Positions 1-64,000 of a DNA stretch of 64,000 nt are shown here, in pieces. Positions within the stretch are counted from its first letter, which is position 1; each line of letters begins with the position of its first letter. A program made the translations under genes and the position numbers. Origin of the DNA: Pseudomonadota bacterium. GTDB taxonomy: Bacteria > Bdellovibrionota > Bdellovibrionia > Bdellovibrionales > SG-bin7. Below the pieces are notes generated by a model. That model did not search any database. It was not told where the DNA came from and saw only the letters and a list, made by a program, of their open reading frames with translations. The stretch spans positions 18,261 to 82,260 of the forward strand of contig JAWXAY010000043.1 of the NCBI GenBank assembly GCA_034439715.1, written 5' to 3'.

Positions 1-264
1 CCCACTCAAGACTTAATTAGAGAACTTACGCAACGAGAGGTCAAATTCACTCTTGTGAATCCTATCGATAAAATAAAAAATCAGTTTTTAACTAAACAAA
101 ATGGCAAAGAATTGATTTTTGAAATTCCCTCAAGCCATCAGGTGGGGGAGCTTCTGTGTAGCTTGAATATTCCACTTCTTAATATTGCCGACATTAAAGT
201 CAGCGAAGGTACCCTCGAAGAAGCCTTTCGCAGAGTTTTAGAGGGGGGGAGCAGTTTTGCTTGA
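1..264 (+). CDS. C-terminal part of ABC transporter ATP-binding protein (5' end outside window)
   Basis: Frame is open from base 1 (PTQDLIRELTQREV...). Ends in the 'IKVSEGTLEEAF' tail typical of ABC-2 exporter ATPases and overlaps the downstream ABC-2 permease. Confidence 0.7.
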   Translation, partial: PTQDLIRELTQREVKFTLVNPIDKIKNQFLTKQNGKELIFEIPSSHQVGELLCSLNIPLLNIADIKVSEGTLEEAFRRVLEGGSSFA

Positions 265-1060
265 AACCCCCCACCGCGAATTAAATTGGACACCTTTTTA
301 TGCGCTGGTTTTGCGCGAAATAAGACGTTTTTTAAAGGTCGCCACTCAAACTGTCGTGATGCCTGTGGTGAATTCATCGCTCTATCTTTTAATTTTTGGC
401 GTGAGCTTGGGACAGCGACTCAGCGTGCAAACAGAAATCTCTTACTTGGCCTTTCTAATCCCGGGACTAGTAATGATGGCGGCTCTCAATAATGCGTTAA
501 TGAATTCTTCAAGTTCCATCATTATTGCTAAATTTAGTGGTGAGCTCGAAGACCTGCGGGTAGCGCCTCTCAGCCCTGAGAATATTTTGTGGGCGATGGC
601 AATTGGCGGGCTATTTAGAGGCTATGTGGTGGGTGGTATTACTTTTTTAGTGGGTTTAGCATTTTATCGTTTTTATGATGAGCAATGGTTAGTAATTTCT
701 CACCCCTTCGTGTTGGTTTATTTTTTAAGCGCCGGCTGCCTTGCCTTTGGCAAGATTGGGATTGCGGTGGCCTTATGGGCGAAAAATTTTGATCATGTCT
801 CTGCTGTCACGGCTTTTATTGTGATGCCTCTCTTATACTTAGGGGGAGTATTTTATTCGATAGAGAGTTTAAGTCCGTTTTGGCGAAGCGTGTCTCAATA
901 CAATCCCTTACTTTATATGATTAATGGTGTTCGTTACGGCGTTTTAGGCGTGAGCGATGTCAGTGTCGTAACTGCGGCGCTTGTCACACTGGGGGCTCTA
1001 GTGTTAAGTCATTTCTTGGCTAGATTTAGTCTCCGCACGGGTAGTTATCAACGCTGGTAG
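257..1060 (+). CDS. ABC-2 type exporter permease (YadH-like)
   Basis: About six hydrophobic segments; motifs REIRRF, YLAFLIPGL, LGGVFYS, NPLLYMINGVRYG. Confidence 0.9.
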   Translation: MLETPHRELNWTPFYALVLREIRRFLKVATQTVVMPVVNSSLYLLIFGVSLGQRLSVQTEISYLAFLIPGLVMMAALNNALMNSSSSIIIAKFSGELEDLRVAPLSPENILWAMAIGGLFRGYVVGGITFLVGLAFYRFYDEQWLVISHPFVLVYFLSAGCLAFGKIGIAVALWAKNFDHVSAVTAFIVMPLLYLGGVFYSIESLSPFWRSVSQYNPLLYMINGVRYGVLGVSDVSVVTAALVTLGALVLSHFLARFSLRTGSYQRW

Positions 1061-1083
1061 AAGGAATAAACAGGAGTTCAGAT

Positions 1084-2415
1084 ATGTTTGAGGGACTACA
1101 AAATAAATTACTCACAAGTCTTAAAAAACTAAGCGGGCAAAGCAAGATTAGCGAAAAAAATATTGATGAAACTTTGCGCGAGATTCGTCTTGCTCTGTTA
1201 GAAGCCGACGTCAATTTTAAGGTAGTTAAGATATTTCTCGATCAAGTTAAGGCCAAAGCACTTGGGGCGGAAGTCCTAGGAAGTCTCTCGGCGGGCCAAG
1301 CCTTTACTAAGATTGTGCACGATGAGCTAATAAGTCTTTTAGGAAATGAAACGCCTGAGCTTGATGTACGTGGAGAACCCGGGCTCATTTTTTTAGTGGG
1401 ATTGCAGGGGGCCGGTAAAACTACATCAGCGGCAAAGCTCGCACAATTTATTCGAAAAAAGTTTTCTAAAAGACCGGGCCTAGTTCCTGCCGATGTGTAT
1501 CGGCCGGCGGCCATTGAGCAGCTAAAAACTTTAGGCAAACAGTTGGATGTGCCAGTCTTTGATTCGAAAGCGACTGATAAGCCAGAGGATATTTTAGAAA
1601 GAGCCAAGGTTTGGGCCAAGCAAGAGATGATAGACGTTTTGATTCTCGATACGGCGGGTCGGCTGCAGATAGATGTCACTCTGATGAAGGAACTATCGCG
1701 GCTCAAAGCAATGGCCGCACCCAAAGAAATTCTTTTGGTCGTCGATGCCATGTTAGGGCAAGAGTCGGTTAATGTTGCTGAGGGGTTTAATAAAGAGCTT
1801 GGCATTACCGGACTTGTGCTTACAAAAATAGACGGCGATGCTCGTGGCGGGGCGGCACTTAGCATTCGTCATACCACTGGCATTCCCATCAAGTTTTTAG
1901 GTATTGGCGAAAAGCTCTCTGATTTTGAGGTTTTTCATCCGGACCGATTGGCTTCGCGAATTCTGGATATGGGAGATGTTTTAAGCCTGGTTGAAAAAGC
2001 GCAGGAGTTCGTCGATGAAAAATCGGCCATGGAACAAGCTAAGCGCTTGGCCAAAAGCAAATTTACCATGAATGATTTTTTATCGCAGATTCAAATGATG
2101 AAAAAAATGGGCGGCATGGGAAGTATTTTAAAAATGCTACCCGGAGCCGGACAGATGATGAAAAAAATGGAAGACATGACCGTGCCCGATAAAGAAATAA
2201 AAAAAGTCGAAGCCATTATTCATTCGATGACGCCTAAGGAACGCGCTAATCACAAAATTTTAAATGGCTCACGCCGCAAGCGTATTGCACAAGGTTCTGG
2301 CACTCAGCCAAGTGATATCAATAAATTCATCACACAGTTTGAGCAGGCTCAAAAAATGATGTCTCAAGTTATGAAAATGGGCTTTGGACGCGGTGGGATG
2401 AAACTACCTTTCTAA
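1084..2415 (+). CDS. ffh: Signal recognition particle protein Ffh
   Basis: LLEADV, GLQGAGKTT, DVYRPAA, DTAGR, TKIDGDARGG, Met-rich M domain with SMT and SRRKRIA; SD caggag. Confidence 0.99.
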   Translation: MFEGLQNKLLTSLKKLSGQSKISEKNIDETLREIRLALLEADVNFKVVKIFLDQVKAKALGAEVLGSLSAGQAFTKIVHDELISLLGNETPELDVRGEPGLIFLVGLQGAGKTTSAAKLAQFIRKKFSKRPGLVPADVYRPAAIEQLKTLGKQLDVPVFDSKATDKPEDILERAKVWAKQEMIDVLILDTAGRLQIDVTLMKELSRLKAMAAPKEILLVVDAMLGQESVNVAEGFNKELGITGLVLTKIDGDARGGAALSIRHTTGIPIKFLGIGEKLSDFEVFHPDRLASRILDMGDVLSLVEKAQEFVDEKSAMEQAKRLAKSKFTMNDFLSQIQMMKKMGGMGSILKMLPGAGQMMKKMEDMTVPDKEIKKVEAIIHSMTPKERANHKILNGSRRKRIAQGSGTQPSDINKFITQFEQAQKMMSQVMKMGFGRGGMKLPF

Positions 2416-2450
2416 TAAAGTTCTAACAAGTTCCACATGTGTTTCACATG
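2411..2450 (+). promoter_or_regulatory. Pho-box-like 11-bp-periodic direct repeats upstream of pstS
   Basis: TCTAATAA (2411) and TCTAACAA (2422), then TTCCACATG (2431) and TTTCACATG (2442); each pair is 11 nt apart, about 40 nt before the pstS start. Confidence 0.5.
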
Positions 2451-2490
2451 ATTCATGGGCACACTTTGTAAAACAACAAAGGAGATTTCG

Positions 2491-3393
2491 ATGTTAAGAA
2501 TGCTGACCCTCATGGTCCTTTCATTACTCTTTTTCCAAATGGCCCAAGCTGAAGTCGTTATACATATAGATGGCTCAAGTACAGTTTTTCCGATAACCGA
2601 AGCAGTTGCTGAAGAGTTTGGAATTAAAAATCCAAAAACAAAGATAACAGTAGGTGTCTCTGGAACCGGCGGCGGATTTAAAAAATTCTGTAATGGCGAA
2701 ATTGATATCAATGATGCCAGTCGGTTAATCAAAACTTTGGAAAGCGCTGATTGCCGGAAGAATAAAATAAGCTACGTAGAAATGCCTGTTGCTTATGATG
2801 GACTTTCTGTTGTCGTTAATTCACAAAACACTTGGGTAAACAGTTTAACCGTTGCCGAGTTAAAAAAAATCTGGGAACCAGATAGCAAAGTTAAAACCTG
2901 GAAAGACGTCAGATCCACTTGGCCCGACAGAAAAATTATTCTCTATGGCCCCGGCACAGATTCTGGAACCTTTGACTACTTTACCGAAGTGGTAAACGGC
3001 AAGGCTCAAGCAAGTCGTTCGGACTTTACAAAAAGTGAGGACGACAACGTTTTGGTTCAAGGTATCGTTGGAGACAAAGATGCCATGGGCTATTTTGGTC
3101 ACGCTTACTACGAGGCTAACAAAACAAAGCTCAAAGTTGTGCCCATTCAAGCAGAAGGTGGTAAAGCGATTACACCTACAACTGAGACAATAGCAAATGG
3201 CACCTACAAACCACTTTCTCGCATGATCTATATCTATGTGAGTGTGGCTGCGGGTAAAAAGAAAGAGGTCAGCAGTTTTATTGATTTCTACATGAAGAAT
3301 GCCGGCGCTTTAGTTAAAGACGTAGGATACATTTCTTTGGAAAATAAAAAATACGAAACGGCGCTCAGCGAATTTAACAAAAGAATAAAATAG
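2491..3393 (+). CDS. pstS: Phosphate-binding periplasmic protein PstS
   Basis: Signal peptide (AQA); IDGSSTVFPI, SGTGGGFKKFC, DSGTFDYF, YKPLSR motifs. Start moved to ATG 2491 after SD aaggag. Confidence 0.95.
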   Translation: MLRMLTLMVLSLLFFQMAQAEVVIHIDGSSTVFPITEAVAEEFGIKNPKTKITVGVSGTGGGFKKFCNGEIDINDASRLIKTLESADCRKNKISYVEMPVAYDGLSVVVNSQNTWVNSLTVAELKKIWEPDSKVKTWKDVRSTWPDRKIILYGPGTDSGTFDYFTEVVNGKAQASRSDFTKSEDDNVLVQGIVGDKDAMGYFGHAYYEANKTKLKVVPIQAEGGKAITPTTETIANGTYKPLSRMIYIYVSVAAGKKKEVSSFIDFYMKNAGALVKDVGYISLENKKYETALSEFNKRIK

Positions 3394-3415
3394 GAACACC
3401 ATTGGAGAAAAGAAA

Positions 3416-3760
3416 ATGAAAGTTATTAAAGTTTTATTTACTTTAGGTTTTTTAGTTAGCCTCGGATGCGCCAAAGACGGTATTCCAATATTGGGCCTTG
3501 ACGGTGACGGTAAGGTGAGTGAGTTTTTTATAGGAGAGAAAGATTTTAAGGAAAATATGACCGGGCTTATAGATTCGGTCAATAAGTCCACGATTAAAGT
3601 GTTAGAGGAGAAAGAAGCCAAACCTTTTATGCTAAGAACAGTTGTTGTCGGTGTCGGATTAAAATTTGAAGCTGGCTTTGGTCCGTTTGCTAAAGCAAGT
3701 GCTGAGCCAAAAGTGAGATTTGTTTTTTCAAACGTCGCTAAAGACGTTCCGATGCCCTAA
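3416..3760 (+). CDS. Hypothetical lipoprotein with one helix + beta-hairpin unit
   Basis: SD ggag; lipobox SLGC; C-terminal hairpin FMLRTVVVGVGLKFEAGFGPFAKASAEPKVRFVFSN. Confidence 0.8.
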   Translation: MKVIKVLFTLGFLVSLGCAKDGIPILGLDGDGKVSEFFIGEKDFKENMTGLIDSVNKSTIKVLEEKEAKPFMLRTVVVGVGLKFEAGFGPFAKASAEPKVRFVFSNVAKDVPMP

Positions 3761-3780
3761 CTAAAATGAAGGAGAATATG

Positions 3781-5064
3781 ATGAAAATATTATTAATAGT
3801 TCTTATGTCTCAGGTTTGGCTAGCAGCGGATGCGCAGGCTACTCTGACGGGTTATGTGCCCAGCTCTTGGTATGTCCTAGATCAGGGGCCCAGCCTTATC
3901 GAAGATGGTGATTTGGTAAAATTCGAAAGTACTCTACAAAAAATATTTAAAAGCCAAAGCGATGCTCTCGAGGGTTCGAACTCAGGACTTTCAGAAAAAA
4001 TCAGCGCTGAAAAAAAACCCAAAGATTGGGTGCCTTGGCGCCTACACTCTTACATTACAGAATTGGCGTTGAGTGCCTCAGGCACCATAGGCGTTTTGGG
4101 AATTGGTGGTACAGCGTACAGCCAAATTTATTGGCAGAAAAAGGAAGCCACAGAAAATGTCAACACTGATGAAAACCAACCCATTGAGAGCTTTTCCGGG
4201 CTGACTTTTGCCTTTGATGGAAGCATGGGTCCCGAAAAATGGGATTTTGAAATTGCGAGAATTACTAATGCGGTGCTGTCCCTCGGTCGTATTGAGGATG
4301 AAAAGAATTTTAGTAAAAATCTGAAAACTGAAATACTTAAATTTAAAGAACGAGCTAATGCTGTCAGTTTTCACAATGAAAGTTCGAGCTTTTGGGTTTC
4401 ACGCTATCGCCTAGATCTTAATATAGGAGCCTCAGGCAATGTGAGTTTTGGTACAGCTGGTGGTGACGTCAACTTAAGACTTGAATGGTACCGAGCCAAA
4501 CAAAAAACACCCGGTTTTGTTTCGCGAGAATTAACTGCTGAGAGCGAAAAAATCAGAGATTTTATTCTCACACTAGCTAGTGACCTGTCGACCTCTCTCG
4601 ACGACCAAACTATTTTGCCAGGGAATTTTGTGGTTAACGAGTTTCGTGTGGGCTTAGGCATTGGTTTAAAGGGGGATGCAGGTATAGCAAAAATTGAAGG
4701 TAAAATGATTGGACACATTTACTTTAGCCGAAAAATTTCGAAGAAAAGTTTTGTTAATAGTGATTTATATCTCACAAAAACCACCCCAGCCTCGCGTAAC
4801 ATAAAAATTATTGAGGACTCTAATGGTTTTATGGGCGTGAGCGATACCTTTGAAGTAGATCGGGAAATCTTTAAGGATGGCCTCAAAAAGGCATTAAAGA
4901 TCAGTTCTTTTTTAACTCGAATTTCAGGTAGTAGCCAAAGTGACAAATGGGCCATTTCAAAAGCCAAGGTTGGCTTCGACATGTCTCTTAAGGGTGACAT
5001 AGCTATCGCTGCTATTACTGGTACTGTGGCAACTGAATTTGTATTAACAAATCTTAACTTTTAA
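3781..5064 (+). CDS. Hypothetical exported protein with four helix + beta-hairpin repeats
   Basis: SD aaggag; signal peptide ending AQA; four ungapped 35-aa repeats with invariant Gly16 and Gly25; terminal Phe. Confidence 0.85.
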   Translation: MKILLIVLMSQVWLAADAQATLTGYVPSSWYVLDQGPSLIEDGDLVKFESTLQKIFKSQSDALEGSNSGLSEKISAEKKPKDWVPWRLHSYITELALSASGTIGVLGIGGTAYSQIYWQKKEATENVNTDENQPIESFSGLTFAFDGSMGPEKWDFEIARITNAVLSLGRIEDEKNFSKNLKTEILKFKERANAVSFHNESSSFWVSRYRLDLNIGASGNVSFGTAGGDVNLRLEWYRAKQKTPGFVSRELTAESEKIRDFILTLASDLSTSLDDQTILPGNFVVNEFRVGLGIGLKGDAGIAKIEGKMIGHIYFSRKISKKSFVNSDLYLTKTTPASRNIKIIEDSNGFMGVSDTFEVDREIFKDGLKKALKISSFLTRISGSSQSDKWAISKAKVGFDMSLKGDIAIAAITGTVATEFVLTNLNF

Positions 5065-5076
5065 GCGGGAGAAAAG

Positions 5077-5397
5077 ATGACGAAAACTTTAATTGTAGTT
5101 TTAAGCCTAATATTTGGGGCACAAAGCTGGGCGGGCACTGGTTCTTATTCTGAGCTTAATATGGATAAGTTTAGTAATTTCTTAAGAGATAATATTAACT
5201 CAGCCGAGTCCGCTCTTAACGAAAATTTGCTTGAAGGTGAGTCAGATGAGATGAATTACTTTAGGCGCTTTATGGTGAGACTTAAGGGCCGTTTTGGCAT
5301 TGAGGTGCCTTGGATTGCGAGCTTCACCATTAACCCCGAAGTAGAATTGGTATTTATTCGCGAATACCCCGAAGGATGGGAAACATATAAACCCTAA
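5077..5397 (+). CDS. Hypothetical exported protein with one helix + beta-hairpin unit
   Basis: SD gggag; signal peptide ending SWA; hairpin YFRRFMVRLKGRFGIEVPWIASFTINPEVELVFIR. Confidence 0.8.
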   Translation: MTKTLIVVLSLIFGAQSWAGTGSYSELNMDKFSNFLRDNINSAESALNENLLEGESDEMNYFRRFMVRLKGRFGIEVPWIASFTINPEVELVFIREYPEGWETYKP

Positions 5398-5502
5398 TAA
5401 TGTAATGCGTTAATTGCGATTGGGCCTCTTACCTTATTCTTGCTCTCCGATATTTAAAAGTGTAAATCCCTAAAGGTTAGAGGTCTGTTTTTTGGAGGAT
5501 TC

Positions 5503-5763
5503 ATGGCTGTTGTTATTAGATTAGCTCGTTTTGGAAGACCGCATAAACCACATTACCGCGTTACTGTCGCGGATCATAAAGCGAAACTTAAAGGAAGATT
5601 TATTGAAATCGTTGGTCAATTTGATCCTGCGCCAAAAGGAAAAGCCTTAGGTGTAAACCTAAACATGGAGCGGATAAAATATTGGCTAGGCGTTGGAGCG
5701 CAGCCCTCTGACACCGTCCGAGACCTTATTCGCAAAGCCGAAAAAGCATCACCTACTAACTAA
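5503..5763 (+). CDS. rpsP: 30S ribosomal protein S16
   Basis: MAVVIRLARFG, GRFIEIVG, WLGVGAQPSDTV; SD ggagg. Confidence 0.98.
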   Translation: MAVVIRLARFGRPHKPHYRVTVADHKAKLKGRFIEIVGQFDPAPKGKALGVNLNMERIKYWLGVGAQPSDTVRDLIRKAEKASPTN

Positions 5764-5812
5764 TCTATTTAAAAATTGAGAGAATTATAAAAGTTGAAGC
5801 GGAGAGGTAATA

Positions 5813-6058
5813 ATGGACCATACAAACTTAAGAGATCTCGTTGAATTTATGGCTAAGGCATTAGTAGATTTGCCCGATGAAGTTGAGGTCAATGAGATCC
5901 AAGGTGAACAAACCACTGTAGTTGAACTTAAAGTTGCTAAAACTGATCTAGGTAAGGTCATAGGCAAAAAAGGCAAAACTGCCCATTCAATGCGAACTAT
6001 CCTAAATGCTGCAAGCACCAAGCTTAAAAAACGTAGCGTTCTAGAAATCGTTGAATAA
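5813..6058 (+). CDS. khpA: KH-domain RNA-binding protein KhpA
   Basis: DLGKVIGKKGKTA GxxG KH motif; canonical position between rpsP and rimM. Confidence 0.95.
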   Translation: MDHTNLRDLVEFMAKALVDLPDEVEVNEIQGEQTTVVELKVAKTDLGKVIGKKGKTAHSMRTILNAASTKLKKRSVLEIVE

Positions 6059-6094
6059 AATTTAAGTAAGGGATAAAACTATTTTTATTCCACT

Positions 6095-6619
6095 ATGACG
6101 CAAAACAGCTTTTTTACATTAGGCTATATCAAACACGCTCACGGCATTCGTGGAGAGGTGTTCGTATCATTTTTAATCAATGATGAAAATCTTTTAGATC
6201 TGGTATTTGAAAACGGCATTACTTTAAGAAAAGGGACCGTCCAAAAACACTATGCTATTGAAGAAATGAAGCCCCATAAGGATGGTTTTATCCTTTCGCT
6301 CGAGGGGATATTGGATCGAAATAAGGCTGAACTTCTAAAAGGATTTGAGTGGATCTATCCCGGCGATTATTTCACTTCGGCGCCGGGCGAAAATATTTAT
6401 CTTCATGAAATTTTAGGTTTCGAAGTCTGGGATAAAAACAAAAGGGTGGGGATTATCAAAAGCTTTGGTTCGAGCAAATTTCAGGACTTACTCATGGTCG
6501 AGGATGAGTTGGGAATTAAATACGATATTCCGCTCGTAAAGAATTTCATAAAGGATATTAATTTTGTCGAAAAAAAAATCGTCATGGATTTACCGAGTGG
6601 GATGACCCATGAAGTTTAG
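6095..6619 (+). CDS. rimM: Ribosome maturation factor RimM
   Basis: AHGIRGEV, DRNKAELLKG, PRC-barrel C-terminus; synteny. Confidence 0.95.
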   Translation: MTQNSFFTLGYIKHAHGIRGEVFVSFLINDENLLDLVFENGITLRKGTVQKHYAIEEMKPHKDGFILSLEGILDRNKAELLKGFEWIYPGDYFTSAPGENIYLHEILGFEVWDKNKRVGIIKSFGSSKFQDLLMVEDELGIKYDIPLVKNFIKDINFVEKKIVMDLPSGMTHEV

Positions 6620-7412
6620 CATTCTTACTATTTTTCCACAAATGTTTGAGTCGTTTTTGAAGTTCGGCCTAGTTGGTCAAGCTTTTAACAAAAACTTAGT
6701 CGATTTTGAGTTTTTTGATTTAAGAGAGTATGTCGACAACAATTACAAGAGTGTGGATGATCGTCCCTTTGGCGGTGGTGATGGAATGGTGTTGCAGGCA
6801 GCACCCATAAAATCTGCTTTGGCTAAAGCTAAAGAGAAGGTCTCAAACAAAAAAACATTGGTTGTCTGTTTGTCAGCCCAGGGTAAAAAACTTAATCAAG
6901 AAATGGTTCATGAATTCGGCCAATATGAAAATTTGATTTTGCTATGTGGTCGCTACGGTGGAATTGATCAGAGAGTCATCAATGAATGCGTGGACCGGGA
7001 AGTATCAATAGGTGATTATATTTTAAACGGTGGCGAGAGCGCGGCACTGGTTTTGATAGATGCGGTCTCGAGAACTATTCCGGGTGTACTTGGCAATGAA
7101 GACTCTGTTAAATATGACAGTTTCGAAAATGGCCTGCTAGAAGGGCCCATTTTTACCAGACCCCGTGAAATCTTAGGGCAGGTGGTGCCCGAAATCCTCT
7201 TAAGTGGAGATCATAAAAAAATTAAAAAGTGGAAATACTCTTTAGCTTTGGTAGTGACGGCATTGCGCCGACCTGAGCTTGCAAGTATGGTTTTAAAGCA
7301 AGATATCGTAAAAGCGGCCAACGAAATTTTGAGTCTGAGCGAGAATGAAATTAGGGCCTGCGGTATCGAACCTCGCGAATTAAACGAGCTCACCCGGACT
7401 CTAGAGCTATGA
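6609..7412 (+). CDS. trmD: tRNA (guanine-N1)-methyltransferase TrmD
   Basis: VDDRPFGGGDGMV, LCGRYGGIDQRV, SIGDYILNGGE, LLSGDH. Confidence 0.98.
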   Translation: MKFSILTIFPQMFESFLKFGLVGQAFNKNLVDFEFFDLREYVDNNYKSVDDRPFGGGDGMVLQAAPIKSALAKAKEKVSNKKTLVVCLSAQGKKLNQEMVHEFGQYENLILLCGRYGGIDQRVINECVDREVSIGDYILNGGESAALVLIDAVSRTIPGVLGNEDSVKYDSFENGLLEGPIFTRPREILGQVVPEILLSGDHKKIKKWKYSLALVVTALRRPELASMVLKQDIVKAANEILSLSENEIRACGIEPRELNELTRTLEL

Positions 7413-7993
7413 GTATGAGTATAAGACTGTCACTTGGATTGGTTCATCACCCTGTCGTTGATCGCTTAGGCACAACCGTCGCAACCAATGTTACTAATTA
7501 TGATATTCACGATATTGCTCGCGCCTGCCAGGTTTTTGGAGTGACTAATTACTATATAATCACGCCGATGAAGGAGCAGCTATCTTTTGTAGCAAGAGTC
7601 TTAGAACATTGGAATGTTGGGTACGGTGCCAAATTTAACCCAATGCGGCGAACAGCTTTATCACCGGTAAAGACAGTAGAAAGCATCGAGGAAGCCATTA
7701 GGGACTGGGGTGCCAACACCTGTGTTATCGGCACTAGTGCGCGCGAAGTGTGTGCTGAGAAACTTATAGGTTTCAACCAGTTAAAGTCTAAACTTAATGA
7801 AGTAAATCAAAGAAAAGACCAACAGTCTTATATGTTGCTCTTTGGAACTGGATTTGGCTTACACGAAAGTGTTCTCAAGCGCTGTGATTTAGTATTGGAA
7901 CCCATTAGGGGGCGGCCCCCCAAAGACTACCGCCATCTTTCGGTGAGATCCGCTGTAAGTATCTGTCTTGACCGACTTTTGGGGACGTGGTAA
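7409..7993 (+). CDS. SPOUT-class RNA methyltransferase (TrmD-associated, DUF2168-like)
   Basis: LVHHPV, TNYDIHDIAR, LLFGTGFGL, YRHLSVRSAVSICLDRL; ATGA overlap with trmD. Confidence 0.9.
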   Translation: MSMSIRLSLGLVHHPVVDRLGTTVATNVTNYDIHDIARACQVFGVTNYYIITPMKEQLSFVARVLEHWNVGYGAKFNPMRRTALSPVKTVESIEEAIRDWGANTCVIGTSAREVCAEKLIGFNQLKSKLNEVNQRKDQQSYMLLFGTGFGLHESVLKRCDLVLEPIRGRPPKDYRHLSVRSAVSICLDRLLGTW

Positions 7994-8048
7994 CAAATTT
8001 CTCTAGTTCATTTTTTTGGCTCGAAACTCTTTAAGAAGGACTTCATCT

Positions 8049-8540
8049 ATGGCCGACATTATACAAGAAATCACACTCAAGCGACATAAAGAACAATTCA
8101 AAAAGAAAACGACAAAAGAAAAATTTAATGTGGGTGATACTATTACCGTTTCTGCCAAAGTTCGTGAAGGCGAAAAGGAACGTATTCAAGCCTTTCGTGG
8201 TATTGTGATTAAGATACAGGGCATGGGAATGGGTCGTTCATTTACTGTTAGAAAAGTTTCAGCGGGTGTTGGTGTTGAAAGAACATTTCCCGTAAATTGT
8301 CCCTCTGTTGACGATGTAAAAGTTGAGACAAAAGGTAGTGTTCGCCGGGCGCGATTATTTTTCTTGAGAGAGTTAAAAGGTAAAGCGGCTCGAGTGAATT
8401 CAAAACTAGCTAAATCAATGGGTATTGATACTAAAACAATCGAAATGCAAGAAGCGGGAATTCACCCGGTTGAAGCTGAGTCTACTACTGCAACTGAAAC
8501 ACCTTCGACTCCGCCGCCTTCTTCTACAAAAAAATCTTGA
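8049..8540 (+). CDS. rplS: 50S ribosomal protein L19 with C-terminal extension
   Basis: [43 protein letters not shown]; start at ATG 8049 after aagga. Confidence 0.97.
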
Positions 8541-9169
8541 TTTCTAAAAAGTTAACAACAATTGACTGGCAGGGGTTAACTCCACAGCCAGTAATTGGCG
8601 TTGATGAGGTTGGACGTGGGTGTTTGGCTGGGCCAGTCTATGCGGCCGCTGTGGTATTAAATCCTCATAACGAAATTTTAAAATACAGAGATTCGAAATT
8701 ATTGTCCGAAGTTCGGCGAGAGGAATGGGCCGAGCACATTATTACTCACCACCAGAGTGCCGTGGGAATTGCAACGGTTGAAGAAATCGATCGGTTAAAT
8801 ATTTTGCAAGCGTCGCTTCTGGCCATGAAGAGAGCCGTTGAAAGTTTGGAGATCTTAGCAGGCTTAGTCATGGTTGATGGGAATCAGTCTATCCCTGGCT
8901 TAGGCTTTAAACAAATGACGGTTATTAAAGGGGACCAGCGGGTATTACCCATAGCCGCGGCCTCTATCGTGGCGAAAGTTGCCCGAGATAAATTTATGAA
9001 GGAGCTGGGAACTAGATTTCCAGAGTATCAGTTTGAAAAACATAAAGGCTACGGTACGGAAGTTCATCAAACCGCGATTAAAATTTATGGCCCTACAGAA
9101 TTTCACCGCAGGTATTTTAGGGGCGTGCGCGAGCAATATGAAAGACAAGCGGCACCTCACAGGCTATAA
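8537..9169 (+). CDS. rnhB: Ribonuclease HII
   Basis: [39 protein letters not shown]. Confidence 0.98.
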
Positions 9170-9476
9170 AAATGAGTTTTTGGTGGGCCAGTATTACCTA
9201 AGCAAGGGTTATAAAGTAGTGGCACATCGCTTTAAAACTCCATTCGCCGAAGTCGATCTCATTTGCCAACACAAGAATCAGGAATTAGTGATCGTTGAAG
9301 TTAAAAGTGCAGCCGAGCCTTTTTGGGAGTCTTACCGAATAGGTTTTCGACAAAAACATCGCCTAAAAAACGCCGCGATCCATCTGATGGAGAAATCGGG
9401 TAGAAATATTGAAGTTCACCTGGCTTTCGTCGATAAAGATGGCAGAATCGACATCTTAAGAGATTTCTTGGGTTGA
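9138..9476 (+). CDS. YraN/UPF0102 family endonuclease-like protein
   Basis: [12 protein letters not shown] and IVEVK PD-(D/E)xK pattern; follows rnhB; likely start ATG 9138. Confidence 0.85.
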
Positions 9477-9509
9477 CAGAAGCGCTATATCCTAAAAGAC
9501 TTAAGGTAT

Positions 9510-9911
9510 ATGAGACAGGTTTTGATTTTAGCGGTATCGCTCGCAGTTGCAGTATTTGGCGTCTATCAGCCGAACGCAGATGCCCAGGCATCTCCGCCAA
9601 AAGAATTCATCACTAGCGTCACTTACGGAGTATTGGCAGGGACTTTGATGGGGATAGCTTCGCTGGCGTTTACAAAAAATCCTGGTGAAAATTTAAACAG
9701 GATTGCCAGAGGGGCCTCCTTAGGACTTTACTTGGGAATTGCCTTAGGTTTTTATGTCGCCTATGGCGTGAGTGAGGAGCCTGCGGATGATATGGTACGA
9801 CTAAATCAACCCAGGCAGACGCTTCCAGATCCGCGCCTAATTGTTTATCCTTTGTTAGACGAAAAAGGCTTAGAGGGTGTCGCGGCTTTGTGGCAGGTTA
9901 CCTCTTTTTAA
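9510..9911 (+). CDS. Hypothetical exported/membrane protein with glycine-zipper-like helices
   Basis: Signal peptide (ADA/AQA); YGVLAGTLMG and GASLGLYLGIALG small-residue helices. Confidence 0.75.
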   Translation: MRQVLILAVSLAVAVFGVYQPNADAQASPPKEFITSVTYGVLAGTLMGIASLAFTKNPGENLNRIARGASLGLYLGIALGFYVAYGVSEEPADDMVRLNQPRQTLPDPRLIVYPLLDEKGLEGVAALWQVTSF

Positions 9912-12265
9912 GTTCCATCAAAACTAAAATTAATCTTCGACGTAATTTCAGGCTTCTGTAATTGTTCCTGAGTCAAAGTAAAAATAAAAACCACACAATT
10001 TCCCGGGGGCTTGATGGTAACACCTGTTCCCCAAGACTCCACATTATAGCCAACAAAGGAATAATTTAGGCCTCCTTCAAGGTTGAAATATTTAGTGATT
10101 AAGCCGAGCTGAGTTCCCACTGTTTCCTCACGTTCAGAAAAAACAACAGATCTAACTTCGGGAATGGTAAATTTTTGTGTGTAGCTCAACTGAAAATAAT
10201 TTCCAAAATTAGAAAAAAACTTTACTCGTGAAGACGTGTTAACTGTGTGATGGTAAGGGAAATACTGAAAAACTGAATTGGTTTCAAAATTATCAAACCT
10301 TAAATCCAAGAGAGTGGTAATTTCTGACCAAGTACGAATATTAGATTCGGTATCTTTCTTAGCAGCCTCTACGAGGTCATAAGTTTGGATAACTTTTAAA
10401 GTTCCGGCTTGAAAGTACTCTGGGTCGTTAGTATTGAGACGCTTGCGGATCAGTTTGCTGCCAACACCTAGGGTAATAAGATTTTTGTCTAAAACGCGAT
10501 CAAAATAGTCAAATTGCAGGCCAGACTTTCCAAAAAAATCTTGATCGGTCAAGGGTTGGTACCTTTTAAAGTTTGGTAGATTATTGGTGTCTCCAAAAAA
10601 AGAATGATTGGGAGTTTCTATGAAGGGAATGTTTGACCAGCTGATTTCTGGAATTATTTGATGCTTATAGCGGGATTCTTTACCTTCATAAATCCGATCA
10701 AAAGTTGTGCGGGTTGATACAAGACCCTGTAGATATCTCCGTAAAGCTTGTTGCGAAAAACCGGCATTGTCAGCGCCGAACTCATAGTGAGTTTCTCGAA
10801 AAGATATAGTGGGCACAACTTCAAAAATGTCTGCAGGAAAAAATATATACGATAGTGAAGGTTGAATGTCAAAGCGTTGACCCGTGCGAATAATATCACG
10901 ATCATTAGGATTTAGCACTGAACCATTAGGTTCAAAAACTCCATCGGGAGTTGGTTTCTTTTTTCTGGTTACGGTCAAGCCATCGCAACCAATGCCTACG
11001 TCTCCTGTTACCGGATTAGGATCACAGGGTGTGATATCGTCATATGCCAGTCCATTACGTGCAAAATTCTGATACTGAGCATCGAGCTTAAACAGAAAGT
11101 TAGAATTAGCAATTGGACTTTGAACCAACGAGTATTTTATCTCTGGCAATCGATGAACGGCGTCGTCGTTATTATCTAATGGGTTTGTCTTGAGTAAATT
11201 AGTGTAGAGATCGGCCTCAATTCCTGCAAAATAACTGTCAGACTTTTTGGTAAGAGCAAATCTGTTTTCGATTGCTGGATTTCCGACCTCTTCAAGTTCT
11301 TTAGAAAAATCTGAAAGGTATTGGAGATCGCTCAAAAGCGTAAAATTTGCGCGGTGGGTGTATCCCTGAGGTAGATCCAGAAAATGTTTGTATTTTGTAA
11401 ACCAACGATTGATTTCTCGGCCTTTGTCTTCATCGTTTAGCCTAAGAGAAGAAGGAAATACCCTGTCATCTATAAAGGCCCCATCAAATTCAGCAAAGCT
11501 AAGGTCTGTCAGGCGATAGCGAGAGTTTGCAAGAAACTTAAGTCCTCTGCGATCGTAGTTTTTCAAAGTAAAAGTCGCGTCCTTATTCTGAGCTACGGCC
11601 CAAAACATACTTCCCCCGAATGCAGTACCCCCATCTTGGGTAAACTCATGACTGGGCAACAGTAGACCGCTTTGTCGGTCACTTTTGAGTGGCACTATTA
11701 TGTAGGGAAGAGCAAAAACTGGAATATTCAAAATTCTTAATACGGGCCACTTCATCTTCGCATAGCCACCCATTTCGGCATCAATATCGTAGCCAGAAAA
11801 GCTCCACATGCGAGGTAAGCAGTCGCAGGCCGTGTATTTTCCCACATCGGTTTTAAAATCATTCTCGCCAGTTTTTTGAATTTTATCACCTTCAAAAATG
11901 ACTTTTCCGGATTGAACTGAGCCTTGATATATCGTTCCCAAATTGGTTTTGTAATCGTATTCGACTTTTGCACCGTGAATTTGAAATTTAGCAGATTCTA
12001 ACACGACGTTAGTCTCAGCGACAATTCGCTCTTCCTTTTCAAAAATATCAGCTTTTTCACAGCGAAGTTTTTTACCATCGAATTCTAAAGAAATGTTTCC
12101 GCGTAAAAAGGCGATACCTTTGCCAACGTCTCGATCCATGTCATCGGCTTTAATGCCAAAACGTCGATAGATAGAGGTTTTTGGACTGTTTTGAGCGGCA
12201 AGGTCATTTGATAAGATCAATAATAGAAGGAACCAGGCAGTAGAAATAAATCTGAATTTAATCAT
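9908..12265 (-). CDS. lptD: LPS-assembly protein LptD
   Basis: Signal peptide; OstA-like N-terminus; YTACDC, RQSGLLLP, HRLPE, DCV/NCV-type C-terminal Cys; beta-strand-rich; 785 aa. Confidence 0.88.
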   Translation of the reverse strand: MIKFRFISTAWFLLLLILSNDLAAQNSPKTSIYRRFGIKADDMDRDVGKGIAFLRGNISLEFDGKKLRCEKADIFEKEERIVAETNVVLESAKFQIHGAKVEYDYKTNLGTIYQGSVQSGKVIFEGDKIQKTGENDFKTDVGKYTACDCLPRMWSFSGYDIDAEMGGYAKMKWPVLRILNIPVFALPYIIVPLKSDRQSGLLLPSHEFTQDGGTAFGGSMFWAVAQNKDATFTLKNYDRRGLKFLANSRYRLTDLSFAEFDGAFIDDRVFPSSLRLNDEDKGREINRWFTKYKHFLDLPQGYTHRANFTLLSDLQYLSDFSKELEEVGNPAIENRFALTKKSDSYFAGIEADLYTNLLKTNPLDNNDDAVHRLPEIKYSLVQSPIANSNFLFKLDAQYQNFARNGLAYDDITPCDPNPVTGDVGIGCDGLTVTRKKKPTPDGVFEPNGSVLNPNDRDIIRTGQRFDIQPSLSYIFFPADIFEVVPTISFRETHYEFGADNAGFSQQALRRYLQGLVSTRTTFDRIYEGKESRYKHQIIPEISWSNIPFIETPNHSFFGDTNNLPNFKRYQPLTDQDFFGKSGLQFDYFDRVLDKNLITLGVGSKLIRKRLNTNDPEYFQAGTLKVIQTYDLVEAAKKDTESNIRTWSEITTLLDLRFDNFETNSVFQYFPYHHTVNTSSRVKFFSNFGNYFQLSYTQKFTIPEVRSVVFSEREETVGTQLGLITKYFNLEGGLNYSFVGYNVESWGTGVTIKPPGNCVVFIFTLTQEQLQKPEITSKINFSFDGT

Positions 12266-15015
12266 TTAGTTTTCATAATAAATACTCCATCCCAATCGAC
12301 TGGGGGAGGATTTTCCAAGTAATTCATACAGCGTTCTAAATAGACCTTTGCTGGGCCGTCTAATGGATTGACGGCAAGCGCCTTGTTAAAACTATCAACG
12401 GCCTGTTGCCACTGCATCTTGTGGTAGTGAAGATATCCCTGATCAAACCATTTAATAGTTTCCATGATGTCAGAGGCAAGAGTTCCTTCGCCGACCAGCT
12501 CGAATATTTTAACGGGTTTTAGTTTTCCTTTAACCCGTACCCAATCTAGTTCACGCATGACAAATTTGCCCTGGATGTCAGCGTAGGTAAACTCGCTCAC
12601 AATAATTTTAGTCCCATACTGTTTAGTAATACCTTCTAGCCGTGAGCCTAAATTTACGCTGTCTCCCATAACAGTATAGCTTCGTACTGTCTCTGAACCC
12701 ATGTTGCCAACGCTCATATCGCCGGTGTTTAGACCTATTCCAATGTCAATTTCTGGTAGACCATTTTTGCGGTACTCAGCCTGAAGCTGCCTTAACTTTA
12801 CAAGTTGCTCAAGAGCACATCGTGCGGCCCAAGTCGCGTGGTCGGGAAAACTAATGGGCGCGCCGAAAAATGCCATAATAGCGTCACCCATGTATTTATC
12901 TAAAGTCCCTTTATTTTTGAAAACTATTTCAGTCATGGGCGTCAGGTAACTATTGAGCAAATCTCCGAGTGCTCGCGGGTCTAGCTTTTCTGAAATTGTC
13001 GTAAATCCTCTCACATCCGAGAAAAAAACTGTCATTCGTTCTTTACGTCCACCCAATTCAATTTTTCCAGGATCAGAAAGGACTTCATTAACGATCGACG
13101 GAGAGACGTATTTTTCAAAAGTTGACTTAAGTTTTTTCTTGTTTCGCTCCTCAGTAAAATATTTGTACGAAGTCAAAACTAGAAAAAGTCCTGCCACAAG
13201 CATCAGCGGAAAAATAATGGGAACAACGGTGCCTTTTTCAAAAAGAAAAAACTTGTCATAAAAATAAATTCCTGTGACGCCTAAGGCTGACATACCCAAT
13301 GCTAGAGCCGCGCCAAAATAACTGACCACAAAGGTAAAAATTATACCTAAGACCAATAGAGATATCAGCATCTGCGCCTCCTTGTCTTTGGAAGCCTCGA
13401 TATAATAATTATGTTGTAAAATATTATCCAAAATATTGGCGTGGGTTTCCAATCCTGGATAGTTTTCTTCAAAGGGGGTAACCCTTAAGTCAAAAATGCC
13501 TGTGGCTGTGGCTCCCACAAGCAACATTTTATTTTTTAAAAATTCGGACTTGTTGGCTACAAATGTTTTCTCTTCCCAACGGTTATCTTTTTGATTTTTT
13601 ACTTTTTTAGTATAGGTTAGCTTTTCGTCGCTACTTAAAATGTCGGCGACACTTACGTGAGGGTACATCTTTTGCGGTCCGGCAAAATTTATCAAAAGTT
13701 CGCCTTTAAAGTTCACAGGTATGGAGCCAATTTTTTTTGCCTCTTCATCTACAATCTGAAAGTCTGATATTTTTTTAAAAGAGGGGTCAATTTCATCAGC
13801 ATGAAACTGCATTTGAAAGTTACTTTCTGTAGTTTTACCATAGGCCACTAAGAAAGTTTTCAATGCTAGTGACGGATAATAGTTACTGCCAGAGCGGATG
13901 ATAAGCGGCGTACGTCGAATTGTTCCGTCAGAGTCTTGAATAGCGTTGAAGAAGCCAATGTTTTTTGCGACTTCGCTAATAGCCGAATAATTATGCCACC
14001 AACGCTCGACCGCTCGCACAGGGTTGTGGGGATAGCCTTCTCTAAGTCGGGCCACGGCCTGCTCAAAAGTGGGGTTGCCCTCGATGTCCGGTTGGATAGC
14101 TGGCCAAGAATCTTTAAATTGAGAAAAAATTTCATCTGATTTTTCATCAAGCCAACGGTCACAATAGTTAGAATTCTCGGCACGAATTTCTCGATCCAAG
14201 TATACCTGTTGTGTTTTAGTTAATGGCTGTCCAGCAGCAATATTGTTGGTGGTCAAGTAATTATCAGTAATTTTCTTTTCTAAAGAAACTTTATGATTCT
14301 TGATGATTTCACTCCAGGGCCCTGGCATCTCATCTTCAAACATAACCGAAACATCAAAGACTACTGGTGCAGTGGTGTGGCTCCATGAGAGATATTCTGA
14401 GGTGTCTTTATAGAAAGCGTGCGTGCACATATTGCGATGGCCATTATACAAAAAACCATTATAGTAATAGTCTCCGTACACTCCCATTACCAAGCGATCG
14501 CCAAATTTAGAAATGCTTTTAGCTAAATCATTGTCGGTGTTGGCTTTAGCAAGGGCTTCATCTATAATTGGCAGCATTTGCGGGGGAGTAGCAGGGTGCA
14601 TTTTTAAATCCCGAAGAGAGAGCACTGTTGCATTGAGGTCTTCTTCAGAAAAAATAATATCGAAGCCAATCGCTCGGGCTCCTGAACTAAGTAAGTTTTC
14701 TATAATGTTTTTTATTTTTAGGCGTGGCCATGGCCAACGTCCTTCTTGCTCTAAAGATTTTTCATCAACTGTGATAAGGGCAATGTCTTCTGAAACCTCT
14801 CTCTCGCCACGAGCGCGAAATCTTAGATCGATAGAAAAATGATGGAGCTTTTTTAGAATTTCTATATATTTGTTGGGCGCCGGATCGTCCTTATGAAGAA
14901 GGTACTGAAAAGTTCCGCCAAAATAGGTCAACGTAATCAGTGCTCCAATAAAGTAGGAAGTTGCAAAAGGCCTTAGATATTTCTTATAGTTCCAGCGGTT
15001 TTTTTTCTCATTCAT
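12262..15015 (-). CDS. CHASE2-domain class III adenylate cyclase with C-terminal TPR
   Basis: GRWPWPR and DSDGTIRR CHASE2 motifs; three TM; FSDVRGFT, DKYMGDAIM (Lys = ATP specificity), VMGDSVNLGSRLEG; WDGV tail. Confidence 0.95.
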   Translation of the reverse strand: MNEKKNRWNYKKYLRPFATSYFIGALITLTYFGGTFQYLLHKDDPAPNKYIEILKKLHHFSIDLRFRARGEREVSEDIALITVDEKSLEQEGRWPWPRLKIKNIIENLLSSGARAIGFDIIFSEEDLNATVLSLRDLKMHPATPPQMLPIIDEALAKANTDNDLAKSISKFGDRLVMGVYGDYYYNGFLYNGHRNMCTHAFYKDTSEYLSWSHTTAPVVFDVSVMFEDEMPGPWSEIIKNHKVSLEKKITDNYLTTNNIAAGQPLTKTQQVYLDREIRAENSNYCDRWLDEKSDEIFSQFKDSWPAIQPDIEGNPTFEQAVARLREGYPHNPVRAVERWWHNYSAISEVAKNIGFFNAIQDSDGTIRRTPLIIRSGSNYYPSLALKTFLVAYGKTTESNFQMQFHADEIDPSFKKISDFQIVDEEAKKIGSIPVNFKGELLINFAGPQKMYPHVSVADILSSDEKLTYTKKVKNQKDNRWEEKTFVANKSEFLKNKMLLVGATATGIFDLRVTPFEENYPGLETHANILDNILQHNYYIEASKDKEAQMLISLLVLGIIFTFVVSYFGAALALGMSALGVTGIYFYDKFFLFEKGTVVPIIFPLMLVAGLFLVLTSYKYFTEERNKKKLKSTFEKYVSPSIVNEVLSDPGKIELGGRKERMTVFFSDVRGFTTISEKLDPRALGDLLNSYLTPMTEIVFKNKGTLDKYMGDAIMAFFGAPISFPDHATWAARCALEQLVKLRQLQAEYRKNGLPEIDIGIGLNTGDMSVGNMGSETVRSYTVMGDSVNLGSRLEGITKQYGTKIIVSEFTYADIQGKFVMRELDWVRVKGKLKPVKIFELVGEGTLASDIMETIKWFDQGYLHYHKMQWQQAVDSFNKALAVNPLDGPAKVYLERCMNYLENPPPVDWDGVFIMKTK

Positions 15016-15098
15016 TCGACTATTATGCCACGCCCAGGTCTTGTGACAAGTTTTGAAACACCAGGACTTTGGATTAGGTAGAGTTTTTAGGCTGCGAC

Positions 15099-15127
15099 TT
15101 GCCGAGATTGACCTAAAAAACTATAAT
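15099..15127 (+). promoter_or_regulatory. Sigma70-type promoter for the STAS gene
   Basis: TTGCCG-N17-TATAAT, 36 nt upstream of the ATG. Confidence 0.65.
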
Positions 15128-15163
15128 TGAGACATCACCTAACTCTAGAATTCGGAGCTAAAA

Positions 15164-15571
15164 ATGGAAATAAGTTTTTCTAAGTTTGATCAGGTCACAG
15201 TTGTACATCTCTCGGGCAAGATTGATTTTGAGTCGATCAAGTCGTTTCGTTTGATTTGTGCTCGAAATTGGAACAAATCCCGGGTTCTTTTTGATTTCGA
15301 GAAATTGAATTTTGTCGGTTCAAGTGGAATTACTTATTTAGTAGAAGCCGTAGAAAACCTGCACAAACTGGGCGAGGCGATTTTAGGATTTTGTTATTTG
15401 AAATCAGAGTTTCGTCGAATTTTCGAGGCAGGTCCACTAAAGGACATTCCTATATTTGACAATTTAGGTAATGCTGTAAAGGGGCTGATGCAAAGGAACT
15501 CAACAGTTATAGAGTTACCACCTATTGAGAACTTAGATCCTCTACCTCTGAAATCTGTTGACGTAAACTAG
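15164..15571 (+). CDS. STAS domain anti-sigma factor antagonist
   Basis: VVHLSGKID and FDFEKLNFVGSSGI with the phospho-acceptor Ser motif; SD ggag. Confidence 0.88.
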   Translation: MEISFSKFDQVTVVHLSGKIDFESIKSFRLICARNWNKSRVLFDFEKLNFVGSSGITYLVEAVENLHKLGEAILGFCYLKSEFRRIFEAGPLKDIPIFDNLGNAVKGLMQRNSTVIELPPIENLDPLPLKSVDVN

Positions 15572-17000
15572 GCTGTTCTAAAATAGGCTTTTTGCTGAAA
15601 CCTGATTGAATTTCTGCCATAAGGGTTTCTAAATGATTAAGTTGGGTTAATGTGACCTCATTTTCTTTCGATAAGATATCAATTCGCTTTTTAGAATAAT
15701 GAGTGTGCGTATGTTTTTGCTCCGTCAGTTGGTCATTTTCTTCGCGGTGAGCCTTCAATTTTAACATGAGCTCGGTATTAAGTGCTCGAAGTGACTCTTC
15801 TTTTAATTTGAGCTCGTCCATCCGAACGCGGTAATCGTTCCACAAAGCTGTCAATGACGAGACTTCGTTATCGAGATTTGCGTTCTTGATCTTAAGATCA
15901 CTATTTACTTTGCGTAAAATTTCAACTTCTTCATTGAGAGCACCAAGGGAGAGATCTTTCTCATTATTTTCTCGTCGGATGGACCCAATGATAGATTGGG
16001 CGTCATCTAAATCCTTCTGAAATTGAACATTCTTTTCGGCTAGGCGACGATGATCAAAAATGATTCGATTGTCGAGCTCCACGATTTTCTCTTCAAAAGA
16101 ATTACTCTTCAACAAAATTTTATTATTTTCACCCTTCAATTGGGTCAGTGTGCTGTCTTGTACTAAAACCTGATTTTCAAGCTCCGCGATCTTTTTAAAT
16201 TGACTATCAATAGTCGTCTTTTGAATGCCGATATAATTTAGTGTCTCTAGTGATTTACCTTTTAATTCTTGATGGGCTGTTGTCAAATGTTGGAGCTGAG
16301 TTTCGAATTTTTTTTGCTCTTCAATAGTTTGCTTAAAGTGCCTTAGCATTGCAGGAGCAACGCGTTTGATGCGAGTACGGTATTTTTCAGCGCGCCGCAC
16401 TTTTTTCTCTAATTCTTCCCGATGGTGATACCAGTCAGATTTAAGGGACTCGCAATCATCGGCAAGATCTAAAAATTTACTTTTTAACTCCAAAATCACC
16501 GGTGCGATGTATTTCTTAATCCGTCGTTGATACCTTTGAAACTTTCGCTCTCCTTTTTGGTAGGCCACTTCGGCAGATTCAAGTAGAATTTTTTGGTTTT
16601 CTATTGTGTCTTCAAAAAATCGACTTTGTTGATCTGTTTTTATGAGAATATCTGTGTGGTGTTTTTCAAGTTCATCATATCTACTTGTGATTTCAGAGAA
16701 ACCACGTTCTGTTTTTTCTTTTCTTTCGATAGTGTGTTTAGACTTTTCTTTAAGAATTAAAACTTGGTCATTAAGATATTCCATCTTTTGAACTAATTCT
16801 TTATTTTTGTTTAGGCCATCACGATTAAGTTGCTCTAATTTTAGAGCTCGTTTTAGGTTTACGGATAGCCGCGCCATTAGGTCATCGTTTTGATTGAGCA
16901 AATTTTCAATGGCCTGACTTTCCAATTGTTCCTTCGATAAAGAACTGACGTCTAGCTTCTTGGGAAGTTGGTCGGGCAAAGGTATAGCATTTATATCCAA
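15522..17000 (-). CDS. Long cytoplasmic coiled-coil protein
   Basis: SD ggagg before TTG; heptad-rich E/K/L/Q composition over ~450 aa; no TM segment. Confidence 0.8.
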   Translation of the reverse strand: MDINAIPLPDQLPKKLDVSSLSKEQLESQAIENLLNQNDDLMARLSVNLKRALKLEQLNRDGLNKNKELVQKMEYLNDQVLILKEKSKHTIERKEKTERGFSEITSRYDELEKHHTDILIKTDQQSRFFEDTIENQKILLESAEVAYQKGERKFQRYQRRIKKYIAPVILELKSKFLDLADDCESLKSDWYHHREELEKKVRRAEKYRTRIKRVAPAMLRHFKQTIEEQKKFETQLQHLTTAHQELKGKSLETLNYIGIQKTTIDSQFKKIAELENQVLVQDSTLTQLKGENNKILLKSNSFEEKIVELDNRIIFDHRRLAEKNVQFQKDLDDAQSIIGSIRRENNEKDLSLGALNEEVEILRKVNSDLKIKNANLDNEVSSLTALWNDYRVRMDELKLKEESLRALNTELMLKLKAHREENDQLTEQKHTHTHYSKKRIDILSKENEVTLTQLNHLETLMAEIQSGFSKKPILEQPSLRQQISEVEDLSSQ

Positions 17001-17104
17001 ATCCGTCCTCCATGACGAGTCTAGCCTGATTATAGGTGGAATATCTTAGTATCAAAATGAAATTGTCACAAAATGGTAAAAGCCAGACTTTCGTCGTGGA
17101 ATGC

Positions 17105-17132
17105 TAAATGTAGTCCTGCATTATGACGATAG
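17105..17132 (+). promoter_or_regulatory. Sigma28 (FliA)-like promoter
   Basis: TAAA-N16-GACGATAG, 6 nt before ATG 17139. Confidence 0.4.
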
Positions 17133-17138
17133 TAGGGT

Positions 17139-17714
17139 ATGGGGCAAATCGTACTTCAGGCCAATCTCGAGGGATTAAGAAAAATCCAAAAAATGGAAGA
17201 GGACCTTATTCGCGAAGTGAGTGAATCAGATCGCATGGGCACGCTTGCCCACCGGATTCTCATTCTTGTGGCTCATAAATCCTATGCTCAGGCGCTCAAT
17301 GACCTTCAGGAATATGTCAAATTTAGATCGAAAGATTATTCTGCTTTTTACTTGGCCTCCCATCGTTATGTAATTCGAATGCAAAATATAATCTCCGCAA
17401 TTGAAAAGCAACGGGGAGTAAAGGGTATAGAAAATTTCACCGAGAGTAAAAAGCATGAAGTTTTTGAAGTAGTCAAAGATTACTTTAAAGAGTTAAGAAA
17501 TCAAATTCGTGGAATAGAAAGTGCTGAGCATTCGTTAAAGGTCGAAGATGTTCGATCGACAGTTTGGGTTGTCTGGGCGTTGACATATAGTATGGTTGGA
17601 ATTTTTGTTTTGGCTCTTATTTTAGATTTGGCATCTGGCTCGTTTCTCACCTTGTACTTAGTCTTAAAGGACACCTATTTACAGGCTTGTACATGGATCA
17701 TTGGTCTTCTTTAA
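17139..17714 (+). CDS. Hypothetical protein, helical cytoplasmic domain with C-terminal membrane anchor
   Basis: 191-aa ORF; hydrophobic C-terminus VWVVWALTYSMVGIFVLALIL. Confidence 0.75.
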   Translation: MGQIVLQANLEGLRKIQKMEEDLIREVSESDRMGTLAHRILILVAHKSYAQALNDLQEYVKFRSKDYSAFYLASHRYVIRMQNIISAIEKQRGVKGIENFTESKKHEVFEVVKDYFKELRNQIRGIESAEHSLKVEDVRSTVWVVWALTYSMVGIFVLALILDLASGSFLTLYLVLKDTYLQACTWIIGLL

Positions 17715-18907
17715 TTTAGTCCCAGTGAATTGTAGGCCTTCTGTAATACCGTTTTGCGGTGGGCATAGGGCAGTTGTCGACCATTTACGTAAATCGAGGG
17801 GGTTCCCTTTACCCCGGCTTGCTTGCCAGCATTAATTAGCTTTTTAATAGCAAGTTCAGTATCTGGAGATTTCATACATTTCTGTAAATCATCCTTATTG
17901 AGTTTGAGTTCAGTTAACGACTGTTCAATTTTCTGATCCACTTCTGTAAATCCGCTAACTCCAACCAGATTTTTAAAAAACCAAGAGTGAGATTCGGGTC
18001 CTTTACCCAGTTGATTGGCACAAAAGGCATTTTTAGAAATGCGGCAATTGGGTCCGACTTCCCCTTTGGGACCGGCCTCACAGCCGTCAAGTGGAAATGT
18101 GAAGTAGAGAAGTCTTGCGGTCGGATGAGAATCTACGAATTCATGAAGTATTTGGGCAGCGGTCTGACAATGGGAACACAAGAAATCAGCAAATTCTACA
18201 ATAAAAAAAGGAGAAGCGGTTTCGTGCGATCCAAACTCGATACCTTGGAGCGCACTAAAATCATACTGAGTATTGCTTTGCCATTCTTGGATTGCGGTAG
18301 ATTCCATCTTTTCAAGATCAGCAAGACCCGTGTTTTGCCAAACAATGGCGTTTACTAACCAGCTCAAAGCCAGAATAGTTAAATATACAGCTAGTGTTTT
18401 AGACTTATTTAAAGATCCCACAAAAGGAAAAAAATCCCGGTACATTTTAGTGCCGCTAAGATTCCAAAGACTGAGGAATGATACCAATGAAAACCCATAG
18501 AGCAAAATACAAAAAGGGCAATAAACATGCATCAATGAAAGCGAAATGGCGCCCATAATAAAAGAAGCAAACAGTATAGGCGTTGAAAACCAAAAACTAA
18601 TTTGGGCTTGTCTGTGATTTGTCGAAAAAAGTTTATAATTGACTAGCATCAGAAGTAAAATGAGGTTGGAAACCGCTCCAAACATTGCCACTGGAGTACC
18701 AAAAATTTCAGAATATGTGCTACTGACAACGGCGGAACAGTTAAACTTCTTTGAAAGGTCGCAAATGCTATCTTCGCCAACACCAATTTGTGTCTTGAGG
18801 TGTACTGTGTAGAGGTAAATGTGGACCAGAACAGAAGCAAGTGTTGAAAAAAGAGCCAACCAGATAAGCTTAGGACTTTGGGCTGATGAATCTCTAGTGG
18901 GTATCAT
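17711..18907 (-). CDS. VKOR-DsbA/thioredoxin fusion (disulfide bond formation)
   Basis: VKOR loop C-x7-C..VVSSTYSEIFGTP and CPFC; thioredoxin FADFLCSHC and cis-Pro GTPS. Confidence 0.93.
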   Translation of the reverse strand: MIPTRDSSAQSPKLIWLALFSTLASVLVHIYLYTVHLKTQIGVGEDSICDLSKKFNCSAVVSSTYSEIFGTPVAMFGAVSNLILLLMLVNYKLFSTNHRQAQISFWFSTPILFASFIMGAISLSLMHVYCPFCILLYGFSLVSFLSLWNLSGTKMYRDFFPFVGSLNKSKTLAVYLTILALSWLVNAIVWQNTGLADLEKMESTAIQEWQSNTQYDFSALQGIEFGSHETASPFFIVEFADFLCSHCQTAAQILHEFVDSHPTARLLYFTFPLDGCEAGPKGEVGPNCRISKNAFCANQLGKGPESHSWFFKNLVGVSGFTEVDQKIEQSLTELKLNKDDLQKCMKSPDTELAIKKLINAGKQAGVKGTPSIYVNGRQLPYAHRKTVLQKAYNSLGLN

Positions 18908-19019
18908 TATTAGTTGATTACAGCCACTTTAACCCAACAAATCAACTAAAAATCTACTCATGGTGTTGGCTTTGACCAAAAATATGTTAAAATTTTTAAT
19001 GAGGGTGAGGTAGTTTTTA

Positions 19020-20831
19020 GTGCAGAACTGGTATTACCTGATTGAAGGCAAAATTCAAGGGCCGACGACAGAATTTAAAATTCGAGAAATGTTAAGGGCC
19101 GGAACCTTAACGCTTCATGATATTGTTTTTAGACAGGGAGACCCCAAGTGGTTGCGAATCAACGAATTTACAGATCTTGATTTTAATAAAGAAATTCAAA
19201 CACAAAACTGGTCCGTCTTTGTCGACTTGCCTCACGAAAAAACCGAAAAAAAAACAATAGAAACGAAAGAAACCAAACCAGCGGGGACTTTGCTTCAAGA
19301 ATGGATTGTCTTGGTCAAGATTCGTAATCAAGGCGAATCTAAATTTGTGCAGCAGGGCCCATTTTCGACTGACGAAATTAAGAACAATATTCAAAGTGGA
19401 CAGTATCGTTATAATGATTTTGTCTGGAAAAAAGGTTTTGAAAAGTGGGAAAGAATCGGAGATCTCGCGGATTTTAGTTTTAAGGGAGAGACTCAAATTC
19501 TGTCCTTGGCCAGTCTCGCTCAGCTTAAATTCCCAGAGGATTCTGAGGACGCACCTTCGATTAAAATTCAAAAGCGAAAAAATGTACCTCAGCCAGAAAA
19601 AAGATCGCAGGCGCTGGATGAGTTTACTAAAACCGCGATAGCTACACAAAAGACGACAAAAAAGATAATTTTTGAAAAAACCCACGGGCTCACTGGGGCG
19701 ATTAAATCGCAATCAGTAAACTATAAACCCCAAATTAATAATCAGGAAAATTCTGATTCAATAGAATTCGACACAGCAAAAACACGCACTATTATTCAGA
19801 GGAGCACGAAGAAGAAGCGTCGGCAACTCAATAAAGCTATTCAGTCGGGTTTATTATTTGTAATTGGTGGCGGCCTAATTATAATTTTGCAGGGTATTGT
19901 TAAGAATGATACTGCCGAAATGCCCGCAGAAAAACCTCAGGAATTATCATCCAGAGCGCCTTCGGGGGCGCCCCCTCAGAGACGGCCAGAAGTCAAAAAA
20001 GAAATTGTCAAAATTTCGACCACTGAAACTCAGGTAACTTTACCAGCTAAGGAAGAAACTAAAATTGCCATGCCATTGCCGAGACCTATTGTGGTTAGAA
20101 AAGGTAAGGCATTTGTAAAATTTAAGACGATTGATATCAATGGCAAAAATCCAAAAATTGTTTTGTCCTCAAATGCTGCTGAGGACGAACCAATAAGAGT
20201 GAAAATTAAGGGAGCAACCGGTGAACTTTTGGGGTTGCCCAGTTTTAGTTGGGAAAATAATATTCGGCGCAAAAGAGGGCCGGAGCCTGAAATTTTACTA
20301 AAGGGACTGGGAATGAGTCCTGGTTTTTATTTTATGACTGCCGAATTGGCTGAGGCCACCGCCGAAACCGGAAAAATATTTATTGGCAGCAAAAAGGATT
20401 TTTCGAGAAAAATTGAAGAGCATCGAAAACTTATTTCGTTTAGGCAGCAACAGGAGAAAAAACAACTTTTTAGATTGTTGAGTGATTTGACCTCTCAAGC
20501 AGATGTACTTTTTTTAAGGTATAAAAGCTCCAGTAATTTGAGCGAATTCGCTCAGTTTTTGAACGGCTGGAGGAGTAAAGTTCAACGAATTAGTTCGGAT
20601 GAGTTTAGATCTTTTGGCCAGCGTACGAGAAACAATTATGCCTTTCCCGAAACCTGGCAAGAAGTCAAAGATATGAAGGAAAGGCTTCTCGCTGAAGCTA
20701 AAAAGTTAGAGTCGTCATTTGATTCGTCTCGTAAGGCTGCGGCAGATGTTTCAATGACTGTAATCACAGAAATTCAAAAGCTACTTCAGAAAATTGCAGA
20801 GCTCTCGGGATGGAAGGCCAAAGTACTTTAA
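19020..20831 (+). CDS. Tandem GYF_2 (DUF4339) domain membrane protein
   Basis: Two W..GP...W repeats (WYYLIEGKIQGP; QQGPFS...VWKKGFEKW), charged linker, one TM, periplasmic C-terminal domain. Confidence 0.8.
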   Translation: MQNWYYLIEGKIQGPTTEFKIREMLRAGTLTLHDIVFRQGDPKWLRINEFTDLDFNKEIQTQNWSVFVDLPHEKTEKKTIETKETKPAGTLLQEWIVLVKIRNQGESKFVQQGPFSTDEIKNNIQSGQYRYNDFVWKKGFEKWERIGDLADFSFKGETQILSLASLAQLKFPEDSEDAPSIKIQKRKNVPQPEKRSQALDEFTKTAIATQKTTKKIIFEKTHGLTGAIKSQSVNYKPQINNQENSDSIEFDTAKTRTIIQRSTKKKRRQLNKAIQSGLLFVIGGGLIIILQGIVKNDTAEMPAEKPQELSSRAPSGAPPQRRPEVKKEIVKISTTETQVTLPAKEETKIAMPLPRPIVVRKGKAFVKFKTIDINGKNPKIVLSSNAAEDEPIRVKIKGATGELLGLPSFSWENNIRRKRGPEPEILLKGLGMSPGFYFMTAELAEATAETGKIFIGSKKDFSRKIEEHRKLISFRQQQEKKQLFRLLSDLTSQADVLFLRYKSSSNLSEFAQFLNGWRSKVQRISSDEFRSFGQRTRNNYAFPETWQEVKDMKERLLAEAKKLESSFDSSRKAAADVSMTVITEIQKLLQKIAELSGWKAKVL

Positions 20832-20835
20832 AAAT

Positions 20836-22755
20836 TTAGGCCGCATCTTTAAATTTGATGGCAAAATAAGTAAGGTCATCCACTAGGGGAGAGTCTTTTC
20901 GATAAGCTTGAATTTTACCTTGAATTTTTTCGGAAAAGGACTCAAGTGTGTCTCCCCCAATAGAGTCTAGAACGGCATTGATGTATCGTCTTTCGCCCCA
21001 ACTTTTGCCAGTTTGATCTTTAAGGTCGGGAATTCCGTCAGTATAGAAGAGCACGATATCACCTTGATTCAATTGCAAGGTGGCCTGATCATATTTTGAA
21101 TCAACGGCATAACCCAATCGCGGACCATTGGATTTATCTAACATTTCGACATCTGACTTATCGAGCGGTCTTTTATTTCTGAGGACGTAGGGAAATTCAT
21201 GGCTCGCGTTAGAATAAGACATTTCACCAGTGAATTTGTTAATGGCTGCTAGAAAAAATGTCATCATCATTTTACCTTTTGAAGTTCCATGGATGGCCGT
21301 ATTAATGAGTTGTAAAGCTTGAAGGGGGGTGATTTCGGAAAGATTTTCGATAATACTTGCCGCTGATCTGGCGGCACTTGTTATTAAAGCCGCAGCAGCT
21401 CCGTGTCCGGTCGCATCGCCTATCCATAAAAAAACATAATCACCTATCTCGCAATAGTGCCACCAGTCGCCACCACATTCACTGGCAGGTTCGTAAAAGC
21501 CATTAATCTCTACACTTCCAAAAGTAGCCGAGCGTGGTGGAAAAAGCGTTTCTTGGACGGTCTTTGCGGTCTTAAGTTCGTTTTGCATTCGCGCTTTTTC
21601 ACCTGATTCATCAAGTAGGCGAGAAACTTCTTTGGCCATCTGATTAAAACTTTGAGAAAGGCCGCCAACTTCATCATTAGAGGTTACGGGAACCTGGATA
21701 TTAAACTGCCCTCGAGCGACCGCGCGTGAGGCTTCATATAGGTTGCTGAGAGTCGCCGTCATACCTCTGGAGGCAAATATACTAATAATGAATGTTGCTG
21801 AAAACAGCATAACAAAAAAATAGATAGACTTGATTAAAAGTTCACGGCCGGCGCTGAGAGCTGTCGATTTTTTTACTAGTGAAATGACTTTTAACCCAGC
21901 CACGCCCACTTTGGAATAAGAGGCGAGCAAGGCGGATTCTCCTTTGCCGTATTCTTGAGTACCTTCGGGAATATCAGAACCACTTTGATCCTCAAAAAAA
22001 CTCAGTTTCAATTGACCTCTAGGAGTAATAGAGTCTTCGCTAGGCCGAAACTCAATTGTATTATCTTCGCCTACGAGATAGCTGGTAAAAGTTGATGAGC
22101 CACTAAAAACGTCTTGAATTTGTTGCGATACGCCAATAAAAAATACGATGGAATTTTTTTTGGCAAGCGATAATTCATCACCTTCAGTCGCAGATACTTC
22201 TTTTTCAAAGGTGGAAGCATTTGGAGTGGGGAGGGTATTTTGGTTTTTGGGTTCTCCGGAAACCGCAATCAAAAGATAGGGGGAATCTTTACTCAATGAT
22301 TTAATAGCAATGCCCGAAGCCTTGGCTCTAGCAACTAACAACTTAACAAGCTCGTTATTTTGACTTAAGAATTCATCGAATTCGCTATCTTTTTTTAAGA
22401 CTTCACCGAGATCATACGTCCCTCGTTCATTTCTTCTAAAAAATGATACCAACGCAATTTTTTCTTGTTTGCTGAATAAGTCTTTGGCTTGGTCTGTGAG
22501 CTTATTAACCGTCGGGTCGTATTGGGCCACCATTGGTAGGATAGAATCTGTGAGTGATCTTAGTTCTGAGTGAACTTGGGCTGCCATTGTGCGACTTAGG
22601 GTCACTGAGGCGTCATAGACGTAGGCAATTTTATCTTTTTCAAAGAGTTGGGTAGCATACGCCAGATAAATTCCTAGAGTTACCAAAGGTATGCACGTGA
22701 GCATAAGTAGGAGTTTATATTTTAAAGAAAGGCCTTTTCTGCTCTCAGTGTTCAT
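20836..22755 (-). CDS. SpoIIE/PP2C phosphatase with periplasmic sensor and HAMP domain
   Basis: Two TM; HAMP DEVGGLSQSFNQM; CGGDWW, IGDATGHG, YTDG, DDLT. Confidence 0.93.
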   Translation of the reverse strand: MNTESRKGLSLKYKLLLMLTCIPLVTLGIYLAYATQLFEKDKIAYVYDASVTLSRTMAAQVHSELRSLTDSILPMVAQYDPTVNKLTDQAKDLFSKQEKIALVSFFRRNERGTYDLGEVLKKDSEFDEFLSQNNELVKLLVARAKASGIAIKSLSKDSPYLLIAVSGEPKNQNTLPTPNASTFEKEVSATEGDELSLAKKNSIVFFIGVSQQIQDVFSGSSTFTSYLVGEDNTIEFRPSEDSITPRGQLKLSFFEDQSGSDIPEGTQEYGKGESALLASYSKVGVAGLKVISLVKKSTALSAGRELLIKSIYFFVMLFSATFIISIFASRGMTATLSNLYEASRAVARGQFNIQVPVTSNDEVGGLSQSFNQMAKEVSRLLDESGEKARMQNELKTAKTVQETLFPPRSATFGSVEINGFYEPASECGGDWWHYCEIGDYVFLWIGDATGHGAAAALITSAARSAASIIENLSEITPLQALQLINTAIHGTSKGKMMMTFFLAAINKFTGEMSYSNASHEFPYVLRNKRPLDKSDVEMLDKSNGPRLGYAVDSKYDQATLQLNQGDIVLFYTDGIPDLKDQTGKSWGERRYINAVLDSIGGDTLESFSEKIQGKIQAYRKDSPLVDDLTYFAIKFKDAA

Positions 22756-22763
22756 CACCTGCC

Positions 22764-22791
22764 TCTTCGGAAGAAGCTGTAAAAAGTTTTA
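22764..22791 (-). promoter_or_regulatory. Sigma28 (FliA)-like promoter
   Basis: Minus strand TAAAA-N15-TCCGAAGA, 8 nt before ATG 22755. Confidence 0.5.
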
Positions 22792-22878
22792 AGTCTAGTT
22801 CTTAACGAAGCTGGCCATTGATCCATGGGATGTTATCAGCATTGTCTCGATAAGTACGAGGTGAAGGAAGGGAACCAT

Positions 22879-25809
22879 TTGAATCAATCAACATCGCAAG
22901 GTGCCGCCATTTTCGATCGCGTGTTAATGGGTATTGCGGCGGTCTGCTTTTTAGGAGCGGCCTATCTGCTATACGACGATAGTCTCCTGTTTTCTCATGA
23001 ATTGGCGAGTGATGGCTTAGAAGAGGTGGGAAGAGTCATTTTAACCCAAAATGACGTCCGAAGAAAAATCAGAGATAATTTTGCCTGGTTTTCGCTTAAA
23101 AGCGAAACAATTGTATTCAACGGGGACAGTATTTTTACAGGTCCGGCTTCAAGGGTTTCACTAATATTCAATTCGGGAGCTGAGCTATCGTTAGATGAAA
23201 ACTCACTTGTAGTTCTAAAAACAGAAACTAGAGATTTAAGTCTAAACTTGAAGTATGGCGAAGTATCAAAAATTGCTCAACACCAGGGAAAAGTATTTTT
23301 AGATCAAGGTGATGGGGAGAGAACAGAAGTAAGTGGCGAGAATGCTGTTTTTAAAATTAAAGCCCAAAAAGGTAGTCCCGTAGAAGTAAAAGTTATATCT
23401 GGTAAAGTGGGATTCCGAGAGAAACGCGAAAGTCCAATTGTTACTTTAACGAAAAATAATGGGATCAAGATATCGCCCCAAGGAGCACTTGAAACTACTA
23501 AGTCGTACGATGTAGAACTACTGAATCCTCGGCAAGGTGACGAGGTCTGGATTAAAGAATTGCAGGCAAAGCTCATTTTTAACTGGAATGCAAGCGATGA
23601 GGTTAAACTGTACCAGCTAGAAATATCTCGGACTAAAAATTTTAGCGAGGTGAGTTTTAAAAAAACCTTTGAGGACAAGAAGTTTGAGTTTCCGGACTTT
23701 AAAGATCGAGGAAAATATTACTGGCGGGTCTTGGCGCTAGAAAAAATTGAAGCTAAGGGCGTCGAGACAAAATTAAAAAAAATAGGTACCAGTGACATTA
23801 AGTATTTTATGGTTCGAGAACAAAAGTCACCCGAGCTGGTATTTCCGCCATCAGGTTCTTCCCTGTTGCTGGGAGAAAAGCAGCTTCTCACTCCCAGTGG
23901 CAAAAAAATAAACTTGTCTGACTTTTTAATTATGGAGAAGGCCGGAATTCAAGCGCTCAAATTTACCTGGGACAAAAAAAATTACGAGAATGTGGTGTTT
24001 GAATTATCCTCGGATCGAGGCTTTAGTAAAGATATCCTTGAGAAATTTGAAATAGCTGATAACGAAATTCTGTTAGAAAAAATTCCTAAAGAAGGAATTT
24101 ACTATTGGCGAATCTATGGCAATGACCCAGATAAGGGCGAGAGGTTAGCGAGCAGGCCAGCTCTATTAAATGTAGTAAAATCGATTGATCTGACGCTTGT
24201 AAAGCCAGCAAATAATTTAGTGCATTGGCTAAAACTGGGGAAAGCCGATATTGAATTTCAGTGGAAAGCCAACGATGCCATTAAGTTTTTCGAAATAGAG
24301 GTCAGCCTCTTTAAAGACATGACTAACCCTATGGTTAAGAAAATTGGAGAGGACAAAGAGTTTAAGCTCCAACAGTTTTCACAAAAAGGAGATTTTTACT
24401 GGCGCATTAACGGCATAGACAAGCAAAGTGGAAAAGAGGGATTTGAGTATCGTAAAGTGGTTTCAAGCGAAGTCTTTCGATTTTCAACCGATGAAAATCT
24501 GGCGCCCCAACCCGTTTTTCCGCCGACGGGGTCGACCGTTATTACTTCGATGCCCCGAGTATTTTCGTCGATTGAAAAAGTAATGGAGGGCGGTGGTAGT
24601 GCTCCCCCAGACTCTAAAGGACTTAAATTTCTCTGGAATAATAACGGCTTTAAAAACGTCATCTTTGAACTCAGTAAAACAAATGATTTTTCAAACTTAG
24701 AGATGTCAGTGCTATTAGGAAGTAGCGGTGAGCAATTAAAGTTTCCTGAACTTAGCGATGGTAAATATTTCTGGCGCGTAAAATCTAATGAACCGACGGG
24801 AGAGCGCGAAAATCTCACGAGTCGGATTTCTGAGGTTCAAATTCTGAAGGAAATTCCCACCGAGCCTCTTGCGGCTCCTGAACCAAAAGACATCACCAAA
24901 CGGATTGAGCTTCAGCCCAGCGGGACGGGTTCCTTCATAGCCATCGACCTCAATGGAAAAAACAAACCCTATTTGGATTGGAAGGCATCGAAAAACGCCA
25001 ACGCCTACCATGTCATGGTAAGTTCTGATAAGGCCATGACCAGAGTGGTGACGGCATCAAAAGTTACAGAGACCAAATTTGACTGGAAAGAAATCAAGCC
25101 AGGTAAGTTTTTTTGGCAAGTGAAAGCGGAAAGTGAGCGGATGCCATCGAGTTTACCAAGCGCTCCGGGGCAGCTCATAGTAACAGTGTCTTCTCCCAAG
25201 GTTGAAGGTGTAAGAAATGTTGAGGAAAAAGTGACATCGAATGAAGAGATGAATGCTCCTATTCCTCCAGTAAATCTCAAATGGAATCTGACTCCGTTGA
25301 CAGCCAAATATCTTATAGAGGTCGCCGACAATGAAGGCTTTCAAGGCGCAAAAAAAATAAAAAGTAGAGAAGAAAAAATAAAATATGAATTGCTAAAAAC
25401 TGGTCAATACTTTTGGCGCGTGACGGCGCTTGATGAGTTTGATCGAGAAATTAGTTCGGTGTCCCCCCCACAGAGTTTTCAGTATCAGAGAAAAATGGGA
25501 CTTAAAACTCCGCCGTTTATGAGTCCCGCCTTTGACTCATCCATGGTTTTTTTATCAAAAGGTGCCAGTCATGTAGTATTAGTCTGGAAAAAAGTCAGTG
25601 AGGCAGAATATTATGAATTAGAAATGTCCGATAGCGTAGGTTTTTCTAAACCCTATTATGCCAATAGAAGCGCTTCAGATAGAGAGTATGTGCAGAGGGT
25701 GCTCCCCGTTGGAAAAAACTATTGGCGAATTAGGGCCGTGAACAACAAATATCAGTCTGACTGGACCCAACCAATTCCTTTCGATGTTAGCTACGGGGCC
25801 AGCCAATAG
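22879..25809 (+). CDS. FecR-domain protein with multiple fibronectin III/Ig-like repeats
   Basis: N-terminal TM; FecR motif GDSIFTG..LDENSLV; seven G.Y/F.WRV-type repeats; likely TTG start after gaaggaagg. Confidence 0.85.
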   Translation: MNQSTSQGAAIFDRVLMGIAAVCFLGAAYLLYDDSLLFSHELASDGLEEVGRVILTQNDVRRKIRDNFAWFSLKSETIVFNGDSIFTGPASRVSLIFNSGAELSLDENSLVVLKTETRDLSLNLKYGEVSKIAQHQGKVFLDQGDGERTEVSGENAVFKIKAQKGSPVEVKVISGKVGFREKRESPIVTLTKNNGIKISPQGALETTKSYDVELLNPRQGDEVWIKELQAKLIFNWNASDEVKLYQLEISRTKNFSEVSFKKTFEDKKFEFPDFKDRGKYYWRVLALEKIEAKGVETKLKKIGTSDIKYFMVREQKSPELVFPPSGSSLLLGEKQLLTPSGKKINLSDFLIMEKAGIQALKFTWDKKNYENVVFELSSDRGFSKDILEKFEIADNEILLEKIPKEGIYYWRIYGNDPDKGERLASRPALLNVVKSIDLTLVKPANNLVHWLKLGKADIEFQWKANDAIKFFEIEVSLFKDMTNPMVKKIGEDKEFKLQQFSQKGDFYWRINGIDKQSGKEGFEYRKVVSSEVFRFSTDENLAPQPVFPPTGSTVITSMPRVFSSIEKVMEGGGSAPPDSKGLKFLWNNNGFKNVIFELSKTNDFSNLEMSVLLGSSGEQLKFPELSDGKYFWRVKSNEPTGERENLTSRISEVQILKEIPTEPLAAPEPKDITKRIELQPSGTGSFIAIDLNGKNKPYLDWKASKNANAYHVMVSSDKAMTRVVTASKVTETKFDWKEIKPGKFFWQVKAESERMPSSLPSAPGQLIVTVSSPKVEGVRNVEEKVTSNEEMNAPIPPVNLKWNLTPLTAKYLIEVADNEGFQGAKKIKSREEKIKYELLKTGQYFWRVTALDEFDREISSVSPPQSFQYQRKMGLKTPPFMSPAFDSSMVFLSKGASHVVLVWKKVSEAEYYELEMSDSVGFSKPYYANRSASDREYVQRVLPVGKNYWRIRAVNNKYQSDWTQPIPFDVSYGASQ

Positions 25810-25878
25810 CTAGACCCTTGACTAAGTCACTTTTTAGGTTGTAGTAATAAAGCGATAAGTTAATAATTGTATTAACTT

Positions 25879-27849
25879 ATGCGTCTGATTAAAGTTCTTA
25901 GCCCCCCATTAATTTGCTGCTGGTTTGTTTCTTTCTTCACTTTAGGTTTGGCTTTGGGCGCTAATGCACCTGAAGAGGATATCAAAGCAATGGAAGGCGA
26001 TTCAAGGGGCGCGCCCTTGCCACAGCCAGCCGAAGATACCGATATAGAATTAAAACCAATCGTGGGTCCTGCGCTCCCCGTATCTGCGAACTTTCTAAAC
26101 GCTCAGGGAGCTAAAGCAAAAGCGACGCCTATGAATTTTAATATTCAAAAAAGTGGCGGCAAATTACTACCACAAAAATTTATTTATCTGGTCGATAAAA
26201 AAACAGTACGGGTGGGGCCTGTGTCTTATCAGGAGCAGGTAATTAACCTTGAGTTGAAGGTTACGGGGTCTAATTGGGACTTGATGTTTAATTGGCCTGA
26301 TCATCTTCCTAAAGACGGAAAAATAGAGCTGATCAATCTTGCTGATCAAAGTATTGTGTGGACCGACGAATTTAGCGTCCGTGACATTGGTGACGAGGTT
26401 AAAAAAGTTGAGAAGAGGTCAAAAAAGCAAAAAAAAAGTTTTATTTTTTATCAGTGGTATGAAAAGGATGTGGGGAATAAAATTAAAGACGCGTTGAAAA
26501 ACTCTAACGGCGTTCGGGCTTGTTATCGCTTTAAAGGCAAAGAATATAATCATAATTTTTGTACGGGTCCCAAGGGTATAGATACCAAAAATGGCGTTCC
26601 TAAACTTATAAGTTTAAAAAACAAACTGCCGGTTACTGTGAGTATTAACGGGAGTGCGAGTAAGCCCAAGGGAATAATAGTAATTGGTCGTGATGCAGAC
26701 GAGGTTAAGTTTAAGGTGACTCTTTCAAAAGGCACATTAGTGGAGTTTGACACTCGGCCCAGCCAATTTGAAATAATCGATGCCGTCGGCTTGCCTGACA
26801 ATAAAACACGATTGCGTGCTACGGGTGCAACTCCTTATGCCGAAAGCGTAAAGTTTTTGGACGATGGCTCGTGGGTAACCGAAATCAAGAATTCGAAAAT
26901 GTATGTCGGGGGCACTGGAGAGATCCCGTTTTATCAAGAAATTTTTATTAGCCAGAGACTACCCAGAGAAAATGAGAAATTATTAGTTCATAGGAAGAGT
27001 TTTCTCAACACCTATGCTGCAAATACTACTATTTATGGATATGTTCCGGTCACTGAGGGGTTGAGGCCGATCGACGGAAGTATTAAAAAGTATAATAACA
27101 ATACCTATATTTGGAAAATCGATAAACTAAAAAAAGGTAAAATTAATAAGCGAGAGGCCACTGTCGAAGTGGGCAAAAAAGATTACACGGCAATCGCAGA
27201 TATCTATCGGGGCTACCAATACGAAGTCAGTGCGCGCATTTCGGGAGTGGCGCTGGTAGAAACTCAAGAAATATTGTTTATTGGCGATCTCATCTTTGGA
27301 TCTTGGTACGAATCCCTTTTTGGTAACAAGAATTATTATTATGGGCAACAGCGCTGGGGATTGTATCTGAAGCACTTTGTAAGTTTAACTTCGGTAAGCG
27401 CATTAACCAATTTTACGGCCACAAGCGCGGATCTTAAATATCGCCTCGTACCCGGTGTGTGGGAAAAAGATGCCACCGTCGGTTTAATTGCTGGTTTCCA
27501 GTCTGTGACATTTAATTCCACCTCACTGCCCATGTATGGTGTCGGGGCTTTTTGGGCGAGGCCTATGCCAGAGTTTTTTGATAGAATATTTAATGTTATT
27601 CCTTGGTTTCGTTACCCTAAATGGGTGGATATGGAGCTAATTTCTTATCTCATTGCGGCCGACTCAAAATACAACTTGGGCACCAACTATGTTCTTAATT
27701 TTCACGGAAAAATGCTTTTTACGCGCCAGTTTTTTATGGAGGGAGGCATGTCGATTAGACAGACAGAGTTCAAGCTAACAACCTCTAGTCTTGCGCCTAC
27801 GACGGGCTCACTTTTAACGGGTACACTAGGATTTGGATATAATTTTTGA
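25879..27849 (+). CDS. Hypothetical outer-membrane protein with C-terminal beta-barrel
   Basis: Signal peptide (ANA); aromatic amphipathic strands in the last ~215 aa; ends LGFGYNF (beta-signal). Confidence 0.75.
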   Translation: MRLIKVLSPPLICCWFVSFFTLGLALGANAPEEDIKAMEGDSRGAPLPQPAEDTDIELKPIVGPALPVSANFLNAQGAKAKATPMNFNIQKSGGKLLPQKFIYLVDKKTVRVGPVSYQEQVINLELKVTGSNWDLMFNWPDHLPKDGKIELINLADQSIVWTDEFSVRDIGDEVKKVEKRSKKQKKSFIFYQWYEKDVGNKIKDALKNSNGVRACYRFKGKEYNHNFCTGPKGIDTKNGVPKLISLKNKLPVTVSINGSASKPKGIIVIGRDADEVKFKVTLSKGTLVEFDTRPSQFEIIDAVGLPDNKTRLRATGATPYAESVKFLDDGSWVTEIKNSKMYVGGTGEIPFYQEIFISQRLPRENEKLLVHRKSFLNTYAANTTIYGYVPVTEGLRPIDGSIKKYNNNTYIWKIDKLKKGKINKREATVEVGKKDYTAIADIYRGYQYEVSARISGVALVETQEILFIGDLIFGSWYESLFGNKNYYYGQQRWGLYLKHFVSLTSVSALTNFTATSADLKYRLVPGVWEKDATVGLIAGFQSVTFNSTSLPMYGVGAFWARPMPEFFDRIFNVIPWFRYPKWVDMELISYLIAADSKYNLGTNYVLNFHGKMLFTRQFFMEGGMSIRQTEFKLTTSSLAPTTGSLLTGTLGFGYNF

Positions 27850-27966
27850 ATTCCGGGTGCCAGATACTAATTTCACGTACCTATTGGAGAAACCGGGGCT
27901 AGGCTAAAGACCTGCGATTGTCTTTCTCAATACAGTACAGTTTCTAAGCCACAATGATGCACCCCT

Positions 27967-27993
27967 TAACATAGCTCAGCAAAGTACCGATAA
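27967..27993 (+). promoter_or_regulatory. Sigma28 (FliA)-like promoter
   Basis: TAAC-N15-ACCGATAA, 8 nt before ATG 28002. Confidence 0.55.
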
Positions 27994-28001
27994 GTGTCTT
28001 G

Positions 28002-28685
28002 ATGAGGTCGACAAGTTTTATTGTCTTTGCCATTTTGTTATTAGTTGGAAACCTAGAACTTTTCCGATATTTTCAGTTTTACTTTAGTGGTACTGATCAT
28101 CTCAAATTTCAAGTAAAAACTCTTCGCAAGAAAATTCAAAATCAAGAGTTGAAAGCCGCGCTCATTCGCTACCAGTTTGATGAATTTAAGCAAGAAGTAG
28201 CGGCGCAAATGCCTTTTGTCGCGAATAAGATGAAGTCCGTCGAAGAGGGATATCCCCTAAGGAATATTGCGAGTCTCGCGGTGGCTCCCACTTTTGAAAA
28301 AAACTTTCTCATGGTCTCTGGTCTCTTTGAAAAGGGAAAAAAGTCTTTTAGAGAGGGCAAGTTTGTAAATTCTAATAAGATATTTTTAGGCCTCATAGAA
28401 AAATACCCCGAGTCTATTCATGTAGTCGAATCTTACTTCTTTTTAATCGAAGGAAAATATCAAAATAAAGAGTTAGAAGATTGTGTCGTTTTTATAGACT
28501 CGTTGATGTCGAAGTACCCAGAGAGCGAATTAACTGGCTGGTCGCTTTTAAGACTGGGCAAAATATTTGAAATTCAAGAGCGGTTTGAGGATTCTGTCGA
28601 TGTCTATAATACGATAATAGGCACCTATCAGGACAAAGAATTAAAAAAACAAGCGGGAACTCAATTATCGAATATCAAACTATGA
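28002..28685 (+). CDS. Membrane-anchored coiled-coil + TPR protein (CpoB/BamD-like TPR)
   Basis: N-terminal hydrophobic segment, short coiled coil, repeated LIEKYPES/LMSKYPES TPR motifs. Confidence 0.8.
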   Translation: MRSTSFIVFAILLLVGNLELFRYFQFYFSGTDHLKFQVKTLRKKIQNQELKAALIRYQFDEFKQEVAAQMPFVANKMKSVEEGYPLRNIASLAVAPTFEKNFLMVSGLFEKGKKSFREGKFVNSNKIFLGLIEKYPESIHVVESYFFLIEGKYQNKELEDCVVFIDSLMSKYPESELTGWSLLRLGKIFEIQERFEDSVDVYNTIIGTYQDKELKKQAGTQLSNIKL

Positions 28686-29452
28686 AAACTTTGAAATCTG
28701 TTTTATTTATATTGTGTTCGGTCCTAGAAATTCATGTCCAGGCCAAGGAATATATAAGTCTCCCAGTTGCAAAAAATGTTGGCCTTGAGCCCAGCGAATG
28801 TCTTTTAAAGTCTTCTCTCTGTAGTGTCACAACAGGGAGCAAAGAAAAATTTGTATTAACTTTTGGAACCAACGAAGCCACCTTGGGCCGAGACACAGTC
28901 GTAATAAGAGAAAGCGCAAACACGATTCATTTAGTCAAGGGATCTGTACTAGTGAAGAGTGATAAAAAAACAATCGTAAAATGTGAGTTTGGGCAAGTTG
29001 TGAGTTTAGACGGAGAATATTTGGTGAGCCGCGAGGCCGGGCGGGTAATGGTGCGAGCCATACTAAGTCCCTTGACAATTATTCCTAAAGGAAGCGCTGA
29101 GGAGTTGGTCGTTGAACCGGGATTTCAGAACTGGCTTTATAAAGTATCTCAATCAGGTCAGGCCCAATCAGGTATCCCATTGGTTTGGGATTTGGAAGAT
29201 ATTGTAAAAACTTGGGCTCAACTTTATTCTGGGAATAAAGTTGAATTCCGCAAAAAGATGCGTAGCCTGAATGGCATTTGGAGCCAAGCTGTGATTAGTG
29301 CAAGTCAGCGTCATAAGATTTATGCCGAACGTTTACTGGCAAGCGCCGAAGAGGATAGAAAACATCGGGCATTTAGCCAAAAAAAATCCGACGAAGAGCG
29401 ACGTCAAATTCGCGAGATGATGATTCAGAGAAACCACCTCGACCTTTTCTAG
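28682..29452 (+). CDS. Hypothetical exported protein, FecR-like beta domain plus helical tail
   Basis: Signal peptide (VQA); IHLVKGSVLV FecR-like strand pattern; ATGA overlap with the TPR gene. Confidence 0.65.
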   Translation: MKTLKSVLFILCSVLEIHVQAKEYISLPVAKNVGLEPSECLLKSSLCSVTTGSKEKFVLTFGTNEATLGRDTVVIRESANTIHLVKGSVLVKSDKKTIVKCEFGQVVSLDGEYLVSREAGRVMVRAILSPLTIIPKGSAEELVVEPGFQNWLYKVSQSGQAQSGIPLVWDLEDIVKTWAQLYSGNKVEFRKKMRSLNGIWSQAVISASQRHKIYAERLLASAEEDRKHRAFSQKKSDEERRQIREMMIQRNHLDLF

Positions 29453-29534
29453 ACCAATCCTCCAAGAAAATTTAGAAATTTCAAATGAATATGCTAAACT
29501 TGAGAATAAGAAGAAATCTCAAGGAGGAGAACCT

Positions 29535-31202
29535 ATGTCTAGTGTGTCATCAAGTTCAGGTAAAAAATCGTACAATGAATCTGTCAAAAAAAATCAAGAC
29601 AAAAAGTCCGAACAGCAAAATCAAGTAACCGCCAAACATAGAAAAGAAATTAAGAGTCTCTCGCAAAAATATTCTGAAGAAATGGAGATTTTAAAGGACC
29701 GACATCAACAAGAAATGACTCAGTTGAAAACCAGGGCAAATGAGTCGATCAGTAAACGCGACCGTAAAAATACCGAGGAAATCTCTGATGTTCGCAATAT
29801 CCACCGTCAACAACTTGAGAAAACGGCCAGAGAAAACGAAGAACGTGTCGAAGTCATGAAGAACCAATATCAAACTCAAAATGAAAAGCTCAAAAAAAGC
29901 ACTGAAAAACAAATAGAGATTAAAGATAAAAATTATCAGAATGTTGTGGACGAGAATCATAAGAGGTTTGAGGGCTACGCAGAATCCATGCGTGAAGGCA
30001 TGCAAGACGGATTAGAGAATCAAAGAAATAAAATCGAAAACAAGTATACCAAAGAAGTAAAGATTCTCATTGATGATCGAGACCAGCAGATGCAAAACGC
30101 CCAAGAAGGTAACCGTCGAATGCGAGTTGACAAAGATGGTGAAATCGCGCGTCTGGAGCAACTCAAAAGAGATCAAAAGGAAAATTTGGCCGAAGACTAT
30201 GTGATCAAAGTGGGCGAAGAACGAAAACACCATGCTGCAGACATTGAAAATAGGCGTGAGGTTTATAAGGAGTCCGTGGATCAATTACGTGAGCGCTACC
30301 GGCAGGCACTGGATAAAGAAAAAATTGAGAATGCCGAGAATCAAGGCGGTTTTAAAAGAGGGGTTGAGGGTCGGCTGGGAGAACAAGTCAGAAATCTTGA
30401 GCGTCGGGTCAATCAAATGAAGTCAGATCACGCTGCCACTGAAATAGAATTAAAAAAAGGTTACGAAAAACAAAAACAAAATTTGAGAAATGCTTTTCAA
30501 CTAAACGTTGAAGATTTTGAAAAACAAAGGGACGAGTCGGTAGATCTTTATAAAGAAGTTGCCCATAAAGATGTACTTAAATCAAAAAAGGAATTTGATA
30601 AATTACTAAAAATGAGTAACACCTATCACAGGGGAGAAATCAATAGTACAAAGTCGCGGTCCGATGAAACTATTGAGCAAAAAAAAGAAGAATATGCCCA
30701 CATGAAAGATCATCTCACTCAGAGAATGAACAAGCGGGTAGCCACAGTACAAACCGGCCTGCAGCTTGAAAACAAAAAGTCACAGGATTATTATAATGAT
30801 TCTTTAGAGCAAATGAAGATGGAACAAAGCGACTCGCTAACAGATGTCCGGGAGAAACTCACTAACGATAAAAAAGAGGTCGTAGGTCACTTACGACAGA
30901 GTTTACGAAAAAATGCCATGAAAAGTAACGAACAGTTGATAGGCACGAAATTGGAGCTAGAAAAGAAGCTGCAAGGTATTGCCGACGATAATGAGCGCCG
31001 CCTGCGCTCACTGAAATGGGAAAGTGATCGCATACTCAAAGAGCAAGCTAAAGAAAGTAAAATGTCACTGGAGATGAAAGAACAGCAATATAAATCCAAA
31101 ATAGTTCAGATGCAGGATGAATATAAGAAAAACGTTGACGTCATGAACAAAAACCATCAAGACGAAGTAACAAAACTTATTATCGGGCAAAAGAAAGTCT
31201 AA
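29535..31202 (+). CDS. Highly charged coiled-coil protein
   Basis: Strong SD aaggagg; E/K/Q/R-rich; no Pro or Cys and no hydrophobic segment in 555 aa. Confidence 0.85.
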   Translation: MSSVSSSSGKKSYNESVKKNQDKKSEQQNQVTAKHRKEIKSLSQKYSEEMEILKDRHQQEMTQLKTRANESISKRDRKNTEEISDVRNIHRQQLEKTARENEERVEVMKNQYQTQNEKLKKSTEKQIEIKDKNYQNVVDENHKRFEGYAESMREGMQDGLENQRNKIENKYTKEVKILIDDRDQQMQNAQEGNRRMRVDKDGEIARLEQLKRDQKENLAEDYVIKVGEERKHHAADIENRREVYKESVDQLRERYRQALDKEKIENAENQGGFKRGVEGRLGEQVRNLERRVNQMKSDHAATEIELKKGYEKQKQNLRNAFQLNVEDFEKQRDESVDLYKEVAHKDVLKSKKEFDKLLKMSNTYHRGEINSTKSRSDETIEQKKEEYAHMKDHLTQRMNKRVATVQTGLQLENKKSQDYYNDSLEQMKMEQSDSLTDVREKLTNDKKEVVGHLRQSLRKNAMKSNEQLIGTKLELEKKLQGIADDNERRLRSLKWESDRILKEQAKESKMSLEMKEQQYKSKIVQMQDEYKKNVDVMNKNHQDEVTKLIIGQKKV

Positions 31203-31208
31203 AATTTA

Positions 31209-32681
31209 ATGATCTCCCAACGTCGAGTTAAAATAATAGCCACTGCGGGGCCATCGCTGGCCACTAAAGAGGCGCTTAAAAGTGCTGTTGAAGCTGGTCT
31301 CAATGTCATAAGACTTAATTTTAGCCATGGTACACATTTAGATCATTCAAAAACTATCACATGGGTCCGTGAGCTTTCTCGAGAGCTGGGATCACCACTA
31401 ACAGTGCTGCAAGATCTCCAGGGACCAAAAATTCGTGTGACCAAATTTAAAGATGGTTTTATAAACCTCAATCCGGGACAAAATGTATCACTAGTTCCCG
31501 GTTTGGGCGTAGGGGATAACCAGAATCTAGGAATTGATTTTCTGAAAGTAGGGCAGAGTGTAAAGCCAGGCACCAAAATTTTATTGGATGATGGGCTGAT
31601 TGAGTTGGTCGTGATAGCGGTCAATAGCGACGTGGTTTCGTGTCAAGTTATTGCGGGGGGAGTTCTTAAGGATCGAAAGGGAGTTAACATTCCGGGAGCC
31701 TATTTGCCCATCGAGTGTCTTACTGAGAAGGACTTGCTTGATTTGGATTTTGGTTTGTCTCAGGGCGTAGATTATGTCGCATTAAGCTTTGCCCGACGCG
31801 GAGACGACATCATTAAGCTGCGAGATCTCATTGATAGAAAGCGTCCTGATACCCGAATTATTGCAAAAATTGAAATGCTAGAGGCCTTAGAGAATCTTAA
31901 AGAGATCATAGAGCTGAGCGATGGCATAATGGTGGCTCGAGGTGACCTCGCCGTCGAAGCCGGCCAAGAGCGTCTTCCGGGCATTCAAAAACAAATTATT
32001 AAGATGTGTAATGAATTTGGAAAACCCGTTATTACGGCTACTCAAATGCTCGAGAGCATGGTTACTAAACCCAGTCCTACGCGGGCAGAGATTACAGATG
32101 TCGCCAATGCCGTACTTGATGGCTCCGATGCTTTAATGCTTTCAGCCGAAACAGCGAGCGGAGCGCACCCCTCAAAATGTATAAAGGTCATGAATGATAT
32201 TATTATCGAAGTTGAAAAAGATTCTGACTATTATCACATCGATTATGACATTGGCGGAAATTTTTTGGCTTACGCTGACTCCATTAGTGCCAGCGCTTGT
32301 TTGTCAGCCCGAAAATTAAATGCCAAGGCTATTATCTGCCTAAGTACTTCTGGGAAAACAGCCGTTCGCATTTCGACTTATCGACCCAAAGCACATATTA
32401 TTGCAGTTTCAGAGCTTCAGGAGGCCCTTAATCGCTTGGCGCTGGTGTGGGGCGCAAGGAGTTTAAAAATTAATCCTTATGCTGATTCCGAAGAGGCGTT
32501 TGCAGAAATCGAAGCTTCACTTTTAAAATACGACGTCGTAAAACCTGGCGACACAGTTATTTTTACTCTAGGCATGCCTGTCGGTTCCAAGGCTAAAACA
32601 AATAGCTTAAAAATTCTCACTATTAGTGACCGGGATGTTAAACCTCTGCCGGCATCAGAGCTTCCACTAGGGTTTCGGTAG
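31209..32681 (+). CDS. pyk: Pyruvate kinase
   Basis: RLNFSHG, DLQGPKIR, IAKIE, DGIMVARGDL, ATQMLESM, PTRAE, MLSAETA. Confidence 0.99.
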   Translation: MISQRRVKIIATAGPSLATKEALKSAVEAGLNVIRLNFSHGTHLDHSKTITWVRELSRELGSPLTVLQDLQGPKIRVTKFKDGFINLNPGQNVSLVPGLGVGDNQNLGIDFLKVGQSVKPGTKILLDDGLIELVVIAVNSDVVSCQVIAGGVLKDRKGVNIPGAYLPIECLTEKDLLDLDFGLSQGVDYVALSFARRGDDIIKLRDLIDRKRPDTRIIAKIEMLEALENLKEIIELSDGIMVARGDLAVEAGQERLPGIQKQIIKMCNEFGKPVITATQMLESMVTKPSPTRAEITDVANAVLDGSDALMLSAETASGAHPSKCIKVMNDIIIEVEKDSDYYHIDYDIGGNFLAYADSISASACLSARKLNAKAIICLSTSGKTAVRISTYRPKAHIIAVSELQEALNRLALVWGARSLKINPYADSEEAFAEIEASLLKYDVVKPGDTVIFTLGMPVGSKAKTNSLKILTISDRDVKPLPASELPLGFR

Positions 32682-32689
32682 CCCATAAC

Positions 32690-33676
32690 CTACTTCTTAA
32701 TTTTTTTGAGGGAATAAATTATTTGCCAATAGGGGTAGATAGTTTCAAGGTCAGCAACTTTAAGTTTAGTTAAGATCTCGCCATTATTTGACTGCATTTT
32801 TTCGTTGAGAAGACCTTTTTCGATGAGGGGATTAGCTTCTTCGAGGCGAATTACTTGGCCAAAAGTAGCCATGGACTCATTTTGCATTTTGGTGAGAGAT
32901 ACCGTCGAGAAACCCTTGTCATCAATCGGTGACTGTTTGGCCAATTGAATCAAGGCTCTCAAAATCAATAGCTCTCTCTCTTCGATGGTAACGCGTTTTT
33001 TTTCTTCAACAAAAAGATAGTCATTGTAGAAATCAGTCAGATTTCCCAGCATATTGAGGTTTTTAATGATCACGCGCTGGCGCCCTTCTCCGAGATCTTG
33101 AATTATTGCGTAGCCCAACTCTTGTAAGGCTTCTATAAGTCTTTGCATTTTTGCTGTGGGCTGCTGAAATATCTGAATCGTATATTTTCTAAGAACACCA
33201 CTGGGGACGATAACTCCCTCGGGGTCGGGCTCACCATACTTCGTGCCAATGAGATGTAATATGGCTAAATAGCGAGTGATGGTGTGGGCGTCAAAAACTT
33301 CTTTTTCGTGCGTGGTGGTATTTTCAAGATTTTTTATTCTTTGATTGGCCTCACGTAAATGTTGATTGATGGTTTTCACCATCACCTTTAGCCACTCCGG
33401 AAACTTTTTAAACTGAGCATTAAGCGCTACAAAGGGAAGTGCAATTACTTCAGCATCGCCGTGGGCTCTGGCACCGGCGCTTCGGGGTTTATTGTCAAAA
33501 AAAGCCATCTCGCCGAGCATTGAACCCGGTCCAAGTTCCGCCAAAATTATTTCTGAATTTCCCTTAGATTTTGTGATTATAATTTTACCAGATTTCACAA
33601 CATACGCGGAGTCCGAGGCGTCGCCCTCGCGAAAAAGAAACTGCTTGTTTAGGATCTTTTTTGAACCTGCTGACAT
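32690..33676 (-). CDS. Cyclic nucleotide-binding domain protein (Crp/Fnr-like N-terminus)
   Basis: LFREGD, GEMAFFDNKPRSA phosphate-binding cassette; long non-canonical C-terminal region. Confidence 0.88.
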   Translation of the reverse strand: MSAGSKKILNKQFLFREGDASDSAYVVKSGKIIITKSKGNSEIILAELGPGSMLGEMAFFDNKPRSAGARAHGDAEVIALPFVALNAQFKKFPEWLKVMVKTINQHLREANQRIKNLENTTTHEKEVFDAHTITRYLAILHLIGTKYGEPDPEGVIVPSGVLRKYTIQIFQQPTAKMQRLIEALQELGYAIIQDLGEGRQRVIIKNLNMLGNLTDFYNDYLFVEEKKRVTIEERELLILRALIQLAKQSPIDDKGFSTVSLTKMQNESMATFGQVIRLEEANPLIEKGLLNEKMQSNNGEILTKLKVADLETIYPYWQIIYSLKKIKK

Positions 33677-33687
33677 TTCAATAGTAC

Positions 33688-33714
33688 TTGTCGGACGAAT
33701 TTATGTGAAATTGC
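33688..33714 (-). promoter_or_regulatory. Sigma28 (FliA)-like promoter
   Basis: Minus strand GCAA-N15-TCCGACAA, 11 nt before ATG 33676. Confidence 0.45.
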
Positions 33715-33795
33715 ACTGGACTAAAGGTTATTATGTTTCGATATAGGATAAGGCTTTTCCATATATGTAAAGAAAAAGTCTGTATCTTAGTCTGG

Positions 33796-34494
33796 TTAGG
33801 TTTTGCGCTTTTTTCGATATTGCATATTGAGAACCTCAATCAATAAAGAAAAGAACATAGCAAAATAAATATATCCTTTACCAATATGCCCACCCATACC
33901 TTCGATAACGAGCATAACACCGATAAGTAATAAAAATGAAAGCGCCAGAATTTTTATAGTAGGATGCTTGTCAACAAAGTCGGTGATGCTCTTTGCTGAG
34001 ACCAACATAACAATCATCGCAACAACCATGGCTATGACCATGACTGAGATGTTTTGAGCCATGCCCACAGCAGTAATTACCGAATCTAAAGAGAAAACAA
34101 TGTCCAACAAAAGGATCTGAAAAAGAATATATCTGTGCTTACCAGCGGCCTTGGCCGCGTCGTCAGAATTACTATCGTCGCCCTCAATTTTATGATGAAT
34201 TTCTGTGGTAGATTTAAAAATAAGAAATAAACCCCCTAAAAGTAATATTATATCTCGGCCACTAAAAGTATGCTCAAACATCGAAAACCAGGGGTCCTTT
34301 AAACTCATGATCCAAGTGATAGAAAAAAGCAATGCAATGCGAATTATTAGGGCCAGTGAAATACCAAGTGACCTCATGCGATTCTGTTTTTCGATGGGCA
34401 AGCGAGCCACAAGGATGGCAATAAAAACTATATTGTCGATGCCTAAAATAATTTCCATGGCAGTCAGAGTTAGAAGTGCTGTTACAAATTCCAT
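33796..34494 (-). CDS. TerC family membrane protein
   Basis: LGIDNIVFI, LLGGLFLIFKST, DIVFSLDSVITAVGM, KGYIYFAM. Confidence 0.95.
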   Translation of the reverse strand: MEFVTALLTLTAMEIILGIDNIVFIAILVARLPIEKQNRMRSLGISLALIIRIALLFSITWIMSLKDPWFSMFEHTFSGRDIILLLGGLFLIFKSTTEIHHKIEGDDSNSDDAAKAAGKHRYILFQILLLDIVFSLDSVITAVGMAQNISVMVIAMVVAMIVMLVSAKSITDFVDKHPTIKILALSFLLLIGVMLVIEGMGGHIGKGYIYFAMFFSLLIEVLNMQYRKKRKT

Positions 34495-34567
34495 ATTGCT
34501 ATTTACCCGCCTTGTGAAGTATTTTAGTCGTTGTTAGACTGTTCGTAAAGGTTTTTGGAGGTTAAAA

Positions 34568-35830
34568 GTGGTCGTTTTATTAGCATTGATGTTTTCTCAG
34601 TTAAGTTTTTCATCAGAGAATCTATTTAAACTTTATAAAGACCTTCACGCCAATCCCGAGCTTTCTTGGTCGGAAGAAAAAACTTCAGCTCGAATGGCTG
34701 AAGAATTAAAAAAAATAGGTTTTGAAGTCACAACTCAGGTTGGTAAAAGGGGAGTTGTGGGTGTTTTAAAAAACGGCAAAGGACCGACTCTGCTTATTCG
34801 CACCGACATGGACGCTCTGCCGGTCGAAGAAAATACGGGTTTTTCATTTGCAAGCCGGGTAAAAGCTAAAAACTCAAAGGGAGAAGAAGTGTCAGTCATG
34901 CATGCCTGCGGACATGATATTCATATGACGGTTTTTATTGGCACGGCCCAAATTATGATGAATTCAAAATCCCAATGGAAGGGCACGTTGGTTATGATGG
35001 CGCAGCCGGCAGAGGAACTGGGGCAAGGGGCGACGGCGATGTTAAAAGATGGTCTATTTAAAAAATTTCCAACACCCCAGTTTGCACTCGCACTTCATGT
35101 AAAATCTGACGCCAAAGCGGGGCACATTGCTTACCGGTCTGGCTTTGCCATGGCTAATGTGGATTCCATCGATATCACGGTTAAAGGAATTGGTGGGCAT
35201 GGGGCCTACCCACACAAAACCAAAGACCCTATTGTATTGGCGTCGCAAATTGTTCTAGCGCTTCAAACAATTGTGAGCCGCGAAGTATCGCCGCTCGATA
35301 ACGCGGTCGTTACGGTCGGCGCCATCCATGCGGGTACAAAAAATAATATTATCCCTGATAGTGCCCACCTCAAGATCACGGTTCGCACCTATAAGGACGA
35401 GGTGAGGAGTCACATTCTCAAAAGTATCAAGCGTATTACTTTCGGTCTCTCTGAGGCCGCGGGTATTCCTAAGGAGTTAGAGCCTGAGATAAAAGAGTCC
35501 GAAGAGTACACGCCAGCTACTTATAATGACCCTGGACTAATGAATAGGATAGTTCTTAGTTTTAAGAAAGTTATGCCTGAAAAAAATATTTTTGAGACTG
35601 AGCCAGTGATGGGTGGTGAAGACTTTGGCCAATTGGGTCGCACGGAACCCAAAATACCTATTGCGATGTTTATGTTGGGAGCAGCTCCACACAAAATGTA
35701 TGAGGAATATCATAAGAAGAAACAGCCGCTTCCGTCACTTCATTCAAGTACGTTCACACCCGACTGGGAAACCGCAATTCCTGCCGGAGTAAAGGCCATG
35801 ACTGCAGCGGCACTGGACCTTTTGCAGTAG
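34568..35830 (+). CDS. M20 family amidohydrolase (AbgB/HipO-like), probably exported
   Basis: HANPELS, RTDMDAL, MHACGHD, QPAEE, GGHGA, GEDF; short signal-like N-terminus; SD ggagg. Confidence 0.93.
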   Translation: MVVLLALMFSQLSFSSENLFKLYKDLHANPELSWSEEKTSARMAEELKKIGFEVTTQVGKRGVVGVLKNGKGPTLLIRTDMDALPVEENTGFSFASRVKAKNSKGEEVSVMHACGHDIHMTVFIGTAQIMMNSKSQWKGTLVMMAQPAEELGQGATAMLKDGLFKKFPTPQFALALHVKSDAKAGHIAYRSGFAMANVDSIDITVKGIGGHGAYPHKTKDPIVLASQIVLALQTIVSREVSPLDNAVVTVGAIHAGTKNNIIPDSAHLKITVRTYKDEVRSHILKSIKRITFGLSEAAGIPKELEPEIKESEEYTPATYNDPGLMNRIVLSFKKVMPEKNIFETEPVMGGEDFGQLGRTEPKIPIAMFMLGAAPHKMYEEYHKKKQPLPSLHSSTFTPDWETAIPAGVKAMTAAALDLLQ

Positions 35831-35833
35831 TAT

Positions 35834-35860
35834 TGAAATTGTTCGTCGATTTGCCGAAAA
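35834..35860 (+). promoter_or_regulatory. Sigma28 (FliA)-like promoter
   Basis: TGAA-N15-GCCGAAAA, 8 nt before ATG 35869. Confidence 0.5.
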
Positions 35861-35868
35861 GCTAGGTA

Positions 35869-36258
35869 ATGAGATCATACCATGCTTTTTTAGTTATTTT
35901 TTTGAGTTTTCTCATCGGTGTTGCTTATGCTACGACGTCAAAGAAGAATTCGGATTTGGCCCCTCGAAATAAGTGGCAGGCTTATATAAGTAAAAATTTA
36001 AATAGCGCATTTTGCCATGACGGCGGTTATTTTCGAACTTGCTTTCCGATTGATATTAAAGAATGTAGCACCACCGTTAAAAAACTTTCAAAATTCTGTC
36101 TTTCTTCGATGCGCCTTCCTGACCAAATTGATATGAATCAGCATGGAATTTATTTTGGCAGTAAAATTGGCTACTGCGTAGGGCAAAAACTGGAATTAAA
36201 CTTAAATCATCGCAAGGTTAACAACCCTAAGTGCGTTGATCCCAGGAAGTGGCTATGA
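35869..36258 (+). CDS. Small secreted six-cysteine protein
   Basis: Signal peptide (AYA); six Cys in the ~108-aa mature chain. Confidence 0.8.
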   Translation: MRSYHAFLVIFLSFLIGVAYATTSKKNSDLAPRNKWQAYISKNLNSAFCHDGGYFRTCFPIDIKECSTTVKKLSKFCLSSMRLPDQIDMNQHGIYFGSKIGYCVGQKLELNLNHRKVNNPKCVDPRKWL

Positions 36259-38228
36259 TAATTATTTTGTTCCTAGCCATGTTGTTTTCTACTTTGGGCT
36301 ATAGTGAAGAATGCAAAGTGACGTCCGAGCAGTTAGCCGAATTGCAAAGAATCTCCAATTGTGCACTTTCACCGAATTATCGTGAGTGTTCGATGAAATC
36401 AGGAATAGGTGTAGATGGCAATTCGATAGGTGCTAGTCAAGGTCGGCTTTTGGGAGTCAATTCGGCCGTCGAAGTATCTCAGCAACTAACTCAGCAGAAA
36501 AAAAAACGAAAAACGGCATCTTTATTTTTGTTCAGCTGGCAGTTTGCCTTGGCGCAGAGGTTTGATGACGATTTTACCTCCAAGGTAAATTCGCTTGCAG
36601 AAGTGACGGAAACTTCTATTAGCAACAAGATTGCAGAAAGCAATCAGACTATAAGAAGACTCGACGAGAGCGCATTTAAAATTAGGGTTGAAGCCATCGA
36701 GTCTGCTCGAGAAAAGGCTTTAGCTGATTTTTTAGCTAAAAATAAAGGAGCTTCGACTTATGGTATGCTAGATATCCGAGTGGAAGAATTAAAAGCTGTA
36801 CCGCTAACAGACGTGGGAAAAAGAAACCAGGCATGGGTTGAGATTAGTCAGTTTTCAAGAGAGAATTTCAAGGATGCGGATTCATTTATAGAAAAAATAA
36901 AATACAACAGATATCATTCAACCGACCTCAACATTGCGAACGATTCCGCCTTTCTCAATGACCAGTTAAGTAAAGGCGGGTTGAGCGACGCCGCCAAAAA
37001 AGAGGCTCAAGAAGTTTTAGCCGCACGGGAGATAACGTCAAAAAATCTCGGACTATTAAAAATGCAAGCCGATGCCAATAAAGCTTTTTTGAGGGGAAGT
37101 TCTGGAAGACTCAACACAGATGTCAAAGATCGACAATTGGTAAAAGCTTGGATGGAAAACATCGTAGTTTTGCATGAAGACAAGCCCAGCAACTCAGTTG
37201 TAAAAATTTATGACATTGTGAACCCCGGTAGCGAGTTTTCAAAACCTGAAGAAAGAGCCAAAAAGCTGGTGGAGCAAGGTAAAAAAATCGCTGAAGCCGA
37301 AGGTCGCGCCCTTGAAGCGCAAGAGATCGAAAAAGCAAAAAAAATTGCTGGTAAGGCTGCACAAAAATATGGACTGAAGGCCTTGGCCTATGTCAGCGTA
37401 GGTCCCCTAGGCGCAGCCCTGGCGTTAAAAGATAATGTGGCAATGGCCCATGAAATTGTCTCGGGCGAACTAGCATGCGGCATTATTAAGGAGAAGTTTA
37501 CTCCTTACAAACGAGGGAATTCCGACAATGATTGTGTCCCGACCCCCGATATTCTTGATACTGATTACAACGAATTTTTGAATCTAGGAGACTTTCGTAT
37601 ACAAAAAGTAATTTTAGAAAGAAGCCCCGATCTCTGTGCCATCACTGGTAAAATGGCGAAGATGTACAACCCCACCGATTGGACACTCACTTGCACCAAC
37701 GAAGGGTTTGAAGCCATTAATGCCATCACTCAGGTAAAATCCAAAGTATTTTTAGATTCAAAAACGGGCCTGCCTAACAAGGCTACTTTTGAGGGTGACG
37801 AAGATTTTATAGAAAATGGGAGGAGTGCTTTTTCATTTGATAAAGGAGAAGTTCAAAAAATCTGCATCCGAGTAGAGGGAAAATTTAACTCTGCCGTTAG
37901 GGGTATTGCGAACTGGGCAGAAGGAGACGTGGACAAACGTTTCTGTCATCCTAGTTACAATTCTGAAATTGCTTTTGATTCTACTTTATCGGCAGGTGGC
38001 CTTTTTGATAAACCGGATCTCAGCTATGCTGAAGATCAAGAAACGGCAAAAAAACCTGGTGAACAGGGAATCAAATATTTAAAAACCAACACCTTTGCTT
38101 TTAGTGAAATGGGGCAATGCTGCTCAAAAGCGAGCACGACATATAGTATCGATCGCTGCAATGAATACACGCGAAAGGCCATGAAAGCCCGAATCCAATC
38201 AGAACCCAATCGTGACGTTACCCACTAG
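36255..38228 (+). CDS. Large secreted Cys-containing hypothetical protein
   Basis: ATGA overlap with the upstream gene; signal peptide (GYS); helical middle region; Cys-rich C-terminal domain. Confidence 0.8.
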   Translation: MIIILFLAMLFSTLGYSEECKVTSEQLAELQRISNCALSPNYRECSMKSGIGVDGNSIGASQGRLLGVNSAVEVSQQLTQQKKKRKTASLFLFSWQFALAQRFDDDFTSKVNSLAEVTETSISNKIAESNQTIRRLDESAFKIRVEAIESAREKALADFLAKNKGASTYGMLDIRVEELKAVPLTDVGKRNQAWVEISQFSRENFKDADSFIEKIKYNRYHSTDLNIANDSAFLNDQLSKGGLSDAAKKEAQEVLAAREITSKNLGLLKMQADANKAFLRGSSGRLNTDVKDRQLVKAWMENIVVLHEDKPSNSVVKIYDIVNPGSEFSKPEERAKKLVEQGKKIAEAEGRALEAQEIEKAKKIAGKAAQKYGLKALAYVSVGPLGAALALKDNVAMAHEIVSGELACGIIKEKFTPYKRGNSDNDCVPTPDILDTDYNEFLNLGDFRIQKVILERSPDLCAITGKMAKMYNPTDWTLTCTNEGFEAINAITQVKSKVFLDSKTGLPNKATFEGDEDFIENGRSAFSFDKGEVQKICIRVEGKFNSAVRGIANWAEGDVDKRFCHPSYNSEIAFDSTLSAGGLFDKPDLSYAEDQETAKKPGEQGIKYLKTNTFAFSEMGQCCSKASTTYSIDRCNEYTRKAMKARIQSEPNRDVTH

Positions 38229-38269
38229 GTATTCTTGCCCTTTAGGTTCTGTTATGATTTCATAGGTTA

Positions 38270-40084
38270 ATGCAACAATCCTGGGCCCCCACAGATCCTG
38301 AAGTTAAAAAAACCAATCTCTGGCGCGCAATGCAAATCAAAGAAATCAACTCTTACGACGATTTTTATAAATGGTCTTGCAAAAATCGTGAAGAATTTTG
38401 GGCGCTGACCATCAAGCAATTAAAGATAAAATTTAACACACCTCCCAACAAAATCTTAGACATCAGCAAAGGTCCCGCACAACCGAATTGGTTAAAAGGG
38501 GCCCTATATAATATTGCCGAAAGTTGTCTAAAGAAAGATCCCAAGGCTGTCGCTATAGTCCATCAAAGAGAGGGCGGTGAAATTAAAAAAATGACTTATG
38601 GCGAACTCGATATTCTTAGCAATCAAATTGCCAATGGGCTTATTGAGAATGGATTTAAAAAAGGTGATGCCATTGCTATTGACATGTTGATGAATGTTGA
38701 AAGTGTTGCCATTTATTTAGGAATCATCAAGTCCGGAATGATTGTAGTTTCAATCGCAGATAGTTTTGCGGCCACGGAAATCGCGAGCCGTCTTAAAATA
38801 GCTGGCGCCAAAGGAGTTTTTACTCAGGATACAATTAGGCGGGGAGGTAAAGAGCTTCCGATGTATGAAAAGGTTATACAAGCGGGTGCGCCAAAAACAG
38901 TTGTTCTTGCTCAAGCTAAAATCAATTTGCGAAAAGGTGATTTGTTGTTTGAAAACTTCTTAAGTTCCAATAAGAAATTCGAGACCATAGCTTGTGCGCC
39001 TTATGACACAATAAATATTTTGTTTTCATCGGGTACGAGCGGTGAGCCTAAAGCTATTCCCTGGACACACCTAACCCCTATTAAGTCAGCGATGGATGGA
39101 CACTTTCATCATGATATTCAAGCTCACGATATCGTCGCCTGGCCGACTAACTTAGGCTGGATGATGGGACCGTGGTTGGTGTTTGCGAGCTTCATTAATG
39201 ATGCCACAATCGCTCTGTATGACGGGTTACCCACGCAAAAAGAGTTTGGTGAATTCGTACAAAATGCCCAGGTGAGCGTTTTAGGTATTGTACCAAGCAT
39301 TGTTAAATCCTGGCGAAATTCTAAGTGCATGGAAAACCTCAATTGGTCCACACTCAAAGCTTTTAGTTCGACAGGCGAATGCTCTAATGTCGAGGACTAT
39401 GAATATTTAATGTCTCTCGCGAAAAACAAGCCGGTCGTAGAGTATTGTGGGGGCACAGAAATCGGCGGTGGCTACTTGACCCAGACATTTTTGCAAAAGG
39501 CTTATCCTTCAACCTTTTCTACGCCTAGCTTGGGTCTTGAGATTTTAATTTTAGATGAACATGGCCAGCCTGCTCAAGAGGGAGAATTATTTCTAATTCC
39601 TCCCTCGATTGGTTTATCTCAAACCCTTATCAATAAAAATCACGACGAGATTTATTATCAAGATTGTCCCAAGGGTCCGAATGGTGAAATCCTGCGACGC
39701 CACGGCGATGAAGCTCAGTTATTAGAAAATAATTACTACAGAGCACTCGGCCGGGCCGACGACACTATGAATTTAGGCGGTATCAAAGTGAGCAGCGTTG
39801 AAATTGAGAGGACGCTAAATCAAAACCCAAACGTTTTAGAAACCGCCGCTATCGCCATAAATCCTAAAGGTGGTGGGCCCAGTGTGCTTGTTGTTTTTTT
39901 GGTAAAGAAGGAGGGGCCCATAGACAATGAGAGTTTCAAAAAAAACCTACAAAATGAACTCAGTAAAAAATTAAATCCCTTGTTTAAAATTCACGATCTC
40001 GTGATGGTTGATAAACTTCCGCGCACGGCCTCAAATAAAGTCATGCGCCGAGTTTTACGGGCAGAGTACCAATCACTTCTATAA
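38270..40084 (+). CDS. AMP-binding acyl-CoA synthetase (acetate-CoA ligase / AAE17-like subfamily)
   Basis: ILFSSGTSGEPK, EYCGGTE, GRADDTMNLGGIK, LPRTASNKVMRR. Confidence 0.92.
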   Translation: MQQSWAPTDPEVKKTNLWRAMQIKEINSYDDFYKWSCKNREEFWALTIKQLKIKFNTPPNKILDISKGPAQPNWLKGALYNIAESCLKKDPKAVAIVHQREGGEIKKMTYGELDILSNQIANGLIENGFKKGDAIAIDMLMNVESVAIYLGIIKSGMIVVSIADSFAATEIASRLKIAGAKGVFTQDTIRRGGKELPMYEKVIQAGAPKTVVLAQAKINLRKGDLLFENFLSSNKKFETIACAPYDTINILFSSGTSGEPKAIPWTHLTPIKSAMDGHFHHDIQAHDIVAWPTNLGWMMGPWLVFASFINDATIALYDGLPTQKEFGEFVQNAQVSVLGIVPSIVKSWRNSKCMENLNWSTLKAFSSTGECSNVEDYEYLMSLAKNKPVVEYCGGTEIGGGYLTQTFLQKAYPSTFSTPSLGLEILILDEHGQPAQEGELFLIPPSIGLSQTLINKNHDEIYYQDCPKGPNGEILRRHGDEAQLLENNYYRALGRADDTMNLGGIKVSSVEIERTLNQNPNVLETAAIAINPKGGGPSVLVVFLVKKEGPIDNESFKKNLQNELSKKLNPLFKIHDLVMVDKLPRTASNKVMRRVLRAEYQSLL

Positions 40085-40104
40085 CTTTGACAGACTTTAA
40101 GAGT

Positions 40105-40515
40105 CTAAATTGGCTTGGATCTTGAGTTAGGCGAAAGAATAATATCGTCGCACTTGCCTGTGGCTCCAATATCAGAATATTCTATTTCGGGGTCCAAAGT
40201 ATAAGTGGTCTCATTACCGCGTGTTGAATACGGTACATCTTTTCCTCTAAGGTACAAAAAGGGAAAGGCCTCTTCACCCCTGTCTTTGAATAGGCGAGTA
40301 GCCGTTTCCATGTCTGCCATCTTGTCACCATCTTCATCATAGCTACGAAAGATTACGGCCAAATTCTGTTCTTTTCCGTCTGTATCCGTAAACCAACTAG
40401 TGGCAAAACTACGAATCATTTCCCCTTTAGGTTTAAAAGCATCGCAGGCAAAAGAATTGAAGGAATGCAGAGTAAATGCCAAAAAAGAAGCTAATGAAAT
40501 GATAGAGATTTTCAT
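40105..40515 (-). CDS. Small secreted hypothetical protein
   Basis: Signal peptide ending SFA; two Cys; acidic DEDGDKMAD loop; likely start ATG 40515. Confidence 0.65.
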   Translation of the reverse strand: MKISIISLASFLAFTLHSFNSFACDAFKPKGEMIRSFATSWFTDTDGKEQNLAVIFRSYDEDGDKMADMETATRLFKDRGEEAFPFLYLRGKDVPYSTRGNETTYTLDPEIEYSDIGATGKCDDIILSPNSRSKPI

Positions 40516-40660
40516 AAAAAATGGCCCCCCAGACACCAATTGATACTATATGCTTAATATATTGGCAATTAAATGTTGATCCATTTACCTTTTTGCACTC
40601 TTTAAGATTTTGACTAGCCGGTTAAGGTTGGCGATCATTATCTCCTGTGGAGATCTCATC

Positions 40661-42181
40661 ATGATGTGGCTACTTTGGGTTGTTTTATTAAAGGGGCTTG
40701 AGGCGCCTGCTGCTAAAATTTACCCCCCGTTCGCCGAAGATGCTAAAAAGTTCATTGCCTCGCTCCCCTCGAAATCAGTGACCATAGACTTAGTCGTGGG
40801 ATTAGCTCTAAAGAACAGTGACAAATTCCAACAAATAAGAGCTCTTGCGCCGACGACTGAGATTCCTGAACTCAATAGCAAGATTCCGTTGGAATTTACC
40901 ACTGAAGCCAGTTTTGCCTATACGCTAAATCGTAATGAACCTGACTCTGCGTTTGCGGCCACGAGGAGCGAACTCCACCAAGGTGTACTCGGGTTTTCAA
41001 AGTATTTTGCTTCAGGCACTGGCGTGGAAATGAGGGTCACCCATGGGCATGCTTTAAAGGAACTATCAATTTTAGGTAATGTCGCCTTGGATGACAATCG
41101 CACCTCTTACGCTGAGCTCTCCCTGAGTCAGAATTTGTGGCGAGATGCCTTTGGTTATGCCACCAGGCGAAGTTTGAGGCGAGGTAAAATAGAAAGCGAA
41201 TCGAGGCGACTCGAGATAGAGCAGTATGTAGAAGAGTGGCATTTGGCTATAGTACAAACTTATTATCGAGCTTGGTCGGCACAAGCCGACGTGCGTGCTG
41301 CGGAATCAGGACTTAAGCGACGTGAAAAACTTTTGGATACTACTCGTCGTAAAGTCACCAGCGGGACGGCCGAGCGACCCGATTTTTTTCAAGTTAAAAG
41401 TGCGTTTGTTGGCTCGAAGATTCGTTTGCAAAATTCCCGAGAAATATTGGATGCGATTTGGCGGGACTTAGTCGTGACATTGAAGTTTCCCAAGCACTGG
41501 ATGAACTCAGACCCGCTGCTGGTACCTGTGGCGTTGGACAATCCCATGGCTCCAGCGCTTCAGCTGTGTCAGCAAAACGTTAAGCCGAGCTCACAGAATA
41601 GCACTAGCGTCCGGCGCTCTGAACTAGACAAGAATGCTGCTGAACTTAATTTCGAGTCGGCGAAAAATCAGGTTTCTCCGCAGCTGCAATTAAATTTAAT
41701 AATGGGCTCTAATGGTGTTGATTCTATAGACGCCGGAGAAAGTTTAAATGAGGCGTTCAGTGGCACTCATCCCAATTATACGGCAATGTTGGCGTTAAAA
41801 GTTCCGTGGGATAATTACCAAGCAAAGGCACAGGCCCTTCAGGCATTTTCGCAAAAAGGGACTAATGAAGCCAAATACAAGGACAGCATTTCTAGATTCG
41901 AAATTGATTGGATGAACCAGTGTGAACAGTTAAGGCACTGGCAAGAGAAAGTGACTGAACTTCGTGACGTAATGAATGACCAAAGATCGCGTCTGGTTTT
42001 GGAAGAAAGCCGCTTTCGTGTGGGTCGGGTGCCCCTGATAAATCTCATTCAAGCAGGTGACGATCAAACCGATGCTGAAGTTAATTTGGCGAGAGCAGAA
42101 GTAGAATATCGGTTAACGTCTTGGCGAATTCGCCATTTATCGGGACTTCTAAAATCTTATTTGGATCAGTTGGGGAAATGA
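40661..42181 (+). CDS. TolC family outer-membrane efflux protein
   Basis: Signal peptide; SLSQNLWRD, two helical repeats, EESRFRVGR; 1 nt from the RND gene. Confidence 0.85.
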   Translation: MMWLLWVVLLKGLEAPAAKIYPPFAEDAKKFIASLPSKSVTIDLVVGLALKNSDKFQQIRALAPTTEIPELNSKIPLEFTTEASFAYTLNRNEPDSAFAATRSELHQGVLGFSKYFASGTGVEMRVTHGHALKELSILGNVALDDNRTSYAELSLSQNLWRDAFGYATRRSLRRGKIESESRRLEIEQYVEEWHLAIVQTYYRAWSAQADVRAAESGLKRREKLLDTTRRKVTSGTAERPDFFQVKSAFVGSKIRLQNSREILDAIWRDLVVTLKFPKHWMNSDPLLVPVALDNPMAPALQLCQQNVKPSSQNSTSVRRSELDKNAAELNFESAKNQVSPQLQLNLIMGSNGVDSIDAGESLNEAFSGTHPNYTAMLALKVPWDNYQAKAQALQAFSQKGTNEAKYKDSISRFEIDWMNQCEQLRHWQEKVTELRDVMNDQRSRLVLEESRFRVGRVPLINLIQAGDDQTDAEVNLARAEVEYRLTSWRIRHLSGLLKSYLDQLGK

Positions 42182-42182
42182 A

Positions 42183-45100
42183 GTGTTAAAAAGACTGATA
42201 CGATTTTTTATAGACAACTCGACTCTGGCAAATCTGTTAACGGTTGCCATCATAATTGTTGGGAGTATTTCAATTGTTAATATTCGTCGCGAAGTTTTTC
42301 CGAATATCAGTTTTGATATCATCTCTGTCACGACGCCTTTTCCGGGAGCTTCTCCGGCCGAAGTTGAAAAACTAGTTACTAATCCCATGGAGCAGGATCT
42401 CAACGAAGTTGACGGAATCAAGAGAATTTTGTCGTCTTCGATTGAAAATTTCAGTGGTATTACTATTTATCTTGACCCGGATCAGACAACAGCCGACCAG
42501 GGCAAAGATGACGTTAAAAACGTGGTCGATAAGTTTAATGATCTCCCCTCTGGGGCTGAAGAGCCACTCGTCATTAAGATTGAAAGTAAGTCACAACCCA
42601 TAATCGAAGTTGCCATTTCTGCTGACGTTCCAGATCTTCGTCTTCGAGATATTGCCAAAATAATGGAAGCCGAGCTAGAGAGAACCCCTGGTGTGGCAAA
42701 AGTGGTCACACAAGGTTTGCGCGAGGTTGAAATCAGAGTAGAAGCTGACAAAAATGCCTTAAATCGCTATCATGTCTCATTAGAAGATCTTATCAATGCG
42801 CTTAAGCGCCAAAATGTTTCAGTGCCTGGTGGTCGCATAGAAACGCCAAACGATGGCCTCCAGAAAATTGTGAGAACAGTCGGTGACTTTAAAACTCTAG
42901 ACGATGTTAAAAATACAATTGTGCGCGCTAACGACCTTGGCCAGTCAGTGCGAGTGAGTGATGTAGCTAAGGTCGACTATGCCCTTGAGGAAGCGACTGT
43001 GGTAACTCGGGTTAATGGTCGCCCCTCTTTAAGTCTGACTATTCTCAAGAAAGAAAAAGCCGATGCCATAGATCTAGTTGATAACGTCAAAGCTAAAGTA
43101 AAGAGTCTTAAGAAATCTATCGAACCAACACTAGTCGTTGAATACGTCAATGACTTTTCAGTCTTCATTCGTAACCGGCTTAATATTGTTACTTACAACT
43201 TATTGTTTGGTTTGGGTTTGGTACTGCTACTTTTACCTTTTTTACTCCCATTTCGTTTTGCCTTTATTGTAGCTCTAGGAGAGCCTTTTGCCTTTTTGGG
43301 TGCCATTATTCTCCTTCATTTTACTGGCAACAGCATTAATTTAATTTCGATGATCGGACTTATTATTGTGTCGGGGATTTTGGTTGATGACTCGATTGTG
43401 GTGTCAGAAAACGCAGTTCGATTGCTCGAAAAGGGACACGATCCCCGAACGGCAGCTCTTAAAGGTACAATGCAAATTTTCGGACCGTTGACAGGCTCGG
43501 CCCTGTCTATCGCTATTGTTTTTGCAGCAATGGCATTTGTGAGCGGCATTTTTGGAAAGTTTATAATGCAGATTCCAATTGCTGTGATAGCTTGTTTAGT
43601 AGTCAGTCTTTTTGAATGTTATTTTATTTTACCTTCACATATTGCACATTGGGTTAAGGTTAAAGAAAATAAGGCGGCAGGTCTCATTGAAAATAAAAAT
43701 ATTTTTGTGCGTGTATCCGAAAGATCTTCCAACTATTGGGAAAAAGTTATTGTACCCGCCTATTCAAAAATTCTCAGTGCGTTTATCAGGAGTCGCTACG
43801 TGGTGGCCCTCGGTGCTCTATTGTTTATCGTGGTTACGGCCTTTGGCGCCAAATATTTTTTGAAATTTGATTTATTTCCGGCTGAAGGAGTAGAGATTTT
43901 TATCATTAGGTCCGAAGTCCCCACCGGTTTGCCGCTAGAGAAACATGTTGAATATTTATCGAAGGTAGAAGACGAGGTAAAAAAGCTAGGTAAAAAAGAA
44001 CTCATCAATTTTGCAACTAAAGTAGGTGTTCAACAGCAGGATGCCAATGATCCCAACACGCGGCGAGGAAGTGAGTTTGGACAAATAATGGTGTTTTTGA
44101 CACCCGAAAATAAGCGTGAGCGTATTGCCTCGGAAATAATTGAGGACTTGCGAAAAAAAATTGGTGTACCTGCCGAATTTAAAAGTTTGACCTTTAATCG
44201 TATGCAAACCGGTCCTCCTGCCGGTAGACCCGTTGATATAGGTGTGCGAGGTAAAGAGTATGAACATATTTTGCCAGCAGTTCTATATCTAAAAGAAAAG
44301 CTGTCTGAGGTTGAAGGCGTCTCTGATATTCTTGATACTTATTTGTTGGGCAAATCAGAACTACAGGTCATCCCGGAACCGGTCAAAGCGGCAAGTGCCG
44401 GGTTAAGCGCTGCTTCGATTGGCTACAGTGTCGGCGCTGCCTTTGAAGGAATTATCGCAACAAAAATTCGCGGACTTGATGAAGAACAGGCGGTGAGAGT
44501 GACATTGTCTGAAGAGCAAAAAAATAGGATGGGATCTCTTGGTGACCTACGTATTCCCAATCCCTCAGGTTTTCTTGTGCCTTTAGCCCAAGTGGCAAGG
44601 ATTACCGAGGGCCAAAGTCTTTTATCCTATGATCATGAGGATCATCAGAGACAAGTAAGAGTGACAGCGGAGCTCGATGACAAAAAAGTCAGATCAGACG
44701 AAGTGAATTCCAGGATGAAAAAGTTTTTACCTGAGATGAAAAAGAAATTTCCGCAAGTCACCTTTGCTTTTGGAGGCCTCGACAAAGATACAATCGAAAG
44801 CCTTGTCTCTTTGCGAAATGCTTTTTTATTGGCAATAATGGGAGTGTTCCTGATTTTAGTCACTGTCTTCAGGAATCTCTCTCAACCGCTGGTAATATTG
44901 ATGACTGTTCCTATGGGAATTATTGCGGTCATTTGGGCTTTTATTTTTCATGGATTACCACTCAGCTTTATGGGCATGTTGGGAATCATTGCGCTAACAG
45001 GTGTGATCGTTAATAACGCCATTGTTCTAATTGATTTTATAAACCAAGAAGTGGCCAGCGGGAAATCAGTAAAGGATAGCATTCTCGAAGGTTCTAGAGT

Positions 45101-45332
45101 TCGAGCGCGTCCCATTTTTTTAACAACCGTGACCACAGTTGTGGGCTTGTTGCCCACTGCCTATGGACTTGGCGGGCTTGACAAGTTCGTTGTGCCAATT
45201 GCCATGGCGCTTGGCTGGGGCCTATCATTTGGCGCCATCCTCAATGCTTTTTTCTTTCCAGTTATTTTAGCGATTCTTGACGATGCTCAGATATTTCTCG
45301 CCAGAGTTTTTTCTAGAAAAAGAAGCGCTTAG
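42183..45332 (+). CDS. RND (AcrB/AcrD/AcrF family) efflux transporter
   Basis: PGASPAEVE, GILVDDSIVVSEN, VNNAIVLIDF, RARPIFLTT; 1049 aa. Confidence 0.96.
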   Translation: MLKRLIRFFIDNSTLANLLTVAIIIVGSISIVNIRREVFPNISFDIISVTTPFPGASPAEVEKLVTNPMEQDLNEVDGIKRILSSSIENFSGITIYLDPDQTTADQGKDDVKNVVDKFNDLPSGAEEPLVIKIESKSQPIIEVAISADVPDLRLRDIAKIMEAELERTPGVAKVVTQGLREVEIRVEADKNALNRYHVSLEDLINALKRQNVSVPGGRIETPNDGLQKIVRTVGDFKTLDDVKNTIVRANDLGQSVRVSDVAKVDYALEEATVVTRVNGRPSLSLTILKKEKADAIDLVDNVKAKVKSLKKSIEPTLVVEYVNDFSVFIRNRLNIVTYNLLFGLGLVLLLLPFLLPFRFAFIVALGEPFAFLGAIILLHFTGNSINLISMIGLIIVSGILVDDSIVVSENAVRLLEKGHDPRTAALKGTMQIFGPLTGSALSIAIVFAAMAFVSGIFGKFIMQIPIAVIACLVVSLFECYFILPSHIAHWVKVKENKAAGLIENKNIFVRVSERSSNYWEKVIVPAYSKILSAFIRSRYVVALGALLFIVVTAFGAKYFLKFDLFPAEGVEIFIIRSEVPTGLPLEKHVEYLSKVEDEVKKLGKKELINFATKVGVQQQDANDPNTRRGSEFGQIMVFLTPENKRERIASEIIEDLRKKIGVPAEFKSLTFNRMQTGPPAGRPVDIGVRGKEYEHILPAVLYLKEKLSEVEGVSDILDTYLLGKSELQVIPEPVKAASAGLSAASIGYSVGAAFEGIIATKIRGLDEEQAVRVTLSEEQKNRMGSLGDLRIPNPSGFLVPLAQVARITEGQSLLSYDHEDHQRQVRVTAELDDKKVRSDEVNSRMKKFLPEMKKKFPQVTFAFGGLDKDTIESLVSLRNAFLLAIMGVFLILVTVFRNLSQPLVILMTVPMGIIAVIWAFIFHGLPLSFMGMLGIIALTGVIVNNAIVLIDFINQEVASGKSVKDSILEGSRVRARPIFLTTVTTVVGLLPTAYGLGGLDKFVVPIAMALGWGLSFGAILNAFFFPVILAILDDAQIFLARVFSRKRSA

Positions 45333-46504
45333 TGCCTCTCAATAACCATAGCAACGGCCTCGCCGCCACCAAGACAAACTGTAGCGAGCCCATAACGCTC
45401 ACCCGTGCGTTGCAGCCCATGTACTAGGGTCGTTAAAATTCGCGCCCCGCTGCAGCCAATCGGGTGACCAATTGCAACGGCGCCGCCAAAGGGATTCACC
45501 AGTTTGCGACTCAGACCTAATTCCTTGATCGTGATTATTGCAACTGCGGCGAAAGCTTCATTGATTTCCCAATGTGCTATATCAGAAACCTTCATATTTA
45601 GTTGATCCAATAATTTCTTAACGGCTCCTATTGGGGCTGTGGTGAACCATTTTGGGTCTTGAGCGAAGGTGGCGTAGCCTTTTATTTTCGCCAGAGGGAC
45701 GATTCCTAAACTTTTGGCCTTAGCGCCTTCCATAATTACAAGCGCGGCACCGCCGTCGTTTAACTTACTCGAATTCGCAGCTGTGACTGAACCGTCCTTA
45801 TCAAAGACGGGTTTTAATTTTGGAATTTTATCAAACTGGGTTTTAAAAGGTTCTTCGTCATTGCTAAATGGCTTGGGGCCTTCTTTTGTTTCAACGGTGA
45901 CAGTTACGATTTCGTTTTTAAAGTAAGCCTTCGTATTGGCCTCCTGGGCCAATTTATAACTTTCAACTGAATACTGATCTAGTTCCTCACGTGTCAGTTT
46001 TTTTTCTTTTACGCAGAGTTCAGCGGCAACTCCCATGTGAAAATTATTTGCGGGATCCCAAAGGCCATCTTTAATCATTGAGTCCACTAGGGTTTGCGAA
46101 CCCATGCGATACCCATTACGAACATTTTCCATCAAAAAGGGCGCGTTGCTCATACTTTCTTGGCCGCCCGCCACGACTACTCTGGCATCTCCCAGCCGAA
46201 TGAGATCGCTAGCCATCATCACCGCTTTTAAACCAGAACCACAAACTTTATTGATTGTTAAACAGGGCGTAGATTGTTTTAAACCCGCCAAAAGAGCGGC
46301 TTGTCTGGCAGGAGCTTGGCCGCTACCTGCGGTCAAAACTTGACCCATGATACAATCATTGACTTCATGTGGATCACAATTAATTTTTTCCAGCGCGGCC
46401 CGAATGGCTATGCTCCCAAGTTTAGGAGCGCCAAAACTGGATAGTGTTCCCATAAAACTGCCTACGGGAGTACGTTGGGCGCTGGCTACAATAATTTCTG
46501 TCAT
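45329..46504 (-). CDS. atoB: Acetyl-CoA C-acetyltransferase (thiolase)
   Basis: NKVCGSG, EINEAFA, GHPIGCSG, CLGGGE. Confidence 0.93.
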   Translation of the reverse strand: MTEIIVASAQRTPVGSFMGTLSSFGAPKLGSIAIRAALEKINCDPHEVNDCIMGQVLTAGSGQAPARQAALLAGLKQSTPCLTINKVCGSGLKAVMMASDLIRLGDARVVVAGGQESMSNAPFLMENVRNGYRMGSQTLVDSMIKDGLWDPANNFHMGVAAELCVKEKKLTREELDQYSVESYKLAQEANTKAYFKNEIVTVTVETKEGPKPFSNDEEPFKTQFDKIPKLKPVFDKDGSVTAANSSKLNDGGAALVIMEGAKAKSLGIVPLAKIKGYATFAQDPKWFTTAPIGAVKKLLDQLNMKVSDIAHWEINEAFAAVAIITIKELGLSRKLVNPFGGAVAIGHPIGCSGARILTTLVHGLQRTGERYGLATVCLGGGEAVAMVIERH

Positions 46505-46661
46505 GAAAAAGCTCCTGGTTGGACAATTGCCCAGATACTAAACATTCCTAAATAAAATTCAACTAAAAACCACCTATGATTGACTTCATTTTCGGGCATT
46601 TATACTTAACTCTTGCATTTAATCTTTATGATGTAAAAATTGGGTACGAAGGTGGGGTTCA

Positions 46662-47708
46662 ATGAAAAATTTAATTTATAGCTTAGCGTTGCTTTTGGGC
46701 AGTCATGATCTCTGGGCTGTGGAGGATACTAAAAGTTTTCAGATTCCCTACGAAACTACACAAAGATTAAAGATAAGTGGATACAAAGGTGACATCGAAC
46801 TTATTCCCGCAAAAGAAGCTCAGTCCACGCGCATCACTATTACTAAAAATTATCAGATTCCCAGTGGTACCCCTGACGATATTGAGATTGCCATCAAGCG
46901 CTGGGACCCCCTCGTTGAGAATCGCGAAAACCAATTACAGATTACTTTTCGCGAACCCCAGGTCAGGGATTTTTGGTTGCGTAAAGATTATCAAGATCTC
47001 GTTCCGAATTTCAAAATTCAGATTGTGGGATTTAATCTTCCCACTGAAATCTATTGGTGGAAGGGCGACATCAAGACTGCAGAATGGAAAAATAGCGTCC
47101 ATGTGACGCTCCAGTCAGGATCTGTCGATCTTAATAAAGTAGAGGGAGAGTCAAATATAAATGTGCAGTCGGGCTCTATAAAAATGATTCAGCAGAAGGG
47201 AAACGTAATTATTCAAACGTACGACGCAAAAGTAGTTGCTAGTAACATCGAAGGATCTATTGAAATTGATAATTTTGTGGGCCCCACCTCCGTTGACAAA
47301 GTAGAAGGAGCGGTACGTCTCAACTCGTTTAGTGGGCGAAATAAATTTAACGATGTGAAAGGGAGTCTTAATTTTCAACTTAAGGTAGGAGTTCTCGACA
47401 TTGATGAGTTAGACGGCAGTTTGCGGGGAGAAAATGCTGATGGACAAGTGAGAGCTCATCTTACCGGTTCACCAGATGTTCGCATTCGCTCTCAAGGTGG
47501 GGGTGTTAATCTGTCAATGTCCAAAAAACAATCGGCTCATCTCAATATTGGTTCTGTCGAGGGAGAACTACGAATTCCGACCAATATTAAAGTACAAAAA
47601 GGGGCGAATATGAAATGGGCAGTAGGAAAACTTCGTGGTGGCGGAGAAAAGGAAGGGCAGATTTTTGCGCGCTCTCAATCGGGGCTTATAGGGGTCAATC
47701 AGAAATAA
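46662..47708 (+). CDS. DUF4097-like beta-strand repeat exported protein
   Basis: Signal peptide; ~18-aa repeats (SGSVDLNKVEG, SGSIKM, VGPTSVDKVEG, SGRNKFNDVKG). Confidence 0.8.
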   Translation: MKNLIYSLALLLGSHDLWAVEDTKSFQIPYETTQRLKISGYKGDIELIPAKEAQSTRITITKNYQIPSGTPDDIEIAIKRWDPLVENRENQLQITFREPQVRDFWLRKDYQDLVPNFKIQIVGFNLPTEIYWWKGDIKTAEWKNSVHVTLQSGSVDLNKVEGESNINVQSGSIKMIQQKGNVIIQTYDAKVVASNIEGSIEIDNFVGPTSVDKVEGAVRLNSFSGRNKFNDVKGSLNFQLKVGVLDIDELDGSLRGENADGQVRAHLTGSPDVRIRSQGGGVNLSMSKKQSAHLNIGSVEGELRIPTNIKVQKGANMKWAVGKLRGGGEKEGQIFARSQSGLIGVNQK

Positions 47709-47752
47709 ATTATGATTGACTTAGAGGTAAAAAACTTCAACATAGCTAAATT

Positions 47753-48418
47753 ATGAGTAAAGCCAAATCTAAGAAGCCTGTAGTCAAAAAAGCCCAAAAA
47801 CCCAGCAAAATCAGGTCGCCAGAAAAAAATTCAAAAAAGACGGCAATAAAAGCGCTTAAGAAATTGCCAATAAAAATTAAGGCTTTGGCCAAGCCAGAAA
47901 AAATTCAAATTCCTGAAAAAAAAGCCGCTAAGGTTGAGATAAAGCCAATCCTAGAAAAAGCACTTAAAAAATCCCAAAAAGCCATTGAAGCCATAGTAGA
48001 TGAGGTTAAATCTCCAGATGCTGATTCACGAGGTGAGGCTGAAATCGTACTCACTGACGCCGATGGCCGCAGGTATTGTCGCGTGCAGGATTGCGATCAG
48101 ATTTCTGTTGTTGAGGCCTATTGCCGTTACCACTATCTACTTCACTGGAAGCGCATCCAGTACAGAAAGAAGATTCTCAATGATAATAAATTACATAAGT
48201 ATATTGATGAGTTAACAGCTAAATATCCTGACAAGTTTTTAGAAGTAATTCGCAAAGATTTAGCCAATATTAAGACTTTCACCATGGCGATCCAAGAAAT
48301 GGAAATTGACGATTCAGATCCCGACACATCTCAAGAGCAAGATGACGCAAAGTCATATATCGATGAGGTTAGGGGAGTGGGCGGTGAAGCTGCAGAAAGT
48401 ACCGACGACGACTTCTAG
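47753..48418 (+). CDS. Lys-rich protein with C-x4-C-x9-C-x2-H putative zinc finger and acidic tail
   Basis: Basic K/A/P N-terminus; CRVQDCDQISVVEAYCRYH; D/E-rich C-terminus. Confidence 0.8.
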   Translation: MSKAKSKKPVVKKAQKPSKIRSPEKNSKKTAIKALKKLPIKIKALAKPEKIQIPEKKAAKVEIKPILEKALKKSQKAIEAIVDEVKSPDADSRGEAEIVLTDADGRRYCRVQDCDQISVVEAYCRYHYLLHWKRIQYRKKILNDNKLHKYIDELTAKYPDKFLEVIRKDLANIKTFTMAIQEMEIDDSDPDTSQEQDDAKSYIDEVRGVGGEAAESTDDDF

Positions 48419-48930
48419 TGGACCTGTTCGGATTGGTTATCGTCGAATTTGTTTTCTAAATCATTAAGCTCGTTTTCGTTAAAATCTGTCGATACTAAGC
48501 CTCGATCCAGGCCTAAAATGCGATCGGCCTCTTCTTCAAGTCGCGAATTAACAGCAGAATACAGTATGTAAATTGCCTTTTCCTTGTAAATTTGTTTCTG
48601 CCAAAGTTTGGGGAATTCTGTCTCTTTGGCATCTAAAAAGGATTCAAATAAGGTTCCGATCGGATCAATCATGATATTGAGCATTTCAAGTGCGTTTTCT
48701 TTTTGTAAGTTGAAGTCTACTGAGGCTTCAAAATTGCTCTGTCTAATAGAGCCCCGCGGCAGGTAACCTACTCTGACAATAATTTCTTCACGGTAAATTC
48801 GACCCTCAACTATAAGCTCACTACCTTGGATCTTTTCCGAGTAGCTGCTCTCAAAAATCTCGCGCACAACTTGGCAATATTCCTTTGGAAGTGCCACCCA
48901 TTTTATTGATGATTTACGTCTTGGTTCCAT
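48415..48930 (-). CDS. Conserved-looking hypothetical cytoplasmic protein
   Basis: ORF from MEPRRKSS; EGRIY and LEEEADRILG motifs; acidic tail. Confidence 0.75.
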   Translation of the reverse strand: MEPRRKSSIKWVALPKEYCQVVREIFESSYSEKIQGSELIVEGRIYREEIIVRVGYLPRGSIRQSNFEASVDFNLQKENALEMLNIMIDPIGTLFESFLDAKETEFPKLWQKQIYKEKAIYILYSAVNSRLEEEADRILGLDRGLVSTDFNENELNDLENKFDDNQSEQVH

Positions 48931-49004
48931 GTTACAACGCCTTATTAAGTTAATGGCGCAACATACTAGAAAATTCAAAAAACTTCAATAATTAGGGGAG
49001 CCAC

Positions 49005-50336
49005 TTGGATAATATTGAAAATTTTGGAGTCTATATCTCCACTTATGGCTGCCAGATGAACGTTAACGACACTGAAAGAATGTATTCTTTGCTTGAGATG
49101 ATGAATTACAGCGAAGTTAAAGAGCCCAAAGAGGCTGATTTGATAATAATTAATTCCTGTAGTGTGCGCGAGAAACCAGTTCATAAGGTTCATTCCGAGG
49201 TGGGGCGCTATAAAAAACTTAAAGAACACAATCCTAAACTTAGGATCGGTGTTAGCGGGTGTGTGGCACAACAAGAGAAGGCAAAGCTACTAGCTGACAT
49301 TCCCTTGTTGGATTTTGTTGTCGGTACTGACAATATTGACTCTCTCCCTCAAATCGTCCGAGATCTCAATTCAAATATATCGAAGGCGCCAAAAATAAAT
49401 GTAACTGATTTTAAACATCGAGACGCTTACCATATTGAAACATTAGTTAGAAATCCCGGCGTGTCGACGTTTATTAATATCACTAAAGGCTGTGATAATT
49501 TTTGTAGTTTTTGTGTGGTGCCGTTTACTCGTGGGCGAGAACGATCTCGGCCCCTTAAAATGCTCTTGCAAGACATAAGCGTGCTTACAAAAAGAGGAGT
49601 CAAAGAAACTACCCTCTTAGGCCAGAATGTTAATTCCTATGAGTCAGATTGTGGAGCTAACTTTGCCACGCTTTTAGAAAGGGTCTGTTTAGAAACTGAC
49701 CTGCAACGTGTTCGCTACACTACCAGCCATCCGAAAGATTTTAATCAGGAACTTGTAGATGTAATGCAGAGACACAGTAAAAAGTTAGGGGCCTATGTTC
49801 ACCTGCCTGCACAAAGCGGAAGTACAGAAATTTTAAAAAATATGAACCGCGGCTACACTCGGGAAGAGTACTTAGAAAAAATTAGCATGATACGAAAGGC
49901 GTTGCCAGATGTTTCATTTTCTACCGATTTAATCATTGGCTTTCCGGGGGAAACTGAGGAGCAGTTTCAAGAAACCGTATCGCTCTTAGGCGAGGTGGGT
50001 TACGAAACCATTTTCGCCTTCAAGTACAGCCCCAGGCCTTTCACTAAGGCCGCCCGTTTTGAGAATCAGGTCGATGAGGAAGTTAAAACTCGTCGGCTTA
50101 ATGAACTATTTAAACGCCATAAAGAAATTGCCGAGAAAATCGCCGAAAGGTACATGGGCCGAGTTTTAGAAGTTTTGGTTGAAGAACATGATTGTCAGAG
50201 CAACACTGTTTCAGGGCGCTCACTACATAACAAACTTGTGCATTTTAATGGTTCTAAGGATTTGGTTGGGCAACTGGTAAATGTCATCATTACAGAAGCC
50301 TTTCCTCATAATTTAAGGGGAGAACTTATTCAATGA
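49005..50336 (+). CDS. miaB: tRNA-2-methylthio-N6-dimethylallyladenosine synthase MiaB
   Basis: TYGCQMN, NSCSVRE, GCVAQ, radical SAM CDNFCSFC, TSHP, TRAM domain. Confidence 0.97.
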   Translation: MDNIENFGVYISTYGCQMNVNDTERMYSLLEMMNYSEVKEPKEADLIIINSCSVREKPVHKVHSEVGRYKKLKEHNPKLRIGVSGCVAQQEKAKLLADIPLLDFVVGTDNIDSLPQIVRDLNSNISKAPKINVTDFKHRDAYHIETLVRNPGVSTFINITKGCDNFCSFCVVPFTRGRERSRPLKMLLQDISVLTKRGVKETTLLGQNVNSYESDCGANFATLLERVCLETDLQRVRYTTSHPKDFNQELVDVMQRHSKKLGAYVHLPAQSGSTEILKNMNRGYTREEYLEKISMIRKALPDVSFSTDLIIGFPGETEEQFQETVSLLGEVGYETIFAFKYSPRPFTKAARFENQVDEEVKTRRLNELFKRHKEIAEKIAERYMGRVLEVLVEEHDCQSNTVSGRSLHNKLVHFNGSKDLVGQLVNVIITEAFPHNLRGELIQ

Positions 50337-50863
50337 AAAAAAATGTCATTCTGCCAGAGATTTTTCCGAAAGATTTTAAAGAACTTACAAAAAATCACAC
50401 GGATTGGATAGAGCTTTTTCCAAAGGCGCTGACGTTTGGCCAGGACAGTCGACCTCTTTTACTGCTGAAAGATAAAACCGAAGATTACACTCTGCCAGTT
50501 TGGCTGGGTTCTCTAGATGCGGCAGTTGCTACAGTTCAAGAAAACCCCATGGTGCCCGAGTCTTCCCCTCATAAAACAACACTTCAAATTCTGCGGAGTT
50601 TAAACCTAGAGCTGACACACTGTCTGTTTACTGAAGTTACCGGACTCCATCAGTACGTAGAGCTATGTTTTAAAAGTAAAGTGGGAATGGAGCATGTGCG
50701 CTGTCGAGCGGATGAATCGATGTCACTCTGTCTTTTGGCTCGTGCCCGCTTTTTTTCGCCGATCGGAATTATAAGGAAGGCCCAGAAAGTTGATGTCCAC
50801 TTGATAGATGTAGGATTTCAAGAAAAGCAACCGTTAGATCCGAATAATATTTATCTTAACTGA
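50333..50863 (+). CDS. Bifunctional nuclease family protein (DUF151), divergent
   Basis: LLLLKD..LPVWLG, PH, and CRADESMSL resembling RPSDAIAL; commonly found next to miaB. Confidence 0.7.
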   Translation: MKKNVILPEIFPKDFKELTKNHTDWIELFPKALTFGQDSRPLLLLKDKTEDYTLPVWLGSLDAAVATVQENPMVPESSPHKTTLQILRSLNLELTHCLFTEVTGLHQYVELCFKSKVGMEHVRCRADESMSLCLLARARFFSPIGIIRKAQKVDVHLIDVGFQEKQPLDPNNIYLN

Positions 50864-50879
50864 AAAGGGATGAGTCGCG

Positions 50880-51407
50880 ATGGTGTATTCTGGGGTAATT
50901 CCGATTCGAGGCAAGAGTCCTAAAATTGGCGAGGGATGTTACTTAGCTCCCAATTCTTCGGTAATTGGCGATGTGACACTCGGAATGAATTCTTCGGTTT
51001 GGTTTAATGCCGTCGTTCGTGGCGACGTGATGCCGATATCTATTGGTCGTGAGTGTAATATTCAGGATGGAACAATCGTGCATGGCACCTATCAAAAATG
51101 TGGAACGACTTTAGATGACCGCGTAAGCGTTGGACATGGGGTTATTCTCCATGGTTGTACGGTGGGTGCTAACACTCTGATTGGGATGGGAGCGATTTTG
51201 ATGGATAACGTAAGAGTGGGAAAGCTTTGCTTGGTCGGGGCCGGCGCCTTGTTAACAGAAGAGAGCGTTTTTGAAGACGGCTGTCTGATCATCGGAAGTC
51301 CTGCGAAGGTTAAAAGAAAACTAGAACCTTCAGAATTAGATTTTCTTAAAAAATATGCCGATAAATATCTGTTTTATAAATCTTGGTATCAAGAGGAGAA
51401 AAAGTAA
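50880..51407 (+). CDS. Gamma-carbonic anhydrase family protein (YrdA-like)
   Basis: Hexapeptide repeats; VRGD, NIQD, and His triad VH...GHGVILHG. Confidence 0.93.
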
Positions 51408-51409
51408 AA

Positions 51410-52873
51410 ATGCAAACAATGCAATTCCCAGAAGCTTTAACCTTTGATGACATAATGCTTTTGCCCTCCTATTCAGAAGTCTTGCCGACAGAAATTATAA
51501 CAAAATCTTTCTTTGCGCGAGATATTCATTTGGGCACTCCCATTATTTCTGCGGCGATGGACACCGTTACGGAACACAAAGTAGCGCGAATCATGGCCCA
51601 GGAAGGCGGCTTGGGAATTATCCATCGAAACAGTTCTCCCGTAGAACAGGCTCGAGAAGTTGAAAAAGTTAAGAAGTATGAAAGTGGTATGATTGTCGAC
51701 CCCATAACCTTAAGTCCCGAGAGCAAGGTTTCTGAAGCCTTAGGAATAATGCGTGAATATTCTATTGGAGGCGTTCCTATTACGGTCAATAAAAAACTTG
51801 TTGGTATGCTGACAAATCGGGATTTGCGATTTGAAACTAATCTCGCACAACCCATCGCCAATATTATGACAAAAGAAAACTTGGTAACCGTTAGTCCTGG
51901 TACCACCTTAGAAAAGGCCAAAGAGATTTTACAGAAATACAAAATTGAAAAACTCCCAGTGGTCGACAAAAATGGCGATTTAGTAGGACTTATAACGATT
52001 AAAGATATTCAGAAGTCTCAGGCCTATCCCAATGCCACTAAAGACTCTCAAGGCCGGCTTATAGTAGGGGCCGCCTTAGGGGTGGGTCCCCAAGCCATCG
52101 AAAGAGCAGCAGCTCTAATTGAAGCCAAAGTTGATATTTTGGTAGTAGATACGGCGCATGGGCATTCTAAGAATGTGATTTGGACCGTTAAAGAATTATC
52201 CAAAAAATATAAGCACGTCGTTTTGGTAGCGGGTAATGTCGTAACATCTGAAGGAGCTCAAGATTTGTATGATGCTGGCGCTGATGTGGTAAAAGTGGGA
52301 GTTGGGCCTGGCAGCATTTGTACCACGCGCATTGTGGCAGGAGTTGGCGTTCCGCAGATAACGGCAATCATAGAAACGGCCAAGATTGCACGTAAACTCA
52401 AAAAAACTCTTATTTCAGATGGGGGAATTAAATACTCCGGGGACATTACAAAGGCGTTGGCTGTAGGGGCAGATGCGGTCATGGTAGGCGGAGTTTTTGC
52501 AGGATGTGATGAGAGCCCAGGAGAAGTGATTTTGTATCAGGGTCGGTCTTATAAGGTTTACCGTGGTATGGGAAGTTTGGGTGCGTTGGCTACGGGTTCT
52601 AAAGATCGCTATGGCCAGGCAGATGTTTCTGAGTTTGATAAATTAGTTCCCGAAGGAATCGAAGGGAAAGTTCCTTACAAAGGAAGCCTCAGCGCGATTG
52701 TGCATCAATTAGTTGGTGGAGTTAGAAGCGGCATGGGTTATGTTGGGGCAAAGACGGTTCCCGAGTTACAAGAAAAAGCAAAATTTGTAAAGTTAACTTT
52801 ACAAGGTTTACGCGAGTCCCACGTTCACGATGTGATGATTACCAAAGAAGCGCCCAACTACAGGGTTGAGTAA
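51410..52873 (+). CDS. guaB: IMP dehydrogenase
   Basis: [12 protein letters not shown] pair, [29 protein letters not shown]. Confidence 0.99.
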
Positions 52874-52876
52874 ATA

Positions 52877-54400
52877 ATGAAAGGTGGAATCGCCATACTT
52901 GATTTTGGTTCTCAGTTCACCCAGCTTATTGCTAGGCGTTTGAGGCAAATTGGCGTTTACACCGAGCTCTACCCCTTTAATGCCGATATAAATAAAATCA
53001 AAAAACAAGAACCAAAAGGAATTATTTTAAGTGGTGGTCCCAATTCAGTAAATGATTTGGATGCGCCTCTGAGAGATGTTGCAGAACTCAGCGAAATTTG
53101 TCCCATCTTGGGGATCTGTTACGGAATGCAATTGATCGCCAAAGTTTATGGAGGAATGGTCGCGAGTGCTCCCCAACGCGAATATGGTCTTAATGAAATT
53201 GAATGGTCAAAGGGAATTGCTGGCGTGCCTGGTAAACAAAAGGTTTGGATGAGTCATGGCGACACCATCGAAGTTCCGCCCCCTGGTTTTGAAGTCGTGG
53301 CGAGGTCTCAAACGGGACATATTGCTGCCATGGTGGACAAAAACATTTGGGCTATCCAGTTTCATCCCGAGGTGTCGCATACCGAACAGGGCATAGAAAT
53401 ACTAAGTACTTTTGCATTTGATGTTTGCAAAGCCCGAAACGATTGGTTGATTCCCAATATTGCTCATGAGCTTATGCGAGACATACAAGGTAAAGTAGGT
53501 CCCAATGAAAAAGTTCTCTGTGCGCTCAGTGGTGGCGTCGACTCTACAGTTGTCGCAGTCCTTTTGACCCGCGCCTTAGGCCGGAACAGAGTGCAGTGTA
53601 TGTTTATCAATAACGGCTTGTTGCGATTAAATGAATTTGAAACAGTAATGAAAAGTTATGCAGCTATGGACCTCAACGTGAGTGGCGTTGACGCGAGCCT
53701 TCAGTTCATCACATCTCTAGAAAACGAAAGAGATCCCGAGAAAAAACGAAAAATCATTGGTCGTTGTTTTATCGATGTTTTTCAAGAGCAAGTAAAGAAC
53801 CTCAAGGATATAGTTTATTTAGCTCAAGGGACTCTCTACCCAGATGTCATTGAAAGTGTTTCTCTTCGTGGACAGTCGGTAACGATCAAGTCGCATCACA
53901 ATGTGGGTGGCCTACCCGATAGCCTTCACTTAAAGTTAATTGAGCCATTAAGAGAGCTCTTTAAAGATGAAGTGAGACAACTGGGCCGAGAAATACTGGT
54001 GCCAGAGGAATTTTTAAAACGTCATCCGTTTCCGGGGCCGGGTTTAGCAGTGAGAATCCTGGGTTCAGTAACAGAAAAAAAAGTACAAATTTTGCAGAAG
54101 GCTGACGATATTTTTATATCAGAACTTAAGAAACAAGGCCTTTACGATGATATCTGGCAAGCGTTCGTAGTTCTTTTGCCGGTTAAATCCGTGGGCGTTC
54201 AAGGTGACGGTCGGACCTATGAACGCACAGTGGTATTGAGGGCAGTAACGTCCCTTGATGGTATGACGGCCGATTGGTTTGAGTTTCCTCCCCGATTTTT
54301 AAAACACGTTTCTAATCGCATCACTAATGAAGTCAAAGGCATTAATCGAGTGGTGTATGATATATCAAGCAAACCTCCAGCCACGATAGAGTGGGAATAA
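52877..54400 (+). CDS. guaA: GMP synthase (glutamine-hydrolysing)
   Basis: LDFGSQ, GICYGMQ, QFHPEV, SGGVDS, KSHHNVGG, KPPATIEWE. Confidence 0.99.
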   Translation: MKGGIAILDFGSQFTQLIARRLRQIGVYTELYPFNADINKIKKQEPKGIILSGGPNSVNDLDAPLRDVAELSEICPILGICYGMQLIAKVYGGMVASAPQREYGLNEIEWSKGIAGVPGKQKVWMSHGDTIEVPPPGFEVVARSQTGHIAAMVDKNIWAIQFHPEVSHTEQGIEILSTFAFDVCKARNDWLIPNIAHELMRDIQGKVGPNEKVLCALSGGVDSTVVAVLLTRALGRNRVQCMFINNGLLRLNEFETVMKSYAAMDLNVSGVDASLQFITSLENERDPEKKRKIIGRCFIDVFQEQVKNLKDIVYLAQGTLYPDVIESVSLRGQSVTIKSHHNVGGLPDSLHLKLIEPLRELFKDEVRQLGREILVPEEFLKRHPFPGPGLAVRILGSVTEKKVQILQKADDIFISELKKQGLYDDIWQAFVVLLPVKSVGVQGDGRTYERTVVLRAVTSLDGMTADWFEFPPRFLKHVSNRITNEVKGINRVVYDISSKPPATIEWE

Positions 54401-54403
54401 ACT

Positions 54404-57400
54404 ATGTCGAAGTTTGTACATTTACATGTTCATTCTCAATACTCATTACTTGAGGCAACGGCACAATTAAAACCCTTGGCACAAAAGGCGAAAGAGTTTG
54501 AAATGCCAGCGTTGGCACTTACTGATAATGGCAATATGTTCGGGGCTATTGAGTTCTATCTCTATGCCAAAGAAAATGGAATAAATGGTATCATCGGACT
54601 CGATGCCTACGTGGCGCCAAAAGGACGATTTGTTAAGGGTGAGGACAAAGAAGTCGCAGATAATCCCTATCGCAAAATGAGTCTCTTAGCCATGAATCAT
54701 GCGGGCTATAAAAATCTCATTCAGATTTGCAGTCTTGGGTACCGAGAAGGTTTTTACTATAAACCAAGAATTGATTATGACCTTTTAAAAAAATATCACG
54801 ACAATCTTATTTTGCTGTCGGGCGGAATTAATGGTGAAATCCCCAAAGTTTTTTCCGAAATTGGCCCCGAACGCGCTCTCGAAAAAATTAGAGAACTTAA
54901 AAATATTTTTCAGGATCGCTTTTATTTAGAATTACTTCGTCCTGGATTGCCTGAGTGGGACGGCATAAATAGCTTTCTGCTAGAAGCCGCTAAAATTACC
55001 GATACCCAGGTTGTGGCGACCAATGATGTCCACTACTTGTTGCAGGATGATCAGATCGCGCAAGAGGTTCTTATATGTATAGGTACGAATAAAACATTAC
55101 ATAATAGTTCACGTTATCGTTTGGGCAGTGAACAGTTTTATTTTAAAACACCTGATGAGATGAGAAAACTATTTAAGGATTTGCCTCAGGCATGTAATAA
55201 CACTGTCGAAATAGCCGATCGCTGCAAGGTTGAATTTAAACTTAAAGATAACTCCGGCAAACCCATTTATCATTTGCCCAGCTTTCCGACAACAGGAGGC
55301 CGCAGTCTTCTAGAGGAGATTAAGGATCTGGCGTATCAAGGCCTTAATGACAGGTTTGAAGAGGCTGAAACTCGTAATGAGGCGGTGGCTGAAGAAGATA
55401 AACCCTCTTACTGGGAACGACTTAAATTTGAACTCAAAGTCATTAACGACATGGGTTTTAATGGTTATTTTCTAATTGTAGGTGACTTTATTAACTGGGC
55501 TAAATCAAAAGATATACCGGTAGGGCCCGGTCGAGGCTCAGGAGCAGGAAGTCTCGTCGCCTATAGTCTTAAGATCACGGACCTCGATCCCGTGAGAAAC
55601 AAACTAGTTTTTGAGAGGTTTTTGAATCCTGAGCGTATTAGTATGCCTGATTTTGATATCGATTTTTGTCAGGATCGTCGCGGCGAGGTGATCAGTTACG
55701 TCACTAAAAAATATGGCGAAGGCAGCGTTTCGCAAATTATTACTTTCGGAAAATTACAAGCGCGGGCAGCGCTTCGAGATGTCGGACGCGTTTTAGGAAT
55801 GACTTTTGCCGAAGTTGACGTCGTAACGAAATTAATTCCTGAAAAACTGGGAATTAATTTAAAAGAAGCCATCGAACTCGAGCCCCGAATTCGAGAATTG
55901 ATTGATGCTGACCCCCAAATTAGCAATCTTTTTGAATTAGCGCTTAAGGTTGAAGGCCTCACGCGCCATGCGGGAATTCACGCGGCAGGCGTTATTATTG
56001 CCGACAGCGAACTCATAAATTATGCACCCTTGTACCGAGGATCTGAAGGCGAAAACGTGGTTCAATACGACATGAAACACGCCGAAAAAATTGGTCTAAT
56101 CAAATTTGACTTCTTAGGACTAAAAACGCTGACCCACATTCACTATGCCCTCGGTCTAATAGCCAAAAATCGCAATAAAAAAATACTGAGCCAAGAAATT
56201 TCACTGTCAGATAAGGGAATCTACGATCTTATTTGTAAGGGTGACACAGCCGGAGTTTTTCAGTTCGAAGGAGACGGTATTACTGGCACCGTTTTGAAAA
56301 TTCAGCCAAATTGTTTTGAAGATATCACGGCTATCAATGCCCTCTATCGTCCGGGTCCCATGGAAATGATTCCTGAATACACTCTGCGCAAAAAGGGTTT
56401 AAAGCCAGTGGAATATGTATTTCCAGAGCTTGCCGAAATTTTGAAAGAAACTTACGGCATTATTGTTTATCAAGAGCAGGTGCAATTAATCGCTGCGCGG
56501 GTTGCCAGTTACTCCTTGGGTGAGGCCGATATATTACGTCGAGCAATGGGTAAAAAAATAGCGAGTGAAATGGCACAACAGAAAAATCGTTTTATAGAGG
56601 GCGCCAAAAAGAACGGATTCAACGCACAGAAATCTGATGAACTATTTAACCTCATGGAAGAATTTGCTAACTATGGATTTAATAAATCTCATGCTGCTGC
56701 ATACTGTGTTATCACGGCTCAAACTGCCTGGATAAAAAACTATTATCCAACCGAGTTTTTCGCGGCTCTTTTAACGACGGAAATGAGCGATACTGATAAG
56801 GTAGGAAAATACGTCAAAGATGCAAAAAAGCGTGGGCTCCAGGTCAAGCCGCCACACATAAACGACTCACAGTATAGATTTACAGTTTCAGGTGATGATA
56901 TTATTTTTGGGCTCGGTGCTATCAAAGGGGTGGGGGAGAGCGCTGTCGAGAATATTTTGGAAGCTAAACGGAAACTTCCTGATCAGAAGTTTCAAAACCT
57001 CGAACAGTTTTTTGAAAACATTGATCTAAGAAAAATTAATAAGAAAGTTATCGAGTGCCTCATTAAGGCCGGAGCCTTTGATAATTTAGGAGCACATAGG
57101 GCTCAACTTTTAAATGGATATAGCAAATTTGTCGATCGCGCCGGGGCGGACCAAGAAAGTCGTGATTTTGGGCAGTCGAGTCTATTTGATCTTTCGCCCC
57201 AAAAAGAAGACGTGGTCGTACTCGATATTATTCCCCAGTGGACTAGGTCCCAAAGGCTTTTGCACGAAAAAGAAGTCTATGGATTTTATCTTACCGAACA
57301 TCCGCTGTCAGGGTATGAGGGAATTCTCTCAAAGCTAACCTCGGGCACTATTTTTGAAGCATCGAGTTTTTCAAATTTAGGTGATGCTAAAAGACCGGTG

Positions 57401-57886
57401 ACTCTCGCAGGTATTGTGACTGGTTTTAAAGAAATCATTACAAAAAAAGGCACGCGCATGGCCTTTGCAACTCTGGAGGACACGAGCGCCAGTATTGAGC
57501 TAGTAGTATTTCCGAATACCTATAAAGAGTGTGAGCCATTATTAAAATCAGAGAAACCTATTATTGTGAGCGGCCAGCTTGAAAAAACAGAAGGTGGCGC
57601 CAAAGTACTTGCAGAAAAAATTGAATTTTTTGAAAAGCGTTTTTTATCCTCAAAGAAATTACTTTTTAAACTCGACGAGGAAATGTTAGAAAAGCTTGAA
57701 GAACTAAAAGATCTAATTATGGAATATCCCGGCGACATCAAGGTTTACTACCAGTTGCCAGTCAAAGACTTTAATAAGACTGTGATTTTTACTCCGCAGT
57801 CGGATAAAGGCGTTAAGCCCACGCAAGAATTTATTGATAAAGTCCACCGTGTTTTTGGTAGGTCAGATTTTATAGATGCTCTGTAA
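54404..57886 (+). CDS. dnaE: DNA polymerase III alpha subunit
   Basis: PHP domain HLHVHSQYS, GPGRGSGAGS, MPDFDIDF, KFDFLGL, YGFNKSH, OB fold. Confidence 0.99.
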   Translation: MSKFVHLHVHSQYSLLEATAQLKPLAQKAKEFEMPALALTDNGNMFGAIEFYLYAKENGINGIIGLDAYVAPKGRFVKGEDKEVADNPYRKMSLLAMNHAGYKNLIQICSLGYREGFYYKPRIDYDLLKKYHDNLILLSGGINGEIPKVFSEIGPERALEKIRELKNIFQDRFYLELLRPGLPEWDGINSFLLEAAKITDTQVVATNDVHYLLQDDQIAQEVLICIGTNKTLHNSSRYRLGSEQFYFKTPDEMRKLFKDLPQACNNTVEIADRCKVEFKLKDNSGKPIYHLPSFPTTGGRSLLEEIKDLAYQGLNDRFEEAETRNEAVAEEDKPSYWERLKFELKVINDMGFNGYFLIVGDFINWAKSKDIPVGPGRGSGAGSLVAYSLKITDLDPVRNKLVFERFLNPERISMPDFDIDFCQDRRGEVISYVTKKYGEGSVSQIITFGKLQARAALRDVGRVLGMTFAEVDVVTKLIPEKLGINLKEAIELEPRIRELIDADPQISNLFELALKVEGLTRHAGIHAAGVIIADSELINYAPLYRGSEGENVVQYDMKHAEKIGLIKFDFLGLKTLTHIHYALGLIAKNRNKKILSQEISLSDKGIYDLICKGDTAGVFQFEGDGITGTVLKIQPNCFEDITAINALYRPGPMEMIPEYTLRKKGLKPVEYVFPELAEILKETYGIIVYQEQVQLIAARVASYSLGEADILRRAMGKKIASEMAQQKNRFIEGAKKNGFNAQKSDELFNLMEEFANYGFNKSHAAAYCVITAQTAWIKNYYPTEFFAALLTTEMSDTDKVGKYVKDAKKRGLQVKPPHINDSQYRFTVSGDDIIFGLGAIKGVGESAVENILEAKRKLPDQKFQNLEQFFENIDLRKINKKVIECLIKAGAFDNLGAHRAQLLNGYSKFVDRAGADQESRDFGQSSLFDLSPQKEDVVVLDIIPQWTRSQRLLHEKEVYGFYLTEHPLSGYEGILSKLTSGTIFEASSFSNLGDAKRPVTLAGIVTGFKEIITKKGTRMAFATLEDTSASIELVVFPNTYKECEPLLKSEKPIIVSGQLEKTEGGAKVLAEKIEFFEKRFLSSKKLLFKLDEEMLEKLEELKDLIMEYPGDIKVYYQLPVKDFNKTVIFTPQSDKGVKPTQEFIDKVHRVFGRSDFIDAL

Positions 57887-58035
57887 ATCGTTTTGTTTGG
57901 CCTAGACCGCGTTTTCTCATTATGGGAAAATCTCAGATTAGGATTATCCTACTTTTCATTTTGTTTTTAATCAAATTTGGGGATTTGAGTTTCGAATTCC
58001 CTGTTAACTGAGATACAATGTAAGGTGAGGGAAGT

Positions 58036-59412
58036 ATGCAGAAATCTACCAGCAAGTATGTTTTAGCGCTACTATTTTTAGCGGTATTACTTACTTATAC
58101 TAATTGTGCCAACGACGGTAAACTTTCCATTAAAGACTTGGCGTCACTGTCAAATGAACAAGTCGAGCCCCCCTTAATTTCGTCAACCCCAGTTCCTCCT
58201 CCGTTGCCTCCTGATCCACCACCACTTTCACCTCCTGCGCCTAATCCCTTTTTAGCTAATGAATTTGGCGGCAGCGGAGCGATGATTAATTCGGGCACAG
58301 CTGGGCAAATTGTTTTGTTTCAAAACGCCAATAATTCTAAACTAATAAATAGAGATGGAGGTGCGACCCAACAGAGCGGAATTAATAACGGCTACGGCAT
58401 GGGCGCCTTTATCGATCCAAAAGATCAGAATAAGACTAAGTTTTTTATTGTTGATCGCAACAACCATCGTATTTTGATTTTTAATCAAGTGCCGACTTCA
58501 ATCGGCAGTGTGCCCGATGTCGTAGTTGGTCAAACAGCATTTACAGGTGGCTTAATCAATGCTGGTCAGGCGGCTGTTAACAGCAGAGGCTTTGCTGGCC
58601 CTACATACGTTTCTGTCTGCGGCGATGGCAAGATGTTAGTGGCAGATCAGGCTAACAATCGTGTGCTCATTTATAATCAGATTCCAAGGGTTTCGGGAGC
58701 TGTAGCTGACATAGTTGTGGGGCAACCTGGCTTAACCTCTAATCTGGCTGGTGCGGGGGCCACAGGACTGGTTACACCTTATGCCGCTTACTGTTTTGAT
58801 AGGAAATTATTTATTATTGATCGTGGTAATCAAAGAATTGTTGTTCATAATATTTTTCCGACCATCAACAATTCCGCTGCTAATTTTGTAATTGGACAAC
58901 CTGATTTTATAACTGTAACGGCAGGCTGTGCTGCCAACAAATTAAACATCGCCTACGAAATAGTGCGCTATAAAAATGAACTCTATGTCGCCGATGGATT
59001 TAATCATCGAGTCTTACGATTTGCGACAGTCCCAACTGCCTTTGGCGCTGTAGCCACAAATGTTATTGGTCAACCGAATTTAACCACTTGCCTGCCAAAT
59101 CGGGGACTGCCGGCGGCAGCGGCCAATACTTTAAATACACCAACCTCTGTAGCAGTGGGCAAGGATACACTCGCAGTGGCTGACTTTGCTAACAACCGAA
59201 TTTTATTTTATAGCCTGCCAGTATTGGCAATCAATTTAAATGCTAAAGGGTTATTGGGCCAGCCTGATTTTATCACAAATCTAAATTACGCTTCAGTAAA
59301 TGCTATGACTGTAAACCGCGCCAAGGGTTTGATTTTTGATGGTAACTACATTTGGATGAATCTCAGCACCGACAACCGAGTCATTAATATGCTGTTGCCG
59401 TTTGTACTGTGA
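58036..59412 (+). CDS. NHL-repeat beta-propeller putative lipoprotein with Pro-rich stalk
   Basis: LLTYTNC lipoprotein-like N-terminus; poly-Pro linker; five D..N.R and V[VI]GQ[PT] repeats. Confidence 0.85.
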   Translation: MQKSTSKYVLALLFLAVLLTYTNCANDGKLSIKDLASLSNEQVEPPLISSTPVPPPLPPDPPPLSPPAPNPFLANEFGGSGAMINSGTAGQIVLFQNANNSKLINRDGGATQQSGINNGYGMGAFIDPKDQNKTKFFIVDRNNHRILIFNQVPTSIGSVPDVVVGQTAFTGGLINAGQAAVNSRGFAGPTYVSVCGDGKMLVADQANNRVLIYNQIPRVSGAVADIVVGQPGLTSNLAGAGATGLVTPYAAYCFDRKLFIIDRGNQRIVVHNIFPTINNSAANFVIGQPDFITVTAGCAANKLNIAYEIVRYKNELYVADGFNHRVLRFATVPTAFGAVATNVIGQPNLTTCLPNRGLPAAAANTLNTPTSVAVGKDTLAVADFANNRILFYSLPVLAINLNAKGLLGQPDFITNLNYASVNAMTVNRAKGLIFDGNYIWMNLSTDNRVINMLLPFVL

Positions 59413-59468
59413 ATCTGACCGACTTGAAAATCTTGACAGGCTGAAACAGTTTTTGATATTAGCTAACC

Positions 59469-59774
59469 ATGCTAGAAAATGAATTTACAGTTCAGATTGA
59501 TTGTATGCTCGAAGATTTGATGCCTGGTTTTTTGCAGAATCGGCAAACCGATATTAGTTCACTTGAAAAAATGTACGCGGCACAGGATCTTGAAGGAATT
59601 AAAAGGCTAGGGCATCACCTTAAAGGGGTAGGGCCCAATTATGGTTTTCAAAAACTGGGAGAAATGGGCGCCGCCATCGAAATTGCCGCTTGTCACGGGA
59701 AACTAGATTCGATTGGTTTGATTATTCAGCGTATGCGAGAATACATGTCTCGTGTCAAAATTCAGTATTGCTAA
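59469..59774 (+). CDS. Hpt (histidine phosphotransfer) protein
   Basis: GHHLKGVGPNYGF Hpt motif; 101-aa helical protein. Confidence 0.9.
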   Translation: MLENEFTVQIDCMLEDLMPGFLQNRQTDISSLEKMYAAQDLEGIKRLGHHLKGVGPNYGFQKLGEMGAAIEIAACHGKLDSIGLIIQRMREYMSRVKIQYC

Positions 59775-59783
59775 CAATGCTAC

Positions 59784-61799
59784 TTATAGAGATAGAGACT
59801 GAGCAGCTAGTTCAGCAACTCGCTCAATCAGAGCAGTGCGATTTACCGGTTTTGTTAAATGATCATTTGAGCCGATTTTTAAACTATAACGTCGCTCTTC
59901 AATCATACCGTGGGCGGTGAGAGCAATAATCGGTTTTTTAAAACCATTTTGTCTGAGCTGGGTAATGGCCCCGTATCCGTCAAGTTCGGGCATCTGAATA
60001 TCCATAAGCACCAAGTGGTGATCACCTTCCATTGCCTTTTTAACACCTTCAATGCCGTTATTAGCAAGATCCACCTTCGCCCCGGCCATTGTCAAAAAAC
60101 GACTCACTAATATTTGGTTGTCTATCGAATCTTCAACCAATAAGACTTTAATTTCCTTAAGCAGATCTGCCTTCTGCTTTTTCAAGCCAACCTCTTTTTT
60201 CGGTTCAACAAACAAAGTGTTAGTAAACTCGATGCCATCTAAGGGTCCTGTCGAAACACTAATAACAAAGTTAGAGCCCTCACCAGGCAAACTCTTTGTG
60301 ACGACAATGTCACCACCCAGGGCTCGAGCTAACTTCCGAGATAATGCCAGCCCCAGTCCTGTGCCGCCATGTTTTCTTGTTATCGAGGGATCTACCTGAG
60401 TGAATGGCTGAAATAGGGTTTCAATTTGCGCATTAGAAAGGCCTGGGCCTGTGTCATTAACGGCAACTAAAAGATAAGTGCCCTGGCTTGAAATATTGAC
60501 GTCAATTTTTCCTTTCACACTAAACTTAATGGCATTGCCAATAATATTGATTAAAATTTGTTGTAGACGGGTGAGATCAGTCTGAATTTTAATAGGGATT
60601 CTCTCGACCACATTGAAATCTAGATCTAAGCCCTTTTCTTTAGCTGTTAGTGACATCAAGGTCTTGACACCATTAAATAATTCTTTGACCGAAACTTCCC
60701 GGCACTCCACACCGAGGCGGCCGGCTTCTACTTTAGATAAATCTAATATCTCATCAATGATTTTTGATAGTTGATTACCGTTTCGCCGAATAGTAGAAAT
60801 ATAATCATTTCGCTCACTCGAACTTATTTTTGGGTTTGAGAGCAATTCAGAAAAGCCAAGAATGGCACCCAAAGGTGTTCTTATTTCGTGGCTCATATTG
60901 GCCAAAAATCGACTTTTAGCTTCGCTGGCAGAGTCAGCAATCCTCTTAGCCTGCAACAACTCCCCTTGAATTATTTTTTGGTCATGAATGTCTGAGGCAG
61001 TTCCGATCCAGTGCGATAGGTCTGAGAGGCTATTAAACTCAGGGACGACCTTTAAATGATGCCAGCGGTATTGTCCATCTTGACGTTGCAATCGAACTTC
61101 TAAATCAAATCCCTTTTTCTCCACAATTGCTTGTTCCCAGACTTGTTCAACAGCAGAAAGTTCTTTCGGGTGAATTACTTTTTTCCAGCCGTCACCCGTA
61201 CTTTCTTCTAAAGTAAGACCCGTATAGCGGTTCCAAAATTGATTATAATATTCAATCTCGCCCTTTCTATTGGTTCGGCACAAAATCTGAGGAATAGCGT
61301 CGGCGAGGTTTTGATAGCGGCGACGGCCTTCAGATTCCAATTCTTTTATTGTGCGAAGGCGGTCACGTTTTTCCACCTCACGCAAAGCTTCACCTTGCTT
61401 TATAAGTAATTGATTTTTTCGAAATAAATCGGCAAACACGGCGACCTTTGACTTTAGTATATGAGTGTCAAAGGGTTTAAAGACATAGTCCACAGCCCCA
61501 ACAGCATAGCCTGCGGAGACATATTGTTCTGTTTTGTTAATGGCTGTCATAAAAATAATCGGAATATTTTTAGAGCGTTCACGTTGCTTAATCAGGCTCG
61601 CTGTTTCAAAACCGTCCATCTCGGGCATCTGAACGTCCATCAGAATTACCGCAAAGTCATGAGAAAGAACTTTAGCAAGTGTTTCTCGGCCAGAGTTCGC
61701 TAATACAAGATTATAGTCGTCATGTTTCAAGGCGGCTTCGAGCGTGATAAGGCCCTCTGGTCGGTCATCTACCAAAAGAATGTCCACTTTCTCGCTCAC
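59784..61799 (-). CDS. Hybrid histidine kinase REC-PAS-HisKA-HATPase-REC
   Basis: LLVDD..MDVQMP; PAS IHP/DGQYRW; MSHEIRTP; NAIKF; GGTGLGL; C-terminal MDIQMP. Confidence 0.96.
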   Translation of the reverse strand: MSEKVDILLVDDRPEGLITLEAALKHDDYNLVLANSGRETLAKVLSHDFAVILMDVQMPEMDGFETASLIKQRERSKNIPIIFMTAINKTEQYVSAGYAVGAVDYVFKPFDTHILKSKVAVFADLFRKNQLLIKQGEALREVEKRDRLRTIKELESEGRRRYQNLADAIPQILCRTNRKGEIEYYNQFWNRYTGLTLEESTGDGWKKVIHPKELSAVEQVWEQAIVEKKGFDLEVRLQRQDGQYRWHHLKVVPEFNSLSDLSHWIGTASDIHDQKIIQGELLQAKRIADSASEAKSRFLANMSHEIRTPLGAILGFSELLSNPKISSSERNDYISTIRRNGNQLSKIIDEILDLSKVEAGRLGVECREVSVKELFNGVKTLMSLTAKEKGLDLDFNVVERIPIKIQTDLTRLQQILINIIGNAIKFSVKGKIDVNISSQGTYLLVAVNDTGPGLSNAQIETLFQPFTQVDPSITRKHGGTGLGLALSRKLARALGGDIVVTKSLPGEGSNFVISVSTGPLDGIEFTNTLFVEPKKEVGLKKQKADLLKEIKVLLVEDSIDNQILVSRFLTMAGAKVDLANNGIEGVKKAMEGDHHLVLMDIQMPELDGYGAITQLRQNGFKKPIIALTAHGMIEERRYSLKIGSNDHLTKPVNRTALIERVAELAAQSLSL

Positions 61800-64000
61800 G
61801 CTTGTGCCTCTGGGGCCTCGGTTTCTTTGTTAAGCCAAAAATGCATTAGGGATAGTAAGCTAGCGGAGCTGACAGGTTTTGTAATGTAGTCAGAGGCGCC
61901 AGAATCAATACACAGTTCGCGATCACCTTTCATGGCCTTGGCGGTAAGGGAGATAATGGGCAAATACTTAAACTCTGGCATTTGTCGAATTGTTTTCATC
62001 GCCTCTAGACCATCCATTTCGGGCATCATGGTATCCATCAAGATTAAATCCACGGTGGGGTTTTCCTGCAAGCAATTTAGCGCCAACTTGCCGTTTTCAG
62101 CATGGGTGACCAGCATACCCTGAGCCTCCAACATACTAGTGATTGCGAAGATGTTTCTAATATCGTCATCGACTACAAGCACTTTTTTACCGAAAAAATC
62201 AGCGTTTTTCGGCAACTTCGGAATAGATTCTTCAGTGCTTGGCGAAGCAATTCGCAAAGGATTCTGTCCCATATAGTTTTGCGGTAGAAATAAGGTAAAG
62301 GTACTACCTAGTCCAGAGGAACTTTCAACTTCAATCATTCCCCCTAATAGTCGCGCAATTTCACGGCTGATAGTTAGCCCAAGTCCGGTACCGCCATATT
62401 TGCGGCTGGTAGTGCCATCTGCTTGCTGAAAAGCTTCGAAAATAATTTTCTGCTTTTCTGCGGGAATCCCAATACCGGTGTCATTGACAGAAAATGCAAT
62501 AATATTTTTTGCTTCCTTAAGTGTTTCCGTTGAAAAATTTCGCAGGCCAGTTGCTAAGCTAATTTTCAAAGTTACGCAGCCAGCTTCAGTAAACTTGAAG
62601 GCGTTTGAAAGTAAATTCTTAAGAATCTGCTGTAAACGATTTTCGTCAGTGAGCATGCTCTTGGGAAGTTTAGAATCTACCACAATTTTAAATTCCAATT
62701 TTTTATTTTCGGCCAAGGGGCGGAAAGTTTGTTCAAGGTATTCCTTAACCTCGACCAATTTAACACCTTTGGGGTCCACAGGCATTTTGCCGGCTTCCAC
62801 TTTTGATAGGTCCAAAATCTCGTTTATAAGCGCTAGTAGGTCTTGTCCAGCTGAATTGATAGTGCTCGCATATTTTACCTGTTCTGGTTTGAGATTTTCT
62901 TCGCGATTTTCTTCAAGCGTTTTTGACAGTATTAACAAGCTATTAAGGGGTGTACGCAACTCATGCGACATATTTGCCAAGAACTCTGATTTGTATTTAG
63001 AAATCAGCGACAGCTGCTCTGCTTTTTCCTCCAAAGACTGAGACGCCAATTCGACCTCTTGGTTTTTAACTTCAAGAAGTTTAGCTTTATCTTCAAGCTC
63101 TTTAGCTTGAGCTTCCAACTCCGCGTTAGACTTTTTCAGTTCTTGAAGAAGTTCTTCAGTTCTCATTGAACTTGAAATCATATTTAAAATAACGCCGATG
63201 GAATCCATCAGCTGATCTAAAAAGTTCAAATAGTTTTGTGTAAAGGGTATGAACGAAGCCAATTCAATAACCGCTTTTAGGTCACCTTCGAACATAACAG
63301 GTAAAACAATAATGTTTACCGGTGTTGATTCTCCGAGGCTAGATTCCACACGAATGTAGTTAGCAGGGGCGTGGGTTAACAAAATACGCTTTTTCTCGAA
63401 CGCGCATTGTCCGACTAAACCTTCTTTGAATTTGTACTTGCTGGCGAGGTTTTTTCGCTCACTAAAGGCATAAGTGGCAATTAAACTTAGATCTGCCTCA
63501 GGCCGTTCAATGTCGGTAATAAAGAATGTGCCCAGTCTCGCATCTACGAGGGGAGTTAGCTGAGACATAATAAGTTGGGCCACAGAAGTGATACTTCGCT
63601 GACCTTGCATCATACTTGAAAATGTCGCCAGGTTGGTTTTTAACCAATCTTGCTCGGTATTTTTTTGAGTGGTGTCTTTTAGGTTTCCGATCATTTGGTT
63701 GATGTTATTTTTGAGTGCTGCCACTTCGCCTTGTGCCTCGACTGTAATTGACCTAGTTAAGTCACCTTTAGTTACCGCAGTGGAAACTTCTGCGATGGCT
63801 CGAACCTGCGCGGTCAAGTTACCCGCGAGCTGGTTCACGTTATCCGTTAAGTCTTTCCAAGTACCGGCAGCACCGGGAACTTTTGCTTGGCCCCCCAGTT
63901 TTCCCTCGATACCAACCTCACGAGCCACGGTAGTCACTTGGTCAGCAAATGTTCGAAGTGTATCGGTCATATTGTTAATCGTTTCAGCAAGTGCCGCCAC
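61796..64000 (-). CDS. Poly-HAMP-GAF hybrid histidine kinase (5' end outside window)
   Basis: [26 protein letters not shown] poly-HAMP repeat; [25 protein letters not shown]. Confidence 0.95.

What the first reader, a model, noticed from the sequence alone, without database searches (positions are those of the whole stretch)
3416..5397. Three exported proteins sharing six copies of a helix + amphipathic beta-hairpin unit: candidate hetero-oligomeric beta-barrel pore
Seen: the 432-aa ORF has four ungapped 35-aa repeats at aa 91-125, 209-243, 288-322 and 395-429: WRLHSYITELALSASGTIGVLGIGGTAYSQIYWQK, FWVSRYRLDLNIGASGNVSFGTAGGDVNLRLEWYR, FVVNEFRVGLGIGLKGDAGIAKIEGKMIGHIYFSR, WAISKAKVGFDMSLKGDIAIAAITGTVATEFVLTN. 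All have an aromatic residue at position 1, Gly16, Gly25 and alternating hydrophobicity. The flanking small genes each carry one 36-aa version (FMLRTVVVGVGLKFEAGFGPFAKASAEPKVRFVFSN; NYFRRFMVRLKGRFGIEVPWIASFTINPEVELVFIR). Each hairpin follows a similar amphipathic helix (KFESTLQKIF, NFSKNLKTEI, KIRDFILTL, IFKDGLKKAL, DFKENMTGLI, KFSNFLRDNI). All three have export signals (one lipobox, two SPase I type), and the large one ends in Phe. From memory the unit resembles the cytoplasmic Trypco/Pepco helix-hairpin domains of peptidase-linked conflict systems, but here it is exported, tandemly repeated and has no adjacent protease. Inference: the subunits pool hairpins (4+1+1 = 12 strands, or multiples) into one barrel, a channel type I do not recognise as described.
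Basis: partly seen in the sequence, partly recalled or inferred. Interest (0 to 1): 0.9.

Follow-up and report, generated by a model that had tools for sequence, protein, structure and literature searches.

The report
Three-chain exported Pepco-type barrel pore
Three neighbouring genes, kept together in many uncultured relatives of predatory bacteria, encode six copies of a helix-plus-hairpin unit related to the anti-phage pore protein Pepco; the proteins are likely exported and are predicted to interlock in a fixed order into one 12-stranded barrel that would make a membrane pore.

Summary
Observation confirmed, and most of the interpretation supported by independent tests. Genes A (114 aa), B (432 aa) and C (106 aa) carry 1+4+1 homologous helix-hairpin units. 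The trio is a conserved unit: 96 of 115 distinct B homologues have A upstream and C downstream, 9 of them as B-C fusions, with no conserved fourth gene. The unit is a remote homologue of Pepco (PF24393; profile probability 88-96% for five of six units), which forms 9-10-mer barrel pores (PMC12642450). Covariation across 96 operons gives each hairpin one best neighbour, and these close one ring, B1-A-C-B2-B3-B4 (score 24.4 against 17.3 for the next of 120): A and C would fill a gap inside B, giving 12 strands or a multiple. Outward faces are 79% hydrophobic, inward 36% charged. Two corrections: this is not a porin-like meander, and the helices appear to lie on the hydrophobic face, pointing to a soluble pre-pore. 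No complex model could be run, and pore activity, target membrane and expression are untested. It fails Pepco family membership (export signals, no protease, no constant tail).

The parts
3416..3760 (+). Gene A, 114 aa: N-terminal hydrophobic stretch with a lipobox-like Cys18, short conserved beta element, helix, one hairpin unit
3626..3733 (+). Hairpin A (aa 71-106); predicted to pair with B hairpin 1 and with hairpin C
3766..5064 (+). Gene B, 432 aa (427 from the ATG at 3781): signal-like N-terminus, four helix-hairpin units
4036..4140 (+). B hairpin 1 (aa 91-125), after helix 47-71
4201..4278 (+). Extra strand and helix (aa 146-171) in the long linker between hairpins 1 and 2; inferred to span the gap that A and C fill
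   Evidence: elements; role inferred
4390..4494 (+). B hairpin 2 (aa 209-243), after helix 179-200; strongly conserved inward R/D/E residues
4627..4731 (+). B hairpin 3 (aa 288-322), after helix 258-278; the unit closest to Pepco
4948..5052 (+). B hairpin 4 (aa 395-429), after helix 366-388; predicted to close the ring on hairpin 1
5077..5397 (+). Gene C, 106 aa: signal-like N-terminus, helix, one hairpin, Pro-rich tail present in part of the family; fused to the end of B in 9 of 96 operons
5254..5361 (+). Hairpin C (aa 60-95); predicted to pair with hairpin A and B hairpin 2

Best explanation
A, B and C carry six Pepco-related helix-hairpin units; the three chains are likely exported and are predicted to assemble 1:1:1, in the order B1-A-C-B2-B3-B4, into a closed 12-stranded beta-barrel that would insert into a membrane as a water-filled pore. 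Shown: the units, their homology to each other and to Pepco, the fixed 1+4+1 operon, a hydrophobic outer and charged inner face. Predicted from covariation: the ring order, a two-residue shift per hairpin (shear about 12, C-alpha diameter about 23 A, height 34-37 A), and helices lying on the lower outer face. Inferred: the barrel first forms as a helix-jacketed soluble pre-pore, enters the bilayer hairpin tips first without needing BAM-type strand-by-strand insertion, and the need for three chains to meet outside the cytoplasm replaces Pepco's protease trigger. The target is the least certain step: I put about 55% on membranes of other cells (prey or competitors) and 45% on the producer's own outer membrane.
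For: Operon: 96 of 115 distinct B homologues with both partners in order, 9 as B-C fusions; 14 of the other 19 end within 350 bases of a locus end; hairpin count stays 1+4+1. Pepco homology: 93, 91, 96.5, 88, 94% for B1-B4 and A, reversed Pepco at most 24%; the B3 profile finds Pepco ORFs at E 2e-10 and 2.5e-6 at the top of 527 ORFs. Pepco forms 9-10-mer barrels with hydrophobic outside, charged lumen and essential amphipathic helices (PMC12642450, section 8). B-only covariation (241 sequences): h2a-h3b 6.7, h3a-h4b 5.4, h4a-h1b 3.0, but h1a-h2b 0.5, a gap. Paired covariation (96 operons): h1a-Ab 4.2, Aa-Cb 3.5, Ca-h2b 6.3; ring 24.4 against 17.3 for the runner-up; same ring in 18 of 18 two-thirds subsamples and at two other regularisations; the three inter-chain links sum to 14.0 against 1.4-5.1 in 15 within-clade shuffles. 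Faces: outward 79% hydrophobic and 1% charged, inward 36% charged; tip positions 18, 20, 21 mostly hydrophobic. Conflict-like behaviour: patchy (17 of 384, 51 of 237, 10 of 75 genomes), up to four matches in a genome, no conserved neighbours.
Against: No model of the complex and no experiment. Covariation rests on 83 effective sequences and my own mean-field script; register 37 came from B alone but 35 was added and C's numbering corrected after seeing paired data. The ring still ranks first in 14 of 15 within-clade shuffles, because B's own links fix most of it, so only the size of the three inter-chain links is evidence for their places; in a separate clade of 15 operons the ring ranks 3 of 120. 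Covariation cannot tell 12 from 24 strands. Helices on the hydrophobic face also fit a soluble tunnel; the pooled signal is modest (15 outward against 4 inward pairs over z 3, about 10 and 9 expected from background). C does not match Pepco directly (4%), only through A. The Pepco profile is four sequences, one under the family cut-off. Twelve strands is smaller than Pepco's 18-20. Five B homologues lack a detected partner away from locus ends.
Confidence: 0.62

Rival explanations
1. The same barrel forms but stays soluble: a helix-jacketed tunnel (as in T-fold enzymes) in the periplasm or on the surface that binds or carries a ligand and never crosses a bilayer.
For: Helix residues couple to outward hairpin positions (I190-L239 9.3, I379-F404 7.1, F193-L216 6.2, F182-I220 5.3). 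The top structural matches of the B model are T-fold proteins (Z 4.9, rmsd 4.7, 73 aligned). No protease trigger and no constant tail.
Against: Those Z-scores are below the tool's own noise level. Couplings sit mostly on positions 8-12 and 29-33, leaving the tip half with hydrophobic turns uncovered. The nearest homologue is a demonstrated membrane-active barrel.
Confidence: 0.15
2. A constitutive outer-membrane channel of the producer inserted as an ordinary BAM substrate, B's terminal Phe being the beta-signal.
For: Signal-like N-termini, aromatic residues at unit positions 1 and 33 (77-100%), 70 of 137 B ending in an aromatic residue, lipobox in part of the family.
Against: Strand order is not a meander: each first strand pairs with the second strand of the next hairpin. 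A, C and all B-C fusions lack a terminal aromatic residue. Tight hydrophobic turns where porins have long polar loops (porin anatomy recalled). No transporter or other partner is conserved nearby.
Confidence: 0.1
3. The repeat unit B1-A-C-B2-B3-B4 is right but two copies close the ring, giving a 24-stranded pore about 45 A across.
For: Covariation is blind to whether h4-h1 is within or between chains; Pepco prefers 18-20 strands; geometry.
Against: The single-chain model of B has pTM 0.80 and structural matches align the h1 and h4 regions together (92..429), which fits h4 and h1 touching within one chain; coordinates could not be inspected.
Confidence: 0.09
4. The three proteins are co-regulated paralogues that each form their own homo-oligomers.
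For: A and C are single-unit proteins like Pepco, which homo-oligomerises; five B homologues lack a detected partner away from locus ends.
Against: Fixed 1+4+1 content, B-C fusions, the missing h1-h2 pairing in B and inter-chain links that fall under within-clade shuffling.
Confidence: 0.04

Closest known systems
Pepco (PF24393; also called Trypco1/Trypco2), Evans et al. 2025, PMC12642450
   Same: Homologous amphipathic helix plus long hairpin; barrel with hydrophobic outside and charged lumen.
   Different: Pepco is a single-unit protein beside a serine or cysteine protease, homo-9-10-mer, switched on by tail cleavage. Here: export-type N-termini, a fourfold tandem chain plus two different single units, predicted ordered six-hairpin ring, no neighbouring trypsin or caspase, tail absent from most B. 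The paper's main text has no 'signal peptide', 'secreted', 'tandem' or 'Bdellovibrio'.
Trypco1 (PF19493) and Trypco2 (PF19631), Kaur et al. 2020, PMC7159879
   Same: Helix-hairpin layout; weak profile match of Trypco1 to A and B units (46-81%).
   Different: Defined as neighbours of trypsin-like peptidases in conflict systems; no Pfam hit here; Trypco2 not matched (one sequence).
Heteromeric beta-pore formers: two-component leukocidins and the membrane attack complex (recalled, not from a call)
   Same: Different exported chains each give hairpins to one barrel; one-hairpin-per-unit geometry with shear equal to strand number as recalled for alpha-haemolysin.
   Different: No sequence or fold match (gasdermin pores only Z 3.0-3.2, perforin-2 E 0.012); no large receptor-binding domain; here two small chains would insert inside the sheet of a third.
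TolC and trimeric autotransporter 12-stranded barrels (recalled)
   Same: Twelve strands from three chains.
   Different: Those are homotrimers of 4+4+4 strands; here 2+8+2 from three unlike chains, with no detected similarity.

Membership tests
Pepco/Trypco protease-activated pore effectors | Match to PF24393, PF19493 or PF19631 above the curated cut-off | tested here: not met
Pepco/Trypco protease-activated pore effectors | Homologous helix-hairpin unit (remote homology) | tested here: met
   88-96.5% for B1-B4 and A against four Pepco matches; C 4%; reversed controls at most 24%.
Pepco/Trypco protease-activated pore effectors | Encoded beside a trypsin-like or caspase-like protease | tested here: not met
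   0 of 76 flanking ORFs scanned from 39 loci match trypsin or caspase families; one astacin-like and one C92 peptidase, unshared between distant loci. A protease acting from elsewhere is not excluded.
Pepco/Trypco protease-activated pore effectors | Single-unit protein without export signal | tested here: not met
   B has four units; hydrophobic N-termini in 32 of 34, 131 of 137, 28 of 28 (crude criterion).
Pepco/Trypco protease-activated pore effectors | Cleavable C-terminal tail after the hairpin | tested here: not met
   Tail of 3 residues or fewer in 119 of 137 B, 10 of 34 A, 11 of 28 C.
Pepco/Trypco protease-activated pore effectors | Hydrophobic barrel exterior, charged lumen, amphipathic helix | tested here: met
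Pepco/Trypco protease-activated pore effectors | Stable oligomeric barrel that permeabilises membranes | not testable with these tools
BAM-inserted outer-membrane beta-barrel proteins | Meander: each strand pairs with the next in sequence | tested here: not met
   First strand of a hairpin pairs with the second strand of the next hairpin; h1 and h2 do not pair.
BAM-inserted outer-membrane beta-barrel proteins | C-terminal aromatic beta-signal | tested here: inconclusive
   70 of 137 B, 0 of 34 A, 0 of 28 C; some B records are incomplete.
T-fold tunnel proteins | Four-stranded sheet with two helices forming an oligomeric tunnel | tested here: inconclusive
   Best Z 4.9, rmsd 4.7, 73 aligned, under the noise level.

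The most novel reading that the evidence does not exclude
An anti-phage suicide pore (Pepco) has been rebuilt as an exported three-chain weapon: a four-hairpin scaffold with a built-in gap that only becomes a 12-stranded pore when two small key subunits slot in, forms as a soluble helix-jacketed barrel, and inserts by itself into prey or competitor membranes, a heteromeric barrel architecture I found nowhere described.
Probability: 0.35. Interest if true: 0.92.

Novelty: new variant of a known kind. Interest (0 to 1): 0.82.

Why it matters
Multi-chain membrane barrels are nearly all rings of identical chains; here sequence data alone point to an ordered 2+8+2-strand barrel from three genes in which two chains sit inside the sheet of the third. 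It extends the Pepco pore unit from cytoplasmic anti-phage suicide to an exported form with at least 373 sequence clusters and no annotation. It gives a small (about 590 residues), directly testable system for how Pepco-type barrels go from soluble to inserted and what the amphipathic helices do, and a candidate envelope or killing factor in an under-studied, largely predatory phylum (lifestyle recalled).

Tried and rejected
Pfam and NCBIfam: no family for A, B, C. PDB by sequence: nothing under E 0.28; the JUBO2 hit covers a helix only and was dropped as chance (paper search gave nothing relevant). Foldseek PDB: no match at E 0.001; viral library: five rows under E 0.001 but TM at most 0.14, dropped; wide structural search: no Z of 5 or more; none of this shows the fold is new. 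Atlas: nothing for B; for A a cluster with 13% Pepco members at score 0.75, a lead only. No match in plasmids or phages. No RNA holder listed. Promoter and terminator scan at chance level. L035 is a short 34-residue match not followed up as a homologue. First paired covariation (41 rows) was too thin except for the C-h2 link. Earlier findings of this scan: none. Literature searches (listings only) showed no paper on this operon; subscription papers and supplements were not seen.

Full report
1. What is there. Three same-strand ORFs, A 3416-3760, B 3766-5064 and C 5077-5397, lie between a phosphate-binding-protein gene and the rpsP cluster. G+C is 40.5% against 42.3% for the genome. Contigs of four public microbial-mat runs match at 99% or more with no differing letters, though none spans the whole stretch. 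The genome holds one copy of each gene. The four repeats in B exceed chance (six best diagonals 219 against 113 +/- 14 in 500 shuffles), and profile comparison links all six units (whole-alignment values A-C 96.6%, A-B 92.3%, C-B 84.9%). AlphaFold2 of B with 137 sequences gives pLDDT 82.6 and pTM 0.80, a helix before each of four hairpins with strands of 14-18 residues, and an extra strand and helix between hairpins 1 and 2.

2. The family. B has 373 relatives at the 50% cluster level. It was found in 35 of 401 phylum genomes, 17 of 384 of the order, 51 of 237 and 10 of 75 in two other families. Names shown by the tools are metagenome-assembled Bdellovibrionales, Pseudobdellovibrionaceae, Bacteriovoracaceae, Oligoflexia and Halobacteriovorax, plus a few other labels not tested; no isolate genome was among those named, and other phyla were not searched with this family. 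Of 115 distinct B sequences covering at least 55% of the model, 96 have A upstream and C downstream (9 as B-C fusions), 14 lack a partner within 350 bases of a locus end, and 5 lack one otherwise. The hairpin count stays 1+4+1 whether or not C is fused. Seventy-six flanking ORFs show no conserved partner and no trypsin or caspase.

3. Origin of the unit. No Pfam or NCBIfam hit. Eighteen Trypco1 sequences matched weakly. Four Pepco matches (three over the cut-off) align residue for residue with the unit: 93, 91, 96.5, 88% for B1-B4, 94% for A, 4% for C, reversed controls at most 24%; the B3 profile ranks Pepco ORFs first among 527 ORFs at E 2e-10 and 2.5e-6. Evans et al. (PMC12642450; abstract, passages, section 8 whole and a term search read; supplements not read) show Pepco as a pre-assembled 9-10-mer barrel, toxic after tail cleavage, needing its amphipathic helix. 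Kaur et al. (PMC7159879; two passages) define Trypco by co-occurrence with trypsin-like peptidases.

4. How the chains fit. With no complex predictor available I used mean-field covariation. In B alone all four hairpins pair at i+j = 39, and between hairpins the first strand of one pairs with the second strand of the next at 37. With 241 sequences the links are h2-h3 6.7, h3-h4 5.4, h4-h1 3.0 and h1-h2 0.5: B is a sheet with a gap. In 96 paired operons (83 effective) each hairpin's best partner closes one ring, B1-A-C-B2-B3-B4. It scores 24.4 against 17.3 for the next of 120 rings; at register pairs that do not include 37 the best ring reaches 12.1; 14 global shuffles of A and C reach 12.0; 18 of 18 subsamples give the same ring; the three inter-chain links fall from 14.0 to 1.4-5.1 in 15 within-clade shuffles. 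Limits: modest depth, register 35 added after the fact, the ring still first in 14 of those 15 shuffles through B's own links, rank 3 in a 15-operon clade, and no way to tell 12 from 24 strands. A two-residue shift per hairpin gives shear 12, about 23 A across and 34-37 A tall (textbook strand spacings recalled). The long h1-h2 linker and the 20-residue h4-C linkers of the shortest fusions fit this order (inference).

5. Pore or tunnel. Outward positions are 79% hydrophobic and 1% charged, inward 36% charged with near-zero mean net charge; aromatics ring the base and the tight turns are hydrophobic. The strongest helix-sheet couplings go to outward positions 8-12 and 29-31, and helices 3-4 and 4-1 touch (D273-R366 11.7, Q58-I386 5.9), so the helices appear to jacket the lower half of the barrel. 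That argues against a plain porin and for a soluble pre-pore as in Pepco, or a soluble tunnel; the pooled excess is modest (15 outward, 4 inward, about 10 and 9 expected). Fold searches found nothing significant.

6. Mechanism. Most likely (0.62): export of three chains, assembly of a helix-jacketed 12-stranded barrel only when A and C fill B's gap, then tip-first insertion to give a narrow aqueous pore; the three-part assembly replaces the protease switch, which fits the lack of a protease neighbour and of a constant tail. The patchy spread, several copies in a genome and decay by insertion lean toward a conflict role on other cells; the lipobox in part of the family leans toward the producer's own outer membrane. 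It is absent from most searched genomes of the order, so it is not core predation machinery. Expression was not testable. Rivals: soluble tunnel 0.15, BAM-type porin 0.10, doubled ring 0.09, separate homo-oligomers 0.04.

7. Verdict. It works like Pepco but fails four tested membership features. Five paper searches (listings only) showed no description of the operon or of an exported, tandem or heteromeric Pepco form; closed-access papers and supplements were not seen. New variant of a known kind with an unusual predicted architecture; interest 0.82.

Noticed in passing
L209/L214 (G816:C304): The B gene is split in two by about 1.3 kb holding two ORFs that look like an IS3-type transposase pair (family by recall), so the operon can be lost.
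   Followed up: partly
L079:4944-5876: B ends after hairpin 3 (311 aa) and runs straight into a pyridoxal-dependent decarboxylase gene; no hairpin 4 or C found; the genome has a second, whole operon.
   Followed up: partly
L069 and L177: Two operons close together: convergent and about 5 kb apart in L069; two B genes about 750 bases apart in G712:C91.
   Followed up: no
L093:4623-5729: A very divergent, compact B (369 aa) with a weak A upstream and a 74-aa ORF downstream; inward faces look richer in large charged residues.
   Followed up: no
L068:3465-4610, L069:3396-4514, L071:6758-7903: A related 370-380-aa protein, one with a glutamate-cysteine ligase (GCS2) match, flanks three operons; the only neighbour seen three times.
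   Followed up: no
L101, L102, L103, L105, L122: Record titles name WWE3, Deltaproteobacteria, Proteobacteria and Sulfitobacter; whether these are loose labels or transfers outside Bdellovibrionota was not tested.
   Followed up: no
window 2455-3393: A phosphate-binding-protein gene without adjacent permease genes lies 22 bases upstream of A on the same strand; it is not kept beside the operon in the flanks scanned.
   Followed up: partly
L194 (G140:C108): B appears spread over several reading frames, a broken gene or an assembly error.
   Followed up: no
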